In this document: positions 1 to 64,000 of the stretch, in pieces
Position numbering within the stretch: position 1 is the first letter of the stretch
How the letters are laid out: each line of letters opens with the position of its first letter
Assembly: GCF_003790525.1 (NCBI RefSeq)
Contig: NZ_CP033635.1
Reading direction: 5' to 3' (one strand)
From: Escherichia coli
GTDB lineage: Bacteria > Pseudomonadota > Gammaproteobacteria > Enterobacterales > Enterobacteriaceae
DNA length: 64,000 bases
Position numbers and translations under genes: made by a program
The notes under the pieces: generated by a model
What the model saw: only the letters and a program-made list of their open reading frames with translations
The model's database searches: none
Told to the model about the DNA's origin: nothing

Positions 1-515
1 GTAAGCGTGTTGATTTGCGACACCATTGCCTGCTGCTGGCTGATGATTTCCGTGCTTTGCGAGTCGATGTAATCCAGCGTGTTGTCGATACGCAACGACA
101 GCGCCCCGGCTTCGCTGATCACCTGTTCGCGCAGGGCGGAATCATCGGGGCTGGTGGTCGCTTCGTTGAGGGCGGCGAAGAAGTTATCGAAGCCGACGCT
201 CAGGCTGCTGTTATCGTCGCTCAGTACCGCTTCCAGTTGCGTGAGATACCCCTGCTGGGTGCTGTAATAGCCGTAATCGCTGGCGGCATACCACACCTGA
301 TTCACCTGATACTGGTTAGAGACGCGGCGAATGCTGTCGACCTGCACGCCGTTACCGGCGCTGTTCGGCGAACCACCGCTGGCGCCGATGGTGCTGATCT
401 CCGCCACCTGACGGGTGTAGCCCGTGGTCATGGCGTTGGCGGTGTTTTGCGCCGTGACGTTCAGCTCTACCTGCGCGGTTGATGCGCCGCTGTAGCCGAT
501 GTTAATCATGTCCAT
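1..515 (-). CDS. lfgK: Flagellar hook-associated protein 1, FlgK family (Flag-2 LfgK); N-terminal part only, gene continues past window start
   Basis: Minus-strand translation from ATG at 515-513 (AGGA RBS upstream) gives MDMINIGYSGASTAQVELNVTAQNTANAMTTGYTRQ..., a typical FlgK/FlgE-family N-terminal rod/hook domain; open to position 1. Confidence 0.8.
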   Translation of the reverse strand, partial: MDMINIGYSGASTAQVELNVTAQNTANAMTTGYTRQVAEISTIGASGGSPNSAGNGVQVDSIRRVSNQYQVNQVWYAASDYGYYSTQQGYLTQLEAVLSDDNSSLSVGFDNFFAALNEATTSPDDSALREQVISEAGALSLRIDNTLDYIDSQSTEIISQQQAMVSQINTL

Positions 516-574
516 GTTGGATCCTTACCGGTAAATCGTGCCGGTTAAAAGCGGCGTGAAGATGGGGAATCTTA

Positions 575-925
<351 letters not shown>

Positions 926-935
926 CGTCGGAGCC

Positions 936-1235
936 TCATTTATGCTTCGGCGACAACTGCTTCACAATCATCGCCGCAATCCCAATCCCGTGCTGCTGCG
1001 CCAGGGTGTTACACAACTCATCGTCATAAAACCCCTGCATCATGCGCACCGAATCGCTGTTAAACGGGTTATCTTTCGAATCAAACAACTCGTTGGTTTT
1101 ACGCATCTCTTTCAGCATGTTGCGTAAAAAAATCGCCTCAAACTGCTCCGCGGCCTGCTTAATATCATTGGCCTGAACCTTCGGCCCCATTAACGCATCG
1201 CTGCCATCAATCCCGCCGCTGGCGTTCACTTTCAT
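936..1235 (-). CDS. lfgJ: Rod-binding protein, FlgJ N-terminal-domain-like (no muramidase domain)
   Basis: 99 aa ORF; start overlaps lfgI stop (ATGA); resembles the FlgJ rod-binding domain. Confidence 0.75.
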   Translation of the reverse strand: MKVNASGGIDGSDALMGPKVQANDIKQAAEQFEAIFLRNMLKEMRKTNELFDSKDNPFNSDSVRMMQGFYDDELCNTLAQQHGIGIAAMIVKQLSPKHK

Positions 1236-2350
1236 CAGATCACCTCCAGGTCGGCATCCAGCGCGCCCGCCTCATGCAGCGCCTGTAAAATCGACATAAT
1301 GTCGTCCGGCGTCGCGCCCAAACTGTTCAACGCATTGACCAGCGTTTTCAGGCTGCTCGACTCCGGCAAACTCACCACGCCCGGGCGCGCATGATTCACC
1401 GCGATATTGCTCTGCGGCGTTACCGCCGTGCGCCCGCCTGCAAAGGCATTCGGCTGGCTGACGTTGCTGGTTTCGTTAATCGAGACGGTCAAACTGCCGT
1501 GCGACACCGCCGCCGCATGCAGCGCAACGCCATCGCCCATCACCACCGTGCCGGTACGCGAGTTAAACACCACGCGGGCGCGGATTTTCTCTGCCTGCAC
1601 CTGTACATCATCCAGTTGCGACATAAATGCCACCCGCGCGCCGGGGCTGGTGGGCGCGCGCACGCTGACGTTGGTGGAGCTCTGCGCAGTAGCAATGCCG
1701 CCAAACGAGGCATTAATCGCCGCCGCAATATTGTTGGCATCTTTAAACGACGGACGTTTCAGGTTGAGGGTGATAGTGTCGCCCATCTGAAAATCGCTGG
1801 GGATCTCGCGCTCTACCGTTGCGCCGTTAGGAATTAACCCGGCGGTTGGCGTATTAACCGTTACGCTCGAACCGCTGGCCCCGGTGGCATTCATCCCGCC
1901 CACCACCACGCTGCCCTGCGCCAGGGCATACACTTCGCCATCCGCGCCGTGCAACTGGGTCAGCAACAAAGTGCCGCCACGAATACTTTTGGCATCGCCA
2001 ATCGACGAAACGGTGACATCAATGGTCTGCCCGCGCGAGTACATCGGCGGCAGCGTGGCGCTCACCGCCACCGCGGCGACGTTTTTCACCTTCGGGTCGA
2101 TTTTATTCGGCAGTTGCACGCCAAACTGGCGCAGCATATTGGTGATGGTCTGGTTGGTGAATTTGACCTGGTTTTTATCGCCCGTGCCGTCGAGGCCGAC
2201 CACCAGGCTGTAGCCGACCAGTTGGTTTTCACGCACGCCCTGTACGTTGACCAGCGATTCCAGCGATTGCGCCAGCGCCACGCCAGGTAGCGCCAGGCTC
2301 ACGGTGATTACTGCGGCCTTTATCCAGTTTTGCATTGCACTCTCCGGCAT
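1235..2350 (-). CDS. lfgI: Flagellar P-ring protein FlgI
   Basis: 371 aa, N-terminal signal peptide, FlgI-like sequence throughout; start overlaps lfgH stop. Confidence 0.92.
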
Positions 2351-3015
2351 TAAATCGGGAACAGAGGATGGTTAAACAGCCGCGTCAACCAGCCTGCGGC
2401 GTTGGCGTCGCTTAACGCGCCGCGTCCGGCATAGGAGATGCGGGCATCGGCGATCCGCTGGGAGGAAACCGAGTTGTCGTTCTGGATGTCGTCGGCGCGC
2501 ACCAGGCCGCTTAAGCGGATGTACTCATCGCCCTGGTTGAGGGTCAGCCATTTTTCGCCGCGAATTTCCAGGATGCCGTTAGGCTGCACCGCATGGACGG
2601 AAACGGTGATCTCCCCGCGCAGGCTGTTCTGCTGCTGGGAAGTGGCACTGCCGTCAAAGTCGCGGTTGGCGTCGATAGAGCCGGAAAGCTTATCTTTGGT
2701 GTGTCCAAAAATCGTTGGCGCGCCGATATCGACGGTGTTGCTTTTGCCGAAGTTGGTTTTCGCCTGTTTGCTCGACTGGGTGGATTCTTCGAGGATCACC
2801 GTCAGGATATCGCCCACGCGGTAAGCCCGCCGGTCGGCAGTTAGCGACCAGTTGTAGCCGGTTTCAAACACGCCCCCGGCACGCCCGTCTGCCGGAGGCG
2901 GCGCTTCGGTGGTTGGTGGCGCAAAGTATGCGTCGTCTTTTTTGACCAGAATGGCCTGCGATTCACACCCGCTAAGCAGGGGAAGCAGCGCCACCAGCCA
3001 GAGATAATTTTTCAC
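2350..3015 (-). CDS. lfgH: Flagellar L-ring lipoprotein FlgH (likely GTG start at 3015; ORF track extends to 3090)
   Basis: FlgH-like; lipobox LLSGC after a hydrophobic signal segment. Confidence 0.88.
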
Positions 3016-3039
3016 GTTCTGCCTGTTTAAATACAGTGA

Positions 3040-3095
3040 GTTATGTGCTCTTGTAGGTCGGATAAGACGTGTCAGCGTCGCATCCGACATTTCGG
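3040..3095. repeat. REP element
   Basis: gtaggtcggataagacgtgtcagcgtcgcatccgac palindromic unit between lfgH and lfgG. Confidence 0.7.
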
Positions 3096-3097
3096 CC

Positions 3098-3883
3098 TTA
3101 CAGCGTCTGACTGATGTACTGCAACATATCGTCCGCAGCCGACACCATTTTGGCGTTCATCTCGTACGCCCGTTGCACCGTAATCATCGCCACCATCTCG
3201 TTGACGATATCCACGTTCGAGCCTTCGAGCGCGTTGTCCTGCAAGGTGCCAAGCCCATCTTCGCCCGGTACGCCTTCGGTCGGCTGACCGCTGGCAGCGG
3301 TTTCCAGATACAGGTTGTCGCCCTCGGCGGAAAGCCCCGCCGGGTTAGCGAAGTTCACCAGTGTCAGTTGCCCTAACTCGGTCACATCGCTGTCGCCGGG
3401 TAAGATCGCCGTCACCGTGCCGTCCTCACCAAACGCAACGTTAGTCGCCCCCGCCGGAACGTCGATTTCCGGTTGTAACGGCAAACCCTGCGAGTTAGTC
3501 AACACGCCGTCGGCGTTCACCTGCAAGTTGCCATCGCGGGTATAGGCGATATCGCCGTTAGCCTTTTGCACCTGCAAAAATCCCTGTCCCATAATGGCGA
3601 CATTCATGGCGTTGTCGGTGGTCTCAACGTTGCCTTCGGTGAAGGTTTTCTGGGTACCGACAATGCGTACGCCGCTCCCGAATTGCAGCCCGGTCGGCAT
3701 GATGTTGTTCTGGTCGAGCATCGCGCCCGGCGCTTCCTGGGTCTGGTAGAACAGATCCTGAAACATCACCCGATCGCGCTTGAAGCCGGTGGTGTTAACG
3801 TTGGCGATGTTGTTGGCAATCGCGCTCATTTCAGCATCCTGCGCCGAGAGGCCGGTTTTGCTGATCCATAGTGCTGCGTTCAT
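3098..3883 (-). CDS. lfgG: Flagellar distal rod protein FlgG
   Basis: 261 aa; conserved rod-protein N-terminus (ANNIANVNTTGFK) and C-terminus. Confidence 0.93.
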   Translation of the reverse strand: MNAALWISKTGLSAQDAEMSAIANNIANVNTTGFKRDRVMFQDLFYQTQEAPGAMLDQNNIMPTGLQFGSGVRIVGTQKTFTEGNVETTDNAMNVAIMGQGFLQVQKANGDIAYTRDGNLQVNADGVLTNSQGLPLQPEIDVPAGATNVAFGEDGTVTAILPGDSDVTELGQLTLVNFANPAGLSAEGDNLYLETAASGQPTEGVPGEDGLGTLQDNALEGSNVDIVNEMVAMITVQRAYEMNAKMVSAADDMLQYISQTL

Positions 3884-3904
3884 GGTGGTAAATTCCGTGT
3901 TATT

Positions 3905-3960
3905 TTTGGGCCGCAGTTGCCGGATGCGGCGTGAACGCCTTATCCGGCCTACGATGTGCG
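3905..3960. repeat. REP element
   Basis: gccggatgcggcgtgaacgccttatccggcctacg. Confidence 0.8.
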
Positions 3961-3961
3961 G

Positions 3962-4699
3962 TTACGAGCCGCGCAATAAGCGGTTGCCCGCGTCGCTGAT
4001 ATCTTCGGCTGTTTTCATCATCTTGATCTGCGCTTCAAACTGGCGGTTCATGGCGATGGACGACATCATTTCGCTCACCGCCGAGACGTTGCTGCCTTCG
4101 AGAAAACCGCCGCTGACTTTGATGTTTTCATCGCGCTGGGCCGGAATGCCGTCGCTAGTCACCAGCATCCCTTCAGGATTTTTCGCCAGGTTAGCGACCG
4201 GGATATCCACCAGCTTCAGGCGGTCGATATCCATCGTGGCGGTCACGTCGCCGTCATCAGGCGTCACCGACAGCGTGCCGTCGCTGCCAAACGAGGCAAT
4301 GGCGTTCGGCGGCAGAATGATCGGGCCGTTATCCCCCAGCACCAGATTGCCGTCGATGGTCAGTTGCCCCTGATCGTCCTGCTGAATGTTGCCGTTGCGG
4401 GTATAGACTTCGTTGCCGTTTTTATCCTGCACCGCAATGTAACCCGCGCCCTGAATCGCCACGTCCAGCGGGCGTTCGGTTTTCTCCGCCACACCCGTGC
4501 TGTCGTTCACGCCGCTGGCCCCTTCCTGCGCCATATAGCGAGTGTCGAAGCCGCCGCCTTTCACCTTGTCATTGGTCGCCATTGCCATATCGGCGCGAAA
4601 ACCGTTGGTGTTGACGTTCGCCAGGTTGTTGGCGCTAATCTGCTGCTCATACAACGTCTGAGAAGCCCCGCTCAGGGCGGTATAAATCAAGCGATCCAT
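3962..4699 (-). CDS. lfgF: Flagellar proximal rod protein FlgF
   Basis: 245 aa, rod protein family (NNLANVNTNGFR). Confidence 0.9.
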   Translation of the reverse strand: MDRLIYTALSGASQTLYEQQISANNLANVNTNGFRADMAMATNDKVKGGGFDTRYMAQEGASGVNDSTGVAEKTERPLDVAIQGAGYIAVQDKNGNEVYTRNGNIQQDDQGQLTIDGNLVLGDNGPIILPPNAIASFGSDGTLSVTPDDGDVTATMDIDRLKLVDIPVANLAKNPEGMLVTSDGIPAQRDENIKVSGGFLEGSNVSAVSEMMSSIAMNRQFEAQIKMMKTAEDISDAGNRLLRGS

Positions 4700-5901
4700 T
4701 ACATTGCCCGGAACAGCGCGTCATCGAGCTGCGTGCTGGTGGCGATCACTTTGGTGTTGGCCTGATAGTTACGCTGGGCGGTCATCAGGTTGACTAACTC
4801 GCTGGTGATATCGACGTTAGAGCTTTCGAGCACGCCCGACGACAGCGTGCCGCAGGAACCGGAGCCGGGAACGCCAATCAGCGGCGTGCCGGATTCCCCA
4901 GTTTGTACCCACGCGGTGCCGCTCACCGCTTCGAGTCCGTTTTCATTCGGGAAAGTCGCCAGCACCACCTGGCCCTGCAACATGCGCTCGCCGTTGCTGT
5001 AGGTAGCGTAAACTTTGCCATCGTCATCGACCTGCACACCGTTTTGCGTAGCGGAGGCGTAGCCGTTGGCGGCGTTGGTGGTGACCGAAAATTCAGAGCC
5101 GTATTGCGTACAGGTGGAGTAATCGACGGTTAAGTCGATGGGTGCGGCGGCGTCGGTCTGAAACTCAATGGTCTGCGGCGTGGTTGGCGAAGTCAGCTTC
5201 CCGGTGTTCGGGTCGAAGGTTAACGTCGTCGCCGGAACGCCGGTCTGCTGCTGACCGTCGAAGGTGTACTGCACTTCCCAGGTGTTGTCGCTGGTTTTGG
5301 TGAAGTACTGGCATACCGAGTGTTCGTTACCTAATGAGTCGTACACCGTGGTGGTGTAGCTGTCGGTATACGAGCTGCTGTTGGTCGCGTCGAACGGTAC
5401 GGTAGTGCGGTCGATAGCGTCGTCGCTGGCATCGAAGTTGGCGGTAAAGGTCAGGCTGCTGCTGGCCTGCGCCGGAATATTGCCAGTTTTGATCTGGATA
5501 TCGGTGACTGTACCGGTTTGCAGAGTGCCCGTGTCATCGACCGGATAGCCCTGCAAATAAGCGCCTGAGGCGTTGACGATATAGCCGTTTTTGTCGGTTT
5601 CAAACGATCCGGCGCGGGTATAAGAAATGTTGCCCGCGCTGTCGCAGGTAACAAAAAAACCGTCGTCGTTAATCGCCAGATCCAGCGCGTTACCGGTGGA
5701 TACCAGCGAACCGCCGCGCGAAATACTTTGCGCGGTGCCTGCCACGCTGACGCCCATCGCCTGACTTCCGGCATACATGGCTGAAAACTGGGTGGTCATC
5801 GACTTATAGCCTACCGTTCCGGCGTTGGCGATGTTGTTACTGATCCCGTCCAGCTGTTCGTTAACGGCATTCAGCCCCGTTGCGGCAATTTCATAACTCA
5901 T
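4699..5901 (-). CDS. lfgE: Flagellar hook protein FlgE
   Basis: 400 aa; hook-protein N- and C-terminal conserved segments. Confidence 0.92.
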   Translation of the reverse strand: MSYEIAATGLNAVNEQLDGISNNIANAGTVGYKSMTTQFSAMYAGSQAMGVSVAGTAQSISRGGSLVSTGNALDLAINDDGFFVTCDSAGNISYTRAGSFETDKNGYIVNASGAYLQGYPVDDTGTLQTGTVTDIQIKTGNIPAQASSSLTFTANFDASDDAIDRTTVPFDATNSSSYTDSYTTTVYDSLGNEHSVCQYFTKTSDNTWEVQYTFDGQQQTGVPATTLTFDPNTGKLTSPTTPQTIEFQTDAAAPIDLTVDYSTCTQYGSEFSVTTNAANGYASATQNGVQVDDDGKVYATYSNGERMLQGQVVLATFPNENGLEAVSGTAWVQTGESGTPLIGVPGSGSCGTLSSGVLESSNVDITSELVNLMTAQRNYQANTKVIATSTQLDDALFRAM

Positions 5902-5923
5902 TGTTTCTTCCTGTTAATTGTTC

Positions 5924-6637
5924 TTACGCCACATCACTGTCGGCATCGGGTACGCCAAACTGGCTAATCATGGTGAACGGCACTTCACCTACACCGGCAA
6001 CGTTAAGTACCGGGGAGCTGCCGTCGAGCGGGATGCGCACATCTTCCACTTCGCCGGAGACTTCAATCGGCACCTCTTCTTCCCCGGTGTTGGTCACCAC
6101 CGAGACGTCGTAATCGCCCGGCGGGATACCGTAATCCGCGGGATTCACCGAGAAATCCACCTGGCCTGGCCCGACGGACGAACTCCCTTCCGGGATCAGC
6201 GACACCGTATAGTCATCGCCTGCGGCATCGGTAAAGTGGAGATCGGCGGTGGTACAGGCGTCGTCAAGCGTGGCGCGACCGTTAATGGTCTGGTCACTCA
6301 CCTGCAAGGCGGTGGTCTGCACCATAATGTCGTCGCCCACCAGGTTGCCGAGCGCCATCACCTGAATGTTGCTCATCAACACCGCGTTGGTATTCGCCTG
6401 CACGCTCATCTCTTCCATCATCGCCACCTGCGCCATTGACGAAAGCTGGTCGATATATTCGGTGGCGTCAGTCGGGTCGGTCGGGTCCTGGTTTTGGATC
6501 TCAGCGACAAACAGCGTCAGGAAGGTATCGACGGGCGAGCTATCGCTGCTGCTTGTCGTGTCGCTGGCCGCCACATTATTGCTTTCCGGCGTGGCGGTCG
6601 GCTGCGGTGATTGCGCATTCAGCGCCAGGGTATTCAT
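5924..6637 (-). CDS. lfgD: Flagellar hook capping/assembly protein FlgD
   Basis: 237 aa; FlgD-like N-terminus followed by a Ser/Thr-rich region. Confidence 0.85.
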   Translation of the reverse strand: MNTLALNAQSPQPTATPESNNVAASDTTSSSDSSPVDTFLTLFVAEIQNQDPTDPTDATEYIDQLSSMAQVAMMEEMSVQANTNAVLMSNIQVMALGNLVGDDIMVQTTALQVSDQTINGRATLDDACTTADLHFTDAAGDDYTVSLIPEGSSSVGPGQVDFSVNPADYGIPPGDYDVSVVTNTGEEEVPIEVSGEVEDVRIPLDGSSPVLNVAGVGEVPFTMISQFGVPDADSDVA

Positions 6638-7068
6638 CAGGCTTCTCCCAGTTTCAGCAGGCTTTGCTGCATACTTTTCACGTTGTTGAGCACATCGACG
6701 TTAGTTTCAAAATCGCGCGAGGCCGACATCATGTCCGCCATCTGTTCCACCACGTTGACGTCGGGATACCAGACATCCCCGTTAGCATCGGCGAGCGGCG
6801 AATGTGGTTCATAGCGTTTCACCGCCCCGCCGGTTTGCAGCACGTCCTGCACCTGCACACTGGCACCGTCAATGGCATGACGATGTGTACCCGCCAGCAA
6901 ACTGTGGTGATACACCGCCGCAAACACCGGGCTGCGCGCTTTATATGCCTGCGCCTCGCTGCTGGCGGGCGCATTAGCATTCGCCAGGTTACTGGCGACG
7001 GTATTCAGACGTAGCGTTTGCGCCGTCATCGCCGAGCCGGAAATCTGATAGATATCAGTAAATGACAT
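6637..7068 (-). CDS. lfgC: Flagellar rod protein FlgC
   Basis: 143 aa; FlgC-like; reading frame intact. Confidence 0.92.
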   Translation of the reverse strand: MSFTDIYQISGSAMTAQTLRLNTVASNLANANAPASSEAQAYKARSPVFAAVYHHSLLAGTHRHAIDGASVQVQDVLQTGGAVKRYEPHSPLADANGDVWYPDVNVVEQMADMMSASRDFETNVDVLNNVKSMQQSLLKLGEA

Positions 7069-7070
7069 GC

Positions 7071-7406
7071 TTATTTCCCTTCAATGGCCTCTCTGATGCC
7101 GCTGATTTGCAGATTCAGAAAGGTCAGACTGCTTTGATAATCCATACTATTTTGTGAAAACCGCGCCTGCTCGCTGTTCAGCTCCACGGTGTTGCCATCT
7201 TCCGACGGCTGCATCGGCACGCGGTACTGGACATCCACCGCCGCGTTATTTGCCCGTTGCATCTCCCTGGCAAAATCAATATCTTTAGCCTTGAAATTTG
7301 GCGTATCGACGTTCGCCAGATTCGCAGTCAGTAGCTCGGTCCTCTCAAGACGTAACTTCACTGCCTGCGGATGCACTCCCAATGCCTGTTGAAAACTGAT
7401 CCCCAT
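7071..7406 (-). CDS. lfgB: Flagellar rod protein FlgB (start moved to ATG at 7406; ORF track start 7436 lies inside the predicted promoter)
   Basis: N-terminus from MGISFQQ... aligns with FlgB; LTANLANVDTPNFKAKDIDF motif. Confidence 0.85.
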   Translation of the reverse strand: MGISFQQALGVHPQAVKLRLERTELLTANLANVDTPNFKAKDIDFAREMQRANNAAVDVQYRVPMQPSEDGNTVELNSEQARFSQNSMDYQSSLTFLNLQISGIREAIEGK

Positions 7407-7443
7407 TTCTTGCGTCACTCCCGCTTCAATCCGCATACGCTAA

Positions 7444-7458
7444 GCAATCGCTGTGCCA
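7444..7458 (-). promoter_or_regulatory. Sigma-54 type promoter (-24 TGGCAC / -12 TTGC) for the lfgB-J operon
   Basis: Plus strand gcaatcgctgtgcca is the reverse complement of TGGCAC-AGCGA-TTGC, about 35-50 nt upstream of the lfgB start. Confidence 0.6.
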
Positions 7459-7487
7459 ATTTTTAAGTGACTGATGAGAAAGGGTTT

Positions 7488-8225
7488 ATGAGTTTTCAAT
7501 TTTGCAGGCGGAAGTTTTATTTCCTCCTGGCGCTGGCCTTACCGGGCTACGCCGCCGTCCATCCCGTGCAACATAGCGCGCGGGAACAAATCAACGCCCA
7601 GGTACTGAATACCGCGAGCCAAAAAATTGAATCGCTGGCGCAGCAGCGGCAATGGCATGACTATCGCTACACCTTTAAGGTCTATATTCCGTCGCAGATT
7701 GCGACCGCCGCGCCCTGTACAACGTCACCCGGCGTCACGCTGACGTCGCCTGCGGAAATCGCCCTTAACCGGATGAACTTCACCGTCAGTTGCCCGCAAA
7801 GCTGGCAGATGAACGTCGCGGTGCGCCCGGATGTTCTGGTACCGGTGGTGATGGCAAAGTCACTGGTTGCCCGCGATACGCCGCTCACGGCAAATGATGT
7901 GGAGCTGAAGCCCTACAACGTCAGCGCCCAGCGTCGCGATGTGTTGATGGAGCTCGATGACGCAATTGGTTTAAGCAGTAAGCACGCGTTGCAACCGGGC
8001 AGACCAATCACCAAAGAAGAGCTGGTTTCGCCAGTGCTGGTCGAACGCGATCAGCCGGTGATGATTGTTTACCAGAGCGCGGGGATCACCGCCTCGATGC
8101 CCGGCGTGGCGCTGAAAAATGGTCGCAAAGGGGAAATGGTGAAAGTACGTAACGTCAGCAGCCAGCGGGTCATTAGCGCGAGGGTGGCGGAAAGCGGCGT
8201 GGTGACAACGGTAAGCGCGGAGTAA
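7488..8225 (+). CDS. lfgA: Flagellar P-ring assembly chaperone FlgA (ATG at 7488; ORF track GTG at 7467)
   Basis: Signal peptide FYFLLALALPGYAA; FlgA-like C-terminal domain; divergent from lfgB. Confidence 0.85.
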   Translation: MSFQFCRRKFYFLLALALPGYAAVHPVQHSAREQINAQVLNTASQKIESLAQQRQWHDYRYTFKVYIPSQIATAAPCTTSPGVTLTSPAEIALNRMNFTVSCPQSWQMNVAVRPDVLVPVVMAKSLVARDTPLTANDVELKPYNVSAQRRDVLMELDDAIGLSSKHALQPGRPITKEELVSPVLVERDQPVMIVYQSAGITASMPGVALKNGRKGEMVKVRNVSSQRVISARVAESGVVTTVSAE

Positions 8226-8239
8226 TTTGCGCAGGCGAT

Positions 8240-8267
8240 TAAAGTTTTGCCGCCTGTTAACCGCTTT
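8240..8267 (+). promoter_or_regulatory. Possible sigma-28 class promoter (-35 TAAAGTTT, weak -10) upstream of lfgM
   Basis: Perfect TAAAGTTT at 8240-8247; downstream -10 region matches GCCGATAA only partially. Confidence 0.3.
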
Positions 8268-8304
8268 ACCGGAGTAACCCACCCAATACCGAGACGAGGT
8301 TACG

Positions 8305-8583
8305 ATGAAAATCACCCCGACGATGCCAGGCAATCGCCCGACAGCCACAATGGCAGGCTCCAGTCAGCCGCGCAAAAGCACGGCGACCACCGCCACGACG
8401 CTGAGCGCCGACGACATTACCCAGGCGGGATTGCAGTCTGCCCAGCAAACGCTGAACGACCAGCAAGAGAGCGATATCGACAGCGACAAAGTGGCGCAAA
8501 TGCAAGCGATGCTGGCGTCCGGCAGCCTGCAAGTGGACACCGAACAGTTAGCCAGCGACATGCTGAGTTTTTTCCAGAACTAA
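8305..8583 (+). CDS. lfgM: Anti-sigma-28 factor FlgM
   Basis: 92 aa; FlgM-like C-terminal region. Confidence 0.8.
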   Translation: MKITPTMPGNRPTATMAGSSQPRKSTATTATTLSADDITQAGLQSAQQTLNDQQESDIDSDKVAQMQAMLASGSLQVDTEQLASDMLSFFQN

Positions 8584-8595
8584 GAGGCCGATGAA

Positions 8596-9024
8596 GTGAG
8601 TATCCGGTTACAACAGGTGAAGGCGTTGTTGCAGGGCATTCGTGACGACGACGCACTGTACGATTCCCTGCGCGAACTTCTCCAGCGTCAGCGGATGTGC
8701 ATGATTCGCCGCGCCAGCGAAGATCTGCTGGCGGTAAACGACGAGATAACGCAGCACTATGAGCAGTTGCATGGGCATAGCCATCAGCGGCACAGCCTGC
8801 TGAAAATGCTTAATGTCAGTGTAAATCGTGACGGTCTGGCGCAGGTTTTTGCCTGGCTTCCGGCTGTGCAAAAAGCAGCAGCACAACAGTTGTGGCAACG
8901 CCTTGAGCAAAAAGCGGAACGCTGCAAAGCCTACAACGACAAAAACGGCGAGCTGTTGATTCGCCAGTATGAATTTATTCAGTCTTTTTTAGGCGGCGAA
9001 ACAGATTTTCTGTACCAGGAATAA
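8596..9024 (+). CDS. lfgN: Flagellar export chaperone FlgN (GTG start)
   Basis: 142 aa; FlgN-like; follows lfgM. Confidence 0.75.
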   Translation: MSIRLQQVKALLQGIRDDDALYDSLRELLQRQRMCMIRRASEDLLAVNDEITQHYEQLHGHSHQRHSLLKMLNVSVNRDGLAQVFAWLPAVQKAAAQQLWQRLEQKAERCKAYNDKNGELLIRQYEFIQSFLGGETDFLYQE

Positions 9025-9101
9025 CGACAATTCCTTCCCCCATCGCGGAAACGGATTTTCCGCCTGATTCTCAATCCCTTGTTTTTGATTACAAAAATTC
9101 C

Positions 9102-9117
9102 CGGCACGCTTATTGCA
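9102..9117 (+). promoter_or_regulatory. Sigma-54 promoter (cGGCACG-N4-TTGCA) driving the variable-region operon
   Basis: cggcacgcttattgca matches the -24/-12 consensus TGGCACG-N4-TTGCW at all positions but the first. Confidence 0.7.
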
Positions 9118-9151
9118 CATTCCGCAAAGTAATAAAGACTGGAAGCCACCT

Positions 9152-10081
9152 ATGAGTTTTATTGAACGTTACGAACCGGAATACGTGCGCAATTTTATGA
9201 CGCAATATCCCGATTCGCCTTTGTACGTCCGCAAGGTCTGGAAGAATGAGATTCGCCAGAGCCTGGCATTGACCGATATTGAAAGTTGCAAAGCGGTGCT
9301 CAACGATGCCAGGGCCTTTGATTTACAGCTCACCTACCGCCCTGTGGAAGACAATGCCGCCGAGCTATCCGCGCGCGATGCGATAGTAAACCAGGCCATT
9401 TTGAGCACCCTTACGCTCCCCGATTTAACCCCGGAGCTTTCCCTGTATGCCGTCGGGATTTTGCTCTCCCGCGCCAGTAAAATGCCGGGCAGAGACGGAG
9501 ATATTCTTGCCCGCTTGACGACGCTGCCACAGGCGCTGGGGGATCATGCACAAAAAGGCACGCTACAGGCACAGTTCGCCCAACTCCCACCCGTGCCACA
9601 ACTGGCGCGCCAACTGGTGACGCTGCTCGGGAGTTTTGCGTTTGACTGGTCGATTTTGCCGGAAAGCCCGCGCAAAGCCTCGCTACCGTTGCAGGTGACT
9701 TTGCTGACGTTGCATGACGCCAACAGCGAAGCTTTGTTGCAACAGCAGCTTAAGGTGCAGTGGCAAACCACCTGGCAACAGCATTTTGCCGCCGCGCCGT
9801 GGATGATGCGCAACTGGCTGATTTACCGCGTTTATCACGACGTGATTGGGCAGGCAGACGGAGCAGATTATTGCCCGCTGGTGTGTGATTTTTATCTCAT
9901 CCGCACGTTAATCAGTTTATGGACGCTGGATGGTTCACCGCTGCGGAAGGAGGATATTTTCGCCCTTTTTGCGGTGTTTGAACGCTGGCGAGAGAGTGAA
10001 AATGCTGCGGCGATTCGCCAGCAGCTCCAGTCGTTATGTGCGGCAGAGCCGCTGCTGTCAGCATTTTCGCTGCTGACGTGA
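9152..10081 (+). CDS. Hypothetical protein, Flag-2 variable region (ATG at 9152; ORF track TTG at 9113 overlaps the promoter)
   Basis: ~310 aa ORF downstream of the sigma-54 promoter; no family recognised. Confidence 0.6.
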   Translation: MSFIERYEPEYVRNFMTQYPDSPLYVRKVWKNEIRQSLALTDIESCKAVLNDARAFDLQLTYRPVEDNAAELSARDAIVNQAILSTLTLPDLTPELSLYAVGILLSRASKMPGRDGDILARLTTLPQALGDHAQKGTLQAQFAQLPPVPQLARQLVTLLGSFAFDWSILPESPRKASLPLQVTLLTLHDANSEALLQQQLKVQWQTTWQQHFAAAPWMMRNWLIYRVYHDVIGQADGADYCPLVCDFYLIRTLISLWTLDGSPLRKEDIFALFAVFERWRESENAAAIRQQLQSLCAAEPLLSAFSLLT

Positions 10082-10089
10082 GTCGCTCT

Positions 10090-10215
10090 GTGCGCGCTTT
10101 TCCCCTCCCCCTAACCCTCTCCCCAAAGGGGCGAGGGAACCGATCGAGCACGGTGTTAAAATCGGCGCTGGTTTTCTCCCTCTCCCTGTGGGAGAGGGTC
10201 GGGGTGAGGGCATCA
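10090..10215. repeat. GC-rich imperfect-palindrome repeat (boxC-like: ccctctcccc...gggagaggg)
   Basis: Related copies at 21405-21455 and 31840-31885. Confidence 0.5.
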
Positions 10216-10259
10216 GCACGCATATTCATCACATTCACCCATTAACTCACCCAAACACC

Positions 10260-12704
10260 ATGCCAACACCAACCATTATCAAAACACTCGCCACCCAGCG
10301 CGAAAAACCGTCCGTCAGCGTCATCACGCCAACCTGGAACCGCAGCGCATTCCTGCCGTACCTGCTTTATATGTACCGCTATCAGGACTACCCGGCAGAC
10401 CGCCGCGAACTCATCATCCTCGACGATTCCCCTCAAAGCCATCAACACATCATCGACCGCCTGACCAATGGCACACCGGAAGCCTTCAACATCCGCTACA
10501 TCCATCACCCGGAAAAACTGCCGCTGGGCAAAAAACGCAATATGCTCAACGAACTGGCGCGCGGCGAATACATCCTCTGCATGGACGATGACGACTACTA
10601 CCCGGCAGATAAAATCTCTTACACCATCGCTATGATGCAAAAAAACCGGGCGCTCATCTCCGGTTCCGACCAGATCCCCATCTGGTACAGCCACATCAAT
10701 CGCATCTTTCAAAGCCGCAGCTTCGGCCCGCATAACATCCTCAACGGCACCTTTTGCTATCACCGTAACTACCTGAAAAAGCACCGCTACGATGACGATT
10801 GCAATTTAGGCGAAGAGAAAAGTTTCACCGACAATTTCAGCGTTAACCCGCTACAACTGCCCGGCGAGCGCACGATTTTGTGTATCTCGCACAGCCACAA
10901 CACCTTTGATAAAGACTTTATTCTCGGGGCCAGCACGCCAGTAAACGCGACGCTTACGGATATCGTCCGCGATCCGCTGCTCCGCAATGCTTATCTGAGT
11001 CTGCATAACGCCACTCATCATCAGGCGATCCAGTATCAGGCGATCGATCAGATCGTTCTGCTGAATCTGGATAAACGCCCGGATCGCTTACAGCAGATCC
11101 GTGAAGAACTCACATTGCTGCATATTCCTCCTGAGAAGATCACCCGCCTTGCCGCCAGTGAAAATGAAAACGGTCAACGGGGCCGCCAGCAATCACACTT
11201 GCAGGCACTGCGTCTGGCGCAACAACGCGGCTGGCAAAACTACCTGCTGCTGGAAGATGACGCGGTTATTCTCAAACAGGAGAAACATATTCAGGTGCTG
11301 AACGCGCTGCTGGCGAGCCTGGCGAAAATTCCCTGGCAGGTGATGATCCTCGGCGGCGAAATTTCGCAGGGAACGATGCTAAAAAGTTTGCCTGGGCTGG
11401 TGCACGCGCGGGACTGCCGCAAAGTGTGCGCTTATCTGGTGAACCGCCGCTACTACCCGCAGCTGGCGCAGCAGATGAACAACGATGAGCATTCGCTGGA
11501 AGACGGCTGGCAGCCGCTGCTGCGCACCGACAAATGGCTGGCCTGTTACCCGAGCCTTTGTTATCAGCGACCGGGCTTTAGTGATATCGAGAAAAAAGCG
11601 ACTGATAACATTAACCACTACTTCAATAAGTTACCCGTAGCCACCAAGCCATCTACATTACCTATCGCCGATACCATCGGCTTTTTTATGGAAACCTCAT
11701 TCCACTACGCGCTCTACCGCCCAATCATCACCGCCCTGCAGGCGCAGGGGCAGAGCTGTACGCTGGTGATCAATGACCGCGTATTTAAACCATTTCTGGA
11801 TGAAATGCTGGCGACGCTAAAAAGCATCGACGATCCGCAGCTCAAAGGAATGCGCTTATCTGAAATGCAGGCACACGGTCAGCGAGTAAAATGCCTGGTC
11901 AGCCCCTATCACACGCCTGTGCTCAGTGGCCTTTCCCCCCTGAACATTCGCGCCATGTACGGCTTAGCCAAAGAAACGTGGAACCACGCCGACTGGAACC
12001 GTTTTTATCAGCGCATTTTGTGTTACAGCCACTACAGCCAGCGGGCGCTGGCACATTTCGGCAGCGCAATAGTGGTCGGCAACCCGCGCTTCGACGCCTG
12101 GCATAACGCCACGTTCGACCGCGCGTTGCCGGAAAATATCAAACTGGACGAGCGTAAACCCACCGTACTCTACGCCCCAACGTTTGGCGCATTAAGCTCC
12201 CTGCCCCACTGGGCAGAAAAATTGGGGCGCTTAAGCGATGATGTGAACCTGATTTGCAAACTGCACCACGGCACCTGCTCGCGCCCGGAAGAAGCTGCAT
12301 CGCTGGCCCTGGCTCGCAGGCATTTAAAACAGCGCACCGACTCCGCCCGTCACACGCTGGCGCTGCTGGCAAAGGCCGATTACGTGCTGACCGATAACAG
12401 CGGCTTTATTTTCGATGCTATTCACGTTGATAAGCGGGTGATCCTGCTCGACTTTCCGGGCATGGCAACGTTGCTCGACGGTGAGAAAAGTTACTCCACG
12501 CCCGAAAGCGCCGACCAGCGAATCCGCGAAATATTGCCGGTGGCTCATGATGTTGCGGAACTGCGTTATTTGTTGTCAGAGGCGTTTGACTGGGGTGCGG
12601 TGCAGGCGCGGCTTACGAAGATTCGTCATCACTATTGCGATGCGTTTATGGATGGCAAGGCGGGAGAACGGGCAGCGATGGTGATTGTGGAGGCACTAGG
12701 GTAA
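10260..12704 (+). CDS. Multidomain transferase: N-terminal GT2 glycosyltransferase, central GT25-like domain, C-terminal TagB/TagF-like CDP-glycerol glycerophosphotransferase domain
   Basis: N-terminal VSVITPTWNR...ILDDSP...MDDDDYY (GT-A/DxD); central LNLDKRPDRL (GT25-like); C-terminal VLYAPTFG...KLHHG...VLTDNSGFIFD (Glyphos_transf-like). ATG at 10260. Confidence 0.7.
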   Translation: MPTPTIIKTLATQREKPSVSVITPTWNRSAFLPYLLYMYRYQDYPADRRELIILDDSPQSHQHIIDRLTNGTPEAFNIRYIHHPEKLPLGKKRNMLNELARGEYILCMDDDDYYPADKISYTIAMMQKNRALISGSDQIPIWYSHINRIFQSRSFGPHNILNGTFCYHRNYLKKHRYDDDCNLGEEKSFTDNFSVNPLQLPGERTILCISHSHNTFDKDFILGASTPVNATLTDIVRDPLLRNAYLSLHNATHHQAIQYQAIDQIVLLNLDKRPDRLQQIREELTLLHIPPEKITRLAASENENGQRGRQQSHLQALRLAQQRGWQNYLLLEDDAVILKQEKHIQVLNALLASLAKIPWQVMILGGEISQGTMLKSLPGLVHARDCRKVCAYLVNRRYYPQLAQQMNNDEHSLEDGWQPLLRTDKWLACYPSLCYQRPGFSDIEKKATDNINHYFNKLPVATKPSTLPIADTIGFFMETSFHYALYRPIITALQAQGQSCTLVINDRVFKPFLDEMLATLKSIDDPQLKGMRLSEMQAHGQRVKCLVSPYHTPVLSGLSPLNIRAMYGLAKETWNHADWNRFYQRILCYSHYSQRALAHFGSAIVVGNPRFDAWHNATFDRALPENIKLDERKPTVLYAPTFGALSSLPHWAEKLGRLSDDVNLICKLHHGTCSRPEEAASLALARRHLKQRTDSARHTLALLAKADYVLTDNSGFIFDAIHVDKRVILLDFPGMATLLDGEKSYSTPESADQRIREILPVAHDVAELRYLLSEAFDWGAVQARLTKIRHHYCDAFMDGKAGERAAMVIVEALG

Positions 12705-12714
12705 AACGCGCAAG

Positions 12715-12830
12715 TGCCTGATGCGCTTCGCTTATCAGGCCTACGCGACCTTGCAATGTATTGAATTTGTAAGGATTTGTAGGCCGGTTAAGGCGTTTAC
12801 GCCGCATCCGGAACGAACAACGCACTTAAC
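12715..12830. repeat. REP/BIME elements
   Basis: gcctgatgcgcttcgcttatcaggcctac ... gccggttaaggcgtttacgccgcatccgg. Confidence 0.8.
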
Positions 12831-13029
12831 TACCCTCTGATTTCAAACTCATCGCTTTATGACTGGTGAATCGGTAAAAGTCGTAGATTGTGGGGGAGCG
12901 ATCTTTATGAATTCTGAAAAAACCTGAATCTTGCTAAACATATTGCTTATCATAAATATAGGTTACACACTATAACAATTATTGCGTAATTTAACATTTT
13001 GTTAAAATTGATAGGGCATAAACGATAAC

Positions 13030-13851
13030 ATGACTTATGATAAAAAAGTAACTTCCGGTACAACAAGCCAGAAACAAAACAACATTGTCACTCAAAAAAT
13101 ATCTCGCCCAAAGGAATTGTTTCTATTATTTTGGGTTGATGAGTCCGGTGATAGCCGACGTTCTATTTTTGAAGAAGCATGTCTGACGCGTTATTTCAAC
13201 ATCCTTTACTCCCCCGAGTATAAAAAAGAAACACAGATAGTTTACCATTTATCAATTAACACATTTAATCAAATCAAAGAAATATTAGAAATCTTTATAA
13301 ACAAGAATGGAGGTATAACCAAAGCAAAAGTTAAAGAAGTCAGTTTATTCTCACATGGGGGGCCAATTCATGGTCCTACAACCTCAGACTCTGTAAATAC
13401 ACCTTCCGTGCCTAAATACCCACAACAAATGGACATAATCGGAGGATGGGATTCAATTGATTTTAACTGGTCAAATAACGCTATGTTTGTTATGTATGGT
13501 TGTCGCACTAGTTATGCAAGTGATGATTCAGGACAAGGTTTTGCCAGTAAATTATCCCTATTAGATAATTTTAAGGACGTTAATGTCTGGGGACAAACAG
13601 AAAGTACTTATCCATCTTATTTCCCAGATATTAGGACAACTTCGATTATGAGGTCAATAAATATAGGTTGGTCTTTTTCACCAACATACATGGTTGCCAG
13701 TTCTGAAGGTCAAGGATGGGATGCCTTATTTCCGGATGATAAAAATCCACTAAAGTCTCTCCCTATGCAGTGTTATAATAATGGGAAATTGATTTTAACC
13801 TGCGATCAAAGCAGTTTTAATGATCACCGGAAGAATAAATCAAATGATTAG
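13030..13851 (+). CDS. Hypothetical protein, strongly AT-rich gene; possible alpha/beta-hydrolase-like fold (tentative)
   Basis: 273 aa; AT-rich codon usage unlike neighbours; motifs LFLLFWVDESGDS, VSLFSHGGP, MYGCRTSYASDDSG, C-terminal DH; own AT-rich upstream region. Confidence 0.55.
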   Translation: MTYDKKVTSGTTSQKQNNIVTQKISRPKELFLLFWVDESGDSRRSIFEEACLTRYFNILYSPEYKKETQIVYHLSINTFNQIKEILEIFINKNGGITKAKVKEVSLFSHGGPIHGPTTSDSVNTPSVPKYPQQMDIIGGWDSIDFNWSNNAMFVMYGCRTSYASDDSGQGFASKLSLLDNFKDVNVWGQTESTYPSYFPDIRTTSIMRSINIGWSFSPTYMVASSEGQGWDALFPDDKNPLKSLPMQCYNNGKLILTCDQSSFNDHRKNKSND

Positions 13852-14383
13852 TATTATATTGAGAAGCTTGATTCTATTATTCATGATAATAGTGTATCCA
13901 GATTATAATAAAAACCTACCTGCCTTTGAAGTATATGGGGAAAATGACATACTTAAGGATATGGTTATTAATATGAAAACTTATAGTAACCATAGTAAGA
14001 AAAACTCTTCCCCAACAACTATAGTGCAAACCATCCTTTTTAAAGGGAATATACAGCAAGTTTTTGAAAGCAACGATATGGGTGCAGAGAGCTTCTTTTT
14101 TTCTTATAATAACAAGGTTGAAACGCTGGTAACAGACGCTTTCTTTTTGAATAGAAAATTAGACAAACTGCATGATGCAAATATTTTTGAAGTTATAAAG
14201 CATGGGGAAAATATCGTTATTAGATATTACAAATGCAAAATTGAATATATGAAAAAAGAAAAATCTATCGAAATAGAGATATCAACAAACAAAAACAGTT
14301 ATTTTAGCAAAAATGGAATAAAACAAAAAGACACAAATAAATATAACACATATTTCTTCAATTACTTTGAGGCTCAAAAATAA
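13844..14383 (+). CDS. Hypothetical membrane-anchored or secreted protein, AT-rich; partner of upstream gene (ATG at 13844; start overlaps upstream stop)
   Basis: N-terminal hydrophobic segment MISIILRSLILLFMIIVY; Lys/Asn-rich; ATGATTAG start/stop overlap. Confidence 0.5.
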   Translation: MISIILRSLILLFMIIVYPDYNKNLPAFEVYGENDILKDMVINMKTYSNHSKKNSSPTTIVQTILFKGNIQQVFESNDMGAESFFFSYNNKVETLVTDAFFLNRKLDKLHDANIFEVIKHGENIVIRYYKCKIEYMKKEKSIEIEISTNKNSYFSKNGIKQKDTNKYNTYFFNYFEAQK

Positions 14384-14394
14384 ATTTTATTTTG

Positions 14395-14790
14395 TCATGC
14401 TTTCCCCCTAATCACCTCAATAATCCCCGTCGTCGACACCGACGGCGTGCGGGGGAAATACACTACCTCACAAATATACGCGAAGCTGTCAAACTTTCCT
14501 GCCCAGTCATCGCCCATCACTAAAATATCCGCACTGTACCCCCGCAGATACTCCGCTTTCTGCTCCAGCGACTCTTCCAGAAATACGCCATCCACGCACG
14601 CCAGCCCGGCGATGATCGCCATGCGGTCATCCTGAGGGTAAACCGGTGCCCTGCCCTTTTTGGCGATGTTCAGGGCATCGGACGATACGCCGACCAGCAG
14701 CCGTTCGCCCAGCGTGCGGGCGCGTTGTAAAAGGCGCAGATGACCGACATGAAACACATCGAAGGTGCCGAAGGTGATGACCGTTTTCAT
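14395..14790 (-). CDS. Cytidylyltransferase, glycerol-3-phosphate cytidylyltransferase (TagD)-like
   Basis: 131 aa; ITFGTFDVFHVGH (HxGH nucleotidyltransferase motif); start 2 nt after lfiJ stop (TAGCCATG). Confidence 0.8.
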   Translation of the reverse strand: MKTVITFGTFDVFHVGHLRLLQRARTLGERLLVGVSSDALNIAKKGRAPVYPQDDRMAIIAGLACVDGVFLEESLEQKAEYLRGYSADILVMGDDWAGKFDSFAYICEVVYFPRTPSVSTTGIIEVIRGKA

Positions 14791-14792
14791 GG

Positions 14793-15227
14793 CTACTCCG
14801 CTAACTTATGCCGCAGCCAGCACTGGACGGCGATGTCATCCACCGCTTTTTGCGCTTTCGCCGTGGCACTTTCTTGCTGCTCGCGGCGTTTGTCGTCCAA
14901 CGTCAGGGCCACCACTTTCTCTTCGCACGCCGCCGCCGTCAGGTTTTTCTGCATTCGCGTGGCTTTGATGTTAGCCAGCGTTTTTTCCTGCTCCTGCCAG
15001 GCGATCACCTTGCGCAAGGTGCCTTTGTAGTCGCTGACGTTTTTCAGCGATTCCACCGACGCTGCCGCGCCCGCAGATGTTTTCTCCACCAGGTAGCCTA
15101 ATGCTTTGATATTGTTGTCATAACCCGCACAAATCTGTTTTTGCTTTGCCAGCTCGACGGTTTTGTCTTTGACCGATTTATCCCGCAGGCGCTGCAACTG
15201 CGCCAGGGTGTCGATGATTTGTCGCAT
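14793..15227 (-). CDS. lfiJ: Flagellar export protein FliJ
   Basis: 144 aa, charged coiled-coil-like protein directly downstream of fliI. Confidence 0.75.
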   Translation of the reverse strand: MRQIIDTLAQLQRLRDKSVKDKTVELAKQKQICAGYDNNIKALGYLVEKTSAGAAASVESLKNVSDYKGTLRKVIAWQEQEKTLANIKATRMQKNLTAAACEEKVVALTLDDKRREQQESATAKAQKAVDDIAVQCWLRHKLAE

Positions 15228-15229
15228 GG

Positions 15230-16567
15230 TTACTGTTCTGCCTTTTTGACGCCAGGAAAGAGAATTTGCAGGCGGCTTTGCACCAGTTCGAGGGAGGCGG
15301 GTTCGCGCATCTCCTGGCGCAAAAAACGCTCGATAGCCGGGAACATTTTCACCGCTTTGTCGACGCTGGCGTCCGCGCCTGCCACATAACCGCCGAGTGG
15401 GATCAGCGGTTTGATCTCCATGTAGGCGGCGTAGTTTTGCTTTAACGCGCGGGCGGATTGCTGATGTTCCAGGCTGGTGACCTGGTTCATGCAGCGGCTG
15501 ATCGACTGGCCGATATCAATGGCCGGATAATGCCCCGCTTCCGCCAGTTTGCGGGTTAATACGATATGCCCGTCCAGCACCGCACGGGCGCAGTCGACAA
15601 TCGGATCTTGCTGGTCGTCGCCTTCCGCCAGCACGGTGTAGATGGCAGTCATCGATCCCGCGCTTTCGCTGTTGCCTGCGCTTTCGACCAGTTTGGGGAT
15701 CATGCCGAATGCCGACGGCGGATAGCCTTTGGTGGCGGGTGGTTCGCCAAGCGAGAGCGCAATTTCACGCTGCGCCATCGCATAGCGGGTCAGGGAATCC
15801 ACCAGCAGTAAAACGTGATGCCCGCGGTCGCGAAACCAGGCGGCGACGGAGTGGCACAGTTCGGTGGCTTTCAGGCGCATCAGCGGCGATTCATCGGCGG
15901 GCGCGACGACGACGATAGACTTCGCCAGCCCGTCCGCGCCCAGTGAGTGGTCGATAAACTCTTTCACTTCGCGCCCGCGTTCGCCAATCAGCCCGACCAC
16001 CACGATGTCGGCTTTGGTCTGGCGGGTGATCATCCCCAGCAGCACGCTTTTCCCGACGCCGCTGCCCGCCATCAGCCCGACACGCTGGCCTTTGCCGATG
16101 GTCAGCAGGCCGTTGATCGCTTTCACGCCCACGTCCAGCGGTTCGTCCACCGAACGGCGGGTTAAGGGATTAACCGACGGCGGCAGCGGCGGCAGAAGGT
16201 CGTTGCCGTTCAGGCGGCCTTTGCCATCCAGCGGTTCGCCGAGGCCGTTAACCACGCGGCCTAACCAGCTTTCGCCAATCAGGATGTCGTGGGCTTTTTC
16301 TTCCGGGAAGACGCGCGCCCCCGCCATCAGGCCGACCGGCTGTTTAAACGGCATTAAGTAAGTGATATCGCGATTAAAGCCTACGGCCTGCGCGTCGATA
16401 AGCGTGTGGTTGGCGCTTTCGATGCGACACAGCTGCCCGGTCATTAGCGGGCAGCCGACGCTCTCCAGCAGGATGCCATTAAGGCGCACCAGCCGCCCGG
16501 CGACGCGGGCCAGCGGGATCGACTCCAGCGAGCGCAGGGCGTTATCGAAAGCGGAAAAATCACTCAC
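15230..16567 (-). CDS. lfiI: Flagellum-specific ATP synthase FliI
   Basis: 445 aa; Walker A GSGVGKS; FliI/T3SS ATPase family. Confidence 0.95.
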   Translation of the reverse strand: MSDFSAFDNALRSLESIPLARVAGRLVRLNGILLESVGCPLMTGQLCRIESANHTLIDAQAVGFNRDITYLMPFKQPVGLMAGARVFPEEKAHDILIGESWLGRVVNGLGEPLDGKGRLNGNDLLPPLPPSVNPLTRRSVDEPLDVGVKAINGLLTIGKGQRVGLMAGSGVGKSVLLGMITRQTKADIVVVGLIGERGREVKEFIDHSLGADGLAKSIVVVAPADESPLMRLKATELCHSVAAWFRDRGHHVLLLVDSLTRYAMAQREIALSLGEPPATKGYPPSAFGMIPKLVESAGNSESAGSMTAIYTVLAEGDDQQDPIVDCARAVLDGHIVLTRKLAEAGHYPAIDIGQSISRCMNQVTSLEHQQSARALKQNYAAYMEIKPLIPLGGYVAGADASVDKAVKMFPAIERFLRQEMREPASLELVQSRLQILFPGVKKAEQ

Positions 16568-17270
16568 CCTGTGACTCCGGCGTTAGCGTCTCTTGTAGCG
16601 CGGTCATGCATTGTTCCAGGCGGTGCTCGCAGCCGATATCCAGTTCGGATTTATCGGTGATCACCCGGCATTCACCCGGCGGCAGATCCGGCGAAGGCGT
16701 CAGCCCCCATTCGCTGACCTTTTCCGGCACCGCGTCGCGCAAGCGGTTAAATTCTTCCGTACTTAGCATCACTTGGAGGGTCTCCGGCATTGCCGGGAAG
16801 GCCGCCAGTGCCTCTTCCACCAGCGCCAGCAACTGCGTCGGTTGCAGCGCCAGTTCGCAGCGGATCACCTGGCGGGTGACTTTTTCCACCAGTTGCAGCA
16901 AATCTTCCCGCTGTTTGCGTTCGATATGGGCGAGAAAGTCGTTCACTTTTCCGCTGATGGCTTCCAGCGGCTGTGCCGCGTCAACAAACTGTTTGCGCCC
17001 TTCCTGCTGCCCGGCGAGGCTGCCTTCGGTGTAGCCCTGGCGTCGCCCCTCGGCAAAACCTTGTTGATGACCTTCGCTAAAGCCCTGCTCCTGGCCTTCG
17101 GTCATTCCCTGAGCAAACCCTTTTTGCAGCCCTTCCTGAAAACCGTCCATCAACTGGCGCTGGTAATCGGCGGCGCTAATGCTGGCGGTGAGCGGTTCTC
17201 CGGTCACCGCACGCTGGCGCGGCGGAAAACGGTGCAGGCGATAGCGCCCGCGCAGTGTTTCAATGGTCAT
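16560..17270 (-). CDS. lfiH: Flagellar assembly protein FliH
   Basis: 236 aa; FliH-like; overlaps lfiI start. Confidence 0.8.
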   Translation of the reverse strand: MTIETLRGRYRLHRFPPRQRAVTGEPLTASISAADYQRQLMDGFQEGLQKGFAQGMTEGQEQGFSEGHQQGFAEGRRQGYTEGSLAGQQEGRKQFVDAAQPLEAISGKVNDFLAHIERKQREDLLQLVEKVTRQVIRCELALQPTQLLALVEEALAAFPAMPETLQVMLSTEEFNRLRDAVPEKVSEWGLTPSPDLPPGECRVITDKSELDIGCEHRLEQCMTALQETLTPESQGE

Positions 17271-17272
17271 GG

Positions 17273-18283
17273 TTACTCCGCCGTCTGTTCCGCAAAGAGC
17301 TGTAGCTGAATTTCGCCCGCCTCTTCCAGTTCACGGGCAATGCCCATGATTTCGCGGCGGATCTGTTCGATACGGCTGACCGGCACCGGCCCCAGACGCG
17401 CGGTGATCGCTTCCAGTTGCTGCGCCTGACGTTTTGGCATCACCGCGTAAATGGAACGGCGCAACAGGGCTTCGGTGCCTTTCAGCGCTACCGCCCAGTC
17501 TTCCATCGGTACTTCGTCGAGCAGACGTCGACGCACCTCTTCGTTCTGGCGGCTGAGGATAAAGAAGTCGTACATCTCATCCTGAAGCTGCTCCAGCACG
17601 TCTTCGTCGCGCTCGCGCATCTGGTCGAGGATCACCTGCTGGTTGCCCTGGAAGCGGTTGACGATATCCGCCGCCTGTTTGATGCCTTTCACCTTCGAGC
17701 CGTGCTCCGAAAGCACCGACAGGCCGCGTTCAATCAGCCTGTCCAGTTCATCCACCACGTCGCGGTTGACGTCGTTGAGTTTCGCCACCCGATAGAGAAT
17801 TTCGTTTTGCACCGATTCATTGAGATACGAGAGCACCGCCGCCGAGATTTCCGGCGTCAGAAACGCGAGGAATACTGCCTGCAATTGCAGATGCTCTTCG
17901 GAGATCAGCATCGCCAGCTGGCGCGGTTCCACCCATTGCAGTCGCGCCATCCGCGAGCGGATCTCATCGCCGTAGATGCCGTTGATCACGCTGCTGGCGA
18001 TCTCGGTGCCTAGCGCTTTGTTGAGAATGCCCTGCAACATAGATCGCGACGCGCCATTGATCCCGCTCTGTTCGCGGAACTCATCAAAGAAGTTGTTGAT
18101 CACTTTGCGCGCCATGCTGGTTTTGACACCGGAAAGCCGCGCCATGTTTTCGCTCAGGCGCACCACTTCTTCGCGGCTGAGTTTTTGCATCACCGTCGCC
18201 GCCGCTTCTTCGCCAAGGCACAGTAGCAGGATCGCCGCCTGTTCCAGGTAGCTGTTGCTCTTATTTGTTGTCAATTCGCTCAT
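17273..18283 (-). CDS. lfiG: Flagellar motor switch protein FliG
   Basis: 336 aa; FliG family. Confidence 0.92.
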   Translation of the reverse strand: MSELTTNKSNSYLEQAAILLLCLGEEAAATVMQKLSREEVVRLSENMARLSGVKTSMARKVINNFFDEFREQSGINGASRSMLQGILNKALGTEIASSVINGIYGDEIRSRMARLQWVEPRQLAMLISEEHLQLQAVFLAFLTPEISAAVLSYLNESVQNEILYRVAKLNDVNRDVVDELDRLIERGLSVLSEHGSKVKGIKQAADIVNRFQGNQQVILDQMRERDEDVLEQLQDEMYDFFILSRQNEEVRRRLLDEVPMEDWAVALKGTEALLRRSIYAVMPKRQAQQLEAITARLGPVPVSRIEQIRREIMGIARELEEAGEIQLQLFAEQTAE

Positions 18284-19907
18284 TGCTGGTGATCCATTGT
18301 CTGAGAACTTCGGCTACGCGATCGGTGTCGCTCATGGCCAGTTTTTGCAGGAACTCGAGTTTTACTTCGAGGCCGGAACTCTGGGACGGCAGGCTGTCAT
18401 CGCCGGGCAGCGACGGCAGATCGACGTTTTTGCGTTCCTCTTCCGGCATGGCAATCCACGGTTCGCTGACAGCTTCCGGTTCTGGTGTGATAACCGGCGC
18501 ACGTACCGCCGTCAGCCGTTTCATTACCGGGCGCACCACAAAGAACAGCAACAACAGCGCCAGCAGGCCGCAGCCAATCAGCCGCACCCAGGCCAGCACG
18601 CTGTCGTCTTTCCACAGCGGAATAATTGGTTCGACCGGCACCGCCTGCGGCACAAAGTTAAGCAGCGATAAGGTGAGATTGTCACCGCGCTGGACGTCGA
18701 TCCCGGCGGCATTGTTCAGCAACGCGGTCAGTTGCGTGGTCTGCTCCGGCTTCCAGTTTTTCAGCGCCGGAGCGTTTTGATTGAGCACCACCGCCACGTT
18801 AAGGCGTTTCACCGCAAAGCCGGGATGCTGAATATGCTGGACGCTGCGGTCGTAAGAGTAATCGCGCTTGCTTTCGCTGTGTTTCGAAAGGGCTTCCGGC
18901 GAGCGGTTTTCTTCCGTACCGTTGGTCATCTGATTCGCTGCAATCGGCGGACGGTTACTGAGCGAACCGGGCACACCCATCGCCACCTGATTGGTATCGC
19001 TGTCCAGCACGTTTTCTTCGCGGTTGATTTTCGGCGCGTCGCCGTAGTGTTCCTGAGTTTCATCGATATTACTGAGGTCGAGATCCGGCATGACGCTGAC
19101 GCGGTAATTCCCGCTGCCGACCAGCGAATCCAGCACGTTCGCCACGCTGGCGCGGGTTTTGTCCTGAATATCTTTGAGGATCTGATCGCGTTTACGGGTA
19201 GCGGCTGAAACCGCTTCGCCCGCGCCAATGCCGTCGGTCAGCAGATTTCCCGCCTGATCGACGACGCTAACTTTGCTGGCGTGCAGCCCCGGAATGCTGC
19301 CGGAAACCAGATGCACAATGGCGTTCACCTGGTCCATATTCAGCTTCGCGCCGTAATGCAGACGCACCACCACCGAGGCGCTGTTTTGCGGCTCATCGCT
19401 GACCACAAACGAGCTCTCTTCGTTGAGCGCCAGATGCACCCGCGCGCTCTCCACCGCGTCCAGCGACATAATGCTCTGCGCCAGCTCCCCTTCGAGGCTG
19501 CGTTTGTAGCGCACGTTCTGCACGAACTGGCTGCTGCCGAGCACTTCGTCTTTGTCCATCAGCTCGTAGCCGCTGGGCAAGATCGCCTGCACGCCTTTCG
19601 CGGCAAGGGTCATACGCGTTTTCGACAGTTCATCTTCCGGCACCAGAATCTGCCCGCTTTGCGGGTCGATGCGGTAGCTGAGCTTTTCGCCGTCCAGCAC
19701 GGTGACAATCTGCGACACGGGCAGATTTTCCTGGCGTCCGTAGAGCGAGACGTAGCCGCGATTACCGGTCCACAGTACGCTGACGATAATTGCCGTCGCC
19801 GCAACGGCAAGCCCCACTCCCGCCATCAATGCCCAGCGTTTGTTATCTGCAAGACGCAGTCGAAACGCCGGAAACGCCTGGGTTAACTTCTTTATTTGTG
19901 CATTCAT
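18261..19907 (-). CDS. lfiF: Flagellar MS-ring protein FliF
   Basis: 548 aa; N-terminal TM segment; FliF-like. Confidence 0.92.
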   Translation of the reverse strand: MNAQIKKLTQAFPAFRLRLADNKRWALMAGVGLAVAATAIIVSVLWTGNRGYVSLYGRQENLPVSQIVTVLDGEKLSYRIDPQSGQILVPEDELSKTRMTLAAKGVQAILPSGYELMDKDEVLGSSQFVQNVRYKRSLEGELAQSIMSLDAVESARVHLALNEESSFVVSDEPQNSASVVVRLHYGAKLNMDQVNAIVHLVSGSIPGLHASKVSVVDQAGNLLTDGIGAGEAVSAATRKRDQILKDIQDKTRASVANVLDSLVGSGNYRVSVMPDLDLSNIDETQEHYGDAPKINREENVLDSDTNQVAMGVPGSLSNRPPIAANQMTNGTEENRSPEALSKHSESKRDYSYDRSVQHIQHPGFAVKRLNVAVVLNQNAPALKNWKPEQTTQLTALLNNAAGIDVQRGDNLTLSLLNFVPQAVPVEPIIPLWKDDSVLAWVRLIGCGLLALLLLFFVVRPVMKRLTAVRAPVITPEPEAVSEPWIAMPEEERKNVDLPSLPGDDSLPSQSSGLEVKLEFLQKLAMSDTDRVAEVLRQWITSNERIDNK

Positions 19908-19911
19908 AGGG

Positions 19912-20253
19912 TTAGATCGACATACTCATCAGATCGTTAAATCCGGTGGCGATTTTGTTGCGCACCTGCACCAGCGCGGAGAAAGAGAGCGACGCCTGCT
20001 GGCTGGCGATCATCGCCCCGGCGAGGTCATCACTTTTGCCCGTGTCGACAGCCGTTTGCTGCTGCTCCGCCACCTGCTGGAACTGGTCAACGTGACCGAG
20101 CGCGCCGGACATAATACGGTTAAACGACACGTCCGGGTCGGTGGAACTGAAGGTCATGGCGGGTAGCACTGGCGCCTGGGCGTTGGCCTGCATCCGCTGC
20201 ACGTCCTGCATAATTTGCGCCTGCATGGTGCTGTTGATTGTGGTAATGCTCAT
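19912..20253 (-). CDS. lfiE: Flagellar hook-basal body protein FliE
   Basis: 113 aa; FliE-like C-terminus. Confidence 0.85.
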   Translation of the reverse strand: MSITTINSTMQAQIMQDVQRMQANAQAPVLPAMTFSSTDPDVSFNRIMSGALGHVDQFQQVAEQQQTAVDTGKSDDLAGAMIASQQASLSFSALVQVRNKIATGFNDLMSMSI

Positions 20254-20267
20254 TTTTAACTTCCGGG

Positions 20268-21254
20268 TCAGGAGAAAACTTCGATACCGTGCTTGCGCAT
20301 GGAGGCCAGTCGATAGCGCAGTGCGCGCGGGGTAATGCCTAACAGGTCAGCGATTTTGCTGCGGTTGCCCTGATATTTACGCATCAGGTCGGCGATATAT
20401 TGATACTGCGCGCTTCGTCCGTGCTGGCCTAAATCGCCGGTTTCGGCAATGTGGACGGCGGGCTGAACAGGCCATTGCAGTTCACTGTGGTCAGCAATAT
20501 CGGTGTCCGGCAGGCCTAATGCATCCGGGTAAATTACGCCGTCGCGATTTAAAATCATTCCCCGCTGAATGGCGTTTTCCAGTTGGCGAACGTTACCGGG
20601 CCAACGGTAATTGAGCAGCGCACGGCGGGTGGATTCGGACAGGGTGATATTTTTCACCAGCACCGTGGAGTATTTTTTAATAAATGACTCTGCCAGCGGA
20701 ATAATATCGTTCAGACGTTCACGCAGCGGCGGCATGGTAATAGGAATCACCGCCAGACGATAATAGAGATCTTCACGAAAACGTCCGGCGGCAACTTCCT
20801 GCTCCAGGTTTTTATTGGTGCAGGCAATCAGGCGAAAATTGAGTTTGATTTGTCGGTTGCTGCCTAATCGCTCAACCTGTTGTTCCTGCAACACGCGTAA
20901 TATTTTGGCCTGTAGCGCCAGCGGCATTTCACCAATTTCATCGAGCAATAAGGAGCCGTTATTTGCCAGTTCCATTTTTCCTGGCACGCTGGCAATTGCG
21001 CCGGTAAATGCGCCTTTGTCGTAGCCAAATAACGTCGATTCCAGCATATTTTCCGGGATCGCCGCGCAGTTCACGCCGATATAGGGCGCATTATCATTTT
21101 CACCAAAGGCTACGGTGTGAATATATTTCGCCACGCACTCTTTCCCCGCGCCGGTTTCGCCCTGAATGAGCACCGGCACGTTAAAGGCGGCGACACGCTT
21201 TGCCAGAGTAAAAGCGTTAATGCTGGAAGCGGCAGTTGCAATAAGTTCAGACAT
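20268..21254 (-). CDS. lafK: Sigma-54-dependent transcriptional activator (LafK-type): AAA+ domain plus C-terminal HTH, no N-terminal regulatory domain
   Basis: 328 aa; GETGAGKE Walker A; sigma-54 interaction domain; C-terminal Fis-type HTH. Confidence 0.88.
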   Translation of the reverse strand: MSELIATAASSINAFTLAKRVAAFNVPVLIQGETGAGKECVAKYIHTVAFGENDNAPYIGVNCAAIPENMLESTLFGYDKGAFTGAIASVPGKMELANNGSLLLDEIGEMPLALQAKILRVLQEQQVERLGSNRQIKLNFRLIACTNKNLEQEVAAGRFREDLYYRLAVIPITMPPLRERLNDIIPLAESFIKKYSTVLVKNITLSESTRRALLNYRWPGNVRQLENAIQRGMILNRDGVIYPDALGLPDTDIADHSELQWPVQPAVHIAETGDLGQHGRSAQYQYIADLMRKYQGNRSKIADLLGITPRALRYRLASMRKHGIEVFS

Positions 21255-21404
21255 AGGGTGAACAATATAAGTAGCGACAATAATCAGGATGTTCTGAAGC
21301 GTATCACCGGCGGGATTAACAAGTTCGAATTAAACGATAATAAAAACATTATTTGATGGTAAACAATTAGTTAGATATTAATACTGTTAATTTGGACATC
21401 TGTG

Positions 21405-21455
21405 ATGCCCCCTCACCCTAACCCTCTCCCCGGATGGGGCGAGGGGACAGACCGC
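21405..21455. repeat. GC-rich boxC-like repeat in the lafK / lfiM divergent intergenic region
   Basis: gccccctcaccctaaccctctccccggatggggcgaggggac. Confidence 0.5.
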
Positions 21456-21626
21456 AGACTGATTGGCGAAAATCACTCCCATTAAGCAATTAATCGATTA
21501 ATTATTTTTTCACCCTATTAATAATTTGCCCCTTTCACTCCCCCTCTATTTAATACCTCACCTTGTGTCACAGCCGGATTTGCGTGCACAGAAACACCCA
21601 TACCATTACAGCAGAGAAAGTAAGCC

Positions 21627-22478
21627 ATGCTGAAGTACAGTAAAACGCCAGGCATCTTTAAATTAGAAGGTAATCGGCTCGGACGCCCCTACCATCGCCT
21701 GCCGACCCTGTTTACGGGGAATTTTGACGTGATTGATTCGCATCTTGGCAGCTACTTTCTCAAAAAGCATCGCAGCAATATCACCTTAAAAAAGATTGGC
21801 TGCGAAATGGATATTATTAATAAAAACGCCGAACTGATGGTTTCCCAGGTCGGGCATCTGGCGTTTGATATTGATCGCTCCTTATTGTTAATGCTGCTGG
21901 GCAATTTTTATGGTCTGGAGTCCTCTCTTGAAGAGGCGAAAGCGCATAACGGGCTGCCGACCAAAACCGAAACTCGTTTAAAAAACCGACTCGCGCTGGA
22001 TATCTGCACGCTGATATTTAATCTGCAAACCTCCGGTATTGCGCTGAAATTAAAACTGGACAGCAGCACGGTGATTACCCACTGGGCGTATCAATTAACC
22101 TTTACCCTTGCGGGCGATGAAGAGAGCAGTTTCCGTATTTTGCTCGACGACGCCCACACCGATTTTATTTTGAATCTGATCCGCCACAGCGAGCACAGTA
22201 AACCGCAGCAGGTGGCGAAATCCGTTAATAAACCGGCCCTGATTAAAGAAATCATCCGCTCCCTGCCGCTGACCCTGAACGTCAAAATCGCCGAGCTATC
22301 GATGAATGTCGCCGATCTGGCGCAGATAAAAGCCGGGGATATTTTACCCATCTCGCTGGGAGAAACGTTCCCGGTGGCGATTGGGCAATCTGAATTATTT
22401 AGCGCCCTGATTGTGGAAGACAAAGACAAACTGTTTTTGTCGGAGCTGGCGGGCAAGAATGAGAATAGCCATGAGTAA
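21627..22478 (+). CDS. lfiM: Flagellar motor switch protein FliM
   Basis: 283 aa; FliM family by position and sequence. Confidence 0.8.
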   Translation: MLKYSKTPGIFKLEGNRLGRPYHRLPTLFTGNFDVIDSHLGSYFLKKHRSNITLKKIGCEMDIINKNAELMVSQVGHLAFDIDRSLLLMLLGNFYGLESSLEEAKAHNGLPTKTETRLKNRLALDICTLIFNLQTSGIALKLKLDSSTVITHWAYQLTFTLAGDEESSFRILLDDAHTDFILNLIRHSEHSKPQQVAKSVNKPALIKEIIRSLPLTLNVKIAELSMNVADLAQIKAGDILPISLGETFPVAIGQSELFSALIVEDKDKLFLSELAGKNENSHE

Positions 22479-22842
22479 ACAAGACGATATTTTAGCCGGG
22501 GATTTTGGCCTCGCCGATGAAGTTGCGCCTGTCACGAAATCCGCCGACGCCGAAACGCTGGTCACCCGCCTGGAAGACCGCTTTTCCGACTCGATGACGC
22601 TGCTGAAACGCATTCCGGTGACCTTAACGCTGGAAGTGTCGTCGGTGGAAATTATGTTAGCCGACCTGCTTAACATCGACGACGACACGGTGATTGAGCT
22701 GGATAAGCTCGCCGGGGAGCCGCTGGATATCAAAGTGAACAATATCCTGCTGGGCAAAGCGGAAGTGGTGGTGGTCAACGAGAAGTACGGCCTGCGCGTG
22801 CTGGAGTTTAACACCCGCGATATCAACGACCTGGCACCATGA
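22471..22842 (+). CDS. lfiN: Flagellar motor switch protein FliN (ATG at 22471; overlaps lfiM stop)
   Basis: SpoA/FliN C-terminal domain. Confidence 0.85.
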   Translation: MSKQDDILAGDFGLADEVAPVTKSADAETLVTRLEDRFSDSMTLLKRIPVTLTLEVSSVEIMLADLLNIDDDTVIELDKLAGEPLDIKVNNILLGKAEVVVVNEKYGLRVLEFNTRDINDLAP

Positions 22843-23591
22843 AACGCCGCACTCAACTGGCGCTGGGCCTTGGGCTGCTGGCGCTTGCGCCGCTGGCGTT
22901 GGCCCAGGGTGGCGATATTGCGCTACTTAACGTGGTGACCCACGGCAACACTCAGGAGTACAGCGTCAAAATTCAGGTACTGATTCTGATGACCCTCGTC
23001 GGTTTGCTGCCGACGATGGTGCTGATGATGACCTGCTTTACGCGCTTTATTATCGTGCTGTCGCTGCTGCGCCAGGCGCTGGGGCTGCAACAAACGCCGC
23101 CAAACCGCATTCTGATTGGTATTGCGCTCTCACTCACTATGCTGGTGATGCGCCCTGTCTGGCTCAATATTTACGACCACGCGGTAGTGCCGTTTGAAAA
23201 CGATCAGATTACCCTGACCGATGCGTTAAGCACCGCCGCGACGCCGCTAAAACGCTTTATGCTGGCGCAGACCGACAAAAAAGCGATGGCGCAAATCATG
23301 ACCATCGGCGGCGCGAAGGGCAATGCCGCCGACCAGGATCTCACGATTGTGGTGCCCGCCTATGTGTTGAGCGAGCTGAAAACCGCTTTCCAGATTGGCT
23401 TTATGATTTACATCCCGTTTCTGGTTATCGACCTGATTGTCGCAAGCGTACTGATGGCGATGGGGATGATGATGCTGTCGCCGCTGATTGTTTCGCTGCC
23501 CTTTAAACTGATGCTGTTTGTGCTGATCGACGGCTGGTCGCTGACCATCGGCACGCTCACCACCAGCATTCGCGGGCTGGGGCTGGGCTGA
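22839..23591 (+). CDS. lfiP: Flagellar biosynthesis protein FliP
   Basis: 250 aa; signal peptide plus multipass membrane protein with FliP conserved segments. Confidence 0.93.
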   Translation: MKRRTQLALGLGLLALAPLALAQGGDIALLNVVTHGNTQEYSVKIQVLILMTLVGLLPTMVLMMTCFTRFIIVLSLLRQALGLQQTPPNRILIGIALSLTMLVMRPVWLNIYDHAVVPFENDQITLTDALSTAATPLKRFMLAQTDKKAMAQIMTIGGAKGNAADQDLTIVVPAYVLSELKTAFQIGFMIYIPFLVIDLIVASVLMAMGMMMLSPLIVSLPFKLMLFVLIDGWSLTIGTLTTSIRGLGLG

Positions 23592-23593
23592 TT

Positions 23594-23866
23594 ATGTTGA
23601 CCGTAGACGTAGCCGCCGACATTGTCGCCAGTGGCATAAAAGTGGTGATTTTGCTGGTTTCGGTGCTGGTGGTGCCAAGCCTGCTGGTCGGCCTGCTGGT
23701 GAGCGTGTTCCAGGCGGTGACGCAGATTAACGAACAGACCCTGAGCTTTTTGCCGAGGCTGATTGTCACGCTGGTGGTGCTGGGGGTGTGCGGCAAATGG
23801 ATGATTATCCAGTTGCATGATCTCTGCATTCATCTGTTTAGTCAGGCCGCCCTGCTGGTGCATTAA
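23594..23866 (+). CDS. lfiQ: Flagellar biosynthesis protein FliQ
   Basis: 90 aa; two TM helices; FliQ-like. Confidence 0.9.
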   Translation: MLTVDVAADIVASGIKVVILLVSVLVVPSLLVGLLVSVFQAVTQINEQTLSFLPRLIVTLVVLGVCGKWMIIQLHDLCIHLFSQAALLVH

Positions 23867-23867
23867 G

Positions 23868-24650
23868 ATGCGCACAAGCGACGTTACGCAACTGACGGAT
23901 TTGGCGCTGGGGCTGTGGTTTCCCTTCGTGCGCATTATGGCGTTTCTGCGCTATGTGCCGGTGCTGGATAACAGCGCCCTGACCGTGCGTGTGCGGATTA
24001 TTTTGTCGCTGGCGCTGGCAATCATCATCACGCCGTTAATTCCGCATCCCATTCCCCACGATCTGCTATCGCTCAACAGTCTGATCCTGACGGTGGAGCA
24101 AATTTTATGGGGCATGTTATTCGGATTGATGTTTCAGTTTCTGTTTCTGGCGCTGCAACTCGCCGGGCAAATTCTCTCGTTCAATATGGGGATGAGCATG
24201 GCGGTGATGAACGACCCAAGCAGCGGCGCATCGACCACCGTGCTGGCGGAGTTAATTAACGTCTATGCGATCCTGCTGTTTTTTGCCATGGACGGGCATC
24301 TGCTGCTGGTAAGCGTGCTGTATAAGGGTTTCACCTACTGGCCGATTGGCAACGCGCTGCATCCGCAAACCCTGCGCACCATCGCGCTGGCCTTTAGCTG
24401 GGTGCTGGCGTCCGCATCACTGCTGGCGCTGCCGACCACTTTTATCATGCTGATTGTGCAGGGCTGCTTTGGCCTGCTTAACCGCATTGCGCCGCCGCTG
24501 AACCTTTTTTCGCTCGGCTTTCCCATCAACATGCTGGCGGGGCTGGTTTGCTTCGCCACCCTGCTCTACAACCTGCCGGATCACTATCTGCATCTGGCGA
24601 ATTTTGTGTTGCAGCAACTCGACGCGCTGAAAGGTCACTATGGCGGATAG
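23868..24650 (+). CDS. lfiR: Flagellar biosynthesis protein FliR (ATG at 23868)
   Basis: Multipass membrane protein, FliR-like. Confidence 0.88.
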   Translation: MRTSDVTQLTDLALGLWFPFVRIMAFLRYVPVLDNSALTVRVRIILSLALAIIITPLIPHPIPHDLLSLNSLILTVEQILWGMLFGLMFQFLFLALQLAGQILSFNMGMSMAVMNDPSSGASTTVLAELINVYAILLFFAMDGHLLLVSVLYKGFTYWPIGNALHPQTLRTIALAFSWVLASASLLALPTTFIMLIVQGCFGLLNRIAPPLNLFSLGFPINMLAGLVCFATLLYNLPDHYLHLANFVLQQLDALKGHYGG

Positions 24651-25779
24651 CAGCAGCGAAGAAAAAACAGAGAAACCCTCGGCGCAAAAGCTGCGTAAAG
24701 CGCGTGAAGAGGGGCAACTGCCGCGCTCGAAGGATATGGGGCTGGCGGCGAGCCTGTTTGCGGCGTTTGTGGTGATCTCCAGCAGCTTCCCGTGGTATGC
24801 CGATTTTGTGCGTGAGAGTTTTATCAGCGTGCATCAGTACGCGCAGGAGATTAATAACCCGGATGTGATCGGCCAGTTTCTGCGCCATCACCTGTTAATT
24901 CTCGGCAAGTTTATTCTTACCTTGCTGCCGATGCCCGCCGCCGCACTGCTCTCCTCGCTGGTGCCTGGCGGCTGGCTGTTTCTGCCGAAAAAAATCCTCC
25001 CTGATTTCAGCAAAATTAGCCCGTTAAAAGGGATTGGGCGACTGTTTTCCAGTGAGCATCTGGCGGAAACGGGAAAGATGACAGTGAAGTCGGTGGTGGT
25101 GCTGGTGATGCTGTGGGTAAGCCTGCGCAATAACTTTGCCGCCTTTCTCGGCCTGCAGGCGCTGCCGTTCAAACTGGCAATTAACGATGGTTTATCGCTC
25201 TACGCCAGCGTGATGCGCAACTTTGTCATCCTGTTTATCTTCTTTGCGCTTATCGACGTGCCGCTGGCGAAAGCCCTGTTTACCAAAGGGCTGAAGATGA
25301 CCAAGCAGGAGCTGAAAGAAGAGTACAAAAATCAGGAAGGCAAGCCGGAAGTGAAGGCGCGCGTGCGACGGCTGCAACGGCAGCTGGCGATGGGGCAAAT
25401 CCGCAAAGTGGTGCCGAAAGCCAACGTGGTGATCACCAACCCGACCCACTACGCCGTGGCGTTGCAGTATGACCAGTCTCGCGCCGCCGCGCCGTTTGTG
25501 GTGGCAAAAGGCACCGATGAAATCGCCCTCTATATTCGCCAGGTCGCCGCTGAGAATCAGGTGGAAGTGGTCGAGTTCCCGCGGCTGGCGCGCTCGGTTT
25601 ACTACACCACGCAGGTGAACCAACAAATTCCGTTTCAGCTTTACCGGGCCATCGCCCACGTTCTGACCTACGTCCTACAAATGAAACACTGGCGCGAGGG
25701 CGCACAGCCGCGCCCGGCCCTGAACAGACATATTTCCATTCCCAAAGAGGTGCTTAAACTGGATGGCGAAAACAACTAA
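24640..25779 (+). CDS. lfhB: Flagellar export apparatus protein FlhB
   Basis: 379 aa; FlhB family with NPTH autocleavage motif (NPTHYAVAL). Confidence 0.95.
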   Translation: MADSSSEEKTEKPSAQKLRKAREEGQLPRSKDMGLAASLFAAFVVISSSFPWYADFVRESFISVHQYAQEINNPDVIGQFLRHHLLILGKFILTLLPMPAAALLSSLVPGGWLFLPKKILPDFSKISPLKGIGRLFSSEHLAETGKMTVKSVVVLVMLWVSLRNNFAAFLGLQALPFKLAINDGLSLYASVMRNFVILFIFFALIDVPLAKALFTKGLKMTKQELKEEYKNQEGKPEVKARVRRLQRQLAMGQIRKVVPKANVVITNPTHYAVALQYDQSRAAAPFVVAKGTDEIALYIRQVAAENQVEVVEFPRLARSVYYTTQVNQQIPFQLYRAIAHVLTYVLQMKHWREGAQPRPALNRHISIPKEVLKLDGENN

Positions 25780-27856
25780 ATCGTTCCTCGCGCTGCTGCG
25801 CGGCGGCAATCTCGGCGTGCCGCTGGTAATACTGTGTATTCTGGCGATGGTTATTCTGCCGCTGCCGCCTGCGCTGCTGGATATTCTGTTCACCTTCAAC
25901 ATTGTGCTGGCGGTGATGGTGCTGCTGGTGGCGGTGTCGGCGAAAAGGCCGCTGGAATTCAGCCTGTTCCCGACCATTTTGCTGATCACCACTTTAATGC
26001 GCCTGACGCTCAACGTCGCCTCCACGCGCGTGGTGCTGTTACACGGGCATCTCGGCGCGGGCGCGGCGGGTAAGGTAATTGAGTCGTTTGGTCAGGTGGT
26101 GATTGGCGGCAACTTTGTCGTCGGTTTCGTGGTGTTTATCATCCTGATGATCATCAACTTTATCGTCGTCACCAAAGGGGCCGAGCGTATTTCCGAGGTT
26201 TCTGCCCGCTTTACCCTGGACGCGATGCCCGGTAAACAGATGGCGATTGACGCCGATCTTAACGCCGGATTGATCAACCAGGCGCAGGCACAAACCCGGC
26301 GTAAAGATGTTGCCAGCGAGGCCGATTTCTACGGCGCAATGGACGGGGCATCGAAGTTTGTGCGCGGCGATGCCATCGCCGGGATGATGATTCTGGCGAT
26401 CAACCTGATCGGCGGCGTCTGTATCGGGATCTTCAAATACAACCTGAGCGCCGACGCCGCCTTCCAGCAATATGTGCTGATGACTATCGGCGACGGGCTG
26501 GTGGCGCAGATCCCGTCCCTGCTGCTCTCCACCGCGGCGGCAATTATCGTCACCCGCGTCAGCGACAACGGCGATATCGCCCATGACGTGCGCCACCAGC
26601 TGCTGGCAAGTCCGTCGGTGCTCTACACCGCCACCGGGATCATGTTTGTGCTGGCGGTGGTGCCGGGGATGCCGCATCTGCCATTTTTGCTGTTCAGCGC
26701 CCTGCTTGGCTTTACCGGCTGGCGGATGAGCAAACGCCCGCAGGCGGCGGAGGCGGAGGAGAAAAGCCTCGAAACGCTGACCCGAACCATCACCGAAACC
26801 AGCGAGCAACAGGTCAGTTGGGAAACCATTCCGCTGATCGAGCCCATCAGCTTAAGCCTCGGCTACAAGCTGGTGGCGCTGGTGGACAAAGCGCAGGGGA
26901 ACCCGCTCACCCAGCGGATTCGCGGCGTGCGGCAGGTGATATCCGACGGTAACGGCGTGCTGCTGCCGGAGATCCGTATTCGGGAAAACTTCCGTCTCAA
27001 GCCCAGCCAGTACGCCATTTTCATCAACGGCATTAAGGCTGATGAAGCGGATATTCCGGCGGATAAACTGATGGCCCTGCCCTCCAGCGAAACCTACGGC
27101 GAGATTGACGGCGTACTGGGGAATGACCCGGCATATGGGATGCCGGTCACCTGGATTCAGCCTGCGCAGAAAGCGAAGGCGCTGAATATGGGGTATCAGG
27201 TGATCGACAGCGCCAGCGTGATTGCTACCCATGTAAATAAGATTGTGCGCAGCTATATTCCTGATTTATTTAACTATGACGATATTACGCAGTTGCATAA
27301 TCGTTTGTCGTCGATGGCACCGCGACTGGCGGAAGACTTAAGCGCGGCGCTCAATTACAGCCAGTTGCTGAAAGTGTATCGCGCGCTGCTGACCGAAGGC
27401 GTTTCCCTGCGCGATATCGTCACCATCGCCACCGTGCTGGTCGCCAGTAGTGCGGTGACTAAAGATCATATCCTGCTGGCGGCCGATGTGCGCCTGGCGC
27501 TGCGGCGCAGTATCACCCATCCGTTCGTTCGCAAGCAGGAGCTGACGGTGTATACGCTGAATAATGAGCTGGAAAATCTGCTGACCAACGTGGTGAATCA
27601 GGCGCAACAGGCCGGCAAAGTGATGCTCGACAGCGTGCCGGTGGACCCGAATATGCTTAACCAGTTCCAGAACACGATGCCGCAAGTGAAGGAGCAGATG
27701 AAAGCGGCGGGGAAAGACCCTGTGCTGCTGGTGCCACCGCAGTTGCGCCCTTTGCTGGCGCGCTATGCGAGATTGTTTGCGCCGGGGCTGCATGTGCTGT
27801 CGTATAACGAAGTGCCGGACGAGCTGGAGTTGAAGATTATGGGGGCGTTGATGTAG
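25763..27856 (+). CDS. lfhA: Flagellar export apparatus protein FlhA, full length
   Basis: 697 aa; FlhA family (TM domain plus cytoplasmic domain). Confidence 0.95.
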   Translation: MAKTTKSFLALLRGGNLGVPLVILCILAMVILPLPPALLDILFTFNIVLAVMVLLVAVSAKRPLEFSLFPTILLITTLMRLTLNVASTRVVLLHGHLGAGAAGKVIESFGQVVIGGNFVVGFVVFIILMIINFIVVTKGAERISEVSARFTLDAMPGKQMAIDADLNAGLINQAQAQTRRKDVASEADFYGAMDGASKFVRGDAIAGMMILAINLIGGVCIGIFKYNLSADAAFQQYVLMTIGDGLVAQIPSLLLSTAAAIIVTRVSDNGDIAHDVRHQLLASPSVLYTATGIMFVLAVVPGMPHLPFLLFSALLGFTGWRMSKRPQAAEAEEKSLETLTRTITETSEQQVSWETIPLIEPISLSLGYKLVALVDKAQGNPLTQRIRGVRQVISDGNGVLLPEIRIRENFRLKPSQYAIFINGIKADEADIPADKLMALPSSETYGEIDGVLGNDPAYGMPVTWIQPAQKAKALNMGYQVIDSASVIATHVNKIVRSYIPDLFNYDDITQLHNRLSSMAPRLAEDLSAALNYSQLLKVYRALLTEGVSLRDIVTIATVLVASSAVTKDHILLAADVRLALRRSITHPFVRKQELTVYTLNNELENLLTNVVNQAQQAGKVMLDSVPVDPNMLNQFQNTMPQVKEQMKAAGKDPVLLVPPQLRPLLARYARLFAPGLHVLSYNEVPDELELKIMGALM

Positions 27857-27869
27857 GTATCCGGCATCT

Positions 27870-27960
27870 GCGCACAACCGCCGGATGCGGCGTGAACGCC
27901 TTATCCGGCCTACCGTTCAGGCACGATTCGTAGGCTAAGCGTAAGCGCATCCGGCATCGG
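27870..27960. repeat. REP elements flanking rayT
   Basis: gccggatgcggcgtgaacgccttatccggcctac and a second REP-like palindrome. Confidence 0.85.
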
Positions 27961-27967
27961 CGCGCAA

Positions 27968-28465
27968 TTATACAATGATACGCTCCCCGGCACTAAAATC
28001 CGTTACGTCCCCCGCCCAATCGATGGGATATAACCCCTTCGCGACATCGCGATGAAACGTTGAGAATGGCCAATCACTCACTTGCTTTACCCAGCCATGT
28101 TTTACTGGATTTATATAAATATAATCAACATGATGGCGATAGTCTTTGGTATTGCGGATGGCGTGCTCCCAAAAACGCGGTTGCCAGATATTTTGCAATC
28201 CACAAGCATGGGTGAACTGTTTTTTAATCTCCCGCCAGCGAGAGGAAAAATCATCATCGCTTTCGGGTAATGTCCAGATACAGTGCATATGCTCCGGCAA
28301 AACTACCCAGGCGTTAATTTCAAAAGGTCTGGCTCGCTTAACGTTAATAATGACTTTACGGAGCATCTGGAACTGAGCGGTCAGAAGATGGCTTCGACGA
28401 TTTCGTAGGTTAACCGTGAAAAACCAGGTTCCCCCTTTGATGTAATAACGACGATATTCAGACAT
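27968..28465 (-). CDS. rayT: REP-associated tyrosine transposase RayT (YafM), IS200/IS605 TnpA-like
   Basis: 165 aa; matches the RayT/YafM sequence as recalled; flanked by REPs. Confidence 0.9.
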   Translation of the reverse strand: MSEYRRYYIKGGTWFFTVNLRNRRSHLLTAQFQMLRKVIINVKRARPFEINAWVVLPEHMHCIWTLPESDDDFSSRWREIKKQFTHACGLQNIWQPRFWEHAIRNTKDYRHHVDYIYINPVKHGWVKQVSDWPFSTFHRDVAKGLYPIDWAGDVTDFSAGERIIV

Positions 28466-28549
28466 GGCGACTCCTTTTTCTCAACGGTAAGAAGAAAAGG
28501 AAAGGTCGGCAATGAGGTGATGGAATAACGGGAAAGCGGCTCGCATAAA

Positions 28550-28640
28550 CGCACAGATTTGTAGGCATGATAAGACGCGCCAGCGTCGCATCAGGCATCG
28601 GTGCACAATTGCCGAATCCGGCGTGAACGCCCTCTCCGTC
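28550..28640. repeat. REP pair (BIME) flanking rayT
   Basis: gtaggcatgataagacgcgccagcgtcgcatcaggc ... gccgaatccggcgtgaacgccctctccgtcctac. Confidence 0.85.
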
Positions 28641-29390
28641 CTACAAAATCGTCTCTTCCGTCAAAATCCGCCGCGCGCCTAAAAAATGATCCTGCCAGAA
28701 AGGTTCAGCTAACCGGCTTATCCGAATGGTTTCGCCGGTACGTGGTGACTCGATAAACTGACCGTCTCCCAGATACACCCCCATATGATCGGCTATCTCG
28801 CGGCTGTGAATATGGAAAAACAGCAAATCTCCCCGGCGCAGGTCGTTGTTCGCCACAATCGTTGCCCGATGGTAGTGATACATCTCATTGGCTGTGCGCG
28901 GGAGCTTCGCCTCAAGGATCTTGTTGTAGGCATAAAAAACCAACCCGCTACAGTCGAAGCCTTTATCGGGCCGCGTGCCGCCCCAGACATAAGGCTTGCC
29001 AAGCTGCTGCTCCAGGCGGTGAATCGCCACTTCGGTGATGTTGTGTAGATGGTCGCTGCTTAAGAAATGGTTGTTCTCCGCCAGCGCCTGCCAGCGTCTG
29101 TCACTCGCCTTGAGCGGCGCAGGAAACCATTCTGGATGCTGTTTTATCTGTTCGCGGTTGTGCTGGCGCAGCGCCTTTCTGCTTTCGGCATTGCCTTCCA
29201 CAATATAGCCGGCCTGCTTTTTCAGATGAGTTTGGTACTGTTTTAATAAACGCGCACGGTTTTGCATCCGCTGGCGGGCGGCGTAGCTGAAAGAGATATG
29301 TGATGTGGTGGCGCTGGCAAATGAAGAAAACGGCAAGCAAAGCAACAATAATCCCGACAACACAAAAGAGGGAATCGACGGCAAGGACAT
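28641..29390 (-). CDS. yafL: NlpC/P60-family lipoprotein peptidase YafL (ATG at 29390)
   Basis: NlpC/P60 catalytic region (DCSGLV...H...H); matches YafL as recalled. Confidence 0.88.
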   Translation of the reverse strand: MSLPSIPSFVLSGLLLLCLPFSSFASATTSHISFSYAARQRMQNRARLLKQYQTHLKKQAGYIVEGNAESRKALRQHNREQIKQHPEWFPAPLKASDRRWQALAENNHFLSSDHLHNITEVAIHRLEQQLGKPYVWGGTRPDKGFDCSGLVFYAYNKILEAKLPRTANEMYHYHRATIVANNDLRRGDLLFFHIHSREIADHMGVYLGDGQFIESPRTGETIRISRLAEPFWQDHFLGARRILTEETIL

Positions 29391-29567
29391 ACTCAATAAT
29401 GGCTGGTCATGCATTGATGTTGCAGTGTATCCCGGCCCGTACCTGAACAAACTTAATAAACCATTATTATAAAATTAATAAATATATTTCAGTTAATTAT
29501 GTAAAAACATCCGTTTATTAAATTACTCATGGATTGTCGCTGTTGCTCATTTGAGCTACAATTCAAG

Positions 29568-29583
29568 CTGAATAAATATACAG
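29568..29583 (+). promoter_or_regulatory. LexA box (CTG-N10-CAG) in the dinJ promoter
   Basis: ctgaataaatatacag located 17 nt upstream of the dinJ ATG. Confidence 0.7.
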
Positions 29584-29599
29584 CACAGGAGATATCCCA

Positions 29600-29860
29600 A
29601 TGGCTGCTAACGCGTTTGTTCGCGCCCGAATCGATGAAGATCTGAAGAATCAGGCGGCGGACGTACTGGCCGGGATGGGGCTGACCATCTCTGACCTGGT
29701 TCGCATAACCCTCACAAAGGTCGCGCGTGAAAAGGCATTGCCGTTTGATTTACGCGAGCCTAATCAATTAACTATTCAATCAATCAAAAACAGCGAAGCT
29801 GGCGTTGGTATTCATAAGGCCAAAGACGCCGATGATTTATTTGATAAATTAGGAATTTAA
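29600..29860 (+). CDS. dinJ: Antitoxin DinJ
   Basis: 86 aa; matches DinJ as recalled. Confidence 0.93.
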   Translation: MAANAFVRARIDEDLKNQAADVLAGMGLTISDLVRITLTKVAREKALPFDLREPNQLTIQSIKNSEAGVGIHKAKDADDLFDKLGI

Positions 29861-29862
29861 AT

Positions 29863-30140
29863 ATGATTCAAAGGGATATTGAATACTCGGGACAATTTTC
29901 AAAGGATGTAAAACTTGCACAAAAGCGTCATAAGGATATGAATAAATTGAAATATCTTATGACGCTCTTATCAATAATACTTTACTGCTTCCAGCTGTTT
30001 ATAAAGACCACCCGCTGCAAGGTTCATGGAAAGGTTATCGCGATGCTCATGTCGAACCGGACTGGATCCTGATTTACAAACTTACCGATAAACTTTTACG
30101 ATTTGAGAGAACTGGAACTCACGCGGCGCTATTTGGGTAA
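29863..30140 (+). pseudogene. yafQ: yafQ toxin gene disrupted by a frameshift (apparent 1-nt deletion near codon 36-37)
   Basis: N-terminal frame encodes MIQRDIEYSGQFSKDVKLAQKRHKDMNKLKYLMTLL then diverges and stops at 30072; another frame from about 29970 encodes INNTLLLPAVYKDHPLQGSWKGYRDAHVEPDWILIYKLTDKLLRFERTGTHAALFG and stops at 30140. Confidence 0.8.
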
Positions 30141-30295
30141 AGCCCGCTGCCGATGAAATTTGTAAACCCTGCGCCGACAGGCTTGCGTAAAACTCTTTTG
30201 GTGATAATGTGAGCCTTCCAAATCCAGACTATTCCGATTTGGGATCCATTTTGCCGTCCTGGCGTGTGTAACCGTTTTATCAAGGAATAAGCAGT

Positions 30296-31036
30296 ATGCG
30301 TAAAATCGCATTAATTCTTGCGATGTTGTTGATCCCGTGCGTTTCGTTTGCCGGTTTGCTGGGCAGCAGTAGCTCGACCACGCCAGTGAGCAAAGAGTAT
30401 AAGCAGCAGTTGATGGGATCCCCTGTCTACATCCAGATCTTCAAGGAAGAACGTACGCTCGATCTCTACGTCAAAATGGGCGAGCAATATCAACTGCTCG
30501 ACAGCTATAAAATCTGTAAATATTCCGGCGGCTTAGGGCCAAAACAGCGTCAGGGCGATTTCAAAAGCCCGGAAGGGTTTTATAGCGTCCAGCGTAATCA
30601 GTTAAAACCAGACAGCCGTTACTACAAAGCGATTAATATTGGATTCCCAAACGCCTATGACCGTGCGCATGGTTATGAAGGGAAATACCTGATGATTCAC
30701 GGCGATTGTGTTTCCATCGGCTGCTACGCGATGACCAATCAGGGTATTGATGAGATCTTCCAGTTCGTTACTGGTGCGCTGGTGTTTGGTCAGCCGAGCG
30801 TGCAAGTGAGTATTTACCCGTTCCGTATGACCGACGCCAATATGAAGCGCCATAAATATTCCAACTTTAAGGACTTCTGGGAGCAACTGAAGCCAGGCTA
30901 CGACTACTTTGAGCAAACCCGTAAGCCACCGACCGTTTCTGTGGTCAATGGCCGTTACGTGGTCAGCAAGCCGTTAAGCCACGAAGTTGTGCAGCCACAA
31001 CTGGCATCAAACTACACGCTCCCCGAGGCAAAATAA
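30296..31036 (+). CDS. yafK: L,D-transpeptidase-family periplasmic protein YafK
   Basis: 246 aa; signal peptide; YkuD/L,D-transpeptidase-like core (HGDCVSIGC). Confidence 0.9.
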
Positions 31037-31774
31037 GCGCCATTCACCTGGCATAATCTTTTGCCAGGTTTCATTGCCCGTCAGCGGCTGTGTCGCAATC
31101 ACCGTGACCACATCATTCGGTGTGGTCTGCGAGCTGAAGTCGATTTCCACATCCTGATCCAGCAACGTTGCCACGCCAAACGGCGCGCGGCGGGTGATCC
31201 AGTGTAAATTAGTCGAGCAATACGCCATTACATAGCGCCCGTCAGAAAGCAGCATGTTGAAAACGCCCTTCTGCCGCAGTTCATCCGCCAGTGAGGCGAT
31301 ATATTTAAACACTGCCGCCATGTTGCCCGGTGTGCGCGGGTAACGCTGCGTTAATTTATGCAGGAGCCAGCAAAAGGCTTTTTCGCTATCGGTTTCACCG
31401 ACCGGGCGGAAGTTGCCGGTTTCCAGTGATTTGTAGCCCGTCAGTTGTCCATTATGGGCATAAGTCCAGTTACGCCCCCATAACTCGCGGGTAAACGGGT
31501 GAGTATTTTCCAGCGCCACCTCGCCCCGATTAGCCTGGCGAATATGAGCCACCACCGAACAGGATTTTATCGGGTAGTCCTGGACAAGTTTGGCGATGGG
31601 GGAATTAAAGCTGGGTTGCGGATCTTTAAATGTGCGACAGCCTTTACCTTCGTAAAAGGTAATGCCCCAGCCATCTTTATGTGGCCCGGTTCCACCACCA
31701 CGCTGTACAAGTCCGGTGAAACTAAAGCAGATATCGGTAGGGACGTTGGCGCTCATCCCGAGCAATTCGCACAT
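31007..31774 (-). CDS. yafJ: Class II glutamine amidotransferase-like protein YafJ (ATG at 31774 giving MCELLG N-terminus)
   Basis: N-terminal Met-Cys typical of Ntn-type GATase; convergently overlaps the yafK 3' end. Confidence 0.88.
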
Positions 31775-31839
31775 GGGTAACCTCCACAACAGCGGGAGCG
31801 CATGGCCCCCGGCGAAGATTGATTAAAAAGTACAAAGGT

Positions 31840-31885
31840 TCAGGCTGTTACCCTCACCCCGGCCCTCTCCCTGAAAGGGAGAAAA
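31840..31885. repeat. GC-rich boxC-like repeat
   Basis: gttaccctcaccccggccctctccctgaaagggagaaaagacc. Confidence 0.45.
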
Positions 31886-31889
31886 GACC

Positions 31890-32468
31890 TTACTTAACCA
31901 TCTCTTTTTCAATTAACTGGATCAGGATATGGATCACTTTAATGTGGATCTCCTGAATGCGGTCGGCATAACCAAAGTGCGGTACGCGAATTTCGATATC
32001 CGCTGTGCCAGCCATTTTACCGCCGTCTTTACCGGTCAGGGTGATCACTTTCATCCCCTTCTCACGCGCCGCCGCGATCGCTTTGATCACGTTTGCAGAG
32101 TTACCGGAGGTGGAGATCCCCAGCAGTACATCGCCTTCGCGACCTACCGCTTCAACGTAACGGGAGAAAATATCATTGAAACCAAAATCGTTACCGACGC
32201 AGGAAATATGACTAACGTCAGAAATGGCAATCGCCGGGTAGCCCGGACGGTTTTCACGGTAGCGACCGGTCAACTCTTCGGCAAAGTGCATAGCGTCGCA
32301 ATGGGAGCCGCCGTTGCCACAGGAAAGCACTTTGCCACCGGCTTTAAAGCTGTCTGCTAACAGGACCGCCGCGCGCTGAATGGCGTGAATATTGGCGTCA
32401 TCTTTTAAAAAGTTAGCCAGCGTTTCCGCCGCTTCGTTCAGTTCATTACGAATAAGATCCTGGTACAT
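31890..32468 (-). CDS. gmhA: Sedoheptulose-7-phosphate isomerase GmhA (ATG at 32468)
   Basis: SIS domain; matches GmhA/LpcA as recalled. Confidence 0.93.
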
Positions 32469-32707
32469 GAGGATATCCTTCAGCATAAATGTAATAGACA
32501 AAATGCAGTGTACCGGATACCGCCAAAAGCGAGAAGTACGAGCAGGTGCTATGACCAGGACTTTTTGACCTGAAGTGCGGATAAAAACAGCAACAATGTG
32601 AGCTTTGTTGTAATTATATTGTAAACATATTGCTAAATGTTTTCACATCCACTACAACCATATCATCACAAGTGGTCAGACCTCCTACAAGTAAGGGGCT
32701 TTTCGTT

Positions 32708-35152
32708 ATGATGATTTTGAGTATTCTCGCTACGGTTGTCCTGCTCGGCGCGTTGTTCTATCACCGCGTGAGCTTATTTATCAGCAGTCTGATTTTGCTC
32801 GCCTGGACAGCCGCCCTCGGCGTCGCTGGTCTGTGGTCGGTGTGGGTACTGGTGCCTCTGGCCATTATCCTCGTGCCGTTTAACTTTGCGCCTATGCGTA
32901 GGTCGATGATTTCCGCGCCGGTATTTCGCGGTTTCCGTAAGGTGATGCCGCCGATGTCGCGCACGGAGAAAGAAGCGATTGATGCGGGCACCACCTGGTG
33001 GGAGGGCGACTTGTTCCAGGGCAAGCCGGACTGGAAAAAGCTGCATAACTATCCGCAGCCGCGCCTGACCGCTGAAGAGCAAGCGTTTCTCGACGGTCCG
33101 GTAGAAGAAGCCTGCCGGATGGCGAATGATTTCCAGATTACCCATGAGCTGGCGGATTTGCCGCCGGAGCTGTGGGCGTATCTTAAAGATCATCGTTTCT
33201 TCGCGATGATCATCAAAAAAGAGTACGGCGGGCTGGAGTTCTCGGCCTATGCCCAGTCTCGCGTGCTGCAAAAACTCTCCGGCGTGAGCGGGATCCTGGC
33301 GATTACCGTCGGCGTGCCAAACTCATTAGGCCCGGGTGAGCTACTGCAACATTACGGCACTGACGAGCAGAAAGATCACTATCTGCCGCGTCTGGCGCGT
33401 GGTCAGGAGATCCCTTGCTTTGCACTGACCAGCCCCGAAGCGGGTTCCGATGCGGGCGCGATTCCGGATACCGGGATTGTTTGCATGGGCGAGTGGCAGG
33501 GCCAGCAGGTGCTGGGGATGCGACTGACCTGGAACAAACGCTACATTACGCTCGCACCGATTGCGACCGTGCTTGGTCTGGCGTTTAAACTCTCCGACCC
33601 GGAAAAACTGCTGGGTGGCGCAGAAGATTTAGGTATTACCTGTGCGCTGATCCCGACCACCACGCCGGGCGTGGAAATTGGTCGTCGCCACTTCCCGCTG
33701 AACGTACCGTTCCAGAACGGACCGACGCGCGGTAAAGATGTCTTCGTACCGATCGATTACATCATCGGCGGACCAAAAATGGCCGGGCAAGGCTGGCGGA
33801 TGCTAGTGGAGTGCCTCTCGGTAGGACGCGGTATCACCCTGCCTTCCAACTCAACCGGCGGCGTGAAATCGGTAGCGCTGGCAACGGGTGCGTATGCGCA
33901 CATCCGCCGTCAGTTCAAAATCTCTATTGGTAAGATGGAAGGGATTGAAGAGCCGCTGGCGCGTATTGCCGGAAACGCTTATGTAATGGATGCTGCGGCA
34001 TCGCTGATTACCTACGGCATTATGCTCGGTGAAAAACCTGCCGTGCTGTCGGCTATCGTTAAGTATCACTGTACCCACCGTGGGCAGCAGTCGATTATTG
34101 ATGCGATGGATATCACTGGTGGCAAAGGCATTATGCTCGGGCAAAGCAACTTCCTGGCCCGTGCTTACCAGGGCGCACCGATTGCCATCACCGTTGAAGG
34201 GGCTAACATTCTGACCCGCAGCATGATGATCTTCGGACAAGGAGCGATTCGTTGCCATCCGTACGTGCTGGAAGAGATGGAAGCGGCGAAGAACAATGAC
34301 GTAAATGCGTTCGATAAACTGCTGTTCAAACATATCGGTCACGTCGGTAGCAACAAAGTTCGCAGCTTCTGGCTGGGCCTGACGCGCGGTTTAACCAGCA
34401 GCACGCCAACCGGCGATGCCACTAAACGCTACTATCAGCACCTGAACCGCCTGAGCGCCAACCTCGCCCTGCTTTCTGATGTCTCGATGGCGGTGCTGGG
34501 CGGCAGCCTGAAACGTCGCGAGCGCATCTCGGCACGTCTGGGGGATATTTTAAGCCAGCTTTACCTCGCCTCTGCCGTTCTGAAGCGTTATGACGACGAA
34601 GGCCGTAATGAAGCCGACCTGCCGCTGGTGCACTGGGGCGTACAGGATGCGCTGTATCAGGCAGAGCAGGCGATGGACGATTTACTGCAAAACTTCCCGA
34701 ACCGCGTGGTTGCCGGGCTGCTGAATGTGGTGATCTTCCCGACCGGACGTCATTATCTGGCACCGTCTGACAAGCTGGATCATAAGGTGGCGAAGATTTT
34801 ACAAGTGCCGAACGCCACCCGTTCACGTATTGGTCGCGGTCAGTACCTGACCCCGAGCGAGCATAACCCGGTTGGTTTACTGGAAGAGGCGCTGGTGGAT
34901 GTGATTGCCGCCGACCCAATTCATCAGCGGATCTGTAAAGAGCTGGGTAAAAACCTGCCGTTTACCCGTCTGGATGAACTGGCGCATAACGCGCTGGCGA
35001 AGGGGCTGATTGATAAAGATGAAGCAGCTATTCTTGTGAAAGCTGAAGAAAGCCGTCTGCGCAGTATTAATGTTGATGACTTTGATCCGGAAGAGCTTGC
35101 GACGAAGCCGGTAAAGTTGCCGGAGAAAGTGCGAAAAGTTGAAGCCGCGTAA
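32708..35152 (+). CDS. fadE: Acyl-CoA dehydrogenase FadE (ATG at 32708)
   Basis: N-terminal TM helices plus acyl-CoA dehydrogenase domains; matches FadE as recalled. Confidence 0.95.
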
Positions 35153-35161
35153 TTGAATAAC

Positions 35162-35185
35162 GGAGCCGAAAGGCTCCGTTTCTTT
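35162..35185. terminator. Rho-independent terminator between convergent fadE and ivy
   Basis: ggagccgaaaggctcc hairpin followed by a T-tract. Confidence 0.6.
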
Positions 35186-35194
35186 ATCCGCTAA

Positions 35195-35668
35195 TTATTT
35201 AAAATTAAAGCCATCCGGATGGTTTTCCAGGCTGCCGGTCAACGCCGCGAACAGCACCGTTTTACCATCAATAGAAAGCGCATCGTTCACATTCAACCAG
35301 GTGAGTTTCTCTTGCGACGTTTTCTCATCAATGGTCGAGAACAGCCCCGTCATCTGATTAGATTTCTCGGACCACATCACAGCGATACGTTGCGAGCCAC
35401 AGTCATGCGGTTTGCACGCGCTCATCACCTGATACGTCTCATCTCCCAACGTTACGGTTTGTGCAGGGGTATAAGTACCGCCTTTCATCACCCAGGCAGG
35501 CAGCTTATGCCCTTGCACCATCTGATTAAACGCCGCTTTGGTGGTTTCGCCCTTTGCAAGGCTGCTAATGGTTAAATCATCCTGCGCCATTGCACTGGTG
35601 GCGATGACCAGAGCGGCGACTGTCGTTATTGCCTTAAACATCATTCCTCCCGAGCTTATCCTGCCCAT
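35195..35668 (-). CDS. ivy: Inhibitor of vertebrate lysozyme Ivy
   Basis: 157 aa; signal peptide; CKPHDCG loop motif. Confidence 0.93.
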   Translation of the reverse strand: MGRISSGGMMFKAITTVAALVIATSAMAQDDLTISSLAKGETTKAAFNQMVQGHKLPAWVMKGGTYTPAQTVTLGDETYQVMSACKPHDCGSQRIAVMWSEKSNQMTGLFSTIDEKTSQEKLTWLNVNDALSIDGKTVLFAALTGSLENHPDGFNFK

Positions 35669-35821
35669 GTTATTAACCTCCTAAAGCCTGGCGATAACAC
35701 GATAATTTGCAAATCAGATATTTCCAATATCAGCATTTGTTATCAATTTATTCTGCGCTAAGGCAACTGCCTGATAAGGTGTTAGAGTTATAAAACCCTT
35801 CGCATAAAGGAGTTGTACACC

Positions 35822-36592
35822 GTGCCTGGTTTGAAGATTACGCTTTTGCAGCAACCACTGGTGTGGATGGATGGCCCTGCCAACCTGCGTCATTTTGATC
35901 GTCAACTGGAAGGTATTACCGGACGCGATGTGATCGTTCTACCGGAGATGTTTACCAGCGGCTTTGCCATGGAAGCGGCAGCTGCGTCGCTAGCACAAGA
36001 TGACGTAGTGAACTGGATGACAGCCAAAGCGCAGCAGTGCAATGCGCTGATTGCAGGCAGTGTTGCATTACAAACGGAGTCTGGTTCGGTTAACCGCTTT
36101 TTGCTGGTTGAGCCGGGCGGCACGGTACATTTTTATGATAAGCGTCATCTGTTCCGAATGGCAGATGAGCATCTGCATTATAAAGCGGGCAATGCGCGAG
36201 TAATTGTGGAATGGCGCGGCTGGCGTATTTTGCCGCTGGTGTGCTACGACTTACGTTTTCCTGTGTGGTCGCGCAATCTCAACGATTATGACCTCGCCCT
36301 GTACGTCGCCAACTGGCCTGCTCCGCGCTCTCTGCACTGGCAGGCATTGCTGACAGCCCGCGCGATTGAGAATCAGGCGTATGTGGCGGGATGCAATCGC
36401 GTCGGCAGCGATGGCAACGGCTGCCATTATCGCGGTGACAGCAGAGTGATTAATCCACAGGGCGAGATTATCGCCACCGCCGACGCGCATCAGGCAACGC
36501 GCATTGATGCGGAGCTGTCGATGGTGGCGTTGCGGGAATATAGAGAAAAGTTTCCGGCATGGCGGGATGCGGATGAATTCACATTTCGTTAG
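35822..36592 (+). CDS. yafV: Nitrilase-superfamily omega-amidase YafV (GTG start at 35822)
   Basis: CN-hydrolase family with catalytic Cys in LVCYDLRFP. Confidence 0.9.
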   Translation: MPGLKITLLQQPLVWMDGPANLRHFDRQLEGITGRDVIVLPEMFTSGFAMEAAAASLAQDDVVNWMTAKAQQCNALIAGSVALQTESGSVNRFLLVEPGGTVHFYDKRHLFRMADEHLHYKAGNARVIVEWRGWRILPLVCYDLRFPVWSRNLNDYDLALYVANWPAPRSLHWQALLTARAIENQAYVAGCNRVGSDGNGCHYRGDSRVINPQGEIIATADAHQATRIDAELSMVALREYREKFPAWRDADEFTFR

Positions 36593-36647
36593 AGGGTGAA
36601 TATGGCTACGAGATAAGTTTCGTGGCTATTTTTCTCTGGAACTTAAA

Positions 36648-36682
36648 CGACGAAAGCCCGAATCAGTAATGATTCGGGCTTT
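36648..36682 (-). terminator. Terminator hairpin downstream of aspV
   Basis: gaaagcccgaatcagtaatgattcgggctttc inverted repeat. Confidence 0.55.
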
Positions 36683-36690
36683 CTGAATAT

Positions 36691-36767
36691 TGGCGGAACG
36701 GACGGGACTCGAACCCGCGACCCCCTGCGTGACAGGCAGGTATTCTAACCGACTGAACTACCGCTCC
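36691..36767 (-). tRNA. aspV: tRNA-Asp (GUC)
   Basis: Reverse complement matches the 77-nt tRNA-Asp including anticodon loop and CCA end. Confidence 0.97.
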
Positions 36768-36899
36768 GCGTTGTGTTCCGTTGGGAACGAGGCGAATATT
36801 ACGGATTGCCTCACCCTTCGTCAACGGTTTTTCTCATCTTTTGAATCGTTTGCTGCAAAAATCGCCCAAGTCGCTATTTTTAGCGCCTTTTACAGGTAT

Positions 36900-37631
36900 T
36901 TATGCCCGCCAGAGGCAGCTTCCGCCTTTCTTCTGCACCAGATCGAGACGGGCTTCATGTGCCGCAAGCTCTTCATCTGTCGCAAAAACAACGCGTAACT
37001 TACTTGCCTGACGCACAATGCGCTGAATTGTTGCTTCACCTTGTTGCTGTTGTGTCTCTCCTTCCATCGCAAAAGCCATCGACGTTTGACCACCGGTCAT
37101 CGCCAGATAAACTTCCGCAAGGATCTGGGCATCGAGTAATGCCCCGTGCAGCGTTCGTTTACTGTTATCTATTTCGTAGCGGGCACATAACGCATCGAGG
37201 CTGTTGCGCTTACCGGGAAACATTTTCCTCGCCACCGCAAGGCTATCGGTGACCTTACAGAAGGTATTGGTCTTCGGAATATCGCGCTTAAGCAACGAAA
37301 ACTCGTAGTCCATAAAGCCGATATCGAACGCTGCGTTATGGATCACGAGCTCCGCGCCGCGGATATAGTCCATGAACTCATCGGCAACCTCGGCAAACGT
37401 GGGCTTATCGAGCAAAAACTCATCGGCAATACCATGTACGCCAAAGGCTTCCGGATCCACCAGCCGATCGGGTTTGAGATAAACATGGAAGTTATTGCCC
37501 GTCAGGCGACGGTTCACCACTTCAACGGCACCAATCTCAATGATCTTGTGGCCTTCATAGTGCGCACCAATCTGATTCATACCGGTAGTTTCGGTATCGA
37601 GAACGATCTGGCGTGTAATTGCAGTGCTCAT
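36900..37631 (-). CDS. dnaQ: DNA polymerase III epsilon subunit (3'-5' proofreading exonuclease) DnaQ
   Basis: 243 aa from ATG at 37631; DEDDh exonuclease motifs. Confidence 0.96.
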
Positions 37632-37695
37632 AGCGGTCATTTATGTCAGACTTGTCGTTTTACAGTTCGATTCAATTACAGGAAGTCTACCAGAG

Positions 37696-38163
37696 ATGCT
37701 TAAACAGGTAGAAATTTTCACCGACGGTTCGTGTCTGGGTAATCCAGGACCGGGGGGATACGGTGCTATTTTACGCTATCGCGGACGCGAGAAAACCTTT
37801 AGCGCAGGCTACACCCGCACCACCAACAACCGTATGGAGTTGATGGCCGCTATTGTCGCGCTGGAGGCGTTAAAAGAACATTGCGAAGTTATTTTGAGTA
37901 CCGACAGCCAGTATGTCCGCCAGGGTATCACCCAGTGGATCCATAACTGGAAAAAACGTGGCTGGAAAACAGCAGACAAAAAACCAGTAAAAAATGTCGA
38001 TCTCTGGCAACGTCTTGATGCTGCGCTGGGGCAGCATCAAATCAAATGGGAATGGGTTAAAGGCCATGCCGGTCATCCAGAAAACGAACGTTGCGATGAA
38101 CTGGCTCGTGCCGCAGCGATGAATCCCACACTGGAAGATACGGGCTATCAAGTCGAAGTTTAA
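37696..38163 (+). CDS. rnhA: Ribonuclease HI
   Basis: 155 aa from ATG at 37696; matches RnhA as recalled. Confidence 0.96.
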
Positions 38164-38882
38164 GCCTGTGGTTTACGACATTGCCGGGTGGCTCCAACCG
38201 CCTGGCGAATTCGTGGCTTGTTTTTACTCTGTTTCATCGGATTTAGCGTTAAAGGAATAGTCCGTTTCCGGGCGACAATAAGTTGTAAGCAACCAAGCGC
38301 AGGAATATGCGCATTCAATAGTTTTCCACCGTGTTTGTTCCACGGGAGAACGTGGAAACGGCTGGCGTGTAGCACTTCAAAATTCAACAAAGAGAGCCAG
38401 TCCAGTTGCCGCATCAGAGTAAACATCCGGCTATTATAGGGCGAGGTTTTGCGCAATACCGGCACAAGTTTGCGTAATCCCATTAAACTGATGGGGTTGA
38501 AGCCACTAATCACCAGCCAGCCATCATCAATCAGTACCCGATCGGCTTCACGCAATAAACGATGCGGATCGGTGCACCACGGCAAGGTATGTGCCAGTAG
38601 ACAAACATCAACGGATTTATCGGCAAAAGGAAGATGAAGTGGATCCGCCTGCACCTGGACGGGCATTCCTTGCGCAGAAACATTCACTTGATGAGAAACC
38701 GCGCACGCTTCGCAATTGATTTCTGCGCTTAAATTGCCAATCTTAAGCAGATGAAAACCATACATTTTAGTGAACCACGGGTTGAGCTGGCGCTCCAGCG
38801 CCTTGCGATAAAGCTCTCCCCAGGGCAAATCGCCCCAGCAATCAGGAGCCACGACAGTTTGAGGGACTCTTGCCGGTTTCAT
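38160..38882 (-). CDS. yafS: SAM-dependent methyltransferase-like protein YafS
   Basis: Position and sequence consistent with YafS; start moved to MKPARV. Confidence 0.85.
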
Positions 38883-38912
38883 CACAACCTTCCGTTTCAC
38901 ACTGAGAGGTAA

Positions 38913-39671
<759 letters not shown>

Positions 39672-39742
39672 TAAAACTTTCTTGTCATCGGCTCCGTTCG
39701 CCGTTATGATCGGTCGTCTTTTAAGCAACTATTGACACACAC

Positions 39743-41101
39743 ATGAAGGCAAAAGCGATATTACTCGCCTCTGTCCTGCTCGTGGGTTGCCAGAGCACCG
39801 GCAACGTTCAACAGCACGCACAGAGCCTTTCTGCAGCTGGTCAAGGGGAAGCAGCAAAGTTTACAAGTCAGGCACGATGGATGGACGATGGGACGTCTAT
39901 CGCGCCAGATGGTGACTTGTGGGCTTTCATTGGCGACGAGCTAAAGATGGGAATTCCGGAAAACGACCGGATTCGCGAACAGAAACAGAAATATTTACGC
40001 AATAAGAGCTATCTCCACGATGTAACTTTACGGGCAGAGCCGTATATGTACTGGATAGCCGGGCAAGTTAAAAAACGTAACATGCCTATGGAACTGGTAC
40101 TACTACCCATAGTGGAGAGCGCTTTTGATCCTCACGCAACGTCTGGCGCCAATGCCGCGGGCATCTGGCAGATCATTCCGAGCACGGGGCGCAATTATGG
40201 TTTGAAACAGACCCGCAATTATGACGCGCGTCGCGATGTTGTTGCTTCAACAACTGCCGCGCTGAACATGATGCAGCGTCTGAACAAGATGTTTGACGGC
40301 GACTGGCTTCTGACCGTAGCGGCTTATAACAGCGGCGAAGGTCGGGTCATGAAGGCAATTAAAACGAACAAAGCGCGTGGGAAATCCACGGACTTCTGGT
40401 CGTTACCGTTGCCGCAGGAAACGAAGCAGTACGTGCCTAAAATGCTGGCATTGAGTGATATTCTCAAAAACAGCAAGCGTTATGGCGTACGTCTGCCAAC
40501 GACCGATGAAAGCCGTGCTCTGGCGCGTGTGCACCTGAGCAGCCCGGTTGAAATGGCGAAGGTTGCAGATATGGCGGGGATTTCCGTCAGCAAGCTGAAG
40601 ACATTCAACGCTGGCGTGAAAGGCTCCACGCTGGGCGCAAGTGGTCCGCAGTACGTGATGGTGCCAAAGAAGCATGCAGATCAACTGCGTGAATCTCTGG
40701 CTTCAGGCGAAATTGCTGCTGTACAGTCGACGCTGGTTGCCGACAATACGCCGCTTAACAGCCGTGTTTACACCGTACGCTCTGGCGACACGCTTTCAAG
40801 TATCGCTTCACGTCTCGGCGTAAGCACCAAAGATTTGCAGCAGTGGAACAAACTGCGCGGATCTAAGCTGAAGCCAGGCCAAAGTTTGACGATTGGTGCA
40901 GGCAGTAGCGCACAGCGACTGGCAAACAACAGCGATAGCATTACGTATCGTGTGCGCAAAGGCGATTCGCTTTCAAGCATTGCTAAACGCCACGGCGTGA
41001 ACATCAAAGATGTAATGCGCTGGAACAGCGATACTGCGAATCTGCAACCAGGCGATAAGCTGACGTTGTTTGTGAAAAACAACAGCATGCCAGACTCCTG
41101 A
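39743..41101 (+). CDS. mltD: Membrane-bound lytic murein transglycosylase D (lipoprotein, SLT domain plus LysM repeats)
   Basis: 452 aa; lipobox LLVGC; two C-terminal LysM repeats. Confidence 0.95.
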   Translation: MKAKAILLASVLLVGCQSTGNVQQHAQSLSAAGQGEAAKFTSQARWMDDGTSIAPDGDLWAFIGDELKMGIPENDRIREQKQKYLRNKSYLHDVTLRAEPYMYWIAGQVKKRNMPMELVLLPIVESAFDPHATSGANAAGIWQIIPSTGRNYGLKQTRNYDARRDVVASTTAALNMMQRLNKMFDGDWLLTVAAYNSGEGRVMKAIKTNKARGKSTDFWSLPLPQETKQYVPKMLALSDILKNSKRYGVRLPTTDESRALARVHLSSPVEMAKVADMAGISVSKLKTFNAGVKGSTLGASGPQYVMVPKKHADQLRESLASGEIAAVQSTLVADNTPLNSRVYTVRSGDTLSSIASRLGVSTKDLQQWNKLRGSKLKPGQSLTIGAGSSAQRLANNSDSITYRVRKGDSLSSIAKRHGVNIKDVMRWNSDTANLQPGDKLTLFVKNNSMPDS

Positions 41102-41120
41102 CAAACCAGATAATAAAAAA

Positions 41121-41147
41121 GGCACCGATTCCCCCGGTGCCTTTTTT
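41121..41147. terminator. Bidirectional rho-independent terminator between mltD and yafE
   Basis: ggcaccgattcccccggtgcc hairpin flanked by A- and T-tracts. Confidence 0.65.
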
Positions 41148-41149
41148 AT

Positions 41150-41920
41150 TTATGCCGCTTTATGTGCTTCTAACATGATGATATCACTGGTGAAAGAGCC
41201 ATCATTCTGCAAGGCAAAATACGTTTTCACCTCTGTCGATGCGCTCTGTTGGTAAATGCGAATAGCGTCTACTAACGCTTCTGGCGTACGCATTCTCGCT
41301 ACCCATGAAGAAAATTCCAGCGGTAACTTATCTGTAATTAAATTATCAACTATCAGATTGGCTTCATTGATTAACTTCAACCACTCACCGCTGGCGTAGT
41401 TTCGTACGTGAGAGGTATCGCGTAATGCTTCTACCGTCTGTAACCAGATGTCGCGCACTGGATGACCCGGAGACATTACGTCCATCACAATCAGCCTACC
41501 GCCGGGTTCCAATACCCGATTCACTTCACGCAGTGCTGCACCAACATCATGCCAGTGATGGGCAGAATAACGGCTGATAACAATATCAAATGCGTTATCG
41601 GCAAATGGCAGACTTTCGGCATAACCCTGGCGGGTGGTGATATTTTTCAGTTGCCGGGCTTCGGCAGCTTGTGCCACGACATCCAGCATTTGGGCAGATA
41701 AGTCATACGCCACCACCGCGCTCACGTTCTGCGCAGCGACAAAGCTGGCATGCCCTGCTCCGCAGCCCATATCAAGTACACTTGCATCAGGATAATCAGC
41801 CAGACGCACCGCCAGGCGCTGTAAATCTCGCCCGGATGCATGTACGGTACTGGTTAAATACTCACTGGCCTGCGAGCTAAACTGCTTTTCTACGTGGTCA
41901 TGGTGGGATTGTGTTGTCAT
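41150..41920 (-). CDS. yafE: Class I SAM-dependent methyltransferase YafE (start uncertain)
   Basis: Methyltransferase motif LDMGCGAGH. Confidence 0.85.
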   Translation of the reverse strand: MTTQSHHDHVEKQFSSQASEYLTSTVHASGRDLQRLAVRLADYPDASVLDMGCGAGHASFVAAQNVSAVVAYDLSAQMLDVVAQAAEARQLKNITTRQGYAESLPFADNAFDIVISRYSAHHWHDVGAALREVNRVLEPGGRLIVMDVMSPGHPVRDIWLQTVEALRDTSHVRNYASGEWLKLINEANLIVDNLITDKLPLEFSSWVARMRTPEALVDAIRIYQQSASTEVKTYFALQNDGSFTSDIIMLEAHKAA

Positions 41921-41993
41921 TCTGTCCTTTTATTGTTTGATTAAAAAGGGCAGCGCCAAACGTTGGTCTGCCCTGTGGCAGACCTGACATACC

Positions 41994-42845
<852 letters not shown>

Positions 42846-43034
42846 CTACTGTTATAGGGATTTTAGCTCACTCTTTCAACGAGCAATTGTATATTGCTAT
42901 GTAAGCAAGTGCTTACACCGGTCAGAAATTTGCTCATTATTGAGAACATTAAATCGGATGACATATCTCGCATCCTGATGGTTTAATGACAATTAAATTC
43001 AAAATATCTCTTCTATTTTGCAACAGGAGCAAAA

Positions 43035-43949
43035 ATGAAAGCCACGTCGGAAGAACTCGCCATTTTTGTTTCAGTCGTCGAAAGCGGCAGCTTTAGCCGG
43101 GCAGCGGAACAATTAGGGCAAGCAAACTCAGCGGTAAGCCGGGCGGTGAAAAAGCTGGAGATGAAACTTGGCGTTAGCCTGCTTAATCGGACCACGCGGC
43201 AACTTAGCCTGACGGAAGAAGGCGAGCGTTATTTTCGTCGCGTACAGTCAATTTTGCAGGAGATGGCAGCGGCAGAATCAGAAATTATGGAGACGCGTAA
43301 TACACCGCGTGGACTGTTACGGATCGATGCCGCAACTCCAGTGGTGCTGCACTTTCTGATGCCGTTGATTAAGCCTTTTCGTGAACGCTATCCGGAAGTC
43401 ACTTTATCGCTAGTCTCCTCCGAAACGATTATTAATTTGATCGAAAGAAAAGTGGATGTCGCGATACGCGCCGGTACGTTAACGGATTCCAGCTTACGTG
43501 CCAGGCCGTTATTTAACAGTTATCGAAAAATTATCGCCTCCCCCGATTATATTTCCCGCTACGGGAAGCCAGAAACGATCGACGATTTAAAGCAACATAT
43601 TTGCCTGGGATTCACTGAACCCGCTTCCCTCAATACCTGGCCGATAGCCTGTAGCGATGGACAATTACATGAGGTGAAGTACGGTTTGTCATCCAATAGT
43701 GGGGAAACACTGAAACAGCTTTGCCTGAGTGGCAACGGGATTGCGTGTTTGTCCGACTACATGATCGACAGAGAAATCGCTCGCGGAGAATTGGTGGAGT
43801 TAATGGCAGATAAAGTATTGCCAGTGGAAATGCCATTCAGTGCCGTATATTACAGCGACCGTGCGGTAAGTACACGCATCCGGGCTTTTATCGATTTCCT
43901 TAGCGAGCATGTAAAAACAGCTCCCGGAGGAGCTGTCAGAGAGGCTTAA
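43035..43949 (+). CDS. yafC: LysR-family transcriptional regulator YafC
   Basis: 304 aa; N-terminal HTH and LysR substrate-binding domain. Confidence 0.92.
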
Positions 43950-44749
43950 TCCCATTCAGGAGCCAGACCTTCCGGGCTAACCAGGCGGTCGTTGCAATCC
44001 AGTGCGGCGATCGCTTTTTTATCTTCGGCATCAAGCTGTAAATTTTGTGCCTTAAGATTACTTTCCAGGTTTTTACGTTTAGTAGAAGAAGGAATTACGG
44101 AGTAACCTTCCCCCATAGCCCACGCCAGAATCACTTGTGCCGGAGTCGCATTGTGTTTAGCTGCGATACGAGCAATAACCTGATCTTTCAGGGCCTTACC
44201 ATACGCCAGCGTCATATAGGAAGTAATATGGATGCCGTGCTGTTTAGCCCAGGCGACCACTTTACGGTTTTGCAGATAAGGTGAGAGTTCAATCTGGTTA
44301 GTAGCGATGTTTTCAGCGCCAACAGCAGCAATCGCCTTTTCCATCAATGGGATCGTGAAGTTGGAAATACCGATCTCACGCGTCAGCCCTTGTTTTTTGG
44401 CTTCCAGCAGCGCCTGCATAAACTCTTCAACAGAGACTTCATCGTTTGGTGACGGCCAGTGGATTAGCGTCAGATCAACATAATCGATACGCAATTTTTG
44501 CAGGCTCTCTTTCAGACTTGGGGTCAATTTGTCTTTGCTGAGATTTTCAATCCAGATTTTAGTGGTGATGTAGAGTTCATTACGTGGCACGCCACTTTCT
44601 GCAATCGCCTGACCTACTGCGGCTTCGTTATCATAGATTTGTGCGGTATCAATTGCGCGATAACCAAGTTCAAGCGCCGTTTTCACAGATGAAATAACAA
44701 CGTCGTCTTTCAGACGGAAAGTACCTAAACCAAATGCAGGGATAGCCAT
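43946..44749 (-). CDS. dkgB: 2,5-diketo-D-gluconate reductase B (aldo-keto reductase)
   Basis: 267 aa; AKR family. Confidence 0.93.
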
Positions 44750-44885
44750 AATATGCCTCTTTTAATGCTATTTTCGTTAACTGAAGTGATTATGGGCTTT
44801 AGAATGTTGCGGAAAAAGGGCGTAAAACGCAGAGGATTTTTGCGATTTAAGCAATAATAGAAATATAGACGAAAAAAAACCTCGA

Positions 44886-44910
44886 GCGTTAACTCGAGGC
44901 TTCTTAATAA
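44886..44910 (-). terminator. Rho-independent terminator of the rRNA operon
   Basis: Minus strand reads gcctcgagttaacgctcgagg followed by TTTTTTTT. Confidence 0.8.
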
Positions 44911-44911
44911 G

Positions 44912-44988
44912 TGGCGGAACGGACGGGACTCGAACCCGCGACCCCCTGCGTGACAGGCAGGTATTCTAACCGACTGAACTACCGCTCC
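44912..44988 (-). tRNA. aspU: tRNA-Asp (GUC), distal tRNA of the rRNA operon
   Basis: Identical to the aspV sequence in this window. Confidence 0.97.
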
Positions 44989-45040
44989 ACCGAATTCTTT
45001 TACAACCACCGGTTTTATGACCGGCTTACTGCTTAATTTG

Positions 45041-45160
45041 ATGCCTGGCAGTTCCCTACTCTCGCATGGGGAGACCCCACACTACCATCGGCGCTACGGC
45101 GTTTCACTTCTGAGTTCGGCATGGGGTCAGGTGGGACCACCGCGCTAAGGCCGCCAGGCA
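45041..45160 (-). rRNA. rrfH: 5S ribosomal RNA
   Basis: Reverse complement is a 120-nt 5S rRNA (TGCCTGGCGGCC...CTGCCAGGCAT). Confidence 0.97.
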
Positions 45161-45252
45161 AATTCTGTTTCATCAGACCGCTTCTGCGTTCTGATTTAAT
45201 CTGTATCAGGCTGAAAATCTTCTCTCTTCCGCCAAAACATCTTCGGCGTTGT

Positions 45253-48156
<2,904 letters not shown>

Positions 48157-48330
48157 TCACAACCCGAAGATGTTTCACTTCAGAGTTGCGAAAATTTGAG
48201 AGACTCACGAACAACTTTCATTGTTCAGTGTTTCAATTTTCAGCTTGATCCAGATTTTTAAAGAGCAAAACTTCGCAGTGAACCTTTGCAGGTACACTCT
48301 GAAGTATTTTTTATTTAATCACTACAGAGA

Positions 48331-48406
48331 TGGTGGAGCTATGCGGGATCGAACCGCAGACCTCCTGCGTGCAAAGCAGGCGCTCTCCCAGCTGAGCTAT
48401 AGCCCC
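48331..48406 (-). tRNA. alaV: tRNA-Ala (UGC), 16S-23S spacer
   Basis: Reverse complement GGGGCTATAGCTCAGCTGGGAGAGCGCCTGCTTTGCACGCAGGAGGTCTGCGGTTCGATCCCGCATAGCTCCACCA. Confidence 0.97.
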
Positions 48407-48448
48407 ATAACATGTAGTTAAAACCTCTTCAAATTTGCGATGCAAATT

Positions 48449-48525
<77 letters not shown>

Positions 48526-48593
48526 GTAGAGGTTTTACTGCTCATTTTCATCAGACAATCTGTGTGAGCACTGCAAAGCACAGTTCTTTAAGG

Positions 48594-50135
<1,542 letters not shown>

Positions 50136-50319
50136 AAAAGTTTGATGCTCAAAGAATTAAACTTCGTAATGAATTACGTGTTCACTCTTGAGACTTGGTA
50201 TTCATTTTTCGTCTTGCGACGTTAAGAATCCGTATCTTCGAGTGCCCACACAGATTGTCTGATAAATTGTTAAAGAGCAGTTGCGACGCGGCCTTCAGCT
50301 CACTGTCGTGAGGTGGCGT

Positions 50320-50347
50320 ATATTACGCTTTCCTCTTTCAGAGTCAA
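50320..50347 (-). promoter_or_regulatory. rRNA operon P2 promoter (-35 TTGACT, 16-bp spacer, -10 TAATAT)
   Basis: Minus strand reads cagggttgactctgaaagaggaaagcgtaatatacgcc. Confidence 0.8.
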
Positions 50348-50429
50348 CCCTGAATTTCAGGATTTTTCTCTTCAACCGAACCGGCTGTTTGTGTGAAGTG
50401 ATTCACATCCGCCGTGTCGATGGAGGCGC

Positions 50430-50458
50430 ATTATAGGGAGTCGTTTCAGGAAGACAAG
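50430..50458 (-). promoter_or_regulatory. rRNA operon P1 promoter (-35 CTTGTC, 17-bp spacer, -10 TATAAT)
   Basis: Minus strand reads cttgtcttcctgaaacgactccctataatgcgcctcc. Confidence 0.85.
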
Positions 50459-50500
50459 CGGAAAAATGCATTTTTATTTCAACCGCTCATCTTTTAATCA

Positions 50501-51073
50501 TTACGCCGGTTTTTGCTGCTTTTTTATCGCTTGCGGCAGGTCTGCCAGGCTATTTAACACCCAATCCGCCGCGTTTTCTGCTTCAGGCGTAACAGGTTTA
50601 CCCGTACGCACCAGCACTTTTGTTCCCACGTTCGCCGCAGCCGCTGCCTGCATATCTTCTAATTTATCGCCCACCATATAAGAAGCGGCCATATCAATAT
50701 GCAAATAATCGCGTGCCGATAAAAGCATCCCCGGATGTGGTTTGCGGCAGTCGCAGACCTGGCGAAACTCTTCAACACTACCCTGCGGATGATGCGGGCA
50801 ATAATAGATACCATCCAGATCGACATCGCGGTCCGCCAGCGACCAGTCCATCCACTCGGTCAGCGTTTCAAACTGTGCTTCAGTAAATTTACCGCGAGCA
50901 ATGCCAGACTGGTTGGTTACTACCACCAGCGCAAAGCCCATTTTTTTTAGCTCGCGCATGGCGTCAATAACACCGTCGATAAATTCAAAGTTGTCGATCT
51001 CATGGACATAGCCGTGATCGACATTAATGGTGCCATCACGGTCAAGAAAAATTGCGGGTACGCTCTTCGCCAC
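50501..51073 (-). CDS. gmhB: D-glycero-D-manno-heptose 1,7-bisphosphate phosphatase GmhB
   Basis: 190 aa; HAD motif FLDRDGT. Confidence 0.93.
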
Positions 51074-51162
51074 CTTTTATAGCTCCTTAATAAGGCATGT
51101 GACGCTAGTATCGCATGTTTCGACCTGCAAGAAAGTGCTCTTCGCATAAACCTGATTGATTT

Positions 51163-51178
51163 AGACGTCTGGATGCCT
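51163..51178 (+). promoter_or_regulatory. MetJ operator (tandem met boxes) upstream of metN
   Basis: Perfect met box AGACGTCT followed by a degenerate box GGATGCCT. Confidence 0.6.
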
Positions 51179-51260
51179 TAACATCCATTTCATTGACGGC
51201 GTTGCCCGTTCCAGGCATTCGAAATGCCACGACTAACTTAATGACGATAATAAATAATCA

Positions 51261-52292
51261 ATGATAAAACTTTCGAATATCACCAAAGTGTTCCACCAGG
51301 GCACCCGCACCATCCAGGCGTTAAACAACGTCAGCCTGCATGTGCCAGCTGGACAAATTTATGGCGTTATCGGTGCCTCAGGCGCGGGTAAGAGTACACT
51401 TATACGTTGTGTAAACCTGCTGGAGCGCCCAACCGAGGGTAGCGTGCTGGTTGATGGCCAGGAGCTGACCACGCTGTCAGAATCTGAGTTGACTAAAGCT
51501 CGCCGCCAGATTGGTATGATTTTCCAGCATTTTAACCTGCTCTCTTCGCGTACTGTTTTTGGCAACGTGGCTCTGCCGCTGGAGCTGGACAACACGCCGA
51601 AAGACGAAATCAAACGTCGCGTGACGGAATTGCTGTCATTGGTTGGTCTTGGTGATAAGCATGATAGCTATCCGTCGAACCTTTCTGGTGGGCAGAAACA
51701 GCGTGTGGCGATTGCCCGTGCGTTAGCCAGCAATCCTAAAGTATTGCTGTGTGATGAAGCCACCAGCGCGCTGGACCCGGCAACGACACGTTCTATTCTC
51801 GAACTGCTGAAAGACATCAACCGCCGTCTGGGTTTGACGATTCTGTTGATCACTCACGAAATGGACGTTGTGAAGCGCATTTGTGATTGCGTGGCGGTGA
51901 TCAGCAATGGCGAACTGATCGAGCAGGACACGGTAAGTGAAGTGTTCTCGCATCCGAAAACGCCGCTGGCGCAGAAGTTTATTCAGTCGACCCTGCATCT
52001 GGATATCCCGGAAGATTACCAGGAACGTCTGCAAGCGGAGCCATTCGCTGACTGCGTGCCGATGCTGCGTCTGGAGTTTACCGGTCAATCGGTCGATGCC
52101 CCACTGCTTTCTGAAACCGCGCGTCGTTTCAACGTCAACAACAACATTATTAGCGCGCAGATGGATTACGCCGGTGGCGTTAAGTTCGGCATCATGCTGA
52201 CTGAAATGCACGGCACACAACAAGATACGCAAGCCGCCATTGCCTGGCTGCAGGAACACCATGTAAAAGTAGAGGTACTGGGTTATGTCTGA
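51261..52292 (+). CDS. metN: Methionine ABC transporter ATP-binding protein MetN
   Basis: 343 aa; Walker [13 protein letters not shown] signature LSGGQKQR, C-terminal NIL domain. Confidence 0.96.
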
Positions 52293-52938
52293 GCCGATGA
52301 TGTGGCTGCTGGTTCGTGGCGTATGGGAAACGCTGGCAATGACCTTCGTATCCGGATTTTTTGGGTTTGTGATTGGTCTGCCGGTTGGCGTCCTGCTTTA
52401 TGTCACGCGTCCGGGGCAAATTATTGCTAACGCGAAGCTGTATCGTACCGTTTCTGCGATTGTGAACATTTTCCGTTCCATCCCGTTCATTATCTTGCTG
52501 GTATGGATGATTCCGTTTACCCGCGTTATTGTCGGTACATCGATTGGTTTGCAGGCAGCGATTGTTCCGTTAACCGTTGGTGCAGCACCGTTTATTGCCC
52601 GTATGGTCGAGAACGCTCTGCTGGAGATCCCAACCGGGTTAATTGAAGCCTCCCGCGCAATGGGTGCCACGCCAATGCAGATCGTTCGTAAAGTGCTGTT
52701 ACCGGAAGCGTTGCCGGGTCTGGTGAATGCGGCAACTATCACCCTGATTACCCTGGTCGGTTATTCCGCGATGGGTGGTGCAGTCGGTGCCGGTGGTTTA
52801 GGTCAGATTGGCTATCAGTATGGCTACATCGGCTATAACGCGACGGTGATGAATACGGTACTGGTATTGCTGGTCATTCTGGTTTATTTAATTCAGTTCG
52901 CAGGCGACCGCATCGTCCGGGCTGTCACTCGCAAGTAA
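52285..52938 (+). CDS. metI: Methionine ABC transporter permease MetI
   Basis: 217 aa multipass membrane protein, overlaps metN stop. Confidence 0.95.
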
Positions 52939-52977
52939 CGTTCAACACAACATAAATAATTGAAGAAGGAATAAGGT

Positions 52978-53793
52978 ATGGCGTTCAAATTCAAAACCTT
53001 TGCGGCAGTGGGAGCCCTGATTGGATCACTGGCACTGGTAGGCTGCGGTCAGGATGAAAAAGATCCAAACCACATTAAAGTCGGCGTGATTGTTGGTGCC
53101 GAACAGCAGGTTGCAGAAGTCGCGCAGAAAGTTGCGAAAGACAAATATGGCCTGGACGTTGAGCTGGTCACCTTCAACGACTATGTTCTGCCAAACGAAG
53201 CATTGAGCAAAGGCGATATCGACGCCAACGCCTTCCAGCATAAACCGTACCTTGATCAGCAACTGAAAGATCGTGGCTACAAACTGGTCGCAGTAGGCAA
53301 CACTTTTGTTTATCCGATTGCAGGTTACTCCAAGAAAATCAAATCACTGGATGAACTGCAGGATGGTTCGCAGGTTGCCGTGCCAAACGACCCAACTAAC
53401 CTTGGTCGTTCACTGCTGCTGCTGCAAAAAGTGGGCTTGATCAAACTGAAAGATGGCGTTGGCCTGCTGCCGACCGTTCTTGATGTTGTTGAGAACCCAA
53501 AAAATCTGAAAATTGTTGAACTGGAAGCACCGCAGCTGCCGCGCTCTCTGGACGACGCGCAAATCGCTCTGGCAGTTATCAATACCACCTATGCCAGCCA
53601 GATTGGCCTGACTCCAGCGAAAGACGGTATCTTTGTCGAAGATAAAGAGTCCCCGTACGTAAACCTAATCGTAACGCGTGAAGACAACAAAGACGCCGAA
53701 AACGTGAAGAAATTCGTCCAGGCTTATCAGTCTGACGAAGTTTACGAAGCAGCAAACAAAGTGTTTAACGGCGGCGCTGTTAAAGGCTGGTAA
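52978..53793 (+). CDS. metQ: Methionine-binding lipoprotein MetQ
   Basis: 271 aa; lipobox LVGC; NlpA family. Confidence 0.95.
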   Translation: MAFKFKTFAAVGALIGSLALVGCGQDEKDPNHIKVGVIVGAEQQVAEVAQKVAKDKYGLDVELVTFNDYVLPNEALSKGDIDANAFQHKPYLDQQLKDRGYKLVAVGNTFVYPIAGYSKKIKSLDELQDGSQVAVPNDPTNLGRSLLLLQKVGLIKLKDGVGLLPTVLDVVENPKNLKIVELEAPQLPRSLDDAQIALAVINTTYASQIGLTPAKDGIFVEDKESPYVNLIVTREDNKDAENVKKFVQAYQSDEVYEAANKVFNGGAVKGW

Positions 53794-53910
53794 TATTTAG
53801 GCTGTTTCCACAATTTGTAATATCATTCAGGACGGGCGCTTGCCCGTCTTGTCATTTTTACAAGCGCCTGATTCAATATTGACGTTTTGATCATACATTG
53901 AGGAAATACT

Positions 53911-54315
53911 ATGCGTGCTTTACCGATCTGTTTAGTAGCACTCATGCTAAGCGGCTGTTCCATGTTAAGCAGATCCCCTGTCGAACCCGTTCAAAGCACT
54001 GCACCCCAGCCGAAAGCGGAGCCTGCAAAACCGAAAGCGCCGCGCGCCACGCCGGTCCGAATTTATACCAATGCAGAAGAATTAGTCGGCAAACCGTTCC
54101 GCGATCTCGGTGAAGTCAGTGGCGACTCTTGCCAGGCCTCTAATCAGGACTCTCCGCCGAGCATTCCAACCGCACGTAAGCGGATGCAAATCAACGCCTC
54201 GAAAATGAAAGCCAATGCGGTATTACTGCATAGCTGCGAAGTCACCAGCGGTACGCCAGGCTGCTATCGTCAGGCTGTATGTATCGGTTCTGCGCTTAAC
54301 ATCACGGCGAAATGA
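53911..54315 (+). CDS. rcsF: Outer-membrane lipoprotein RcsF (Rcs stress sensor)
   Basis: 134 aa; lipobox LSGC; conserved C-terminal cysteines. Confidence 0.95.
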   Translation: MRALPICLVALMLSGCSMLSRSPVEPVQSTAPQPKAEPAKPKAPRATPVRIYTNAEELVGKPFRDLGEVSGDSCQASNQDSPPSIPTARKRMQINASKMKANAVLLHSCEVTSGTPGCYRQAVCIGSALNITAK

Positions 54316-55019
54316 GCAGTTTCCAGTTCGAGCAAATAGGCGTTATTCGCTCGCCCTATAAAGAAAAATTCGCCGTTCCGCGCCAGCCAGGTCTGGTAAA
54401 AAGCGCCAACGGCGAACTGCATCTCATTGCTCCCTACAACCAGGCCGACGCCGTTCGCGGCCTGGAAGCGTTCAGCCATTTATGGATCCTTTTCGTCTTT
54501 CATCAAACGATGGAAGGCGGCTGGCGTCCAACTGTGCGTCCGCCTCGTCTTGGCGGTAATACCAGAATGGGTGTTTTCGCTACGCGCTCCACTTTCCGCC
54601 CTAACCCGATTGGTATGTCGCTGGTAGAGCTGAAAGAGGTTGTTTGCCATAAAGATAGCGTGATTCTGAAGCTCGGCAGTCTGGATCTCGTCGATGGTAC
54701 GCCGGTAGTGGATATCAAACCGTATCTCCCCTTTGCTGAATCGCTTCCCGATGCCAGTGCCAGCTATGCGCAAAGTGCGCCAGCGGCAGAAATGGCGGTG
54801 AGTTTTACCGCAGAGGTCGAAAAGCAGCTTTTGACGCTGGAGAAGCGTTATCCGCAGTTAACGCTGTTTATCCGCGAAGTACTGGCGCAGGACCCGCGCC
54901 CGGCCTATCGTAAAGGTGAGGAAACGGGCAAAACCTATGCCGTCTGGCTGCATGATTTTAACGTTCGCTGGCGCGTCACCGACGCAGGTTTTGAAGTCTT
55001 TGCGCTGGAACCGCGTTAA
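54312..55019 (+). CDS. tsaA: tRNA (adenine37-N6)-methyltransferase TsaA (YaeB)
   Basis: 235 aa; TsaA/YaeB family; overlaps rcsF stop. Confidence 0.9.
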   Translation: MSSFQFEQIGVIRSPYKEKFAVPRQPGLVKSANGELHLIAPYNQADAVRGLEAFSHLWILFVFHQTMEGGWRPTVRPPRLGGNTRMGVFATRSTFRPNPIGMSLVELKEVVCHKDSVILKLGSLDLVDGTPVVDIKPYLPFAESLPDASASYAQSAPAAEMAVSFTAEVEKQLLTLEKRYPQLTLFIREVLAQDPRPAYRKGEETGKTYAVWLHDFNVRWRVTDAGFEVFALEPR

Positions 55020-55129
55020 ATTCACGCCCTTCTCTTTTGACATTTCTTTTGCACTGGTAAACTAAATCACTTTTTTTGTCCCAGGCTCGCCTTGAGCCTG
55101 TTCTACCTTCCAACTGGAACCGTAACAAC

Positions 55130-56848
55130 ATGCGTACTAGCCAATACCTGCTCTCCACTCTCAAGGAGACACCTGCCGACGCCGAGGTGATCAGCCATCA
55201 GCTGATGCTGCGCGCCGGGATGATCCGCAAGCTGGCCTCCGGGTTATATACCTGGCTGCCGACCGGCGTGCGCGTTCTGAAAAAAGTCGAAAACATCGTG
55301 CGTGAAGAGATGAACAACGCCGGTGCGATCGAGGTGTTAATGCCGGTGGTTCAGCCATCTGAACTGTGGCAAGAGAGTGGTCGTTGGGAACAGTATGGCC
55401 CGGAATTGCTGCGTATTGCTGACCGTGGTGACCGTCCGTTCGTACTTGGCCCAACTCATGAAGAAGTGATTACCGACCTGATTCGTAACGAGCTGAGCTC
55501 TTACAAACAGCTGCCGCTGAACTTCTATCAGATCCAGACCAAGTTCCGCGACGAAGTGCGTCCGCGTTTCGGCGTCATGCGTTCCCGCGAATTCCTGATG
55601 AAAGATGCTTACTCTTTCCATACTTCTCAGGAATCCTTACAGGAAACCTACGATGCAATGTATGCGGCCTACAGCAAAATCTTCAGCCGCATGGGGCTGG
55701 ATTTCCGCGCCGTACAGGCCGACACCGGTTCTATCGGCGGTAGCGCCTCTCACGAATTCCAGGTGCTGGCGCAGAGCGGTGAAGACGATGTGGTCTTCTC
55801 CGACACCTCTGACTATGCAGCGAACATTGAGCTGGCAGAAGCTATCGCGCCGAAAGAACCGCGCGCTGCTGCTACCCAGGAAATGACGCTGGTTGATACG
55901 CCGAACGCGAAAACCATCGCGGAACTGGTTGAACAGTTCAATCTGCCGATTGAGAAAACGGTTAAGACTCTGCTGGTTAAAGCCGTTGAAGGCAGTAGCT
56001 TCCCGCTGGTTGCGCTGCTGGTGCGCGGTGACCACGAGCTGAACGAAGTTAAAGCAGAAAAACTGCCGCAGGTTGCCAGCCCGCTGACTTTTGCGACCGA
56101 AGAAGAAATTCGTGCCGTGGTTAAAGCCGGTCCGGGTTCACTGGGTCCGGTAAACATGCCGATTCCGGTGGTGATTGACCGTACCGTTGCGGCGATGAGT
56201 GATTTCGCTGCTGGTGCTAACATCGATGGTAAACACTACTTCGGTATCAACTGGGATCGCGATGTCGCTACCCCGGAAATTGCTGATATCCGTAACGTGG
56301 TGGCTGGCGATCCAAGCCCGGATGGTCAGGGTACGCTGCTGATCAAACGTGGTATCGAAGTCGGTCACATCTTCCAGCTGGGTACCAAGTACTCCGAAGC
56401 ACTGAAAGCCTCCGTACAGGGTGAAGATGGCCGTAACCAAATCCTGACGATGGGTTGCTACGGTATCGGTGTAACGCGTGTGGTAGCAGCGGCGATTGAG
56501 CAGAACTACGACGAACGCGGCATCGTATGGCCTGACGCTATCGCGCCGTTCCAGGTGGCGATTCTGCCAATGAACATGCACAAATCCTTCCGCGTACAGG
56601 AACTTGCTGAGAAACTGTACAGCGAACTGCGCGCACAAGGTATCGAAGTGCTGCTGGATGACCGCAAAGAGCGTCCGGGCGTGATGTTTGCTGATATGGA
56701 ACTGATCGGTATTCCGCACACTATCGTGCTGGGCGACCGTAACCTCGACAACGACGATATCGAATATAAATATCGTCGTAACGGCGAGAAACAGTTAATT
56801 AAGACTGGTGACATCGTCGATTATCTGGTGAAACAGATTAAAGGCTGA
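55130..56848 (+). CDS. proS: Proline--tRNA ligase (ATG at 55130)
   Basis: 572 aa; class II aaRS motifs and editing domain. Confidence 0.96.
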
Positions 56849-56900
56849 TGCCAGAAAGGGTCCTGAATTTCGGGGCCCTTTTTTACATGGATTGTATAAA

Positions 56901-57725
56901 ATGGATAAACCAAAGGCGTACTGCCGCCTGCTTCTCCCCTGCTTTCTTTTACTTTCGGCCTGTACCGTTGATATCAGCCAGCCAGACTCATCAGCCACAG
57001 CGGTAAATGCCGAGGCGAAAACATGGGCTGTTAAATTCCAGCATCAAAGCTCTTTCACCGAACAATCAATAAAAGAAATAACAGAACCAGATCTCAAACC
57101 CGGCGATTTGCTTTTCTCCTCAAGCCTTGGGGTAACCTCATTTGGTATCCGCGTATTCAGCACTTCCTCTGTGAGTCACGTTGCAATCTATTTGGGAGAT
57201 AATAACGTTGCCGAAGCGACAGGCGCTGGCGTCCAGATTGTTTCACTTAAAAAAGCCATGAAGCATAGTGATAAGCTTTTCGTCTTACGAGTCCCGGACC
57301 TTACCCCGCAACAAGCCACAGAAATCACCGCGTTCGCCAATAAAATCAAAGATAGCGGTTATAACTATCGCGGCATTGTCGAATTTATTCCATTTATGGT
57401 GACTCGCCAGATGTGCTCACTGAATCCGTTCTCCGAGGATTTTCGCCAACAGTGCGTCAGCAGCCTGGCGAAAGCGCAGTTAAGTAACGTTGGCGAAGGA
57501 GACAAAAAGTCGTGGTTTTGTTCGGAATTTGTCACTGATGCATTTGCCAAATCCGGGCATCCGCTTACGCTGGCGCAATCGGGCTGGATTAGCCCTGCCG
57601 ATCTGATGCATATGCGTAGTGGTGATGTCTCTGCATTTAAACCAGAAACGCAGTTACAGTATATTGGGCACCTGAAGCCAGGGATTTATATTAAAGCAAG
57701 TCGCTTTGTTGGACTGACTCAGTGA
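56901..57725 (+). CDS. yaeF: Lipoprotein YaeF, permuted papain-like (YaeF/YiiX family) putative peptidase
   Basis: Lipobox LLSAC; ATG at 56901. Confidence 0.85.
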   Translation: MDKPKAYCRLLLPCFLLLSACTVDISQPDSSATAVNAEAKTWAVKFQHQSSFTEQSIKEITEPDLKPGDLLFSSSLGVTSFGIRVFSTSSVSHVAIYLGDNNVAEATGAGVQIVSLKKAMKHSDKLFVLRVPDLTPQQATEITAFANKIKDSGYNYRGIVEFIPFMVTRQMCSLNPFSEDFRQQCVSSLAKAQLSNVGEGDKKSWFCSEFVTDAFAKSGHPLTLAQSGWISPADLMHMRSGDVSAFKPETQLQYIGHLKPGIYIKASRFVGLTQ

Positions 57726-57744
57726 TAAAAGCCAGCCTCGTGCG

Positions 57745-57845
57745 CAAAATGCCGGATGCGGCGTGAACGCCTTATTCGGCCTACAAAATCGTGCTAATTC
57801 AAAATATTGCATTGTATGCTTTAGGCCTGATAAGCGCAGCGCATG
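57745..57845. repeat. REP/BIME elements
   Basis: gccggatgcggcgtgaacgccttattcggcctac ... ttaggcctgataagcgcagcgcatgaggc. Confidence 0.8.
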
Positions 57846-57880
57846 AGGCAATATTTCATTTGTTTCTGTCTCAAGACGGG

Positions 57881-58591
57881 TTACAGCCCCAAACTACTGC
57901 AATCATGGTTCGGGTAAAATTTACCCGCCGTATCGGGCGCTAATACTTTAGTCGGCGCACCGGTATCGGGATTAGCCTCCAGCGTAAAGTGACCTTCAAC
58001 TGACAGTAACACTGGTTTTTCACTGTTACCCCGCGCAGCCAGGTAGCCACGCTCCAGCTCTGCGTTATTCGCCACAATAAAACGTTTTCCGGTCGCGCAA
58101 TCAGTAAAGGTCGCCGCATCAGCCATATAGAAATACATGCCACGCAGGGTCATCGGCGTCATTGGCATGCTCGATTTTGCCGGTTCCAGCGTGTAGTTGA
58201 ACTGCGATTCAATGGGATTACCTTCACGATCGAGCATCTCCAGTGCATCCCCTTTCGCTCGATAATATGACTTTTCACCTTTGCTGTCGGTTAATACCAG
58301 CTTGTCGGCAGTTCGCGCCCATGTACCGTAGGAGGCAAAGGATGAAGGCTCTTCACGAGCGCCAAGATAGCGCTCGCTCATCACCCAGGTTCCATCTTTT
58401 TCGAGGAACAGAGAGGTTTCGATCCCTTCGCAATCGGCACACGGCAGCACGCCGCGCCAACTTTGCGGCATCGGTTTCAGTTCGGCAGCCTGCGCCGGAG
58501 AAAGCGTGTCGACTTCGGCCCGATTGTTACATCCCATCAGAGTAAAGAGGCTGATTACAGCCATCGCTGTCACTATCGCTTTTCTCACCAT
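57881..58591 (-). CDS. nlpE: Envelope stress sensor lipoprotein NlpE (CutF)
   Basis: 236 aa; lipobox LMGC; CADCEG motif. Confidence 0.93.
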   Translation of the reverse strand: MVRKAIVTAMAVISLFTLMGCNNRAEVDTLSPAQAAELKPMPQSWRGVLPCADCEGIETSLFLEKDGTWVMSERYLGAREEPSSFASYGTWARTADKLVLTDSKGEKSYYRAKGDALEMLDREGNPIESQFNYTLEPAKSSMPMTPMTLRGMYFYMADAATFTDCATGKRFIVANNAELERGYLAARGNSEKPVLLSVEGHFTLEANPDTGAPTKVLAPDTAGKFYPNHDCSSLGL

Positions 58592-58604
58592 CCATTCCTT
58601 CTTT

Positions 58605-59027
58605 TTACTCCCGACCGCTGCGCACTTTGCCGCGCATCGCCTTCACGCTTGATTTTTGTGCCTTCGATGCCAGCCTGCGCTCTTTTGATGCGCGGGTGGG
58701 CCGCGTGGGTCGTCGGGCTTTTTGTTCTGTTGTTAATTCTTTAATCACTGCCACCAACCGGGCCAGCGCCGCTTCGCGGTTGAGCTCCTGACTACGGTAT
58801 TCCTGCGCCTTAATGACAATCACGCCATCGCTGCTGATTAAATGATGGCTGGCGGCGAGCAGGCGCTCTTTGTAATACTCTGGCAGGCTGGACGCCCGAA
58901 TGTCAAAACGCAGATGAATGGCCGTTGAGGTCTTATTAACATGCTGCCCGCCCGCGCCCTGCGCACGAATGGCGGTGATCTCAAGCTCACCATCGGGGAT
59001 AGCAACATGTCGGGAAATCACAATCAT
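58605..59027 (-). CDS. arfB: Alternative ribosome-rescue factor ArfB (YaeJ), peptidyl-tRNA hydrolase
   Basis: 140 aa; GGQ motif; basic C-terminal tail. Confidence 0.93.
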
Positions 59028-59569
59028 GAAGGTTGTTGCCAGGCGGTTAAGTTCACTTCCAGATTATTCTTATCATCCGATAACCAGATCACGCCATCCT
59101 GAATCGTTGCCTGCAGCGTCATGGTACGATCGGCAAAGGCGCTCACTTTCGCCAGCTGCTCGTCGTCCAGATACCAGACGGAAAGATTGGCAAACTGCGC
59201 ACATTTGCTCTGATTTTGCTGCCACCAGATTTGCGCCGCCCGACTATTATAGGCAAACAGCGCCACTTCTGCGGCCTGAGTGCAGGCTTTCTTAATCCGT
59301 CGCTCATCCGGCAGCCCCAGTTCAATCCATAAATCAATGCCCAGGTGATCGTTACGCAGCCACGCTTCCGGCTCATCATCGGCACACAAACCTCGGGTAA
59401 ATTGCAGACGTTCATCAGCATATTTCAGCCACGCCAGCAGGCGCAGCATCATGCGCTCCTGGGTTTCTGAAGGATGGCGCGCCAGCGTCAGAGAGGCATC
59501 GAGAAACTGGTTGCGGTCGAGATCGGCCACATTAACCGTCGCTTTATAAATTGTCGCTTTAAGCGCCAT
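59024..59569 (-). CDS. yaeQ: YaeQ family protein
   Basis: 181 aa; overlaps arfB start. Confidence 0.88.
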
Positions 59570-59734
59570 AAGAAAACTCCTTTCGAATCAGGAGGCCATT
59601 GTAACGGAATACGTGCAGTTGCGACGCTGATATTGCAGAAATGAGTGTGGTATAGTCACCTTGCGAAACAGAGTTTATCTTCGTAGGCTTAGACTTGCAT
59701 CCACGGTTAAGTCAGAGTGCTGACAGGAGGGCAT

Positions 59735-59935
59735 GTGGAAAAATATTGTGAGTTAATACGCAAGCGGTACGCGGAAATCGCCAGCGGAGACTTAGGATAC
59801 GTTCCGGACGCGCTGGGCTGCGTTTTGAAAGTGCTGAATGAAATGGCTGCCGACGACGCCCTTTCTGAGGCTGTCAGGGAAAAAGCAGCATACGCTGCGG
59901 CAAACTTACTGGTGAGCGATTATGTCAATGAATGA
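59735..59935 (+). CDS. yaeP: UPF0253 protein YaeP (GTG start after AGGAGG RBS)
   Basis: 66 aa [12 protein letters not shown]... Confidence 0.85.
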
Positions 59936-60182
59936 TACGTATCAACCAATCAATTGTGATGATTACGATAATCTTGAGCTCGCCTGCCAGCATCATTTAA
60001 TGCTGACACTTGAGCTGAAAGATGGCGAAAAATTGCAGGCGAAGGCCAGCGATTTAGTCTCCCGCAAAAATGTGGAGTATCTGGTCGTCGAGGCCGCTGG
60101 TACAACCCGCGAGCTGCGTCTGGATAAAATTACCAGCTTTAGCCACCCGGAAATCGGTACGGTGGTGGTGAGCGAGTCCTGA
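59928..60182 (+). CDS. rof: Rho-specific inhibitor of transcription termination Rof (YaeO)
   Basis: 84 aa from ATG at 59928. Confidence 0.9.
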
Positions 60183-60184
60183 TT

Positions 60185-60225
60185 GACTTTCGCCGGATGC
60201 GACGTTTGATGCGTCTTATCCGGCT
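60185..60225. repeat. REP element
   Basis: gccggatgcgacgtttgatgcgtcttatccggc. Confidence 0.8.
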
Positions 60226-60230
60226 TTCAC

Positions 60231-61529
60231 TTAACTAAGCGTTTTCTGCCAGACAAAACTGACGCCATTCTCACCTTCAGCCACACCTTCTTGCGTCACA
60301 AATACCCCTGCCGCCGCAATCAACGTTTCGCCATAAAACAGCAGTGGCGTGGTGTCACGTAGCCACGGCGGCACACCCAGCTCTTGCCAGATTTTCTTCA
60401 GCTTACGTCCGCCATTGCGCCCGACAATATGCAGCAATCCAGGCGCTTTGAAACGCACGCTGACCGCTTCGTCTGCACGCGGAGGGCGAATATCGCCTCC
60501 CGCAGTAAGCTGTACACTTCCCAGTCCCGCCGGTAATTCCAGCGGTTGTAGCCACGTCTGCCACGGCACAATGGTTTCGCTTTGCCCGGCAACGGATTTA
60601 ATCCACCACAGTTGCGATTGATAGCGGCGGATTTCAAACGCCCCCAAACGTAAACAGGGGGAAGCATCTTCTCGCGCCAGCGCCACTTCCTGCCAGATCC
60701 TCACCAACGCGTCGCGGGAAGGCATCGGTGCATTCTGCCCTGCCAGCCAGCGGCGGATAATCGCCGCGCGACGGGCATCACTCATCGCCAGCATTGGCGC
60801 AATCTGCAGCGTCCCCTGCGGCGTTTGACAGTGTGCTAAATCATCTGCCAGCAGTTCATCCAGCAGGCTCTCTTGCTCAGCACAAAGTGCAGCGCTGCGG
60901 GCCGTTGCTTCGGCAAAATGCGGCCAACGCTGCTGCAATAACGGCACTACGCGCAGGCGCAGAAAGTTACGATCGTATGAGTCGTCCTGATTACTTTCGT
61001 CTTCAATCCAGCGTAAACCATGCGCCAATGCCCACTGCTCCAGTTCCCCCCGCGTGCGGGCGAGCAACGGGCGGATAAGCTGTGTTCCGGCAAACTCCGA
61101 AACTTCCCCCATAGCCGAAAGCCCGGCAGGGCCGCTACCGCGTTTTAGCGCCAGCAGAAAGGTTTCACATTGGTCGTCGAGATGTTGCGCGGTGACCAGC
61201 ACTTCACCGGGTAACAGGGTACGAGCAAATGCCTGATAACGCACCTGCCGCGCCTGGGCCTCAATGCCCAGTCCTTCTTGCGCAAGTTGCACGCGCTCGA
61301 CCACCAGCGGCACCTGCCACTGTTGGCAGATGTTCTCGCAATGCCTAACCCAGGCATCGGCATTGGCACTTAAACCGTGATGCACATGGATAGCGCGTAG
61401 AGTGACGCCCGGATTTTCCGTCCGCCACTGCACCAACTGATGCAGCAGAACGGTGGAGTCAAGCCCGCCGCTAAAGGCCACCAGAATCTGGCGTGAGGAG
61501 AGAAGTTGTCTATTGAGCGTGAGTGTCAT
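60231..61529 (-). CDS. tilS: tRNA(Ile)-lysidine synthetase TilS
   Basis: 432 aa; PP-loop motif SGGLDS. Confidence 0.95.
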
Positions 61530-61593
61530 GATGATGCGATTTTACAGTAGCAATGCCCGGCACGTTACCGGGCAAATATGGCGATGACAAGCC

Positions 61594-61983
61594 TTACTGC
61601 TCATACAGTTCCAACGGCAGTCCGTCCGGATCGTTAAAGAACGTGAAGCGTTTTTGCGTGTAGGGATCGACACGGATGGCTTCACACTTCACGTTATGGC
61701 TTTCAAGGTACGCCACTGCCGCATCGATATCATCAACGCTAAAAGCCAGATGACGCAGGCCGCAAGCTTCCGGTCGGCTGGGGCGCTCCGGCGGGAACGG
61801 AAATGAGAAAAGCTCAATCACATATTGCCCATTAAGCGCCAAATCCCCTTTCCACGAATCGCGCGCTTCGCGATAGACTTCGCTTTGCAGCGTGAAACCA
61901 AGAATATCGCAGTAAAACGCTTTGCTCACCGCATAATCCGTCGCAATAATCGCAATATGGTGAACCTGTTTTAAACCCAGCAT
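61594..61983 (-). CDS. yaeR: VOC (glyoxalase-like) family protein YaeR (ATG at 61983)
   Basis: 129 aa; VOC fold. Confidence 0.88.
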   Translation of the reverse strand: MLGLKQVHHIAIIATDYAVSKAFYCDILGFTLQSEVYREARDSWKGDLALNGQYVIELFSFPFPPERPSRPEACGLRHLAFSVDDIDAAVAYLESHNVKCEAIRVDPYTQKRFTFFNDPDGLPLELYEQ

Positions 61984-62039
61984 AACGTCTCCTTTATTTG
62001 TTAACAGCACGTTACTCGCCCGGAAGCCGCTCTGGCAAG

Positions 62040-64000
62040 TTATCCCGCCATTTTTAGGACTCGTACGCGGTAAATGCCGTCTTCGTCCTGTTTCGCGCCG
62101 TGAATATCCGTTTCAAAACCGGGGTAATGTTGCCCTACGGAACAAAGCATCAGTAGAAAATCGAGTACCGTGCGGCTCTCTTCGGTCAGCATTTCTCCAG
62201 GCATCAACAGCGGTACGCCGGGTGGATAAGGCAGGATCATATTTGCCGATACTCTACCGACCAGTTGTTCCAGCGCAATGGTTTCTACTTCACCTTTAAT
62301 CTGTCTCTGCCATGCCTGATGTGGCGTCATGATCATCTCCGGCAAGGTATCAAATGCCCGCAACATCAAACCGGGAAGATCGTGTTTACGAATCAGCTTA
62401 TGGATCCCTTGCGCCAGATCCTGAATACGCATACTGCGGTAGAAATCGGGATCTTCTGCATAGAGATCGGGCAGCATATTTTTGATCCGCAGGTTGAGAT
62501 CGTAAGAGCGCTTAAATTCCGTCAACCCACGCAATAATCCCATTGCTTTGGTTTTATCGATGCCAATACTAAAGAGAAACAGCAGGTTATAAGGGCCGGT
62601 TTTCTCTACTACGATCCCACGTTCGTCGAGGAATTTTGCCACCAGCGCCGCCGGGATCCCCTCCTCGCTCATATTGCCCTGCTCGTCCATCCCCGGTGTC
62701 AAAATAGTGACTTTAACCGGATCGAGAAACATATGATCGGCATCCGCATCGTTAAAGCCGTGCCACTGTTCGCCAGGCGCAACGGGCCAGCATTCGGCTT
62801 CATCCACCTGCGGCGGTTGCCAGATATCGAAAAACCAACCGTCAGACTCTTCCCGCAGCCGCTGGACCTCTTTGCGAAAATGCAGCGCCCGCTCCACCGA
62901 ACGGTTAATCAGCCGTTTGCCCGGATTACCACGCAGCATCGCCGCCGCCGTCTCAACCGAAGCAACAATGGGATAACTGGGCGAGGTGGTGGTATGCATC
63001 ATAAAGGCTTCGTTAAACGCCTCTTCGTCATACTCGCCTTTAATGTGGATCAGCGAAGCCTGCGATAACGCCGCCAGCATTTTGTGGGTCGATTGCGTTT
63101 CGAAGATCACTTTTCCCGCAACACGCTCGCCGCTCATACCACTTTTACCCTGGTAGATCGGATGAAAATGGGTGTACGGCACCCAGGCAGAATCGCAGTG
63201 AATCGACGGGACATCCAGCGTCTGTTTGATCCAGTCGGTGTTGTAGAGCAAGCCATCATAGGTGGAGTTGGTAATCACCGCATGAACCGGCCATTGTGCT
63301 TGCGTGGTAGCAGCGACTTTCTCTTCGATACTGTCGCGAGAAAATTCACGGCGCGGGATCCCACCAAGAATCCCCAACGCATTACGTGTTGGTTTTAGCC
63401 AGACCGGCACTACATCGTTCATCATCAACAGATGCGCCAGCGATTTATGACAATTGCGGTCAATTAACAGCGTACTGCCGGATGGCGCGGCGTACATACC
63501 CACAATTTTGTTCGACGTCGATGTTCCGTTGGTGACGATATAACTCTGTTCCGCGCCAAACGTCCGCGCGATGTACTCTTCCGCTTCCAGGTGTGGCCCG
63601 GTGTGGTCGAGCAACGAACCAAGCTCGGTGACCGAAATAGAGACGTCCGCCTTGAGGGTATTCCCGCCGAAAAAATCATAAAACAGACAGCCAACCGGGC
63701 TTTTTTGATATGCGGTGCCGCCCATATGCCCCGGCGTACAAAAGGTGTACTTCCGCTCTTTGACGTAGGTAAACAAGGCTTTCGTGAACGGCGGCGTAAT
63801 GTTATCAAGATATTCGTTGGTGTACTGACGCATACGAATGGCGATATCTTCCGCCTGCCCCAGCGCATATTCAAAAAACCAGAGCGCCATCCGCATATCC
63901 TGCACGCTGACATCCATCGTCGAGTGGGTGTTGATGAAGGCATAAAGCGGGAGATATTCATTAAGCTGATTGATATCGCTACATAAATCGAGACTGTACT
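62040..64000 (-). CDS. ldcC: Lysine decarboxylase, constitutive (LdcC); N-terminal ~60 codons lie beyond the window end
   Basis: Fold-I PLP decarboxylase; matches LdcC as recalled from MDVSVQDMRMALWFFEY onward; frame open to window end. Confidence 0.93.
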   Translation of the reverse strand, partial: YSLDLCSDINQLNEYLPLYAFINTHSTMDVSVQDMRMALWFFEYALGQAEDIAIRMRQYTNEYLDNITPPFTKALFTYVKERKYTFCTPGHMGGTAYQKSPVGCLFYDFFGGNTLKADVSISVTELGSLLDHTGPHLEAEEYIARTFGAEQSYIVTNGTSTSNKIVGMYAAPSGSTLLIDRNCHKSLAHLLMMNDVVPVWLKPTRNALGILGGIPRREFSRDSIEEKVAATTQAQWPVHAVITNSTYDGLLYNTDWIKQTLDVPSIHCDSAWVPYTHFHPIYQGKSGMSGERVAGKVIFETQSTHKMLAALSQASLIHIKGEYDEEAFNEAFMMHTTTSPSYPIVASVETAAAMLRGNPGKRLINRSVERALHFRKEVQRLREESDGWFFDIWQPPQVDEAECWPVAPGEQWHGFNDADADHMFLDPVKVTILTPGMDEQGNMSEEGIPAALVAKFLDERGIVVEKTGPYNLLFLFSIGIDKTKAMGLLRGLTEFKRSYDLNLRIKNMLPDLYAEDPDFYRSMRIQDLAQGIHKLIRKHDLPGLMLRAFDTLPEMIMTPHQAWQRQIKGEVETIALEQLVGRVSANMILPYPPGVPLLMPGEMLTEESRTVLDFLLMLCSVGQHYPGFETDIHGAKQDEDGIYRVRVLKMAG

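Follow-up and report, generated by a model that had tools for sequence, protein, structure and literature searches.

An AT-rich gene pair in the Flag-2 variable region of Escherichia coli is a probable orphan type VI effector-immunity cassette

The question raised by this locus is what an AT-rich pair of genes does in a flagellar region. The stretch of DNA analyzed here (the window, 64 kb of an E. coli SMS-3-5-like chromosome) carries the pair, A and B, in variable region 1 (VR1) of Flag-2, with a REP cluster on one side and a tagD-like gene on the other; flagellin methylase, glycosyltransferase and tagD-like genes are the neighbors. An earlier note, made from the sequence alone, had suggested a horizontally acquired, co-translated cassette at 12840-14394 with Lys/Asn/Ile-rich products. 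Both ORFs it had named are present on the + strand, at 13030-13851 (A) and 13844-14383 (B), and the opposite strand of the cassette holds no ORF of at least 50 aa. Windowed GC was 0.29-0.37 over 12800-14450 and 0.54-0.65 in the flanks on either side. GC3 was 0.30 for A and 0.31 for B, compared with 0.62-0.75 for seven neighboring genes, and Lys, Asn and Ile together make up 22% of the product of A and 34% of that of B. The unusual composition was thus borne out.

The bounds of the island were set by blastn against an empty site in E. coli O111:H11 (L018), with other alleles and the composition also considered. The island (12818-14403, + strand, bounds approximate) is ~1.59 kb long with a GC content of 0.325, compared with 0.53 for the whole window, and lies near the span proposed earlier. 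In the empty site its place is taken by ~31 bp, within the intergenic region on which the glycosyltransferase and tagD-like genes converge. The neighboring REP cluster of the earlier note is real: two REP units (12705-12817, no strand assigned) follow the stop of the flagellin glycosyltransferase gene, match 12,175 places in 5,379 E. coli genomes, and gave sub-threshold Rfam matches to the REP-derived ES036/naRNA4. Because the empty-site locus aligns with the window up to 12817, REP cluster included, the cluster lies outside the island and marks its left boundary. An AT-rich leader, the presumed promoter region, occupies 12818-13029 (+ strand). Its first ~100 bp (12818-12921) recur in every filled allele at the hot spot, irrespective of the cargo; the alleles L017, L002 and L004 align with the window to about 12920. 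The promoter and terminator scan upstream of A gave no convincing promoter, and with no consensus sigma-70 site on the + strand none could be assigned to A. The repeat search of the island returned short chance-level matches only, with no flanking direct repeats and no integrase.

The cassette was carried by 127 of 1276 Flag-2-positive complete E. coli genomes (~10%), the remaining ones having either the empty site or a different cargo at the same place. Since the island is AT-rich, occurs in this minority of Flag-2-positive genomes and has an empty counterpart, it is horizontally acquired. The comparison of Flag-2 loci across strains, which the earlier note had suggested, therefore confirmed presence and absence of the cassette.

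Gene A (13030-13851, + strand; RefSeq WP_000220508.1, annotated 'hypothetical protein') encodes a 273-aa predicted toxin with a caspase-type (clan CD) cysteine peptidase fold, the stand-alone form of an Rhs/T6SS polymorphic toxin domain. Among Pfam toxin families, A matched none except DUF4347, weakly (E 6.3e-4, 20 bits, residues 70-178); the same family was matched by 2/67 of its relatives at E<=1e-3 and 7/67 at E<=0.1, and some relatives in AFDB are named DUF4347. NCBIfam, PADLOC and PHROGs searches gave nothing useful for A or B. Neither A nor the A2 profile retrieved a relative from the PDB by sequence, and matches came from fold comparison alone. Modeling by AF2 gave a pLDDT of only 62 from 6 input sequences but reached 93 from 67. 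The best structural match of this model was the Pseudomonas aeruginosa type VI effector Tce1 (DUF4347), followed by the clan CD peptidases legumain, caspases, gingipain and the TcdA/B protease domain; the clan CD proteases CHAT and SAVED-CHAT were also among the neighbors. The model has the caspase/hemoglobinase-type alpha/beta fold of clan CD. In the alignment of 154 relatives, His109 (codon CAT, 13354-13356, + strand) and Cys158 (codon TGT, 13501-13503, + strand) were near-invariant, with 137/139 and 148/150 of the sequences covering each, Gly157 was invariant (150/150), and one relative had lost His109 and Cys158 together. In the model, the two predicted catalytic residues each directly follow a hydrophobic beta-strand (99-107 and 147-156, respectively), His before Cys, as in clan CD. 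A is predicted on this basis to be a clan CD (caspase-like) cysteine peptidase with a His109/Cys158 dyad.

An exhaustive profile search yielded 338 cluster representatives of the A domain, ranging from Enterobacterales and Acinetobacter to Rhs proteins of Bacteroidota, and, in proteins 800-3576 aa long, located it at the very C-terminus. In four of five long proteins tested, the NCBIfam RHS repeat-associated core domain (TIGR03696) ends directly before the A domain (core end and domain start: P0064, 1312 and 1316; P0131, 2479 and 2480; P0135, 1076 and 1097; P0130, 581 and 597), and the DPxG-type core motif ...NNPxxxIDPDG[KR][DE] abuts beta1. These relatives are C-terminal-most toxin units directly after an Rhs-associated core. 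The query ranges of the profile matches and the position of the core motif delimit the toxin domain proper, common to the Rhs C-terminal domains, to residues ~28-262 (13111-13815, + strand). The N-terminal ~27 residues of A (13030-13110, + strand; ...NIVTQKISRPKE), a beta-hairpin of lower pLDDT, occur in stand-alone family members only and are absent from the Rhs-fused ones. Gene order and a short motif suggest that they form a VgrG-loading tag.

Moreover, stand-alone homologs are linked to vgrG, as is expected of T6SS cargo. The homolog P0007 (40% identity) starts 1 nt past the stop of a complete 782-aa VgrG, and P0012, P0015 and P0014 are preceded by gene fragments ending in the same ~60-aa module as this VgrG. 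An Acinetobacter locus, found by a search that started from the VgrG module, has, in this order, a module protein, a 303-aa member of the A family (E 9.5e-84) and a 231-aa protein whose N-terminus is hydrophobic. A vgrG gene or the VgrG C-terminal module precedes the homolog in six independent loci, and hcp does so in none of them. The module has the consensus ..LQFHFxDDDxxPYAxTxY..G.TDxxG.T.. and received no Pfam or NCBIfam assignment in our searches; it was found in E. coli by a local HMM search of fetched loci, a word-indexed search having given no E. coli protein. A locus search with alignment A1 returned only Superficieibacter, where the homolog sits between nfo and fruA, and one Prevotellaceae MAG. 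The earlier note had stated that no delivery domain or secretion system is attached. This holds for the 64-kb window, which has no T6SS, vgrG, hcp, PAAR or Rhs gene and hence no such linkage at the locus itself, but not for the family: relatives are either joined to an Rhs core or encoded immediately after vgrG, from which a delivery route for A can be inferred.

Gene B (13844-14383, + strand; RefSeq WP_000623467.1) encodes a protein of 179 aa that is predicted to confer immunity and to have a signal anchor at its N-terminus; initiation at another in-frame ATG (13820) would give 187 aa, the form annotated in some genomes. Its N-terminus is strongly hydrophobic (15-residue Kyte-Doolittle mean 2.72), in agreement with the anchor or signal proposed before, while A has no hydrophobic N-terminus (maximum 0.65 over 15 residues). 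The Pfam search assigned B to no family. Because B has no lipobox, its topology was deduced from hydrophobicity and from its homologs. The stop of A and the start of B overlap by 8 nt (ATGATTAG, 13844-13851, + strand), as read directly from the sequence. The same overlap is kept in L004 and L005, and in L007, L008 and L012-L014 the two genes overlap by 14-29 nt, supporting the view that A and B are a translationally coupled pair.

The partner gene is a constant feature of the family. Downstream of each A homolog examined lies a small, overlapping ORF whose product has a hydrophobic N-terminus (window, L004, L005, L007, L008, L012, L013, L014, L024 and L016); four of these ORFs have a lipobox Cys, two of the four with Asp at +2. 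The effector-then-immunity order of T6SS pairs is therefore kept among the homologs, and the B family itself is recognizable in seven loci. The B-family HMM did not detect the partners of the more distant A homologs in L014, L016 and L024, or other hot-spot proteins, indicating that immunity families differ between subfamilies. B is also more diverged than A, with identities of 51% versus 71%, 37% versus 67% and 28% versus 40%. All versions of the toxin have a small downstream partner protein, B included, that bears a signal, a lipobox or an anchor at its N-terminus, which points to a periplasmic site of action. The effector/immunity layout that had been suspected is supported by the homologs through their Rhs fusions, their adjacency to vgrG and their signal-bearing partners.

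We therefore favor, with a probability of roughly three in four, the reading of the cassette as an orphan T6SS cargo effector with its immunity protein, inserted at the Flag-2 VR1 cargo hot spot. On this reading, the pair is a module of bacterial warfare unrelated to flagella. A would consist of two parts, the ~27-residue N-terminal tag, which would dock on the conserved ~60-residue C-terminal module of certain VgrG spikes, and the ~235-residue clan CD (caspase-like) cysteine peptidase domain with its predicted His109/Cys158 dyad. Upon T6SS firing, A would enter the periplasm of a Gram-negative neighbor and cleave a peptide or protein of the envelope there. B would be translated together with A from its overlapping start, and after export its signal anchor would tether it to the membrane (close homologs of B are lipoproteins); it would neutralize A in sibling cells. 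The toxicity of A, its periplasmic site of action, the tag-module interaction and the neutralization by B are all inferred.

The closest structural relatives of A differ from it in setting. Tce1 (PA0256) and Tce2 (PA2372) are putative DUF4347 cysteine-protease effectors of the P. aeruginosa H3-T6SS (PDB 9qpe); they are Hcp3-loaded and no immunity gene accompanies them, neither proved toxic in the cytoplasm of E. coli, and both look anti-eukaryotic, Tce2 having shown toxicity to yeast and a phenotype of its C115S mutant (Nat Microbiol 2026, PMC13323088). A has only ~14% identity to them and no sequence-level PDB match, and its family is vgrG- or Rhs-linked with a signal-bearing partner in every case, which implies an antibacterial, extracytoplasmic role. 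Another precedent is the computational category 'Tox-Caspase', a polymorphic-toxin class with a caspase-like fold and H and C catalytic residues, located at the very C-terminus of Rhs-type toxins from Bacteroidetes and Gammaproteobacteria, with T6SS among its delivery routes and adjacent immunity genes, for which the families Imm36 and Imm57 are listed (Zhang, Aravind et al., 2012, PMC3482391). The A family shares the fold, the H/C residues, the Rhs C-terminal position and the adjacent, putative immunity genes; however, B falls in no Pfam family and the only Pfam match of A is the weak one to DUF4347. The A family, with its 338 cluster representatives, has no characterized member. The identity of A to clan CD legumain (C13), caspases and metacaspases (C14), gingipains (C25), clostripain (C11) and the TcdA/TcdB and MARTX domains (C80) is 8-17%, and A shows no sign of autoprocessing, an InsP6-binding site or a defined S1 pocket, in which it differs from these peptidases.

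In layout, the pair resembles the periplasm-acting Tae/Tai amidase pairs of the T6SS, in which the effector has no signal peptide, the immunity protein encoded next to it has one or else a lipobox, and orphan immunity genes are frequent. Tae enzymes (Tae1-4), however, have a papain-like NlpC/P60 fold with Cys before His, whereas A is caspase-like with His before Cys; peptidoglycan is only a possibility as the target of A. The VgrG module, a small C-terminal add-on with a cargo gene immediately downstream, recalls EAEC VgrG1, whose TTR-like C-terminal domain binds the cargo effector Tle1. It differs in being a ~60-aa module without a Pfam/NCBIfam assignment, and its binding to the tag of A is presumed.

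Other roles were also weighed. A function in Flag-2, as a flagellin-modifying enzyme or a flagellar export substrate, is suggested by the location in VR1 beside the flagellin methylase, glycosyltransferase and tagD-like genes, and De Maayer et al. (2020) speculated that toxin-like VR1 cargo might be secreted by Flag-2. However, about 90% of Flag-2-positive E. coli genomes do without the cassette, homologs occur in non-flagellar contexts (between nfo and fruA, after vgrG and on Rhs proteins), and family searches found no similarity of A or B to flagellar or glycosylation families, so this role is very improbable. The earlier note had likened A to an alpha/beta-hydrolase, and a lipase/esterase effector acting through Ser108 of the SHGG motif, a later Asp and a C-terminal His deserves equally little credence. 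Ser108 is well conserved (133/139) and one AFDB neighbor, at rank 33, is named 'alpha/beta hydrolase', but the strong structural matches are all clan CD peptidases and not alpha/beta-hydrolase folds with a Ser elbow and a Ser-Asp-His triad. A bulky hydrophobic residue two positions before Ser108 precludes an Sm-x-Ser-x-Sm elbow, and the C-terminal His266 is not conserved (43/64 covered sequences) and lies outside the Rhs-borne domain, whereas Cys158 and His109 are near-invariant. The SHGG motif is indeed present, but instead of a serine nucleophile elbow it holds the predicted catalytic His of the dyad. A two-gene anti-phage or abortive-infection system, formed by a caspase-like protease and a membrane protein, would suit an AT-rich island in a variable hot spot, and CHAT and SAVED-CHAT act in phage defense. 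Yet no PADLOC model matched A or B at E<=0.1, no sensor domain is present, and the Rhs C-terminal position and vgrG adjacency of the homologs point to inter-bacterial toxins, which leaves hardly any room for this explanation.

Other alternatives accept a secreted toxin and concern its loading, its target or its present role. Loading inside the Hcp tube, as for Tce1, could be imagined since Tce1 was solved inside Hcp3 rings and its C-terminal domain (~200 aa) is near the size of the toxin domain of A (~235 aa). This is unlikely, given that the six linked loci involve vgrG or its module and never hcp, and that stand-alone forms bear a specific N-terminal tag which Rhs forms do not have. Action in the cytoplasm or on eukaryotic cells, as proposed for Tce2, would mean that B is no immunity protein. 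The toxicity of Tce2 in yeast via its catalytic Cys and the lack of immunity genes for Tce1 and Tce2 speak for it, but a tightly coupled partner with a signal, lipobox or anchor occurs in all subfamilies examined, B persists as an orphan gene, and its faster evolution relative to A is typical of immunity proteins; we regard this alternative as quite improbable. On the other hand, it is a reasonable though tentative possibility, compatible with the effector-immunity identity of the genes, that in SMS-3-5-type genomes without a T6SS the cassette serves for defense only, B shielding the cell from A-armed E. coli neighbors while A is undelivered and decaying. SMS-3-5 showed no T6SS genes at the four canonical sites aspV, metV, pheU and yncG-yddH, the inspection being confined to selected regions (aspV, yncG-yddH, part of pheV, metV and pheU). 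At the nucleotide level the module-bearing vgrG 3' end was absent from 24/60 top carriers, SMS-3-5 included, so delivery from the window's genome is unsupported. In addition, allele L002 has lost A and keeps B at 98% identity, and some genomes encode P0005, a protein of 236 aa in which an internal deletion has fused A to B. Against decay, A is intact and 99.7-99.9% identical among carriers of different lineages. Within the favored effector-immunity reading, the pair may thus be mainly an immunity module in an SMS-3-5-type genome, with an undeliverable toxin.

In the literature search, no paper was found to mention WP_000220508.1 or WP_000623467.1. The reading given here offers a testable function for two 'hypothetical proteins' encoded by ~2% of the complete genomes of E. 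coli, among them those of ExPEC lineages and of NC101, a strain used as a colitis model. It would make this cargo of the Flag-2 variable region inter-bacterial weaponry in a recombination hot spot rather than flagellar equipment, and nothing in the analysis supports export by the second flagellum, which has been suggested for toxin-like VR1 cargo. If true, a caspase-fold toxin with a periplasmic immunity protein would be a new enzyme class among envelope-targeting T6SS effectors. Tentatively, A may even found an uncharacterized class of antibacterial type VI/Rhs toxins, caspase-fold cysteine peptidases acting in the periplasm of Gram-negative rivals (e.g., on the stem peptides of peptidoglycan, the link between Lpp and murein, or an essential protein of the envelope) and blocked by inner-membrane-anchored lipoprotein immunity proteins. 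They would be recruited to VgrG via a short N-terminal 'QKITR' strand docking on a previously undescribed ~60-residue VgrG C-terminal module common to several E. coli cargo effectors.

The VgrG module and the cargo tag would also provide a handle on effector loading in the metV-type T6SS of E. coli. The module-bearing vgrG 3' end was present in 36/60 best-matching carriers compared with ~12% of all genomes, an enrichment confounded by phylogeny. Carriers of the B2 group have a type VI cluster together with matching VgrGs. In the carrier UPEC-455U, which has a T6SS cluster at metV with a frameshifted tssM, three VgrGs end in the module (E 1e-22 to 1e-24), and the cargo genes downstream of them start with a similar N-terminal stretch.

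The window is 99.9% identical to strain SMS-3-5 and spans the Flag-2 (lateral flagella) locus. Gene A (13030-13851, + strand, 273 aa) and gene B (13844-14383, + strand, 179 aa, or 187 aa if started at the upstream ATG at 13820) share the overlap ATGATTAG and are bounded by the stops of a ~815-838-aa flagellin glycosyltransferase and a convergent tagD-like cytidylyltransferase. The GC content over A and B was 0.29-0.37, versus 0.54-0.65 in both flanks, and their GC3 was 0.30-0.31 versus 0.62-0.75 in seven neighbouring genes. A REP cluster (12705-12817) lies 5′ of the AT-rich DNA. Since the ORFs, the overlap, the GC and GC3 drop and the REP cluster were all confirmed, the AT-rich overlapping pair beside a REP cluster described in the earlier note was factually correct in every detail.

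Protein A showed no match to NCBIfam and a single weak match to Pfam, DUF4347 (E = 6e-4). Only 7 relatives were found by word-indexed search, and 338 cluster representatives by exhaustive profile search. In many of these representatives, the A domain is the extreme C-terminus of 800-3576-aa proteins. Of five long proteins checked, four have the RHS repeat-associated core domain (TIGR03696) stopping right before it, and in Rhs-type members the core motif ...NNPxxxIDPDG[KR][DE] abuts its first strand. The C-terminal spot directly after the Rhs core motif is canonical for a polymorphic-toxin domain. The AlphaFold2 model of A (67-sequence alignment) gave a pLDDT of 93 and a pTM of 0.89, and Foldseek against AFDB50 returned only "uncharacterized", "DUF4347" or "RHS core" proteins, followed by caspase-family proteins. 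In the model, strand 99-107 directly precedes His109 and strand 147-156 directly precedes Cys158, as in the clan CD His/Cys dyad, where each residue directly follows a strand. In an alignment of 154 relatives, 137 of the 139 that cover the site retain His109 and 148 of 150 retain Cys158; both were lost together in one relative. We are highly confident that A has a clan CD fold with a predicted His109/Cys158 dyad. The earlier proposal of an alpha/beta-hydrolase with an SHGG elbow and a C-terminal His was rejected: given the conservation of His109 and Cys158 and their position after strands, SHGG contains the predicted catalytic His, and His266 is unconserved (kept in 43 of 64 sequences) and lies outside the Rhs-borne domain. 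The homolog P0017 (286 aa) carries His to Tyr and Cys to Asn changes at the dyad while retaining the remainder of the domain and its N-terminal tag, and is likely a catalytically dead variant.

No family was found for B in NCBIfam or Pfam. Its homologs are few, always lie 3′ of A homologs with a stop/start overlap, and diverge faster than A (51% vs 71%, 37% vs 67% and 28% vs 40% identity). The N-terminus is strongly hydrophobic in every one of them; a lipobox Cys occurs in four, two of which have Asp at +2, the inner-membrane retention signal in E. coli. The partners of remoter A homologs are unrelated to B in sequence, yet they too start with a signal or anchor, and A itself has no hydrophobic segment. 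Periplasm-acting T6SS effectors and their periplasmic immunity proteins typically show this combination of a signal-less effector with a signal- or anchor-bearing partner. By this analogy, it is fairly likely that A would act in the periplasm. We put the probability that A-B is a toxin-immunity pair of the T6SS/Rhs world at roughly 0.85. A 2012 computational study (PMC3482391) predicted caspase-like toxin domains ("Tox-Caspase") in polymorphic toxins. Tce1 and Tce2, the only studied DUF4347 effectors, are without immunity genes and look anti-eukaryotic (PMC13323088). The A/B family forms an uncharacterised branch that is paired with predicted immunity genes and probably directed at the periplasm.

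The evidence on delivery comes from the contigs of stand-alone A relatives. P0007, 40% identical to A, begins 1 base past the stop of a complete 782-aa VgrG, and three other homologs (P0012, P0015 and P0014) are preceded by gene fragments ending at or overlapping their start codons. A ~60-residue module (..LQFHFxDDDxxPYAxTxY..G.TDxxG.T..) forms the C-terminus of each of these four upstream products; it is triplicated in one of them, and Pfam and NCBIfam gave no assignment for it. A protein-database search with the module alone found fragments of VgrG-type proteins from Salmonella salamae, Acinetobacter and Psychrobacter. In the Acinetobacter locus, a module protein is followed by a 303-aa A-family member (E = 9.5e-84) and then by a 231-aa protein whose N-terminus is hydrophobic, which independently confirms the module/A-family association. 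Among the compared loci, module sites were located in L019 (26050-28455), L029 (15699-18209 and 20049-22565), L007 (276-2624), L012-L014 and L024 (5001-5324).

Stand-alone A members have ~27 additional N-terminal residues ending ..QKI[T/S]R.KE, which Rhs-fused forms do not have, and genes for other effectors after module-bearing VgrGs encode a similar N-terminal stretch. Such "xECVKEQKIT / QKITR"-like cargo comprises an M35 metallopeptidase, unknowns and the A family; the tag-like stretch reads ..ECVKEQKITDHFK in the M35 enzyme from E. coli, ..ECVKEFIVSDKFK in the product of a cargo gene of the metV cluster and, in S. salamae, ..KMQKITRKK. On gene order and this short motif, we hypothesize that the stretch could be a VgrG-docking tag, and we lean slightly towards loading of A through the VgrG module. 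In a metagenomic contig (L012, 2492-3109), a 205-aa protein downstream of A-B with a faint Peptidase_C58 (YopT-like) match may be another effector encoded by that vgrG island.

The carrier UPEC-455U/190220 has a T6SS cluster at metV with the full core set (tssB, C, K, L, hcp, tssH, tssA, PAAR, tssF, G, J, E), and three of its VgrGs, two in the metV cluster and one in the yncG island, carry the module at their C-terminus (E = 1e-22 to 1e-24). Its tssM (ImcF-related) is annotated as frameshifted in that assembly (L029 25885-29213), which may reflect either a non-functional T6SS in this isolate or a mistake in the assembly. About 12% of genomes and 36 of the 60 best-matching carriers have the 3′ end of the island vgrG, an enrichment confounded by phylogeny; it is absent in the other 24 of the 60, SMS-3-5 among them. 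The union of 697 genomes implies a cassette/vgrG 3′ end overlap of up to ~117 of 144 carriers. T6SS genes were not found in SMS-3-5 at the aspV, metV, pheU and yncG-yddH sites. Because SMS-3-5 has neither this vgrG 3′ end nor T6SS genes at the four sites, the pair in the window's own genome may be a toxin that cannot be delivered, retained alongside an immunity gene that is of use.

The cassette site is Flag-2 variable region 1 (VR1), a low-GC cargo-integration hot spot (De Maayer et al., 2020), and the cassette is not a Flag-2 component. Among 5426 complete E. coli genomes, 1276 have the tagD-lfiJ segment, 127 the full cassette and 144 at least some part of it. The site is unoccupied in E. 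coli O111:H11, where the glycosyltransferase stop is followed by REP, ~31 bp and the tagD stop; this places the island limits at ~12818-14403. Different cargo sits here in other genomes: a divergent version of the pair (A′ with 71% and B′ with 51% aa identity) with a tagD remnant and a fic gene in L004, three unrelated small genes with an orphan B (98% identity) in L002, and three other small genes in L017 (ST131). All filled alleles have ~100 bp in common at the start of the island (12818-12921). The alternative cargo (L002 4257-5985, TUM18530; L017 2584-4972, ST131 strain 4224; L004 7500-9096) includes one set in which a Cys-rich protein of 126 aa accompanies two signal-peptide proteins of 166 and 212 aa, another of 182-aa and 115-aa proteins, and a third with fic beside a duplicated tagD remnant. 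None of these proteins matched an NCBIfam model, and some of the genes may be further orphan immunity genes. In some E. coli genomes, P0005 (236 aa) fuses the N-terminal half of A to the C-terminal half of B, evidently by an internal cassette deletion, which would inactivate both.

The flanking VR1 genes (9113-12704 and 14395-14790) encode a flagellin lysine-N-methylase of the FliB type (NF038110, E = 6e-10), a large multi-domain glycosyltransferase with an N-terminal GT2 domain, and a protein resembling glycerol-3-phosphate cytidylyltransferase (TIGR01518, E = 4e-33); the NF038110 and TIGR01518 matches were both below cut-off. These genes are consistent with the proposal that the lateral flagellin bears a glycan containing glycerol phosphate. 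Deposited as a plasmid, the record L003 (NZ_CP104632.1, "plasmid pHNAH212872-2", 100,861 bp) holds a Flag-2 segment from flgN to fliE-like genes with hot-spot cargo; its RefSeq protein accessions are mostly the same as in chromosomal strain TUM18530, and the record could be a misassembly or a real chromosome-to-plasmid DNA transfer. Just beyond Flag-2, the window carries rayT, which encodes a REP-associated tyrosine transposase (~27970-28470, - strand; L001 30269-30766). In SMS-3-5, the dinJ-yafQ pair has a frameshifted toxin gene, yafQ (252902-253179).

What the first reader, a model, noticed from the sequence alone, without database searches (positions are those of the whole stretch)
20268..21626. 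LafK lacks an N-terminal regulatory domain (PspF-like architecture)
The sigma-54 activator begins directly at the AAA+ domain (Walker A about 30 residues from the start) and is only 328 aa. The upstream 370 bp is AT-rich with no coding potential in the lafK frame, so this does not look like a recent truncation. The activator may be constitutively active, with control at the level of its own transcription or via a partner protein.
Basis: partly seen in the sequence, partly recalled or inferred. Interest (0 to 1): 0.45.

Follow-up and report, generated by a model that had tools for sequence, protein, structure and literature searches.

The report
Receiver-less LafK flagellar activator of Flag-2
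The regulator gene of the second (Flag-2) flagellar system of E. coli really does encode only an ATPase motor and a DNA-binding tail with no sensor domain, but this is an old, conserved and already catalogued design, not a surprise.

Summary
The window is the E. coli SMS-3-5 chromosome. lafK (20268-21254, minus strand) encodes a 328-aa sigma-54 activator: AAA+ domain from residue 6, Walker A at 32-39, GAFTGA at 81-86, Fis-type HTH at 284-317, and nothing before the AAA+ domain.

The 372 bp upstream are non-coding. They have stops in every frame and no trace of a receiver domain.

It is not a recent truncation. All enterobacterial Flag-2 LafK proteins sampened are 324-348 aa, down to 58% identity, and the gene is under purifying selection.

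One nuance was found here. Syntenic LafK orthologues in Vibrio (including V. parahaemolyticus, 443-444 aa), Shewanella and Pseudomonas fragi keep a roughly 120-150-aa degenerate receiver that lacks the phospho-acceptor Asp. The nearest phosphorylatable relatives are FlrC/FleR-type regulators, which also sit directly upstream of fliE. Enterobacterial LafK is therefore the end point of receiver decay.

Two strong sigma-54 promoters in the locus, upstream of lfgB and of a variable-region gene, are its likely targets. None lies upstream of lafK.

The literature already groups LafK with PspF and HrpR/S as activators without a signal domain. Constitutive activity is plausible but untested. Low interest.

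The parts
20268..21254 (-). lafK coding sequence, 328 aa plus stop; a sigma-54 enhancer-binding protein with no N-terminal domain
20739..21239 (-). Sigma-54 interaction (AAA+) domain, residues 6-172
   Evidence: Pfam PF00158, i-E 1.3e-63
21138..21161 (-). Walker A motif GETGAGKE, residues 32-39
   Evidence: invariant in alignments A2 and A3
20997..21014 (-). GAFTGA sigma-54 contact loop, residues 81-86
20937..20942 (-). Walker B residues D105-E106 of LLLDEI
   Evidence: invariant columns in A2
20517..20723 (-). AAA+ lid domain, residues 178-246
   Evidence: PF25601, i-E 1.1e-19
20304..20405 (-). Fis-type HTH_8 DNA-binding domain, residues 284-317
   Evidence: PF02954, i-E 2.3e-8
21255..21626 (.). 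Divergent non-coding region between lafK and lfiM: closed in all six frames, no Shine-Dalgarno before lafK, no strong sigma-54 promoter
21403..21460 (.). GC-rich imperfect palindrome belonging to a dispersed E. coli repeat family. It is polymorphic: most other Flag-2-positive E. coli carry a REP/BIME-like sequence at this position.
21337..21366 (-). Best, but weak, sigma-70-like candidate promoter for lafK (TTGTTT-18-TATTAT), in the block conserved among E. coli alleles
   Evidence: 8 of 12 matches; below the threshold of the scan; conservation
21585..21600 (-). Weak sigma-54-like element TGGGTGTTTCTGTGCA facing lafK (7 of 12 consensus positions); probably not functional
19912..20253 (-). lfiE (fliE homologue), starting 14 bp after the lafK stop; lafK-lfiEFGHIJ form one transcription-unit-like array
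21627..22478 (+). lfiM (FliM/FliN family), first gene of the divergent lfiMNPQR-lfhBA operon
7443..7458 (-). Strong sigma-54 promoter TGGCACAGCGATTGCT about 40 bp upstream of lfgB; a likely LafK target
9102..9117 (+). Strong sigma-54 promoter CGGCACGCTTATTGCA about 35 bp upstream of the hypothetical gene WP_000008091.1 (variable region 1, followed by a glycosyltransferase); a likely LafK target

Best explanation
The gene is the Flag-2 (lateral-type) flagellar regulator LafK of E. coli. It is a bacterial enhancer-binding protein reduced to its AAA+ sigma-54-remodelling motor and a C-terminal Fis-type HTH.

Shown: the catalytic and sigma-54-contact motifs are intact. The short form is the conserved state of all enterobacterial Flag-2 loci sampled and is under purifying selection. 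No N-terminal coding remnant survives upstream. Syntenic LafK orthologues in Vibrionaceae, Shewanella and P. fragi retain a non-phosphorylatable pseudo-receiver. The closest phosphorylatable relatives are FlrC/FleR-type regulators at the same position, upstream of fliE.

Inferred: LafK descends from an FlrC/FleR-type response regulator. Its receiver first lost its phosphorylation site and was then deleted cleanly at the linker in the ancestor of enterobacterial Flag-2. With no regulatory domain, the protein should assemble and hydrolyse ATP whenever it is made. It would then activate sigma-54 promoters such as those upstream of lfgB and of the variable-region gene. Control would rest on lafK expression: an AT-rich upstream region that diverges between genera, only weak sigma-70-like promoters, and no Shine-Dalgarno. 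An unidentified trans-acting inhibitor is also possible.
For: Domain content and motifs. Conservation of the 324-348-aa form from E. coli to Hafnia, Pantoea, Budvicia, Pragia and Regiella. Same lfiM <> lafK-fliE synteny in Hafnia and Citrobacter, with AT-rich, closed upstream regions. Purifying selection: 41 synonymous versus 9 non-synonymous codon differences within E. coli, and 134 versus 58 against Citrobacter. Present in 1284 of 5426 complete E. coli genomes. Vibrio-type orthologues of 431-462 aa in identical synteny; the cluster includes V. parahaemolyticus proteins of 443-444 aa. Their N-terminus is a weak full-length receiver match (i-E 0.0046) with Ser in place of the phospho-acceptor Asp. 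P. fragi 468-aa orthologue in the same synteny. The nearest receiver-bearing homologues sit upstream of fliE, one in a FleQ-FleS-FleR-FliE array. The best solved-structure match is the V. cholerae FlrC AAA+ domain. A neighbour-joining tree gives a monophyletic enterobacterial clade, sister to P. fragi, inside the FlrC-like group. Sigma-54 promoters in the locus. Francke et al. 2011 (PMC3162934) list LafK with PspF and HrpR/S as activators without a signal domain.
Against: No expression or activity data exist for E. coli LafK. The accessible papers describe some Flag-2 loci as non-functional or as carrying deletions, so selection on LafK may not be uniform. The tree has no bootstrap support. 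Removing a receiver does not always give a constitutive activator: for NtrC-type proteins the phosphorylated receiver is needed for assembly (my own knowledge). Constitutive activity is therefore an inference from PspF, HrpR/S and NtrC1/DctD-type precedents. No convincing promoter for lafK was found. The upstream regions of E. coli and Citrobacter do not align.
Confidence: 0.7

Rival explanations
1. Recent truncation or pseudogene: the 5' part of a longer lafK was lost recently in this strain, and the remaining ORF is decaying.
For: Vibrio, Shewanella and P. fragi orthologues are 115-140 aa longer. Flag-2 loci are deletion-prone.
Against: The 328-aa form is found in 1268 E. coli genomes at full coverage. 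The 324-348-aa form is found throughout the Enterobacterales, down to 58% identity. Synonymous changes greatly outnumber non-synonymous ones. All catalytic motifs are intact. No remnant is detectable upstream.
Confidence: 0.03
2. Hidden N-terminal domain: a receiver or FleQ-type domain is encoded upstream in another frame, or the start codon is mis-called.
For: The finding's span happens to be in frame, and the intergenic length of 372 bp is about the size of a receiver domain.
Against: All six frames are closed; the lafK frame has 10 stops. tblastn with five N-terminal domains gives only noise. The centre of the region is a mobile repeat that is replaced by REP/BIME in other strains. The longer proteins in the databases that carry a receiver or ACT domain are assembly chimeras joined at conserved motifs such as FREDLYYRL, PPLRER and WPGNVRQLEN.
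Confidence: 0.01
3. LafK is not free-running. It is held in check by a trans-acting partner, as PspA holds PspF, HrpV holds HrpS, or FleN holds FleQ. That partner, not lafK transcription, would be the main control point.
For: This is the usual solution for domain-less activators (my own knowledge of PspF/PspA and HrpS/HrpV). In V. parahaemolyticus, LafV represses surface-regulon genes in the presence of LafK (PMC9303241). Flag-2 encodes a putative regulator, LafZ, outside this window.
Against: No PspA-, HrpV- or FleN-like gene is annotated in the part of Flag-2 covered by the window. No interaction data exist.
Confidence: 0.25
4. LafK and Flag-2 are cryptic in E. coli, so the architecture has no regulatory meaning in this host.
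For: Accessible papers call the E. coli and Yersinia Flag-2 clusters non-functional, or say their function is not understood. Many strains have lost the locus, and one strain has lafK replaced by IS elements.
Against: lafK shows purifying selection. There are no pseudogene flags in clusters 1 and 2 of this strain. Sigma-54 promoters are intact. Flag-2 expression is reported in Y. enterocolitica, and lateral flagella are functional in Plesiomonas.
Confidence: 0.2

Closest known systems
LafK of Vibrio parahaemolyticus and other Vibrionaceae (lateral flagellar sigma-54 activator)
   Same: Same position, between the divergent fliM_L operon and fliE_L-fliFGHIJ_L. About 49% identity over the AAA+ and HTH parts. 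Same motifs.
   Different: The Vibrio proteins are 443-455 aa, with an N-terminal pseudo-receiver of about 120 aa. Their genes are preceded by motY_L. The E. coli protein starts at the linker, and motY_L is absent.
FlrC (V. cholerae) / FleR (Pseudomonas): NtrC-type flagellar response regulators
   Same: Best solved-structure match (FlrC AAA+ domain, E 1.3e-74). The gene lies directly upstream of fliE. It groups with these proteins rather than with FleQ in the tree.
   Different: No receiver domain, no phospho-acceptor Asp and no cognate FlrB/FleS kinase in the locus.
PspF (phage-shock activator)
   Same: The same two-module architecture, an AAA+ domain followed by an HTH with no N-terminal regulatory domain. 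The PRK11608 model aligns over residues 3-325.
   Different: Not an orthologue: 235.8 and 205.4 bits against cut-offs of 443.55 and 529. No psp operon or PspA partner nearby. The targets are flagellar genes.
HrpR/HrpS (Pseudomonas syringae type III secretion activators)
   Same: Domain-less sigma-54 activators that control a type III export-related machine. Francke et al. 2011 place them in the same class Ic as LafK.
   Different: HrpR/HrpS act as a hetero-hexamer of two paralogues (my own knowledge). Flag-2 has a single lafK.
FleQ / FlrA / FlaK master regulators
   Same: Sigma-54-dependent flagellar activators at the top of a hierarchy. Their N-terminal domain is also a non-phosphorylatable receiver-like fold (my own knowledge).
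   Different: LafK has no FleQ domain (PF06490 is absent). The AAA+ match is weaker than to FlrC (217 versus 254 bits). FleQ-type proteins form the outgroup in the tree.

Membership tests
Bacterial enhancer-binding proteins (sigma-54 activators) | Sigma-54 interaction AAA+ domain with Walker A and Walker B | tested here: met
   PF00158, i-E 1.3e-63; GETGAGKE at 32-39; LLLDEI at 102-107
Bacterial enhancer-binding proteins (sigma-54 activators) | GAFTGA loop that contacts sigma-54 | tested here: met
   GAFTGA at residues 81-86
Bacterial enhancer-binding proteins (sigma-54 activators) | Sigma-54 (-24/-12) promoters in the regulated locus | tested here: met
   TGGCACAGCGATTGCT upstream of lfgB and CGGCACGCTTATTGCA upstream of a variable-region gene. 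Only 4 sites of at least 10 of 12 matches occur in 64 kb, and 2 of them are here, correctly oriented.
Bacterial enhancer-binding proteins (sigma-54 activators) | ATP-dependent activation of sigma-54 holoenzyme | not testable with these tools
   Needs biochemistry or genetics
LafK (lateral / Flag-2 flagellar regulator) | Location between the divergent fliM_L-flhA_L operon and fliE_L-fliJ_L | tested here: met
   the same arrangement in Hafnia, Citrobacter, Thaumasiovibrio, P. fragi and V. diabolicus
LafK (lateral / Flag-2 flagellar regulator) | Sequence orthology to E. coli 042 and Vibrio LafK | tested here: met
   99% identity to the E. coli cluster; 48.6% identity to the V. parahaemolyticus-cluster protein P0355 over its residues 122-442. 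The CAH19120.1 sequence itself was not available to compare.
LafK (lateral / Flag-2 flagellar regulator) | N-terminal pseudo-receiver, as in Vibrio, Shewanella and P. fragi LafK | tested here: not met
   Absent from the protein and from the upstream DNA. It is absent from the whole enterobacterial clade, so this feature defines a sub-type and is not a reason for exclusion.
PspF | Reaches the curated family score (TIGR02974 / PRK11608) | tested here: not met
   235.8 bits against 443.55, and 205.4 bits against 529
PspF | AAA+ plus HTH with no N-terminal regulatory domain | tested here: met
PspF | Negative control by an adjacent PspA-type partner | tested here: not met
   No PspA-like gene is annotated in the 48 kb around lafK. 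An interaction with an unlinked partner cannot be tested.
FlrC/FleR two-component response regulators | Phosphorylatable receiver domain and a cognate histidine kinase | tested here: not met
   No PF00072 match; no kinase gene in the locus
FlrC/FleR two-component response regulators | Gene immediately upstream of fliE-fliF | tested here: met
   lafK stops 14 bp before lfiE; compare L009 and L010
FleQ/FlrA | N-terminal FleQ domain (PF06490) | tested here: not met

The most novel reading that the evidence does not exclude
Enterobacterial LafK is the last step of a graded decay of a two-component receiver. The series runs from phosphorylatable FlrC/FleR, to the non-phosphorylatable pseudo-receiver of Vibrio, Shewanella and P. 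fragi LafK, to clean deletion of the domain in the Flag-2 ancestor. Receiver loss may also have happened several times independently in FlrC-type activators upstream of fliE. One example sits next to a FleS-like kinase that then has no receiver to phosphorylate (L006). If so, Flag-2 was rewired from signal-gated to purely expression-gated control.
Probability: 0.5. Interest if true: 0.3.

Novelty: already known. Interest (0 to 1): 0.2.

Why it matters
It matters little beyond annotation. LafK is a described gene of the Flag-2 locus (Ren et al. 2005, as cited). A published survey already classes LafK with PspF and HrpR/S as sigma-54 activators without a signal-recognition domain (PMC3162934).

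The useful refinements are practical:
- E. coli LafK should be compared with FlrC-type regulators and not with FleQ.
- Vibrio LafK is not a good structural proxy for its N-terminus.
- Anyone trying to switch on the poorly understood Flag-2 system in E. coli could probably do so by expressing lafK alone. The lfgB and variable-region sigma-54 promoters would serve as read-outs.

Tried and rejected
- **Sigma-70 and terminator scan of 21150-21750:** nothing at the tool's threshold. A looser scan of my own gave only 8-of-12 candidates.
- **Broad GG-N10-GC search:** at chance level and uninformative.
- **Rfam scan of 20000-22000:** one sub-threshold hit, Antizyme_FSE at 25.6 bits against a gathering score of 40, lying on the palindromic repeat. 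I treat it as spurious.
- **Search of 1.84 billion representative proteins:** dominated by generic multi-domain activators. It served mainly as a source of candidates whose genomic context I then checked.
- **Longer database proteins with receiver or ACT domains and 60-73% identity (P0047, P0065, P0118, P0078):** these are metagenome assembly chimeras of NtrC-, TyrR- or other activators joined to the LafK C-terminus at conserved motifs. P0009 and P0011 are fusions with FliE or FliG fragments.
- **Primary LafK papers** (Ren 2005, Stewart & McCarter 2003, Kim & McCarter 2004): not held in the library. I could not check whether the shorter E. coli protein was remarked on there.
- **Paper search for 'LafK' plus 'receiver':** returned unrelated papers.
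- **Alignment of the lafK upstream regions of E. coli and Citrobacter:** no conserved block, so no promoter could be inferred by phylogenetic footprinting.
- **Not done:** Aeromonas LafK was not retrieved, and the genome-contig scan was not run.

Full report
**Identity of the region.** The window matches the E. coli SMS-3-5 chromosome (NC_010498.1) at 100% identity. The same 1.7 kb is present in 1284 of 5426 complete E. coli genomes. RefSeq annotates the surroundings as cluster 1 of the secondary flagellar (Flag-2) locus. The flhA-flhB-fliR-fliQ-fliP-fliN-fliM homologues run one way. A 'sigma-54 interaction domain-containing protein' followed by the fliE-fliF-fliG-fliH-fliI-fliJ homologues runs the other way. 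This is the lfhAB-lfiRQPNM / lafK-lfiEFGHIJ arrangement described for E. coli 042 (PMC6993521).

**The observation.** The ORF at 20268-21254 on the minus strand is 328 aa. Pfam finds three domains and nothing before them: Sigma54_activat at residues 6-172, the AAA+ lid at 178-246 and HTH_8 at 284-317. Walker A (GETGAGKE) starts at residue 32, and GAFTGA and Walker B are intact.

The 372 bp between lafK and lfiM (21255-21626) contain 10 stops in the lafK frame and are closed in the other five frames. They are 41% GC, or 37% without a GC-rich repeat, against 52% for the gene. tblastn with receiver or pseudo-receiver domains of five relatives finds only noise in E. coli. It finds nothing at E ≤ 1 in the longer upstream regions of Citrobacter (594 bp) and Hafnia (641 bp).

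**Not a recent truncation.** Homologues from Citrobacter (82% identity), Leminorella (72%), Atlantibacter, Scandinavium and Pseudescherichia (about 67-71%), and Hafnia, Pantoea, Budvicia, Pragia and Regiella (58-63%) are all 324-348 aa with the same three Pfam domains. Their N-termini differ only by 0-23 poorly conserved residues.

Codon differences are mostly synonymous: 41 against 9 between two E. coli alleles, and 134 against 58 between E. coli and Citrobacter.

The few longer hits are artefacts. P0065 and P0118 are NtrC-like, P0078 is TyrR-like and P0047 is another activator. Each switches to the LafK sequence at a conserved motif on a short metagenome contig.

**What it is related to.** The best solved-structure match is the AAA+ domain of V. 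cholerae FlrC (E 1.3e-74). It scores ahead of NtrC1, FleQ, FlrA and PspF.

The best-scoring single-stretch longer homologues in the 50%-identity representative library all lie immediately upstream of fliE-fliF-fliG:
- one in a canonical FleQ / HisKA kinase / receiver-AAA+-HTH / FliE array;
- one after motY;
- one, from Pseudomonas fragi, in a locus with exactly the Flag-2 cluster 1 synteny.

A Thaumasiovibrio protein of 445 aa and a V. diabolicus protein of 443 aa sit in the arrangement I recall as published for V. parahaemolyticus (motY_L-lafK-fliE_L). In Thaumasiovibrio the divergent fliM_L-flhA_L operon lies on the other side. A search seeded with the Thaumasiovibrio protein gives a uniform family. 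Vibrio, Photobacterium, Enterovibrio and Grimontia proteins are mostly 440-462 aa, and Shewanella proteins are 431-442 aa. The 90% cluster of one member contains V. parahaemolyticus, V. harveyi and V. alginolyticus proteins of 443-444 aa.

In these proteins the first 120 or so residues give a weak but full-length match to the receiver model (i-E 0.0046, model positions 1-110 of 111). Aligned with genuine FlrC-type receivers, the acidic pair reads P-N and the phospho-acceptor Asp reads Ser, while the DYLxxPF segment is kept. E. coli LafK begins at the position of the linker just before the AAA+ domain.

A neighbour-joining tree, without bootstrap, makes the enterobacterial proteins one clade. 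That clade is sister to the P. fragi protein, lies inside the FlrC-like group, and is separate from FleQ-type proteins. Other receiver-less proteins are scattered among receiver-bearing ones. Receiver-less activators directly upstream of fliE also occur in Steroidobacteraceae and Pseudomonadales genomes.

**Likely mechanism.** It is shown that the AAA+ motor, the sigma-54 contact loop and the DNA-binding domain are intact and conserved. It is also shown that the part of the locus in the window contains two near-consensus sigma-54 promoters, in the right orientation and at the right distance from genes:
- TGGCACAGCGATTGCT, about 40 bp upstream of lfgB;
- CGGCACGCTTATTGCA, about 35 bp upstream of a hypothetical gene that precedes a glycosyltransferase.

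Only four sites of this quality exist in the 64 kb.

It is inferred that LafK, lacking any regulatory module, is active whenever it is present, as are PspF and HrpR/S, and as are NtrC1/DctD-type activators once their receiver is removed (established knowledge of those families). The decision to build Flag-2 flagella would then be taken at the level of lafK expression or by a trans-acting partner.

The lafK side of the intergenic region has no strong sigma-54 element; the best has 7 of 12 matches. It has only weak sigma-70-like candidates and no Shine-Dalgarno sequence. In A. hydrophila, lafK transcription is reported to be sigma-70-dependent (PMC4481668). In Y. enterocolitica, Flag-2 expression peaks at 20 °C (PMC11420993). 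The AT-rich upstream DNA, which diverges between genera, would fit silencing by a nucleoid protein, but this is speculation.

**Comparison with what is known.** Architecturally the protein is PspF-like, but it is not a PspF family member. It has no PspA-like neighbour. By position and sequence it is LafK. It differs from the Vibrio prototype by the complete absence of the pseudo-receiver and of motY_L.

Francke et al. 2011 already place LafK with PspF and HrpR/S in class Ic, activators 'lacking the signal recognition domain' (PMC3162934). The accessible Flag-2 comparative papers do not comment on the domain. The primary papers could not be read.

**Verdict.** The finding is correct and its interpretation is reasonable, but it describes a known gene with a known type of architecture. 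The only increment from this work is the comparison showing that the enterobacterial protein has lost a degenerate receiver that Vibrio, Shewanella and P. fragi orthologues still carry, and that the lineage is FlrC-like. Interest is low.

Noticed in passing
window 21403-21460; also 10102-10122 (-) and 10191-10211 (+): A GC-rich imperfect palindrome (…CCCCTCGCCCCATCCGGGGAGAGGGTTAGGGTGAGGGGG…) belongs to a dispersed E. coli repeat family. The family has a median of 13 places per genome and occurs in 5399 of 5426 genomes. From memory it resembles the 'boxC' class of intergenic repeats; this was not verified. Three copies lie in non-coding gaps of Flag-2 in this window.
   Followed up: partly
window 21380-21480 compared with L003:1330-1450: The centre of the lafK-lfiM intergenic region is polymorphic. 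Only 57 genomes share the SMS-3-5 version. Most other Flag-2-positive E. coli carry a REP/BIME-like pair (GTAGGCCTGATAAGACGCG…GCCGGATGCGGCG…) at the same spot. The flanks next to each gene are conserved.
   Followed up: partly
window 7443-7458 (-) and 9102-9117 (+): Two near-consensus sigma-54 promoters. One lies upstream of lfgB. The other lies upstream of the hypothetical gene WP_000008091.1, which leads into the variable-region glycosyltransferase. This suggests the cargo and modification genes are co-regulated with the basal-body genes.
   Followed up: partly
L006:5240-7053 (Pseudomonadales MAG, GCA_019090385.1): A FleQ-type gene is followed by a 251-aa HisKA/HATPase kinase. Five bases later comes a 350-aa receiver-less FlrC-like activator directly upstream of fliE. 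The kinase therefore has no receiver next to it to phosphorylate.
   Followed up: no
L004 (E. coli strain 1506, NZ_CP059288.1): In this strain the sequence downstream of lfiM is replaced by IS1, a recombinase gene and IS3, so lafK and the lfiE side are missing at this position. This is an example of the deletion-prone nature of Flag-2.
   Followed up: no
proteins P0047, P0065, P0118, P0078, P0009, P0011: Public metagenome and assembly collections contain chimeric 'LafK' proteins. In these, NtrC-, TyrR- or other activator N-termini are spliced to the LafK C-terminus at conserved AAA+ motifs, or LafK is fused to FliE or FliG fragments. They could mislead domain-architecture surveys.
   Followed up: yes
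window about 27968-28465 (record 254577-255074): A REP-associated tyrosine transposase gene (rayT) lies immediately outside lfhA, at the edge of Flag-2. This may be relevant to the REP/BIME polymorphisms seen inside the locus.
   Followed up: no
window about 29863-30140 (record 252902-253179): The yafQ toxin gene of the dinJ-yafQ toxin-antitoxin pair is annotated as frameshifted in this strain.
   Followed up: no
cluster of P0355: The 90%-identity cluster holding the V. parahaemolyticus LafK-type proteins also lists 340-aa MotY-family proteins. This is presumably a clustering artefact of the adjacent or overlapping motY_L-lafK genes.
   Followed up: no
window 21403-21460 (+): A sub-threshold Rfam hit to the eukaryotic Antizyme frameshift element (25.6 bits against a gathering score of 40) falls exactly on the palindromic repeat. 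I regard it as spurious.
   Followed up: yes

Follow-up and report, generated by a model that had tools for sequence, protein, structure and literature searches.

The toxin gene yafQ was found to be frameshifted next to an intact dinJ antitoxin gene in a 64,000-nucleotide stretch of Escherichia coli chromosome (hereafter the window), in which the yafQ pseudogene occupies positions 29863-30140 on the plus strand. This confirms the observation made in an earlier note on the same DNA and supports its interpretation; of the two explanations offered there, a real inactivation of the toxin is the correct one. We are highly confident that the locus carries a genuine, inherited loss-of-function allele of yafQ, which arose by toxin-first decay and left DinJ as an orphan. 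In the proposed course of events, the ribosome-dependent mRNA endonuclease toxin YafQ would have been lost through deletion of one T from codons 35-36, and translation from the normal start would yield 36 native residues joined to a 33-residue out-of-frame tail. Since such a product would be without the beta-sheet core and the residues needed for mRNA cleavage, no active toxin would be formed, and with dinJ, its promoter and its LexA box intact the locus would express an orphan antitoxin only. The decay of chromosomal type II modules usually begins in this way, as the toxin can go first without harm while loss of the antitoxin first would be harmful. Decay of chromosomal toxin-antitoxin modules of E. 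coli via inactive-toxin mutants has been described (PMC7167474), and toxin-first decay of the type II modules of the E. coli chromosome is an established idea (PMC7167474, citing Mine 2009 and Fiedoruk 2015). The kind of event is already known, and public annotation already lists the allele as a pseudogene; a search of a literature library found no paper describing this yafQ allele, only general accounts of toxin-antitoxin decay. The present analysis establishes the lesion, how it alters the reading frames, its frequency in the population, its single origin and the presence of independent lesions in other lineages.

Alignment of yafQ with the intact E. coli alleles of MB50, CE10 and MSI001 revealed that one base is missing, the gene comprising 278 nt instead of 279. 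At gene position 104/105 (codons 35-36) the sequence CGCTTCTTATC of the intact alleles corresponds to CGC-TCTTATC, i.e. a change from CGCTTCTTATC to CGCTCTTATC in which one T of the TT pair at gene positions 104-105 is gone. As a consequence CTTC is reduced to CTC at 29965-29967 (plus strand), and the T kept at 29966 is the remnant of the pair. The single-nucleotide deletion postulated in the earlier note is thereby identified as a missing T, and its placement at 29968-29971 needs to be corrected to 29966 on the DNA level; the interval holds as the point at which the protein switches frame, 2-5 nt past the missing base. Besides the 1-nt gap, a single position differs between this yafQ and the intact MB50 allele. 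Since the lesion is defined against near-identical homologues, chance is not at issue. The frameshifted gene is an ortholog of E. coli yafQ, as it lies at the same position, between dinJ and dpaA, in all compared genomes.

Translation of both frames agreed with the proposal that the 36-residue N-terminus of YafQ and its C-terminal half are encoded in different frames. Frame 1 from 29863 reads MIQRDIEYSGQFSKDVKLAQKRHKDMNKLKYLMTLL, i.e. 36 native YafQ residues, and past residue 36 it continues with 33 unrelated residues, SIILYCFQLFIKTTRCKVHGKVIAMLMSNRTGS, up to a stop codon at 30070-30072. The open reading frame in the start-codon frame (29863-30072, plus strand) encodes the 69-aa peptide with an unrelated tail that had been predicted, and it keeps the yafQ start site at 29863, 2 nt past the dinJ stop codon. 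The remainder of YafQ is found in the frame from 29865, which reads LINNTLLLPAVYKDHPLQGSWKGYRDAHVEPDWILIYKLTDKLLRFERTGTHAALFG followed by a stop and ends at 30140; here, LINNTLLLPAVYKDHPLQGSW...THAALFG is terminated at 30138-30140. This out-of-frame remnant (29970-30140, plus strand) comprises YafQ I37-G92 plus the stop codon and includes all catalytic residues. Neither ATG nor GTG nor TTG occurs in the remnant frame between the last upstream stop and its end, and without a start codon the remnant cannot be translated on its own.

The consequences for the protein were assessed with family models and published mutagenesis data. Against the YafQ model TIGR00053 the 69-aa product scored 27 bits (cutoff 87.25) and covered profile positions 1-35 only; it therefore lacks the full-length match expected of the YafQ family (TIGR00053; RelE/StbE, TIGR02385). 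The protein with the T restored scored 115.3 bits against the same cutoff, covered positions 2-91 and shared 98% identity with YafQ of structure 4ML2. None of the residues H50, H63, D67, R83, H87 and F91 is present in the 69-aa product. All six lie in the 29970-30140 frame, in line with the expectation that the C-terminal half holds the catalytic residues, and the catalytic residues H50, H63, D67, H87 and F91 are not in frame with the start codon. Each of the latter five is necessary for toxicity and mRNA cleavage by YafQ (PMC4652777). R83, H87 and F91 have been described as active-site residues, and a Tn5 insertion that takes out YafQ residues 71-92 abolishes toxicity (PMC4996492). As all catalytic residues are confined to the out-of-frame segment, the toxin is, judging from this mutagenesis of K-12 YafQ, almost certainly inactive. 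With an intact antitoxin gene and a toxin pseudogene the locus does not constitute a functional type II toxin-antitoxin module.

The neighboring dinJ (29600-29860, plus strand) is an intact open reading frame for the 86-aa antitoxin and repressor DinJ, now an orphan. DinJ matched the RelB/DinJ model TIGR02384 with 83.7 bits (cutoff 45.65) over residues 1-84 of 86, which together with the intact frame assigns it to the RelB/DinJ family of antitoxins, and it shares 97-98% identity with its counterparts in MB50 and O157:H7. Upstream, a sigma-70-like sequence (29534-29562, plus strand) consists of TTGTCG, a 17-nt spacer and TACAAT with nine of 12 consensus matches; it is the same in alleles with an intact yafQ, and its location ahead of the LexA box and dinJ suggests that it serves as the promoter of the dinJ-yafQ operon. 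The LexA box AGCTGAATAAATATACAGCA was read from the sequence at 29566-29585 (plus strand), with its CTG-N10-CAG core at 29568-29583, and was invariant in alignments with MB50, O157:H7, CE10 and MSI001. Full-length frame, family-model score and unchanged LexA box all bear out the statement of the earlier note that dinJ and its LexA box look intact, and the promoter hexamers, LexA box, ribosome-binding site and dinJ all match loci with an intact yafQ. It was reported that LexA binds the dinJ promoter, with no induction by DNA damage being seen, and that DinJ represses its own operon as well as cspE, thereby lowering RpoS (PMC4996492). From the conservation of these elements, DinJ should still be made in carriers of the frameshift; there it probably continues to act as a repressor on its own promoter and may also retain the reported repression of cspE, with its lowering effect on RpoS. 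Among the sampled carriers, zero substitutions were found in a core of 1.26 kb around the locus, and the intactness of dinJ is as compatible with too little time for decay as with continued selection.

The distribution of the deletion was analyzed with a 40-mer (29946-29985) that contains 20 nt on each side of the lesion and was subjected to a megablast search of 5,426 complete E. coli genomes. Because megablast requires a 28-nt exact word, the 40-mer seeds only on sequences that bear the deletion. Exact matches were obtained in 157 of these genomes, all of them chromosomal, 100% identical and full length. The carriers originate from humans, dogs, poultry, cattle, wild birds, a dolphin, river water and wastewater on several continents, and they include SMS-3-5, a strain named ST648, IMT16316, MS6198 and ECONIH1, which we take to be phylogroup F strains. 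In public assemblies, the exact 69-aa product and the exact DinJ variant were each present on at least 1,000 contigs. In all eight carrier genomes that were inspected, RefSeq lists 'yafQ, pseudogene, frameshifted' beside the same intact DinJ (WP_000729708.1).

The origin of the allele was traced with a repaired 61-mer, in which the T was restored and a linked T at gene position 124 (T124) was retained. An exact, full-length match was found in only 17 genomes, among them CE10, MSI001 and AR_0013, which carry an intact 92-codon yafQ (WP_000615978.1); the deletion is accordingly present in 157 of the 174 genomes with the T124 background. Counts by identity band from 60- and 61-nt queries were dropped, as partial 100% alignments swell the band of 99% or higher (236 for the repaired 61-mer, compared with the 17 full-length exact matches). 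Since the T124 background exists with an intact yafQ, the deletion is derived and arose on this background. Substitution D70G in DinJ is older than the frameshift, as it also occurs in relatives with an intact yafQ such as CE10, and the conservative V71I is the sole change specific to the frameshifted allele and the sole difference from CE10 DinJ. The window and six other carriers do not differ at all within a core of 1,257 bp (29392-30648) that includes the promoter, dinJ, the yafQ pseudogene, the spacer behind it and the beginning of dpaA. The identical core in these seven carriers fits a single origin of the deletion, and from these sequence comparisons we conclude that the frameshift had one origin, in a sub-lineage to which SMS-3-5, the strain named ST648 and IMT16316 belong. 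All sampled descendants of this sub-lineage carry the deletion.

On both sides of the core the window deviates from the six other carriers, at 17 sites in the yafL segment (29043-29391) and at a further 17 in the dpaA-yafJ segment (30649-31475). All 34 differences split in the same way, separating the window from all six others, and the YafL protein of the window is of the CE10/IAI39 type. Flanks that differ at 34 sites around an identical 1,257-bp core indicate that the dinJ-yafQ region is a recombination mosaic around a shared core. The gene order is flhA, rayT, yafL, dinJ, yafQ, dpaA (yafK), yafJ, lpcA and fadE, and positions 20000-44000 of the window are 100% identical to XH992, CS5L, HS4 and e1-39. 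SMS-3-5, 2D, KFu014 and about a dozen near-identical genomes match the same 24,001 nt in two pieces spanning 24,989 nt, which corresponds to about 988 extra bases there relative to the window. The lateral-flagellar (Flag-2) cluster at 1-27856 looks complete and contains flgK through flgA/M/N, fliE-J, a sigma-54 activator, fliM/N/P/Q/R, flhB and flhA. Its flgF homologue is an intact 245-aa open reading frame in the window (3962-4699); in the near-identical XH992 it has a 16-nt deletion and is annotated as a frameshift. The carriers FDAARGOS_497, IMT16316, WB61 and HS-02 have lost the Flag-2 cluster except for an flhA remnant, as in K-12. Between flhA and yafL, rayT (a REP-associated tyrosine transposase; 27968-28465, minus strand) is also present in the carriers 1517k, HB42 and MRY15-117 and is missing from those in which Flag-2 has been deleted. 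By reference to the annotation of XH992, an rRNA operon (tRNA-Asp, 5S, 23S, tRNA-Ala, tRNA-Ile and 16S) was placed on the minus strand at about 44900-50000, with several small indels between the two genomes in the 23S region that probably represent variation between rrn copies.

Lesions in yafQ were also found in other lineages, in each case with dinJ intact. In the O157:H7 type (ATCC 35150, L003:1304-1580) a 2-nt deletion at gene positions 21-22 leads to a stop after 22 codons, and an exact 60-mer of this lesion occurs in 296 records. IAI39 (L005:626-1000) carries IS600 in yafQ after codon 81, which removes R83, H87 and F91, and the 82-aa remnant is labelled a 'YafQ family addiction module toxin' in the annotation. 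LR-06 (L015:504-773) combines a 9-nt in-frame deletion of codons 37-39 with K48stop, and in SJ3 (L016:489-776) a 6-nt deletion removes the yafQ ATG, the annotation using an upstream start inside dinJ. These comparisons show that yafQ has been inactivated repeatedly and independently in E. coli while dinJ was kept. About 2,060 genomes match the dinJ-yafQ locus only partially, and all 15 of those sampled match only 45 nt downstream of yafQ. This fits the reported distribution (PMC6896753), in which the E/B1/A lineage carries dinJ-yafQ and phylogroup F alone has it among the members of the F/G/B2 lineage.

The locus shares with the K-12 DinJ-YafQ system (4ML0, 4ML2, 4Q2U) its chromosomal position between yafL and dpaA (yafK), the promoter, the LexA box, the 2-nt intergenic gap and a DinJ that is 97-98% identical, and the repaired YafQ differs from 4ML2 at F12Y and L43P. 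Unlike the K-12 system it has lost one T from codons 35-36, so that the catalytic half is out of frame and the module toxinless. It resembles the yafQ pseudogene of O157:H7, which is likewise frameshifted beside an intact dinJ, fixed in its lineage and listed as 'frameshifted' in RefSeq, but the O157:H7 lesion is independent and lies on a different allele background. The module described in PMC7167474 (citing Mine 2009 and Fiedoruk 2015) is also comparable, with a conserved chromosomal position, decay by deletion, nonsense mutation or frameshift, inactive-toxin mutants and a persisting antitoxin; that case, however, concerns the gyrase poison CcdB, whereas the toxin family here is that of the RelE/YafQ RNases.

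The second explanation offered in the earlier note, by which a sequencing or assembly error simulates a frameshift in a truly intact 92-codon yafQ, was weighed against these data. Single-base indels are the commonest assembly error, and the earlier note, based on one sequence, had left the point open. Against it, the same deletion is shared by 157 independent complete genomes that come from numerous laboratories, hosts and countries, among them the early reference strain SMS-3-5, and the exact product is found on at least 1,000 contigs. In addition, the base was lost from a TT dinucleotide instead of a long homopolymer, a scan of the yafQ gene detected no homopolymer of five or more, and the deletion is linked to T124 in yafQ and to V71I in DinJ, as expected for an inherited allele. 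We assign a negligible probability to this explanation and, on these sequence data, consider it excluded for practical purposes and already effectively refuted. Low-level synthesis of full-length YafQ by a programmed -1 ribosomal frameshift or by transcriptional slippage, which would leave the toxin merely attenuated, is exceedingly improbable as well. The two frames would be joined by a -1 shift at any point of 29946-30069, and two single-site A_AAG motifs are located in this zone (30003-30006 and 30030-30033). However, 29863-30069 contains no canonical X_XXY_YYZ heptamer, the gene does not offer a homopolymer of five or more either, and slippage at one or the other A_AAG would exchange native residues 37-47 at the least, among them Y47, a residue of functional importance in YafQ (PMC4652777). 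The arrangement is also not a conserved one: it derives recently from an intact gene as in CE10, and other lineages break yafQ by quite different lesions, which points to loss and not to regulation. Lacking the features of a programmed -1 frameshift site, and with an uninterrupted open reading frame in its relatives, the locus was not regarded as a recoding candidate; a scan for slippery heptamers, homopolymers and alternative starts gave nothing convincing.

A new function of the 69-aa product, be it that of a small peptide acting on membranes or of a fragment that binds the ribosome and is expressed together with DinJ, was judged very unlikely. Its translation would use the kept start site 2 nt past the dinJ stop under the LexA-box promoter, and the junction of native and unrelated residues forms a hydrophobic stretch, LKYLMTLLSIILYCFQLFI (residues 29-47, 29947-30003), that is flanked by basic residues and has a mean Kyte-Doolittle hydropathy of 1.83 over 19 residues, compared with 1.18 in the native protein. 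The product further keeps N-terminal basic patches implicated in ribosome binding; in native YafQ, the patches K14/K17, K21/R22/K24 and K28/K30 contribute to binding of the 70S ribosome, and the 16S rRNA has been implicated (PMC4652777). With these patches and the hydrophobic stretch, a residual or new activity of the product is conceivable. Yet the tail is an accident of the frameshift, the allele is invariant and provides no evidence of selection on the tail, and a segment of 36 residues from an alpha/beta fold of 92 is not likely to adopt a fold or to form a stable complex with the ribosome. Nor is such a peptide a general outcome, as the open reading frame is much shorter in other lineages (e.g. 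22 codons in O157:H7). The hydrophobic stretch, though the sole feature that hints at a new function, is probably meaningless. We see a slim chance that the locus encodes a new membrane-inserting 69-aa protein resembling a type I toxin, or that orphan DinJ has been selected as a regulator or anti-addiction factor; if a new peptide or a selected DinJ were true, the lineage of 157 genomes would have a rewired and not a dead module. An anti-addiction role of orphan DinJ was also followed up by searching for plasmid-borne dinJ-yafQ, which gave no real support. A plasmid collection yielded 16 matches, and most of the 15 listed were records of about 230 kb from K-12 laboratory cultures, which we take as F-prime plasmids, or megabase-sized 'plasmid' records; one plasmid from chicken meat matched dinJ-yafQ at 85%.

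Inherited loss of the toxin with retention of DinJ is of little importance beyond bookkeeping, but it has consequences for how these genomes are read. Genomes of the frameshifted lineage should be scored as being without functional YafQ in toxin-antitoxin inventories, and YafQ has been reported to be highly prevalent in phylogroup F (PMC10790755). Loss of YafQ would affect the persistence and stress phenotypes ascribed to DinJ-YafQ in strains such as ST648, and the yafQ deletion provides a clean, single-origin marker of the sub-lineage. Together with the lesions of O157:H7, IAI39 and LR-06, the allele makes a tidy case of repeated toxin-first decay in which the antitoxin is retained.

What the first reader, a model, noticed from the sequence alone, without database searches (positions are those of the whole stretch)
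36593..36767. No islet at aspV: yafV lies about 100 bp from the tRNA
From memory of the K-12 map, about 2.3 kb of small genes (yafT, ykfM, yafU, yafF) sit between aspV and yafV. Here the tRNA is followed almost immediately by yafV. tRNA-Asp is a common integration target, so this strain appears to carry the empty site.
Basis: established knowledge. Interest (0 to 1): 0.3.

Follow-up and report, generated by a model that had tools for sequence, protein, structure and literature searches.

The report
Unoccupied aspV island site, ancestral form
This E. coli strain (SMS-3-5-like) still has the original, uninterrupted 98-base gap between the tRNA gene aspV and yafV, where most E. coli carry a type VI secretion island or its remains; it is a correct but ordinary and already documented kind of strain difference.

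Summary
tRNA-Asp (aspV) lies at 36691-36767 (-). yafV ends at 36592 (+). The gap is 98 bp, against 2411 bp in K-12, which holds yafT, ykfM, yafU' and yafF'.

The window is E. coli SMS-3-5, with 10 mismatches in 64 kb.

The 98 bp consist of two convergent hairpins. The aspV-proximal one is conserved, with compensatory changes, across about ten Enterobacteriaceae genera. These genera also show the compact yafV-aspV-dnaQ layout, so the arrangement is ancestral and not a deletion scar.

K-12's islet is not a small insertion. It is the two ends of a ~33-kb island (yafT, T6SS, VgrG, Rhs, ISAs1), seen intact in ECC-1470 and UTI89, with the middle deleted. No occupied genome examined keeps the yafV-side part of the spacer, so deletion cannot regenerate the window's sequence.

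aspV is a real attachment site. In strain PapRG-06-5 a 45-kb integrase-bearing island is flanked by the repeat CGTCCGTTCCGCCA[C/A]TATTC. The window has this core once (36685-36704).

Of 5426 complete E. coli genomes, 756 (14%) share the full empty spacer. They include IAI39 and the ST131 strain JJ1887.

The result is ordinary and already known.

The parts
35822..36592 (+). yafV (2-oxoglutaramate amidase), intact, 256 aa. Its C-terminal tail is ...DADEFTFR*, the variant seen in the empty-site E. coli genomes examined.
   Evidence: ORF list. SMS-3-5 annotation. The tail is FTFR* in the window, IAI39 and JJ1887, and FRL[W/R]* in the five occupied E. coli genomes examined, including K-12, UTI89, ECC-1470 and XJ5.2.
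36602..36639 (+). Probable yafV intrinsic terminator: a 12-bp hairpin (36602-36629) followed by TTTTCTCTGG.
   Evidence: Terminator scan. The RNA fold of 36593-36645 gives -18.6 kcal/mol, z = -4.8. A different hairpin sits at the same place in each other genus. Function is inferred, not measured.
36652..36683 (-). aspV-proximal hairpin (14-bp perfect stem, 4-nt loop), the probable aspV terminator or 3'-processing structure. It is the conserved ancestral element of the spacer.
   Evidence: Inverted repeat I2. Fold energy -23.7 kcal/mol, z = -7.0. Across 17 sequences, 95.8% of cells are paired and 6 pairs change on both sides, with 0 of 500 shuffles reaching this. Its U-tract is weak (GUCGUUUAAGUU), so terminator function is inferred.
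36685..36704 (-). Single, unduplicated copy of the att core CGTCCGTTCCGCCAATATTC: the last 14 nt of aspV plus 6 nt downstream.
   Evidence: The same 14 nt, plus 5 of the next 6, flank the 45-kb integrase island of PapRG-06-5 as a direct repeat. In the window the core occurs only in aspV, and its first 14 nt also in aspU.
36691..36767 (-). aspV, tRNA-Asp(GTC), intact.
   Evidence: ARAGORN. Rfam RF00005, 67.7 bits. Identical to K-12 aspV.
36796..36824 (-). Promoter-like site upstream of aspV (TTGACG, 17 nt, TAATAT).
   Evidence: Consensus scan only. Not evidence of function.
36900..37631 (-). dnaQ, the conserved flank on the other side of aspV.
   Evidence: SMS-3-5 annotation mapped to the window. 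tblastn synteny in 16 other loci.

Best explanation
The interval 36593-36767 is the ancestral, never-disrupted form of the aspV-yafV junction. It holds an intact tRNA-Asp gene whose 3' end is an unused attachment site. This is followed by a 98-bp spacer made of two convergent hairpins, one ending the aspV transcript and one ending yafV. Most E. coli instead carry a T6SS/Rhs island here, or later replacements and deletion remnants of it such as K-12's yafT-ykfM-yafU'-yafF'. Shown: the coordinates, the synteny in other genera, the hairpin covariation, the absence of scars, the island architecture in other strains, and the direct repeat around an integrase island. Inferred: that the hairpins act as terminators, and that this lineage inherited the empty allele without ever carrying the island.
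For: (1) The gap is 98 bp against 2411 bp in K-12. (2) The window equals SMS-3-5, with 10 mismatches in 64 kb. (3) yafV, a spacer of ~75-125 bp, aspV and dnaQ lie in that order in 10 loci, including Leclercia, Pseudocitrobacter, Pseudescherichia, Kluyvera, Siccibacter, Entomohabitans and a divergent Escherichia. The whole spacer is about 88% identical to that of the divergent Escherichia locus L004, matching the ~90% identity of yafV. (4) The aspV-proximal hairpin is conserved with compensatory changes. (5) There is no IS, no island end and no second copy of the tRNA 3' end. (6) The intact island is yafT...T6SS...VgrG...Rhs/PAAR...ISAs1 in ECC-1470 and UTI89. K-12 holds only its two ends. (7) Every occupied E. 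coli examined has an ISAs1-derived sequence next to yafV, with no match there to the yafV-side part of the ancestral spacer. These are K-12, ECC-1470, XJ5.2, UTI89, CFT073 and the 1.2-kb scar of MB46. E. albertii is the same. Deletion therefore cannot recreate the window's sequence. (8) PapRG-06-5 shows integrase-mediated use of aspV: the direct repeat CGTCCGTTCCGCCA[C/A]TATTC flanks the island, and the ancestral hairpin is displaced to the far end. (9) 756 of 5426 complete genomes share the full spacer.
Against: The history of this particular lineage was not reconstructed on a phylogeny. E. albertii carries the occupied-type junction, so the island is old within Escherichia. An ancestor of phylogroup F could have carried it and later regained the empty allele by homologous recombination. 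The aspV hairpin lacks a strong U-tract, so its role as a terminator is not established. The megablast census misses diverged variants, so its counts are lower bounds.
Confidence: 0.9

Rival explanations
1. Secondary loss. The lineage once carried the island and lost it by deletion or excision, so the 98 bp are a scar.
For: Deletion remnants of several sizes do exist at this site: 2.4 kb in K-12, an 11-kb degraded T6SS in XJ5.2, and 1.2 kb of IS1 plus an ISAs1 fragment in MB46.
Against: All such remnants keep ISAs1-derived sequence next to yafV and lack the ancestral spacer there. The window's spacer is orthologous to that of a divergent Escherichia lineage, and its hairpin to that of many genera. 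The yafT/T6SS island has no integrase and no flanking repeat that could support precise excision.
Confidence: 0.03
2. Allelic replacement. An island-bearing ancestor regained the empty allele by homologous recombination of the yafV-dnaQ flanks with DNA from an empty-site donor. The site is then ancestral in sequence but not in descent.
For: The empty state occurs in unrelated backgrounds: SMS-3-5 and IAI39, and ST131 within B2, whose relatives UTI89 and CFT073 are occupied. Phylogroup assignments are from general knowledge. The spacer is 97 of 98 identical between the ST131 strain JJ1887 and the window, although the yafV bodies differ by about 4%. E. albertii has the occupied junction.
Against: No recombination breakpoints were mapped. 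yafV identities do not cluster clearly by occupancy. Vertical retention with repeated island gain explains the same pattern.
Confidence: 0.2
3. Assembly artefact. A repeat-rich island collapsed or was dropped during assembly.
For: Rhs and ISAs1 repeats in the island are difficult to assemble.
Against: The identical junction is present in 756 independently finished complete genomes, and equivalent junctions occur in other genera.
Confidence: 0.01

Closest known systems
aspV-associated islands of E. coli: OI-7/T6SS of EDL933, PAI I of LF82, T6SS/1 (GI1) of ECC-1470, PAI-CFT073-aspV
   Same: Same chromosomal site, between aspV and yafV. The literature describes aspV as a hot spot (PMC5363993, PMC2941450, PMC2808357, PMC5422975, PMC7545054). 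The LF82 paper already tabulates strains with 0 (E2348/69) or 3 (MG1655) of the 29 PAI I genes.
   Different: The window carries none of these islands. It shows the pre-insertion sequence that they replaced.
K-12 yafT-ykfM-yafU'-yafF' islet
   Same: It occupies the same interval, and its tRNA and outer flanks are 98% identical to the window's.
   Different: It is 2417 bp of island ends (38% G+C against 51% locally), truncated between yafU and an ISAs1 transposase gene. It has no integrase and no tRNA repeat. It lacks the window's 98-bp spacer.
CP4/P4-type integrase islands inserted in tRNA 3' ends, here the 45-kb aspV island of PapRG-06-5
   Same: It uses the aspV 3' end that is intact and single-copy in the window. 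The ancestral hairpin follows its attR repeat.
   Different: The window has only the unrecombined site, with no integrase and no repeat.
Salmonella SPI-6 and SPI-20 at aspV
   Same: T6SS islands next to the orthologous tRNA gene. [quoted passage not shown]
   Different: A different genus and different islands. No Salmonella sequence was examined here.

Membership tests
Unoccupied (virgin) tRNA-gene attachment site / empty island hot spot | Intact tRNA gene | tested here: met
   ARAGORN and Rfam. Identical to K-12 aspV.
Unoccupied (virgin) tRNA-gene attachment site / empty island hot spot | Only one copy of the att core, with no partial tRNA repeat nearby | tested here: met
   Searches allowing mismatches find only aspV and the separate aspU gene.
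Unoccupied (virgin) tRNA-gene attachment site / empty island hot spot | The same core flanks an integrase-bearing element as a direct repeat in another genome | tested here: met
   PapRG-06-5 has 14 exact nt plus 5 of the next 6, next to a tyrosine integrase at the attR end.
Unoccupied (virgin) tRNA-gene attachment site / empty island hot spot | The sequence downstream of the tRNA is the ancestral one, shared with outgroups | tested here: met
   The hairpin is conserved in 16 other loci, with covariation. The full spacer is orthologous in Escherichia locus L004.
Unoccupied (virgin) tRNA-gene attachment site / empty island hot spot | The site is competent for integration | not testable with these tools
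   Needs an integration assay with an aspV-specific integrase.
Degraded island / deletion scar (K-12, XJ5.2, MB46 type) | Island-end or IS-derived sequence between aspV and yafV | tested here: not met
   The 98 bp have no match to the K-12 islet. Rfam finds only the tRNA in 35000-38000. Scars elsewhere retain ISAs1 or IS1.
Rho-independent terminators (the two hairpins) | G+C-rich stem followed directly by a U-tract | tested here: inconclusive
   The yafV-side hairpin meets the scan criteria. The aspV-side hairpin is very stable and conserved but is followed by GUCGUUUAAGUU, a weak U-tract.
Rho-independent terminators (the two hairpins) | Transcript 3' ends map at the hairpins | not testable with these tools
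   Needs Term-seq or 3' RACE.

The most novel reading that the evidence does not exclude
The empty and occupied states may be two old haplotypes that have coexisted in Escherichia since before the E. coli / E. albertii split. E. albertii has the same ISAs1-Rhs-VgrG junction at yafV as E. coli, while a divergent Escherichia lineage and about 14% of E. coli keep the intact ancestral spacer. Each state carries its own yafV C-terminal tail (FTFR against FRL[W/R/L]). The dimorphism would be maintained by recombination and selection for or against carrying this T6SS.
Probability: 0.3. Interest if true: 0.3.

Novelty: already known. Interest (0 to 1): 0.12.

Why it matters
It matters little beyond strain description. 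It records that this SMS-3-5-like strain lacks the aspV T6SS/Rhs island. It also preserves the pre-insertion sequence, which is a useful reference for defining island boundaries and the aspV att core (36685-36704). The site could serve as a clean landing site for integration assays. The comparison also corrects a common view: K-12's yafT-yafF genes are the two ends of a large deleted T6SS island, not a small islet.

Tried and rejected
(1) I looked for direct repeats of the aspV 3' end in the window, the K-12 islet, the full ECC-1470 and UTI89 islands, XJ5.2 and the sampled parts of the CFT073 island. None was found, so the yafT/T6SS island cannot be shown to be integrase-borne.

(2) I first read the 86 'hairpin-only' hits as partial spacers. 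They are genomes in which the hairpin loop is flipped (GTAA against TTAC), so BLAST matched only the palindrome on the opposite strand. All four sampled have an ImpA-type T6SS after the hairpin.

(3) I suspected that the 82 genomes that are 'contiguous' but lack the spacer hold a diverged empty spacer like L004. A search with the L004 spacer found nothing. The one example examined, MB46, is a 1.2-kb IS1 plus ISAs1 scar.

(4) I considered that the last four yafV codons in K-12 are IS-derived. I rejected this as unproven. The length is unchanged, and the F-x-[L/F]-x pattern is shared with other genera, so divergence of a homologous tail is equally likely.

(5) An Rfam search of 35000-38000 at permissive threshold found nothing in the spacer apart from the tRNA.

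(6) A junction-based census of the ISAs1-yafV boundary found only 2438 genomes. Megablast needs a 28-nt exact word, so this is a lower bound and was not used as a total.

(7) A literature search for 'aspV' with 'ST131' returned nothing on the empty site.

Full report
**Observation.** ARAGORN places tRNA-Asp(GTC) at 36691-36767 on the minus strand, and Rfam confirms it at 67.7 bits. The yafV reading frame ends at 36592 on the plus strand. Next come dnaQ (36900-37631, minus) and rnhA. The interval between yafV and aspV is 98 bp. In K-12 MG1655 the same interval is 2411 bp and is annotated with yafT, ykfM, the yafU pseudogene and the yafF pseudogene, an ISAs1-family transposase fragment. The window is E. 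coli SMS-3-5, or a near-identical strain, with 10 mismatches over all 64,000 bases.

**Exact relation to K-12.** blastn shows 98% identity from rnhA through aspV up to window 36684, seven bases past the CCA. Identity resumes at 36579, thirteen bases inside yafV. The 104 bases in between have no counterpart in K-12, and K-12's 2417 bases have none in the window. The last four yafV codons differ: FTFR* here and FRLW* in K-12. The length is unchanged, and the F-x-[L/F]-x pattern recurs in other genera. The two states are thus alternative sequences, not 'site' against 'site plus insert'.

**What the 98 bp are.** They fold into two hairpins.
- One lies at 36602-36629 and is followed by TTTTCTCTGG on the yafV strand. 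The segment 36593-36645 folds at -18.6 kcal/mol, z = -4.8.
- The other is a perfect 14-bp stem at 36652-36683, directly after aspV on the tRNA strand (-23.7 kcal/mol, z = -7.0).

I read them as convergent terminators. This is inferred. The aspV hairpin has only a weak U-tract.

**Ancestral or scar?** A scan of one genome per species for YafV relatives returned 80 loci. In ten of them tRNA-Asp lies about 75-125 bp after the yafV stop. Among them are Leclercia, Pseudocitrobacter, Pseudescherichia, Kluyvera, Siccibacter, Entomohabitans and a divergent Escherichia (L004). Three Citrobacter loci have about 690 bp. dnaQ follows the tRNA in all of them.
- The aspV-proximal hairpin is conserved in 16 other loci. 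95.8% of cells are paired and six pairs change on both sides. None of 500 shuffles reaches these values, and shifted registers collapse to 19-50% pairing.
- The yafV-side hairpin differs in sequence in each genus but is always present.
- The whole spacer is about 88% identical to that of L004, in line with the 90% identity of yafV.

The compact arrangement is therefore ancestral for the family, and the window's spacer is orthologous sequence, not a deletion junction.

**What fills the site elsewhere.**
- In ECC-1470 the interval holds about 33 kb: yafT, ykfM, a full-length yafU homologue, Hcp, a complete T6SS, VgrG, an Rhs gene, and two ISAs1 pseudogenes next to yafV.
- UTI89 has a diverged version of the same island.
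- K-12 keeps only the two ends. Most genomes match K-12's first 2088 bp and then continue into the T6SS.
- E. albertii has homologous ISAs1, Rhs and VgrG sequence next to yafV, and the same junction sequence.
- CFT073 has a different 100-kb island at the tRNA side but still has the ISAs1 fragment at yafV.
- XJ5.2 retains the ancestral hairpin with its loop flipped. It then has an 11-kb degraded ImpA-type T6SS, IS1 and IS256, and again the ISAs1-type junction.
- MB46 is reduced to 1.2 kb of IS1 plus an ISAs1 fragment.

The yafT/T6SS island in ECC-1470 and UTI89 and its K-12 remnant have no integrase and no repeat of the tRNA 3' end. No occupied genome examined keeps the yafV-proximal part of the ancestral spacer. 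Deletion of an island therefore cannot produce the window's sequence.

**Is aspV an attachment site?** Yes. In E. coli PapRG-06-5 a 45-kb CP4-like island lies between the intact aspV and a tyrosine integrase gene. The island carries CbtA/YeeU, an antirestriction gene, fimbrial genes and an autotransporter. Immediately beyond the integrase gene comes CGTCCGTTCCGCCAATATTC, followed by the ancestral hairpin. The two ends share 14 exact bases plus 5 of the next 6. The window has this core once, at 36685-36704. K-12's island sequence starts exactly after ...CCACTATTCA, at the end of the same core. UTI89 and CFT073 also carry an 'integrating conjugative element protein' gene beside the ISAs1 fragment. 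Both facts are compatible with an old site-specific insertion whose far end was later lost. This is a suggestion, not a demonstration.

**Census of 5426 complete E. coli genomes.**
- 756 (13.9%) have the full spacer at 98% identity or more. They include IAI39 and the ST131 strain JJ1887.
- 838 have yafV and aspV-dnaQ within 1.4 kb of each other. The excess includes IS scars such as MB46.
- About 86-89 have only the hairpin. All four sampled have an ImpA-type T6SS after it.
- 2862 have the K-12-type aspV-yafT intergenic sequence.
- 288 have the CFT073-type left end.

Megablast needs 28-nt exact words, so these counts are lower bounds and do not sum to the total.

**Comparison with the literature.** aspV is listed among the most frequently targeted tRNA genes in E. 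coli (PMC7545054). T6SS islands at aspV are described for EDL933 (PMC5363993), LF82 and most ExPEC (PMC2941450), EAEC 042 (PMC2808357) and ECC-1470 (PMC5422975). SPI-6 and SPI-20 sit at aspV in Salmonella (PMC2907695). The LF82 paper already tabulates strains with none (E2348/69) or three (MG1655) of the island's genes. An unoccupied aspV site is thus a known kind of strain variation in a published genome.

**Verdict.** The added details are these:
- The site is of ancestral type.
- K-12's islet is the remnant of a large T6SS/Rhs island.
- The att core can be placed at 36685-36704.

It remains open whether this lineage never had the island or regained the empty allele by recombination. Interest is low, and the novelty class is 'already known'.

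Noticed in passing
window 1-27856: An apparently intact Flag-2 lateral flagellar cluster (flgK ... fliE-J ... fliM-R, flhB, flhA) is present. K-12-type genomes keep only a truncated flhA (lfhA) and lafU. This strain therefore lacks the aspV island but keeps another variable region about 9 kb away.
   Followed up: partly
window 29863-30140: yafQ, the toxin of the dinJ-yafQ pair, is annotated as frameshifted in SMS-3-5, while dinJ is intact.
   Followed up: no
window 36666-36669; L084 48592-48668 region; L094 3501-3532: The 4-nt loop of the aspV hairpin is inverted between genomes. On the tRNA strand it reads TTAC in the window and in Escherichia locus L004, and GTAA in XJ5.2, PapRG-06-5 and Enterobacter ENT03. 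This loop flip in a perfect palindrome made BLAST match the hairpin on the opposite strand.
   Followed up: partly
window 36578-36592 (yafV tail): The last four YafV residues co-vary with site occupancy. They are FTFR in the empty-site E. coli (window, IAI39, JJ1887), FRLW or FRLR in occupied E. coli, FRLL in E. albertii (occupied) and FKLH in the empty divergent Escherichia. The rest of yafV does not cluster by occupancy.
   Followed up: partly
window 44912-44988 (aspU): aspU, downstream of rrnH, is identical to aspV over all 77 nt but is followed by a different terminator hairpin (GAAGCCTCGAG...CTCGAGG plus a T-run). No aspU-side island or repeat was seen in this window.
   Followed up: no
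L095 (E. coli PapRG-06-5, NZ_CP048605.1 2088000-2137000): A 45-kb CP4-like island in aspV has its integrase at the end far from the intact tRNA. It is flanked by CGTCCGTTCCGCCA[C/A]TATTC and sits in tandem with an ImpA-type T6SS island. The aspV-proximal end is the same sequence as that of PAI-CFT073-aspV.
   Followed up: partly
L087 35160-35648 (UTI89) and L092 26154-26354 (CFT073): A gene annotated as an 'integrating conjugative element protein' (PFL_4695 family in CFT073) sits next to the ISAs1 fragments beside yafV. It may be a relic of the element that first brought DNA into this site.
   Followed up: no
L001 1516-3932 (K-12 islet): The K-12 remnant is 38% G+C, against 51% for the surrounding window region and 52% for the full ECC-1470 island. 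The retained ends are the AT-rich parts of the island.
   Followed up: no
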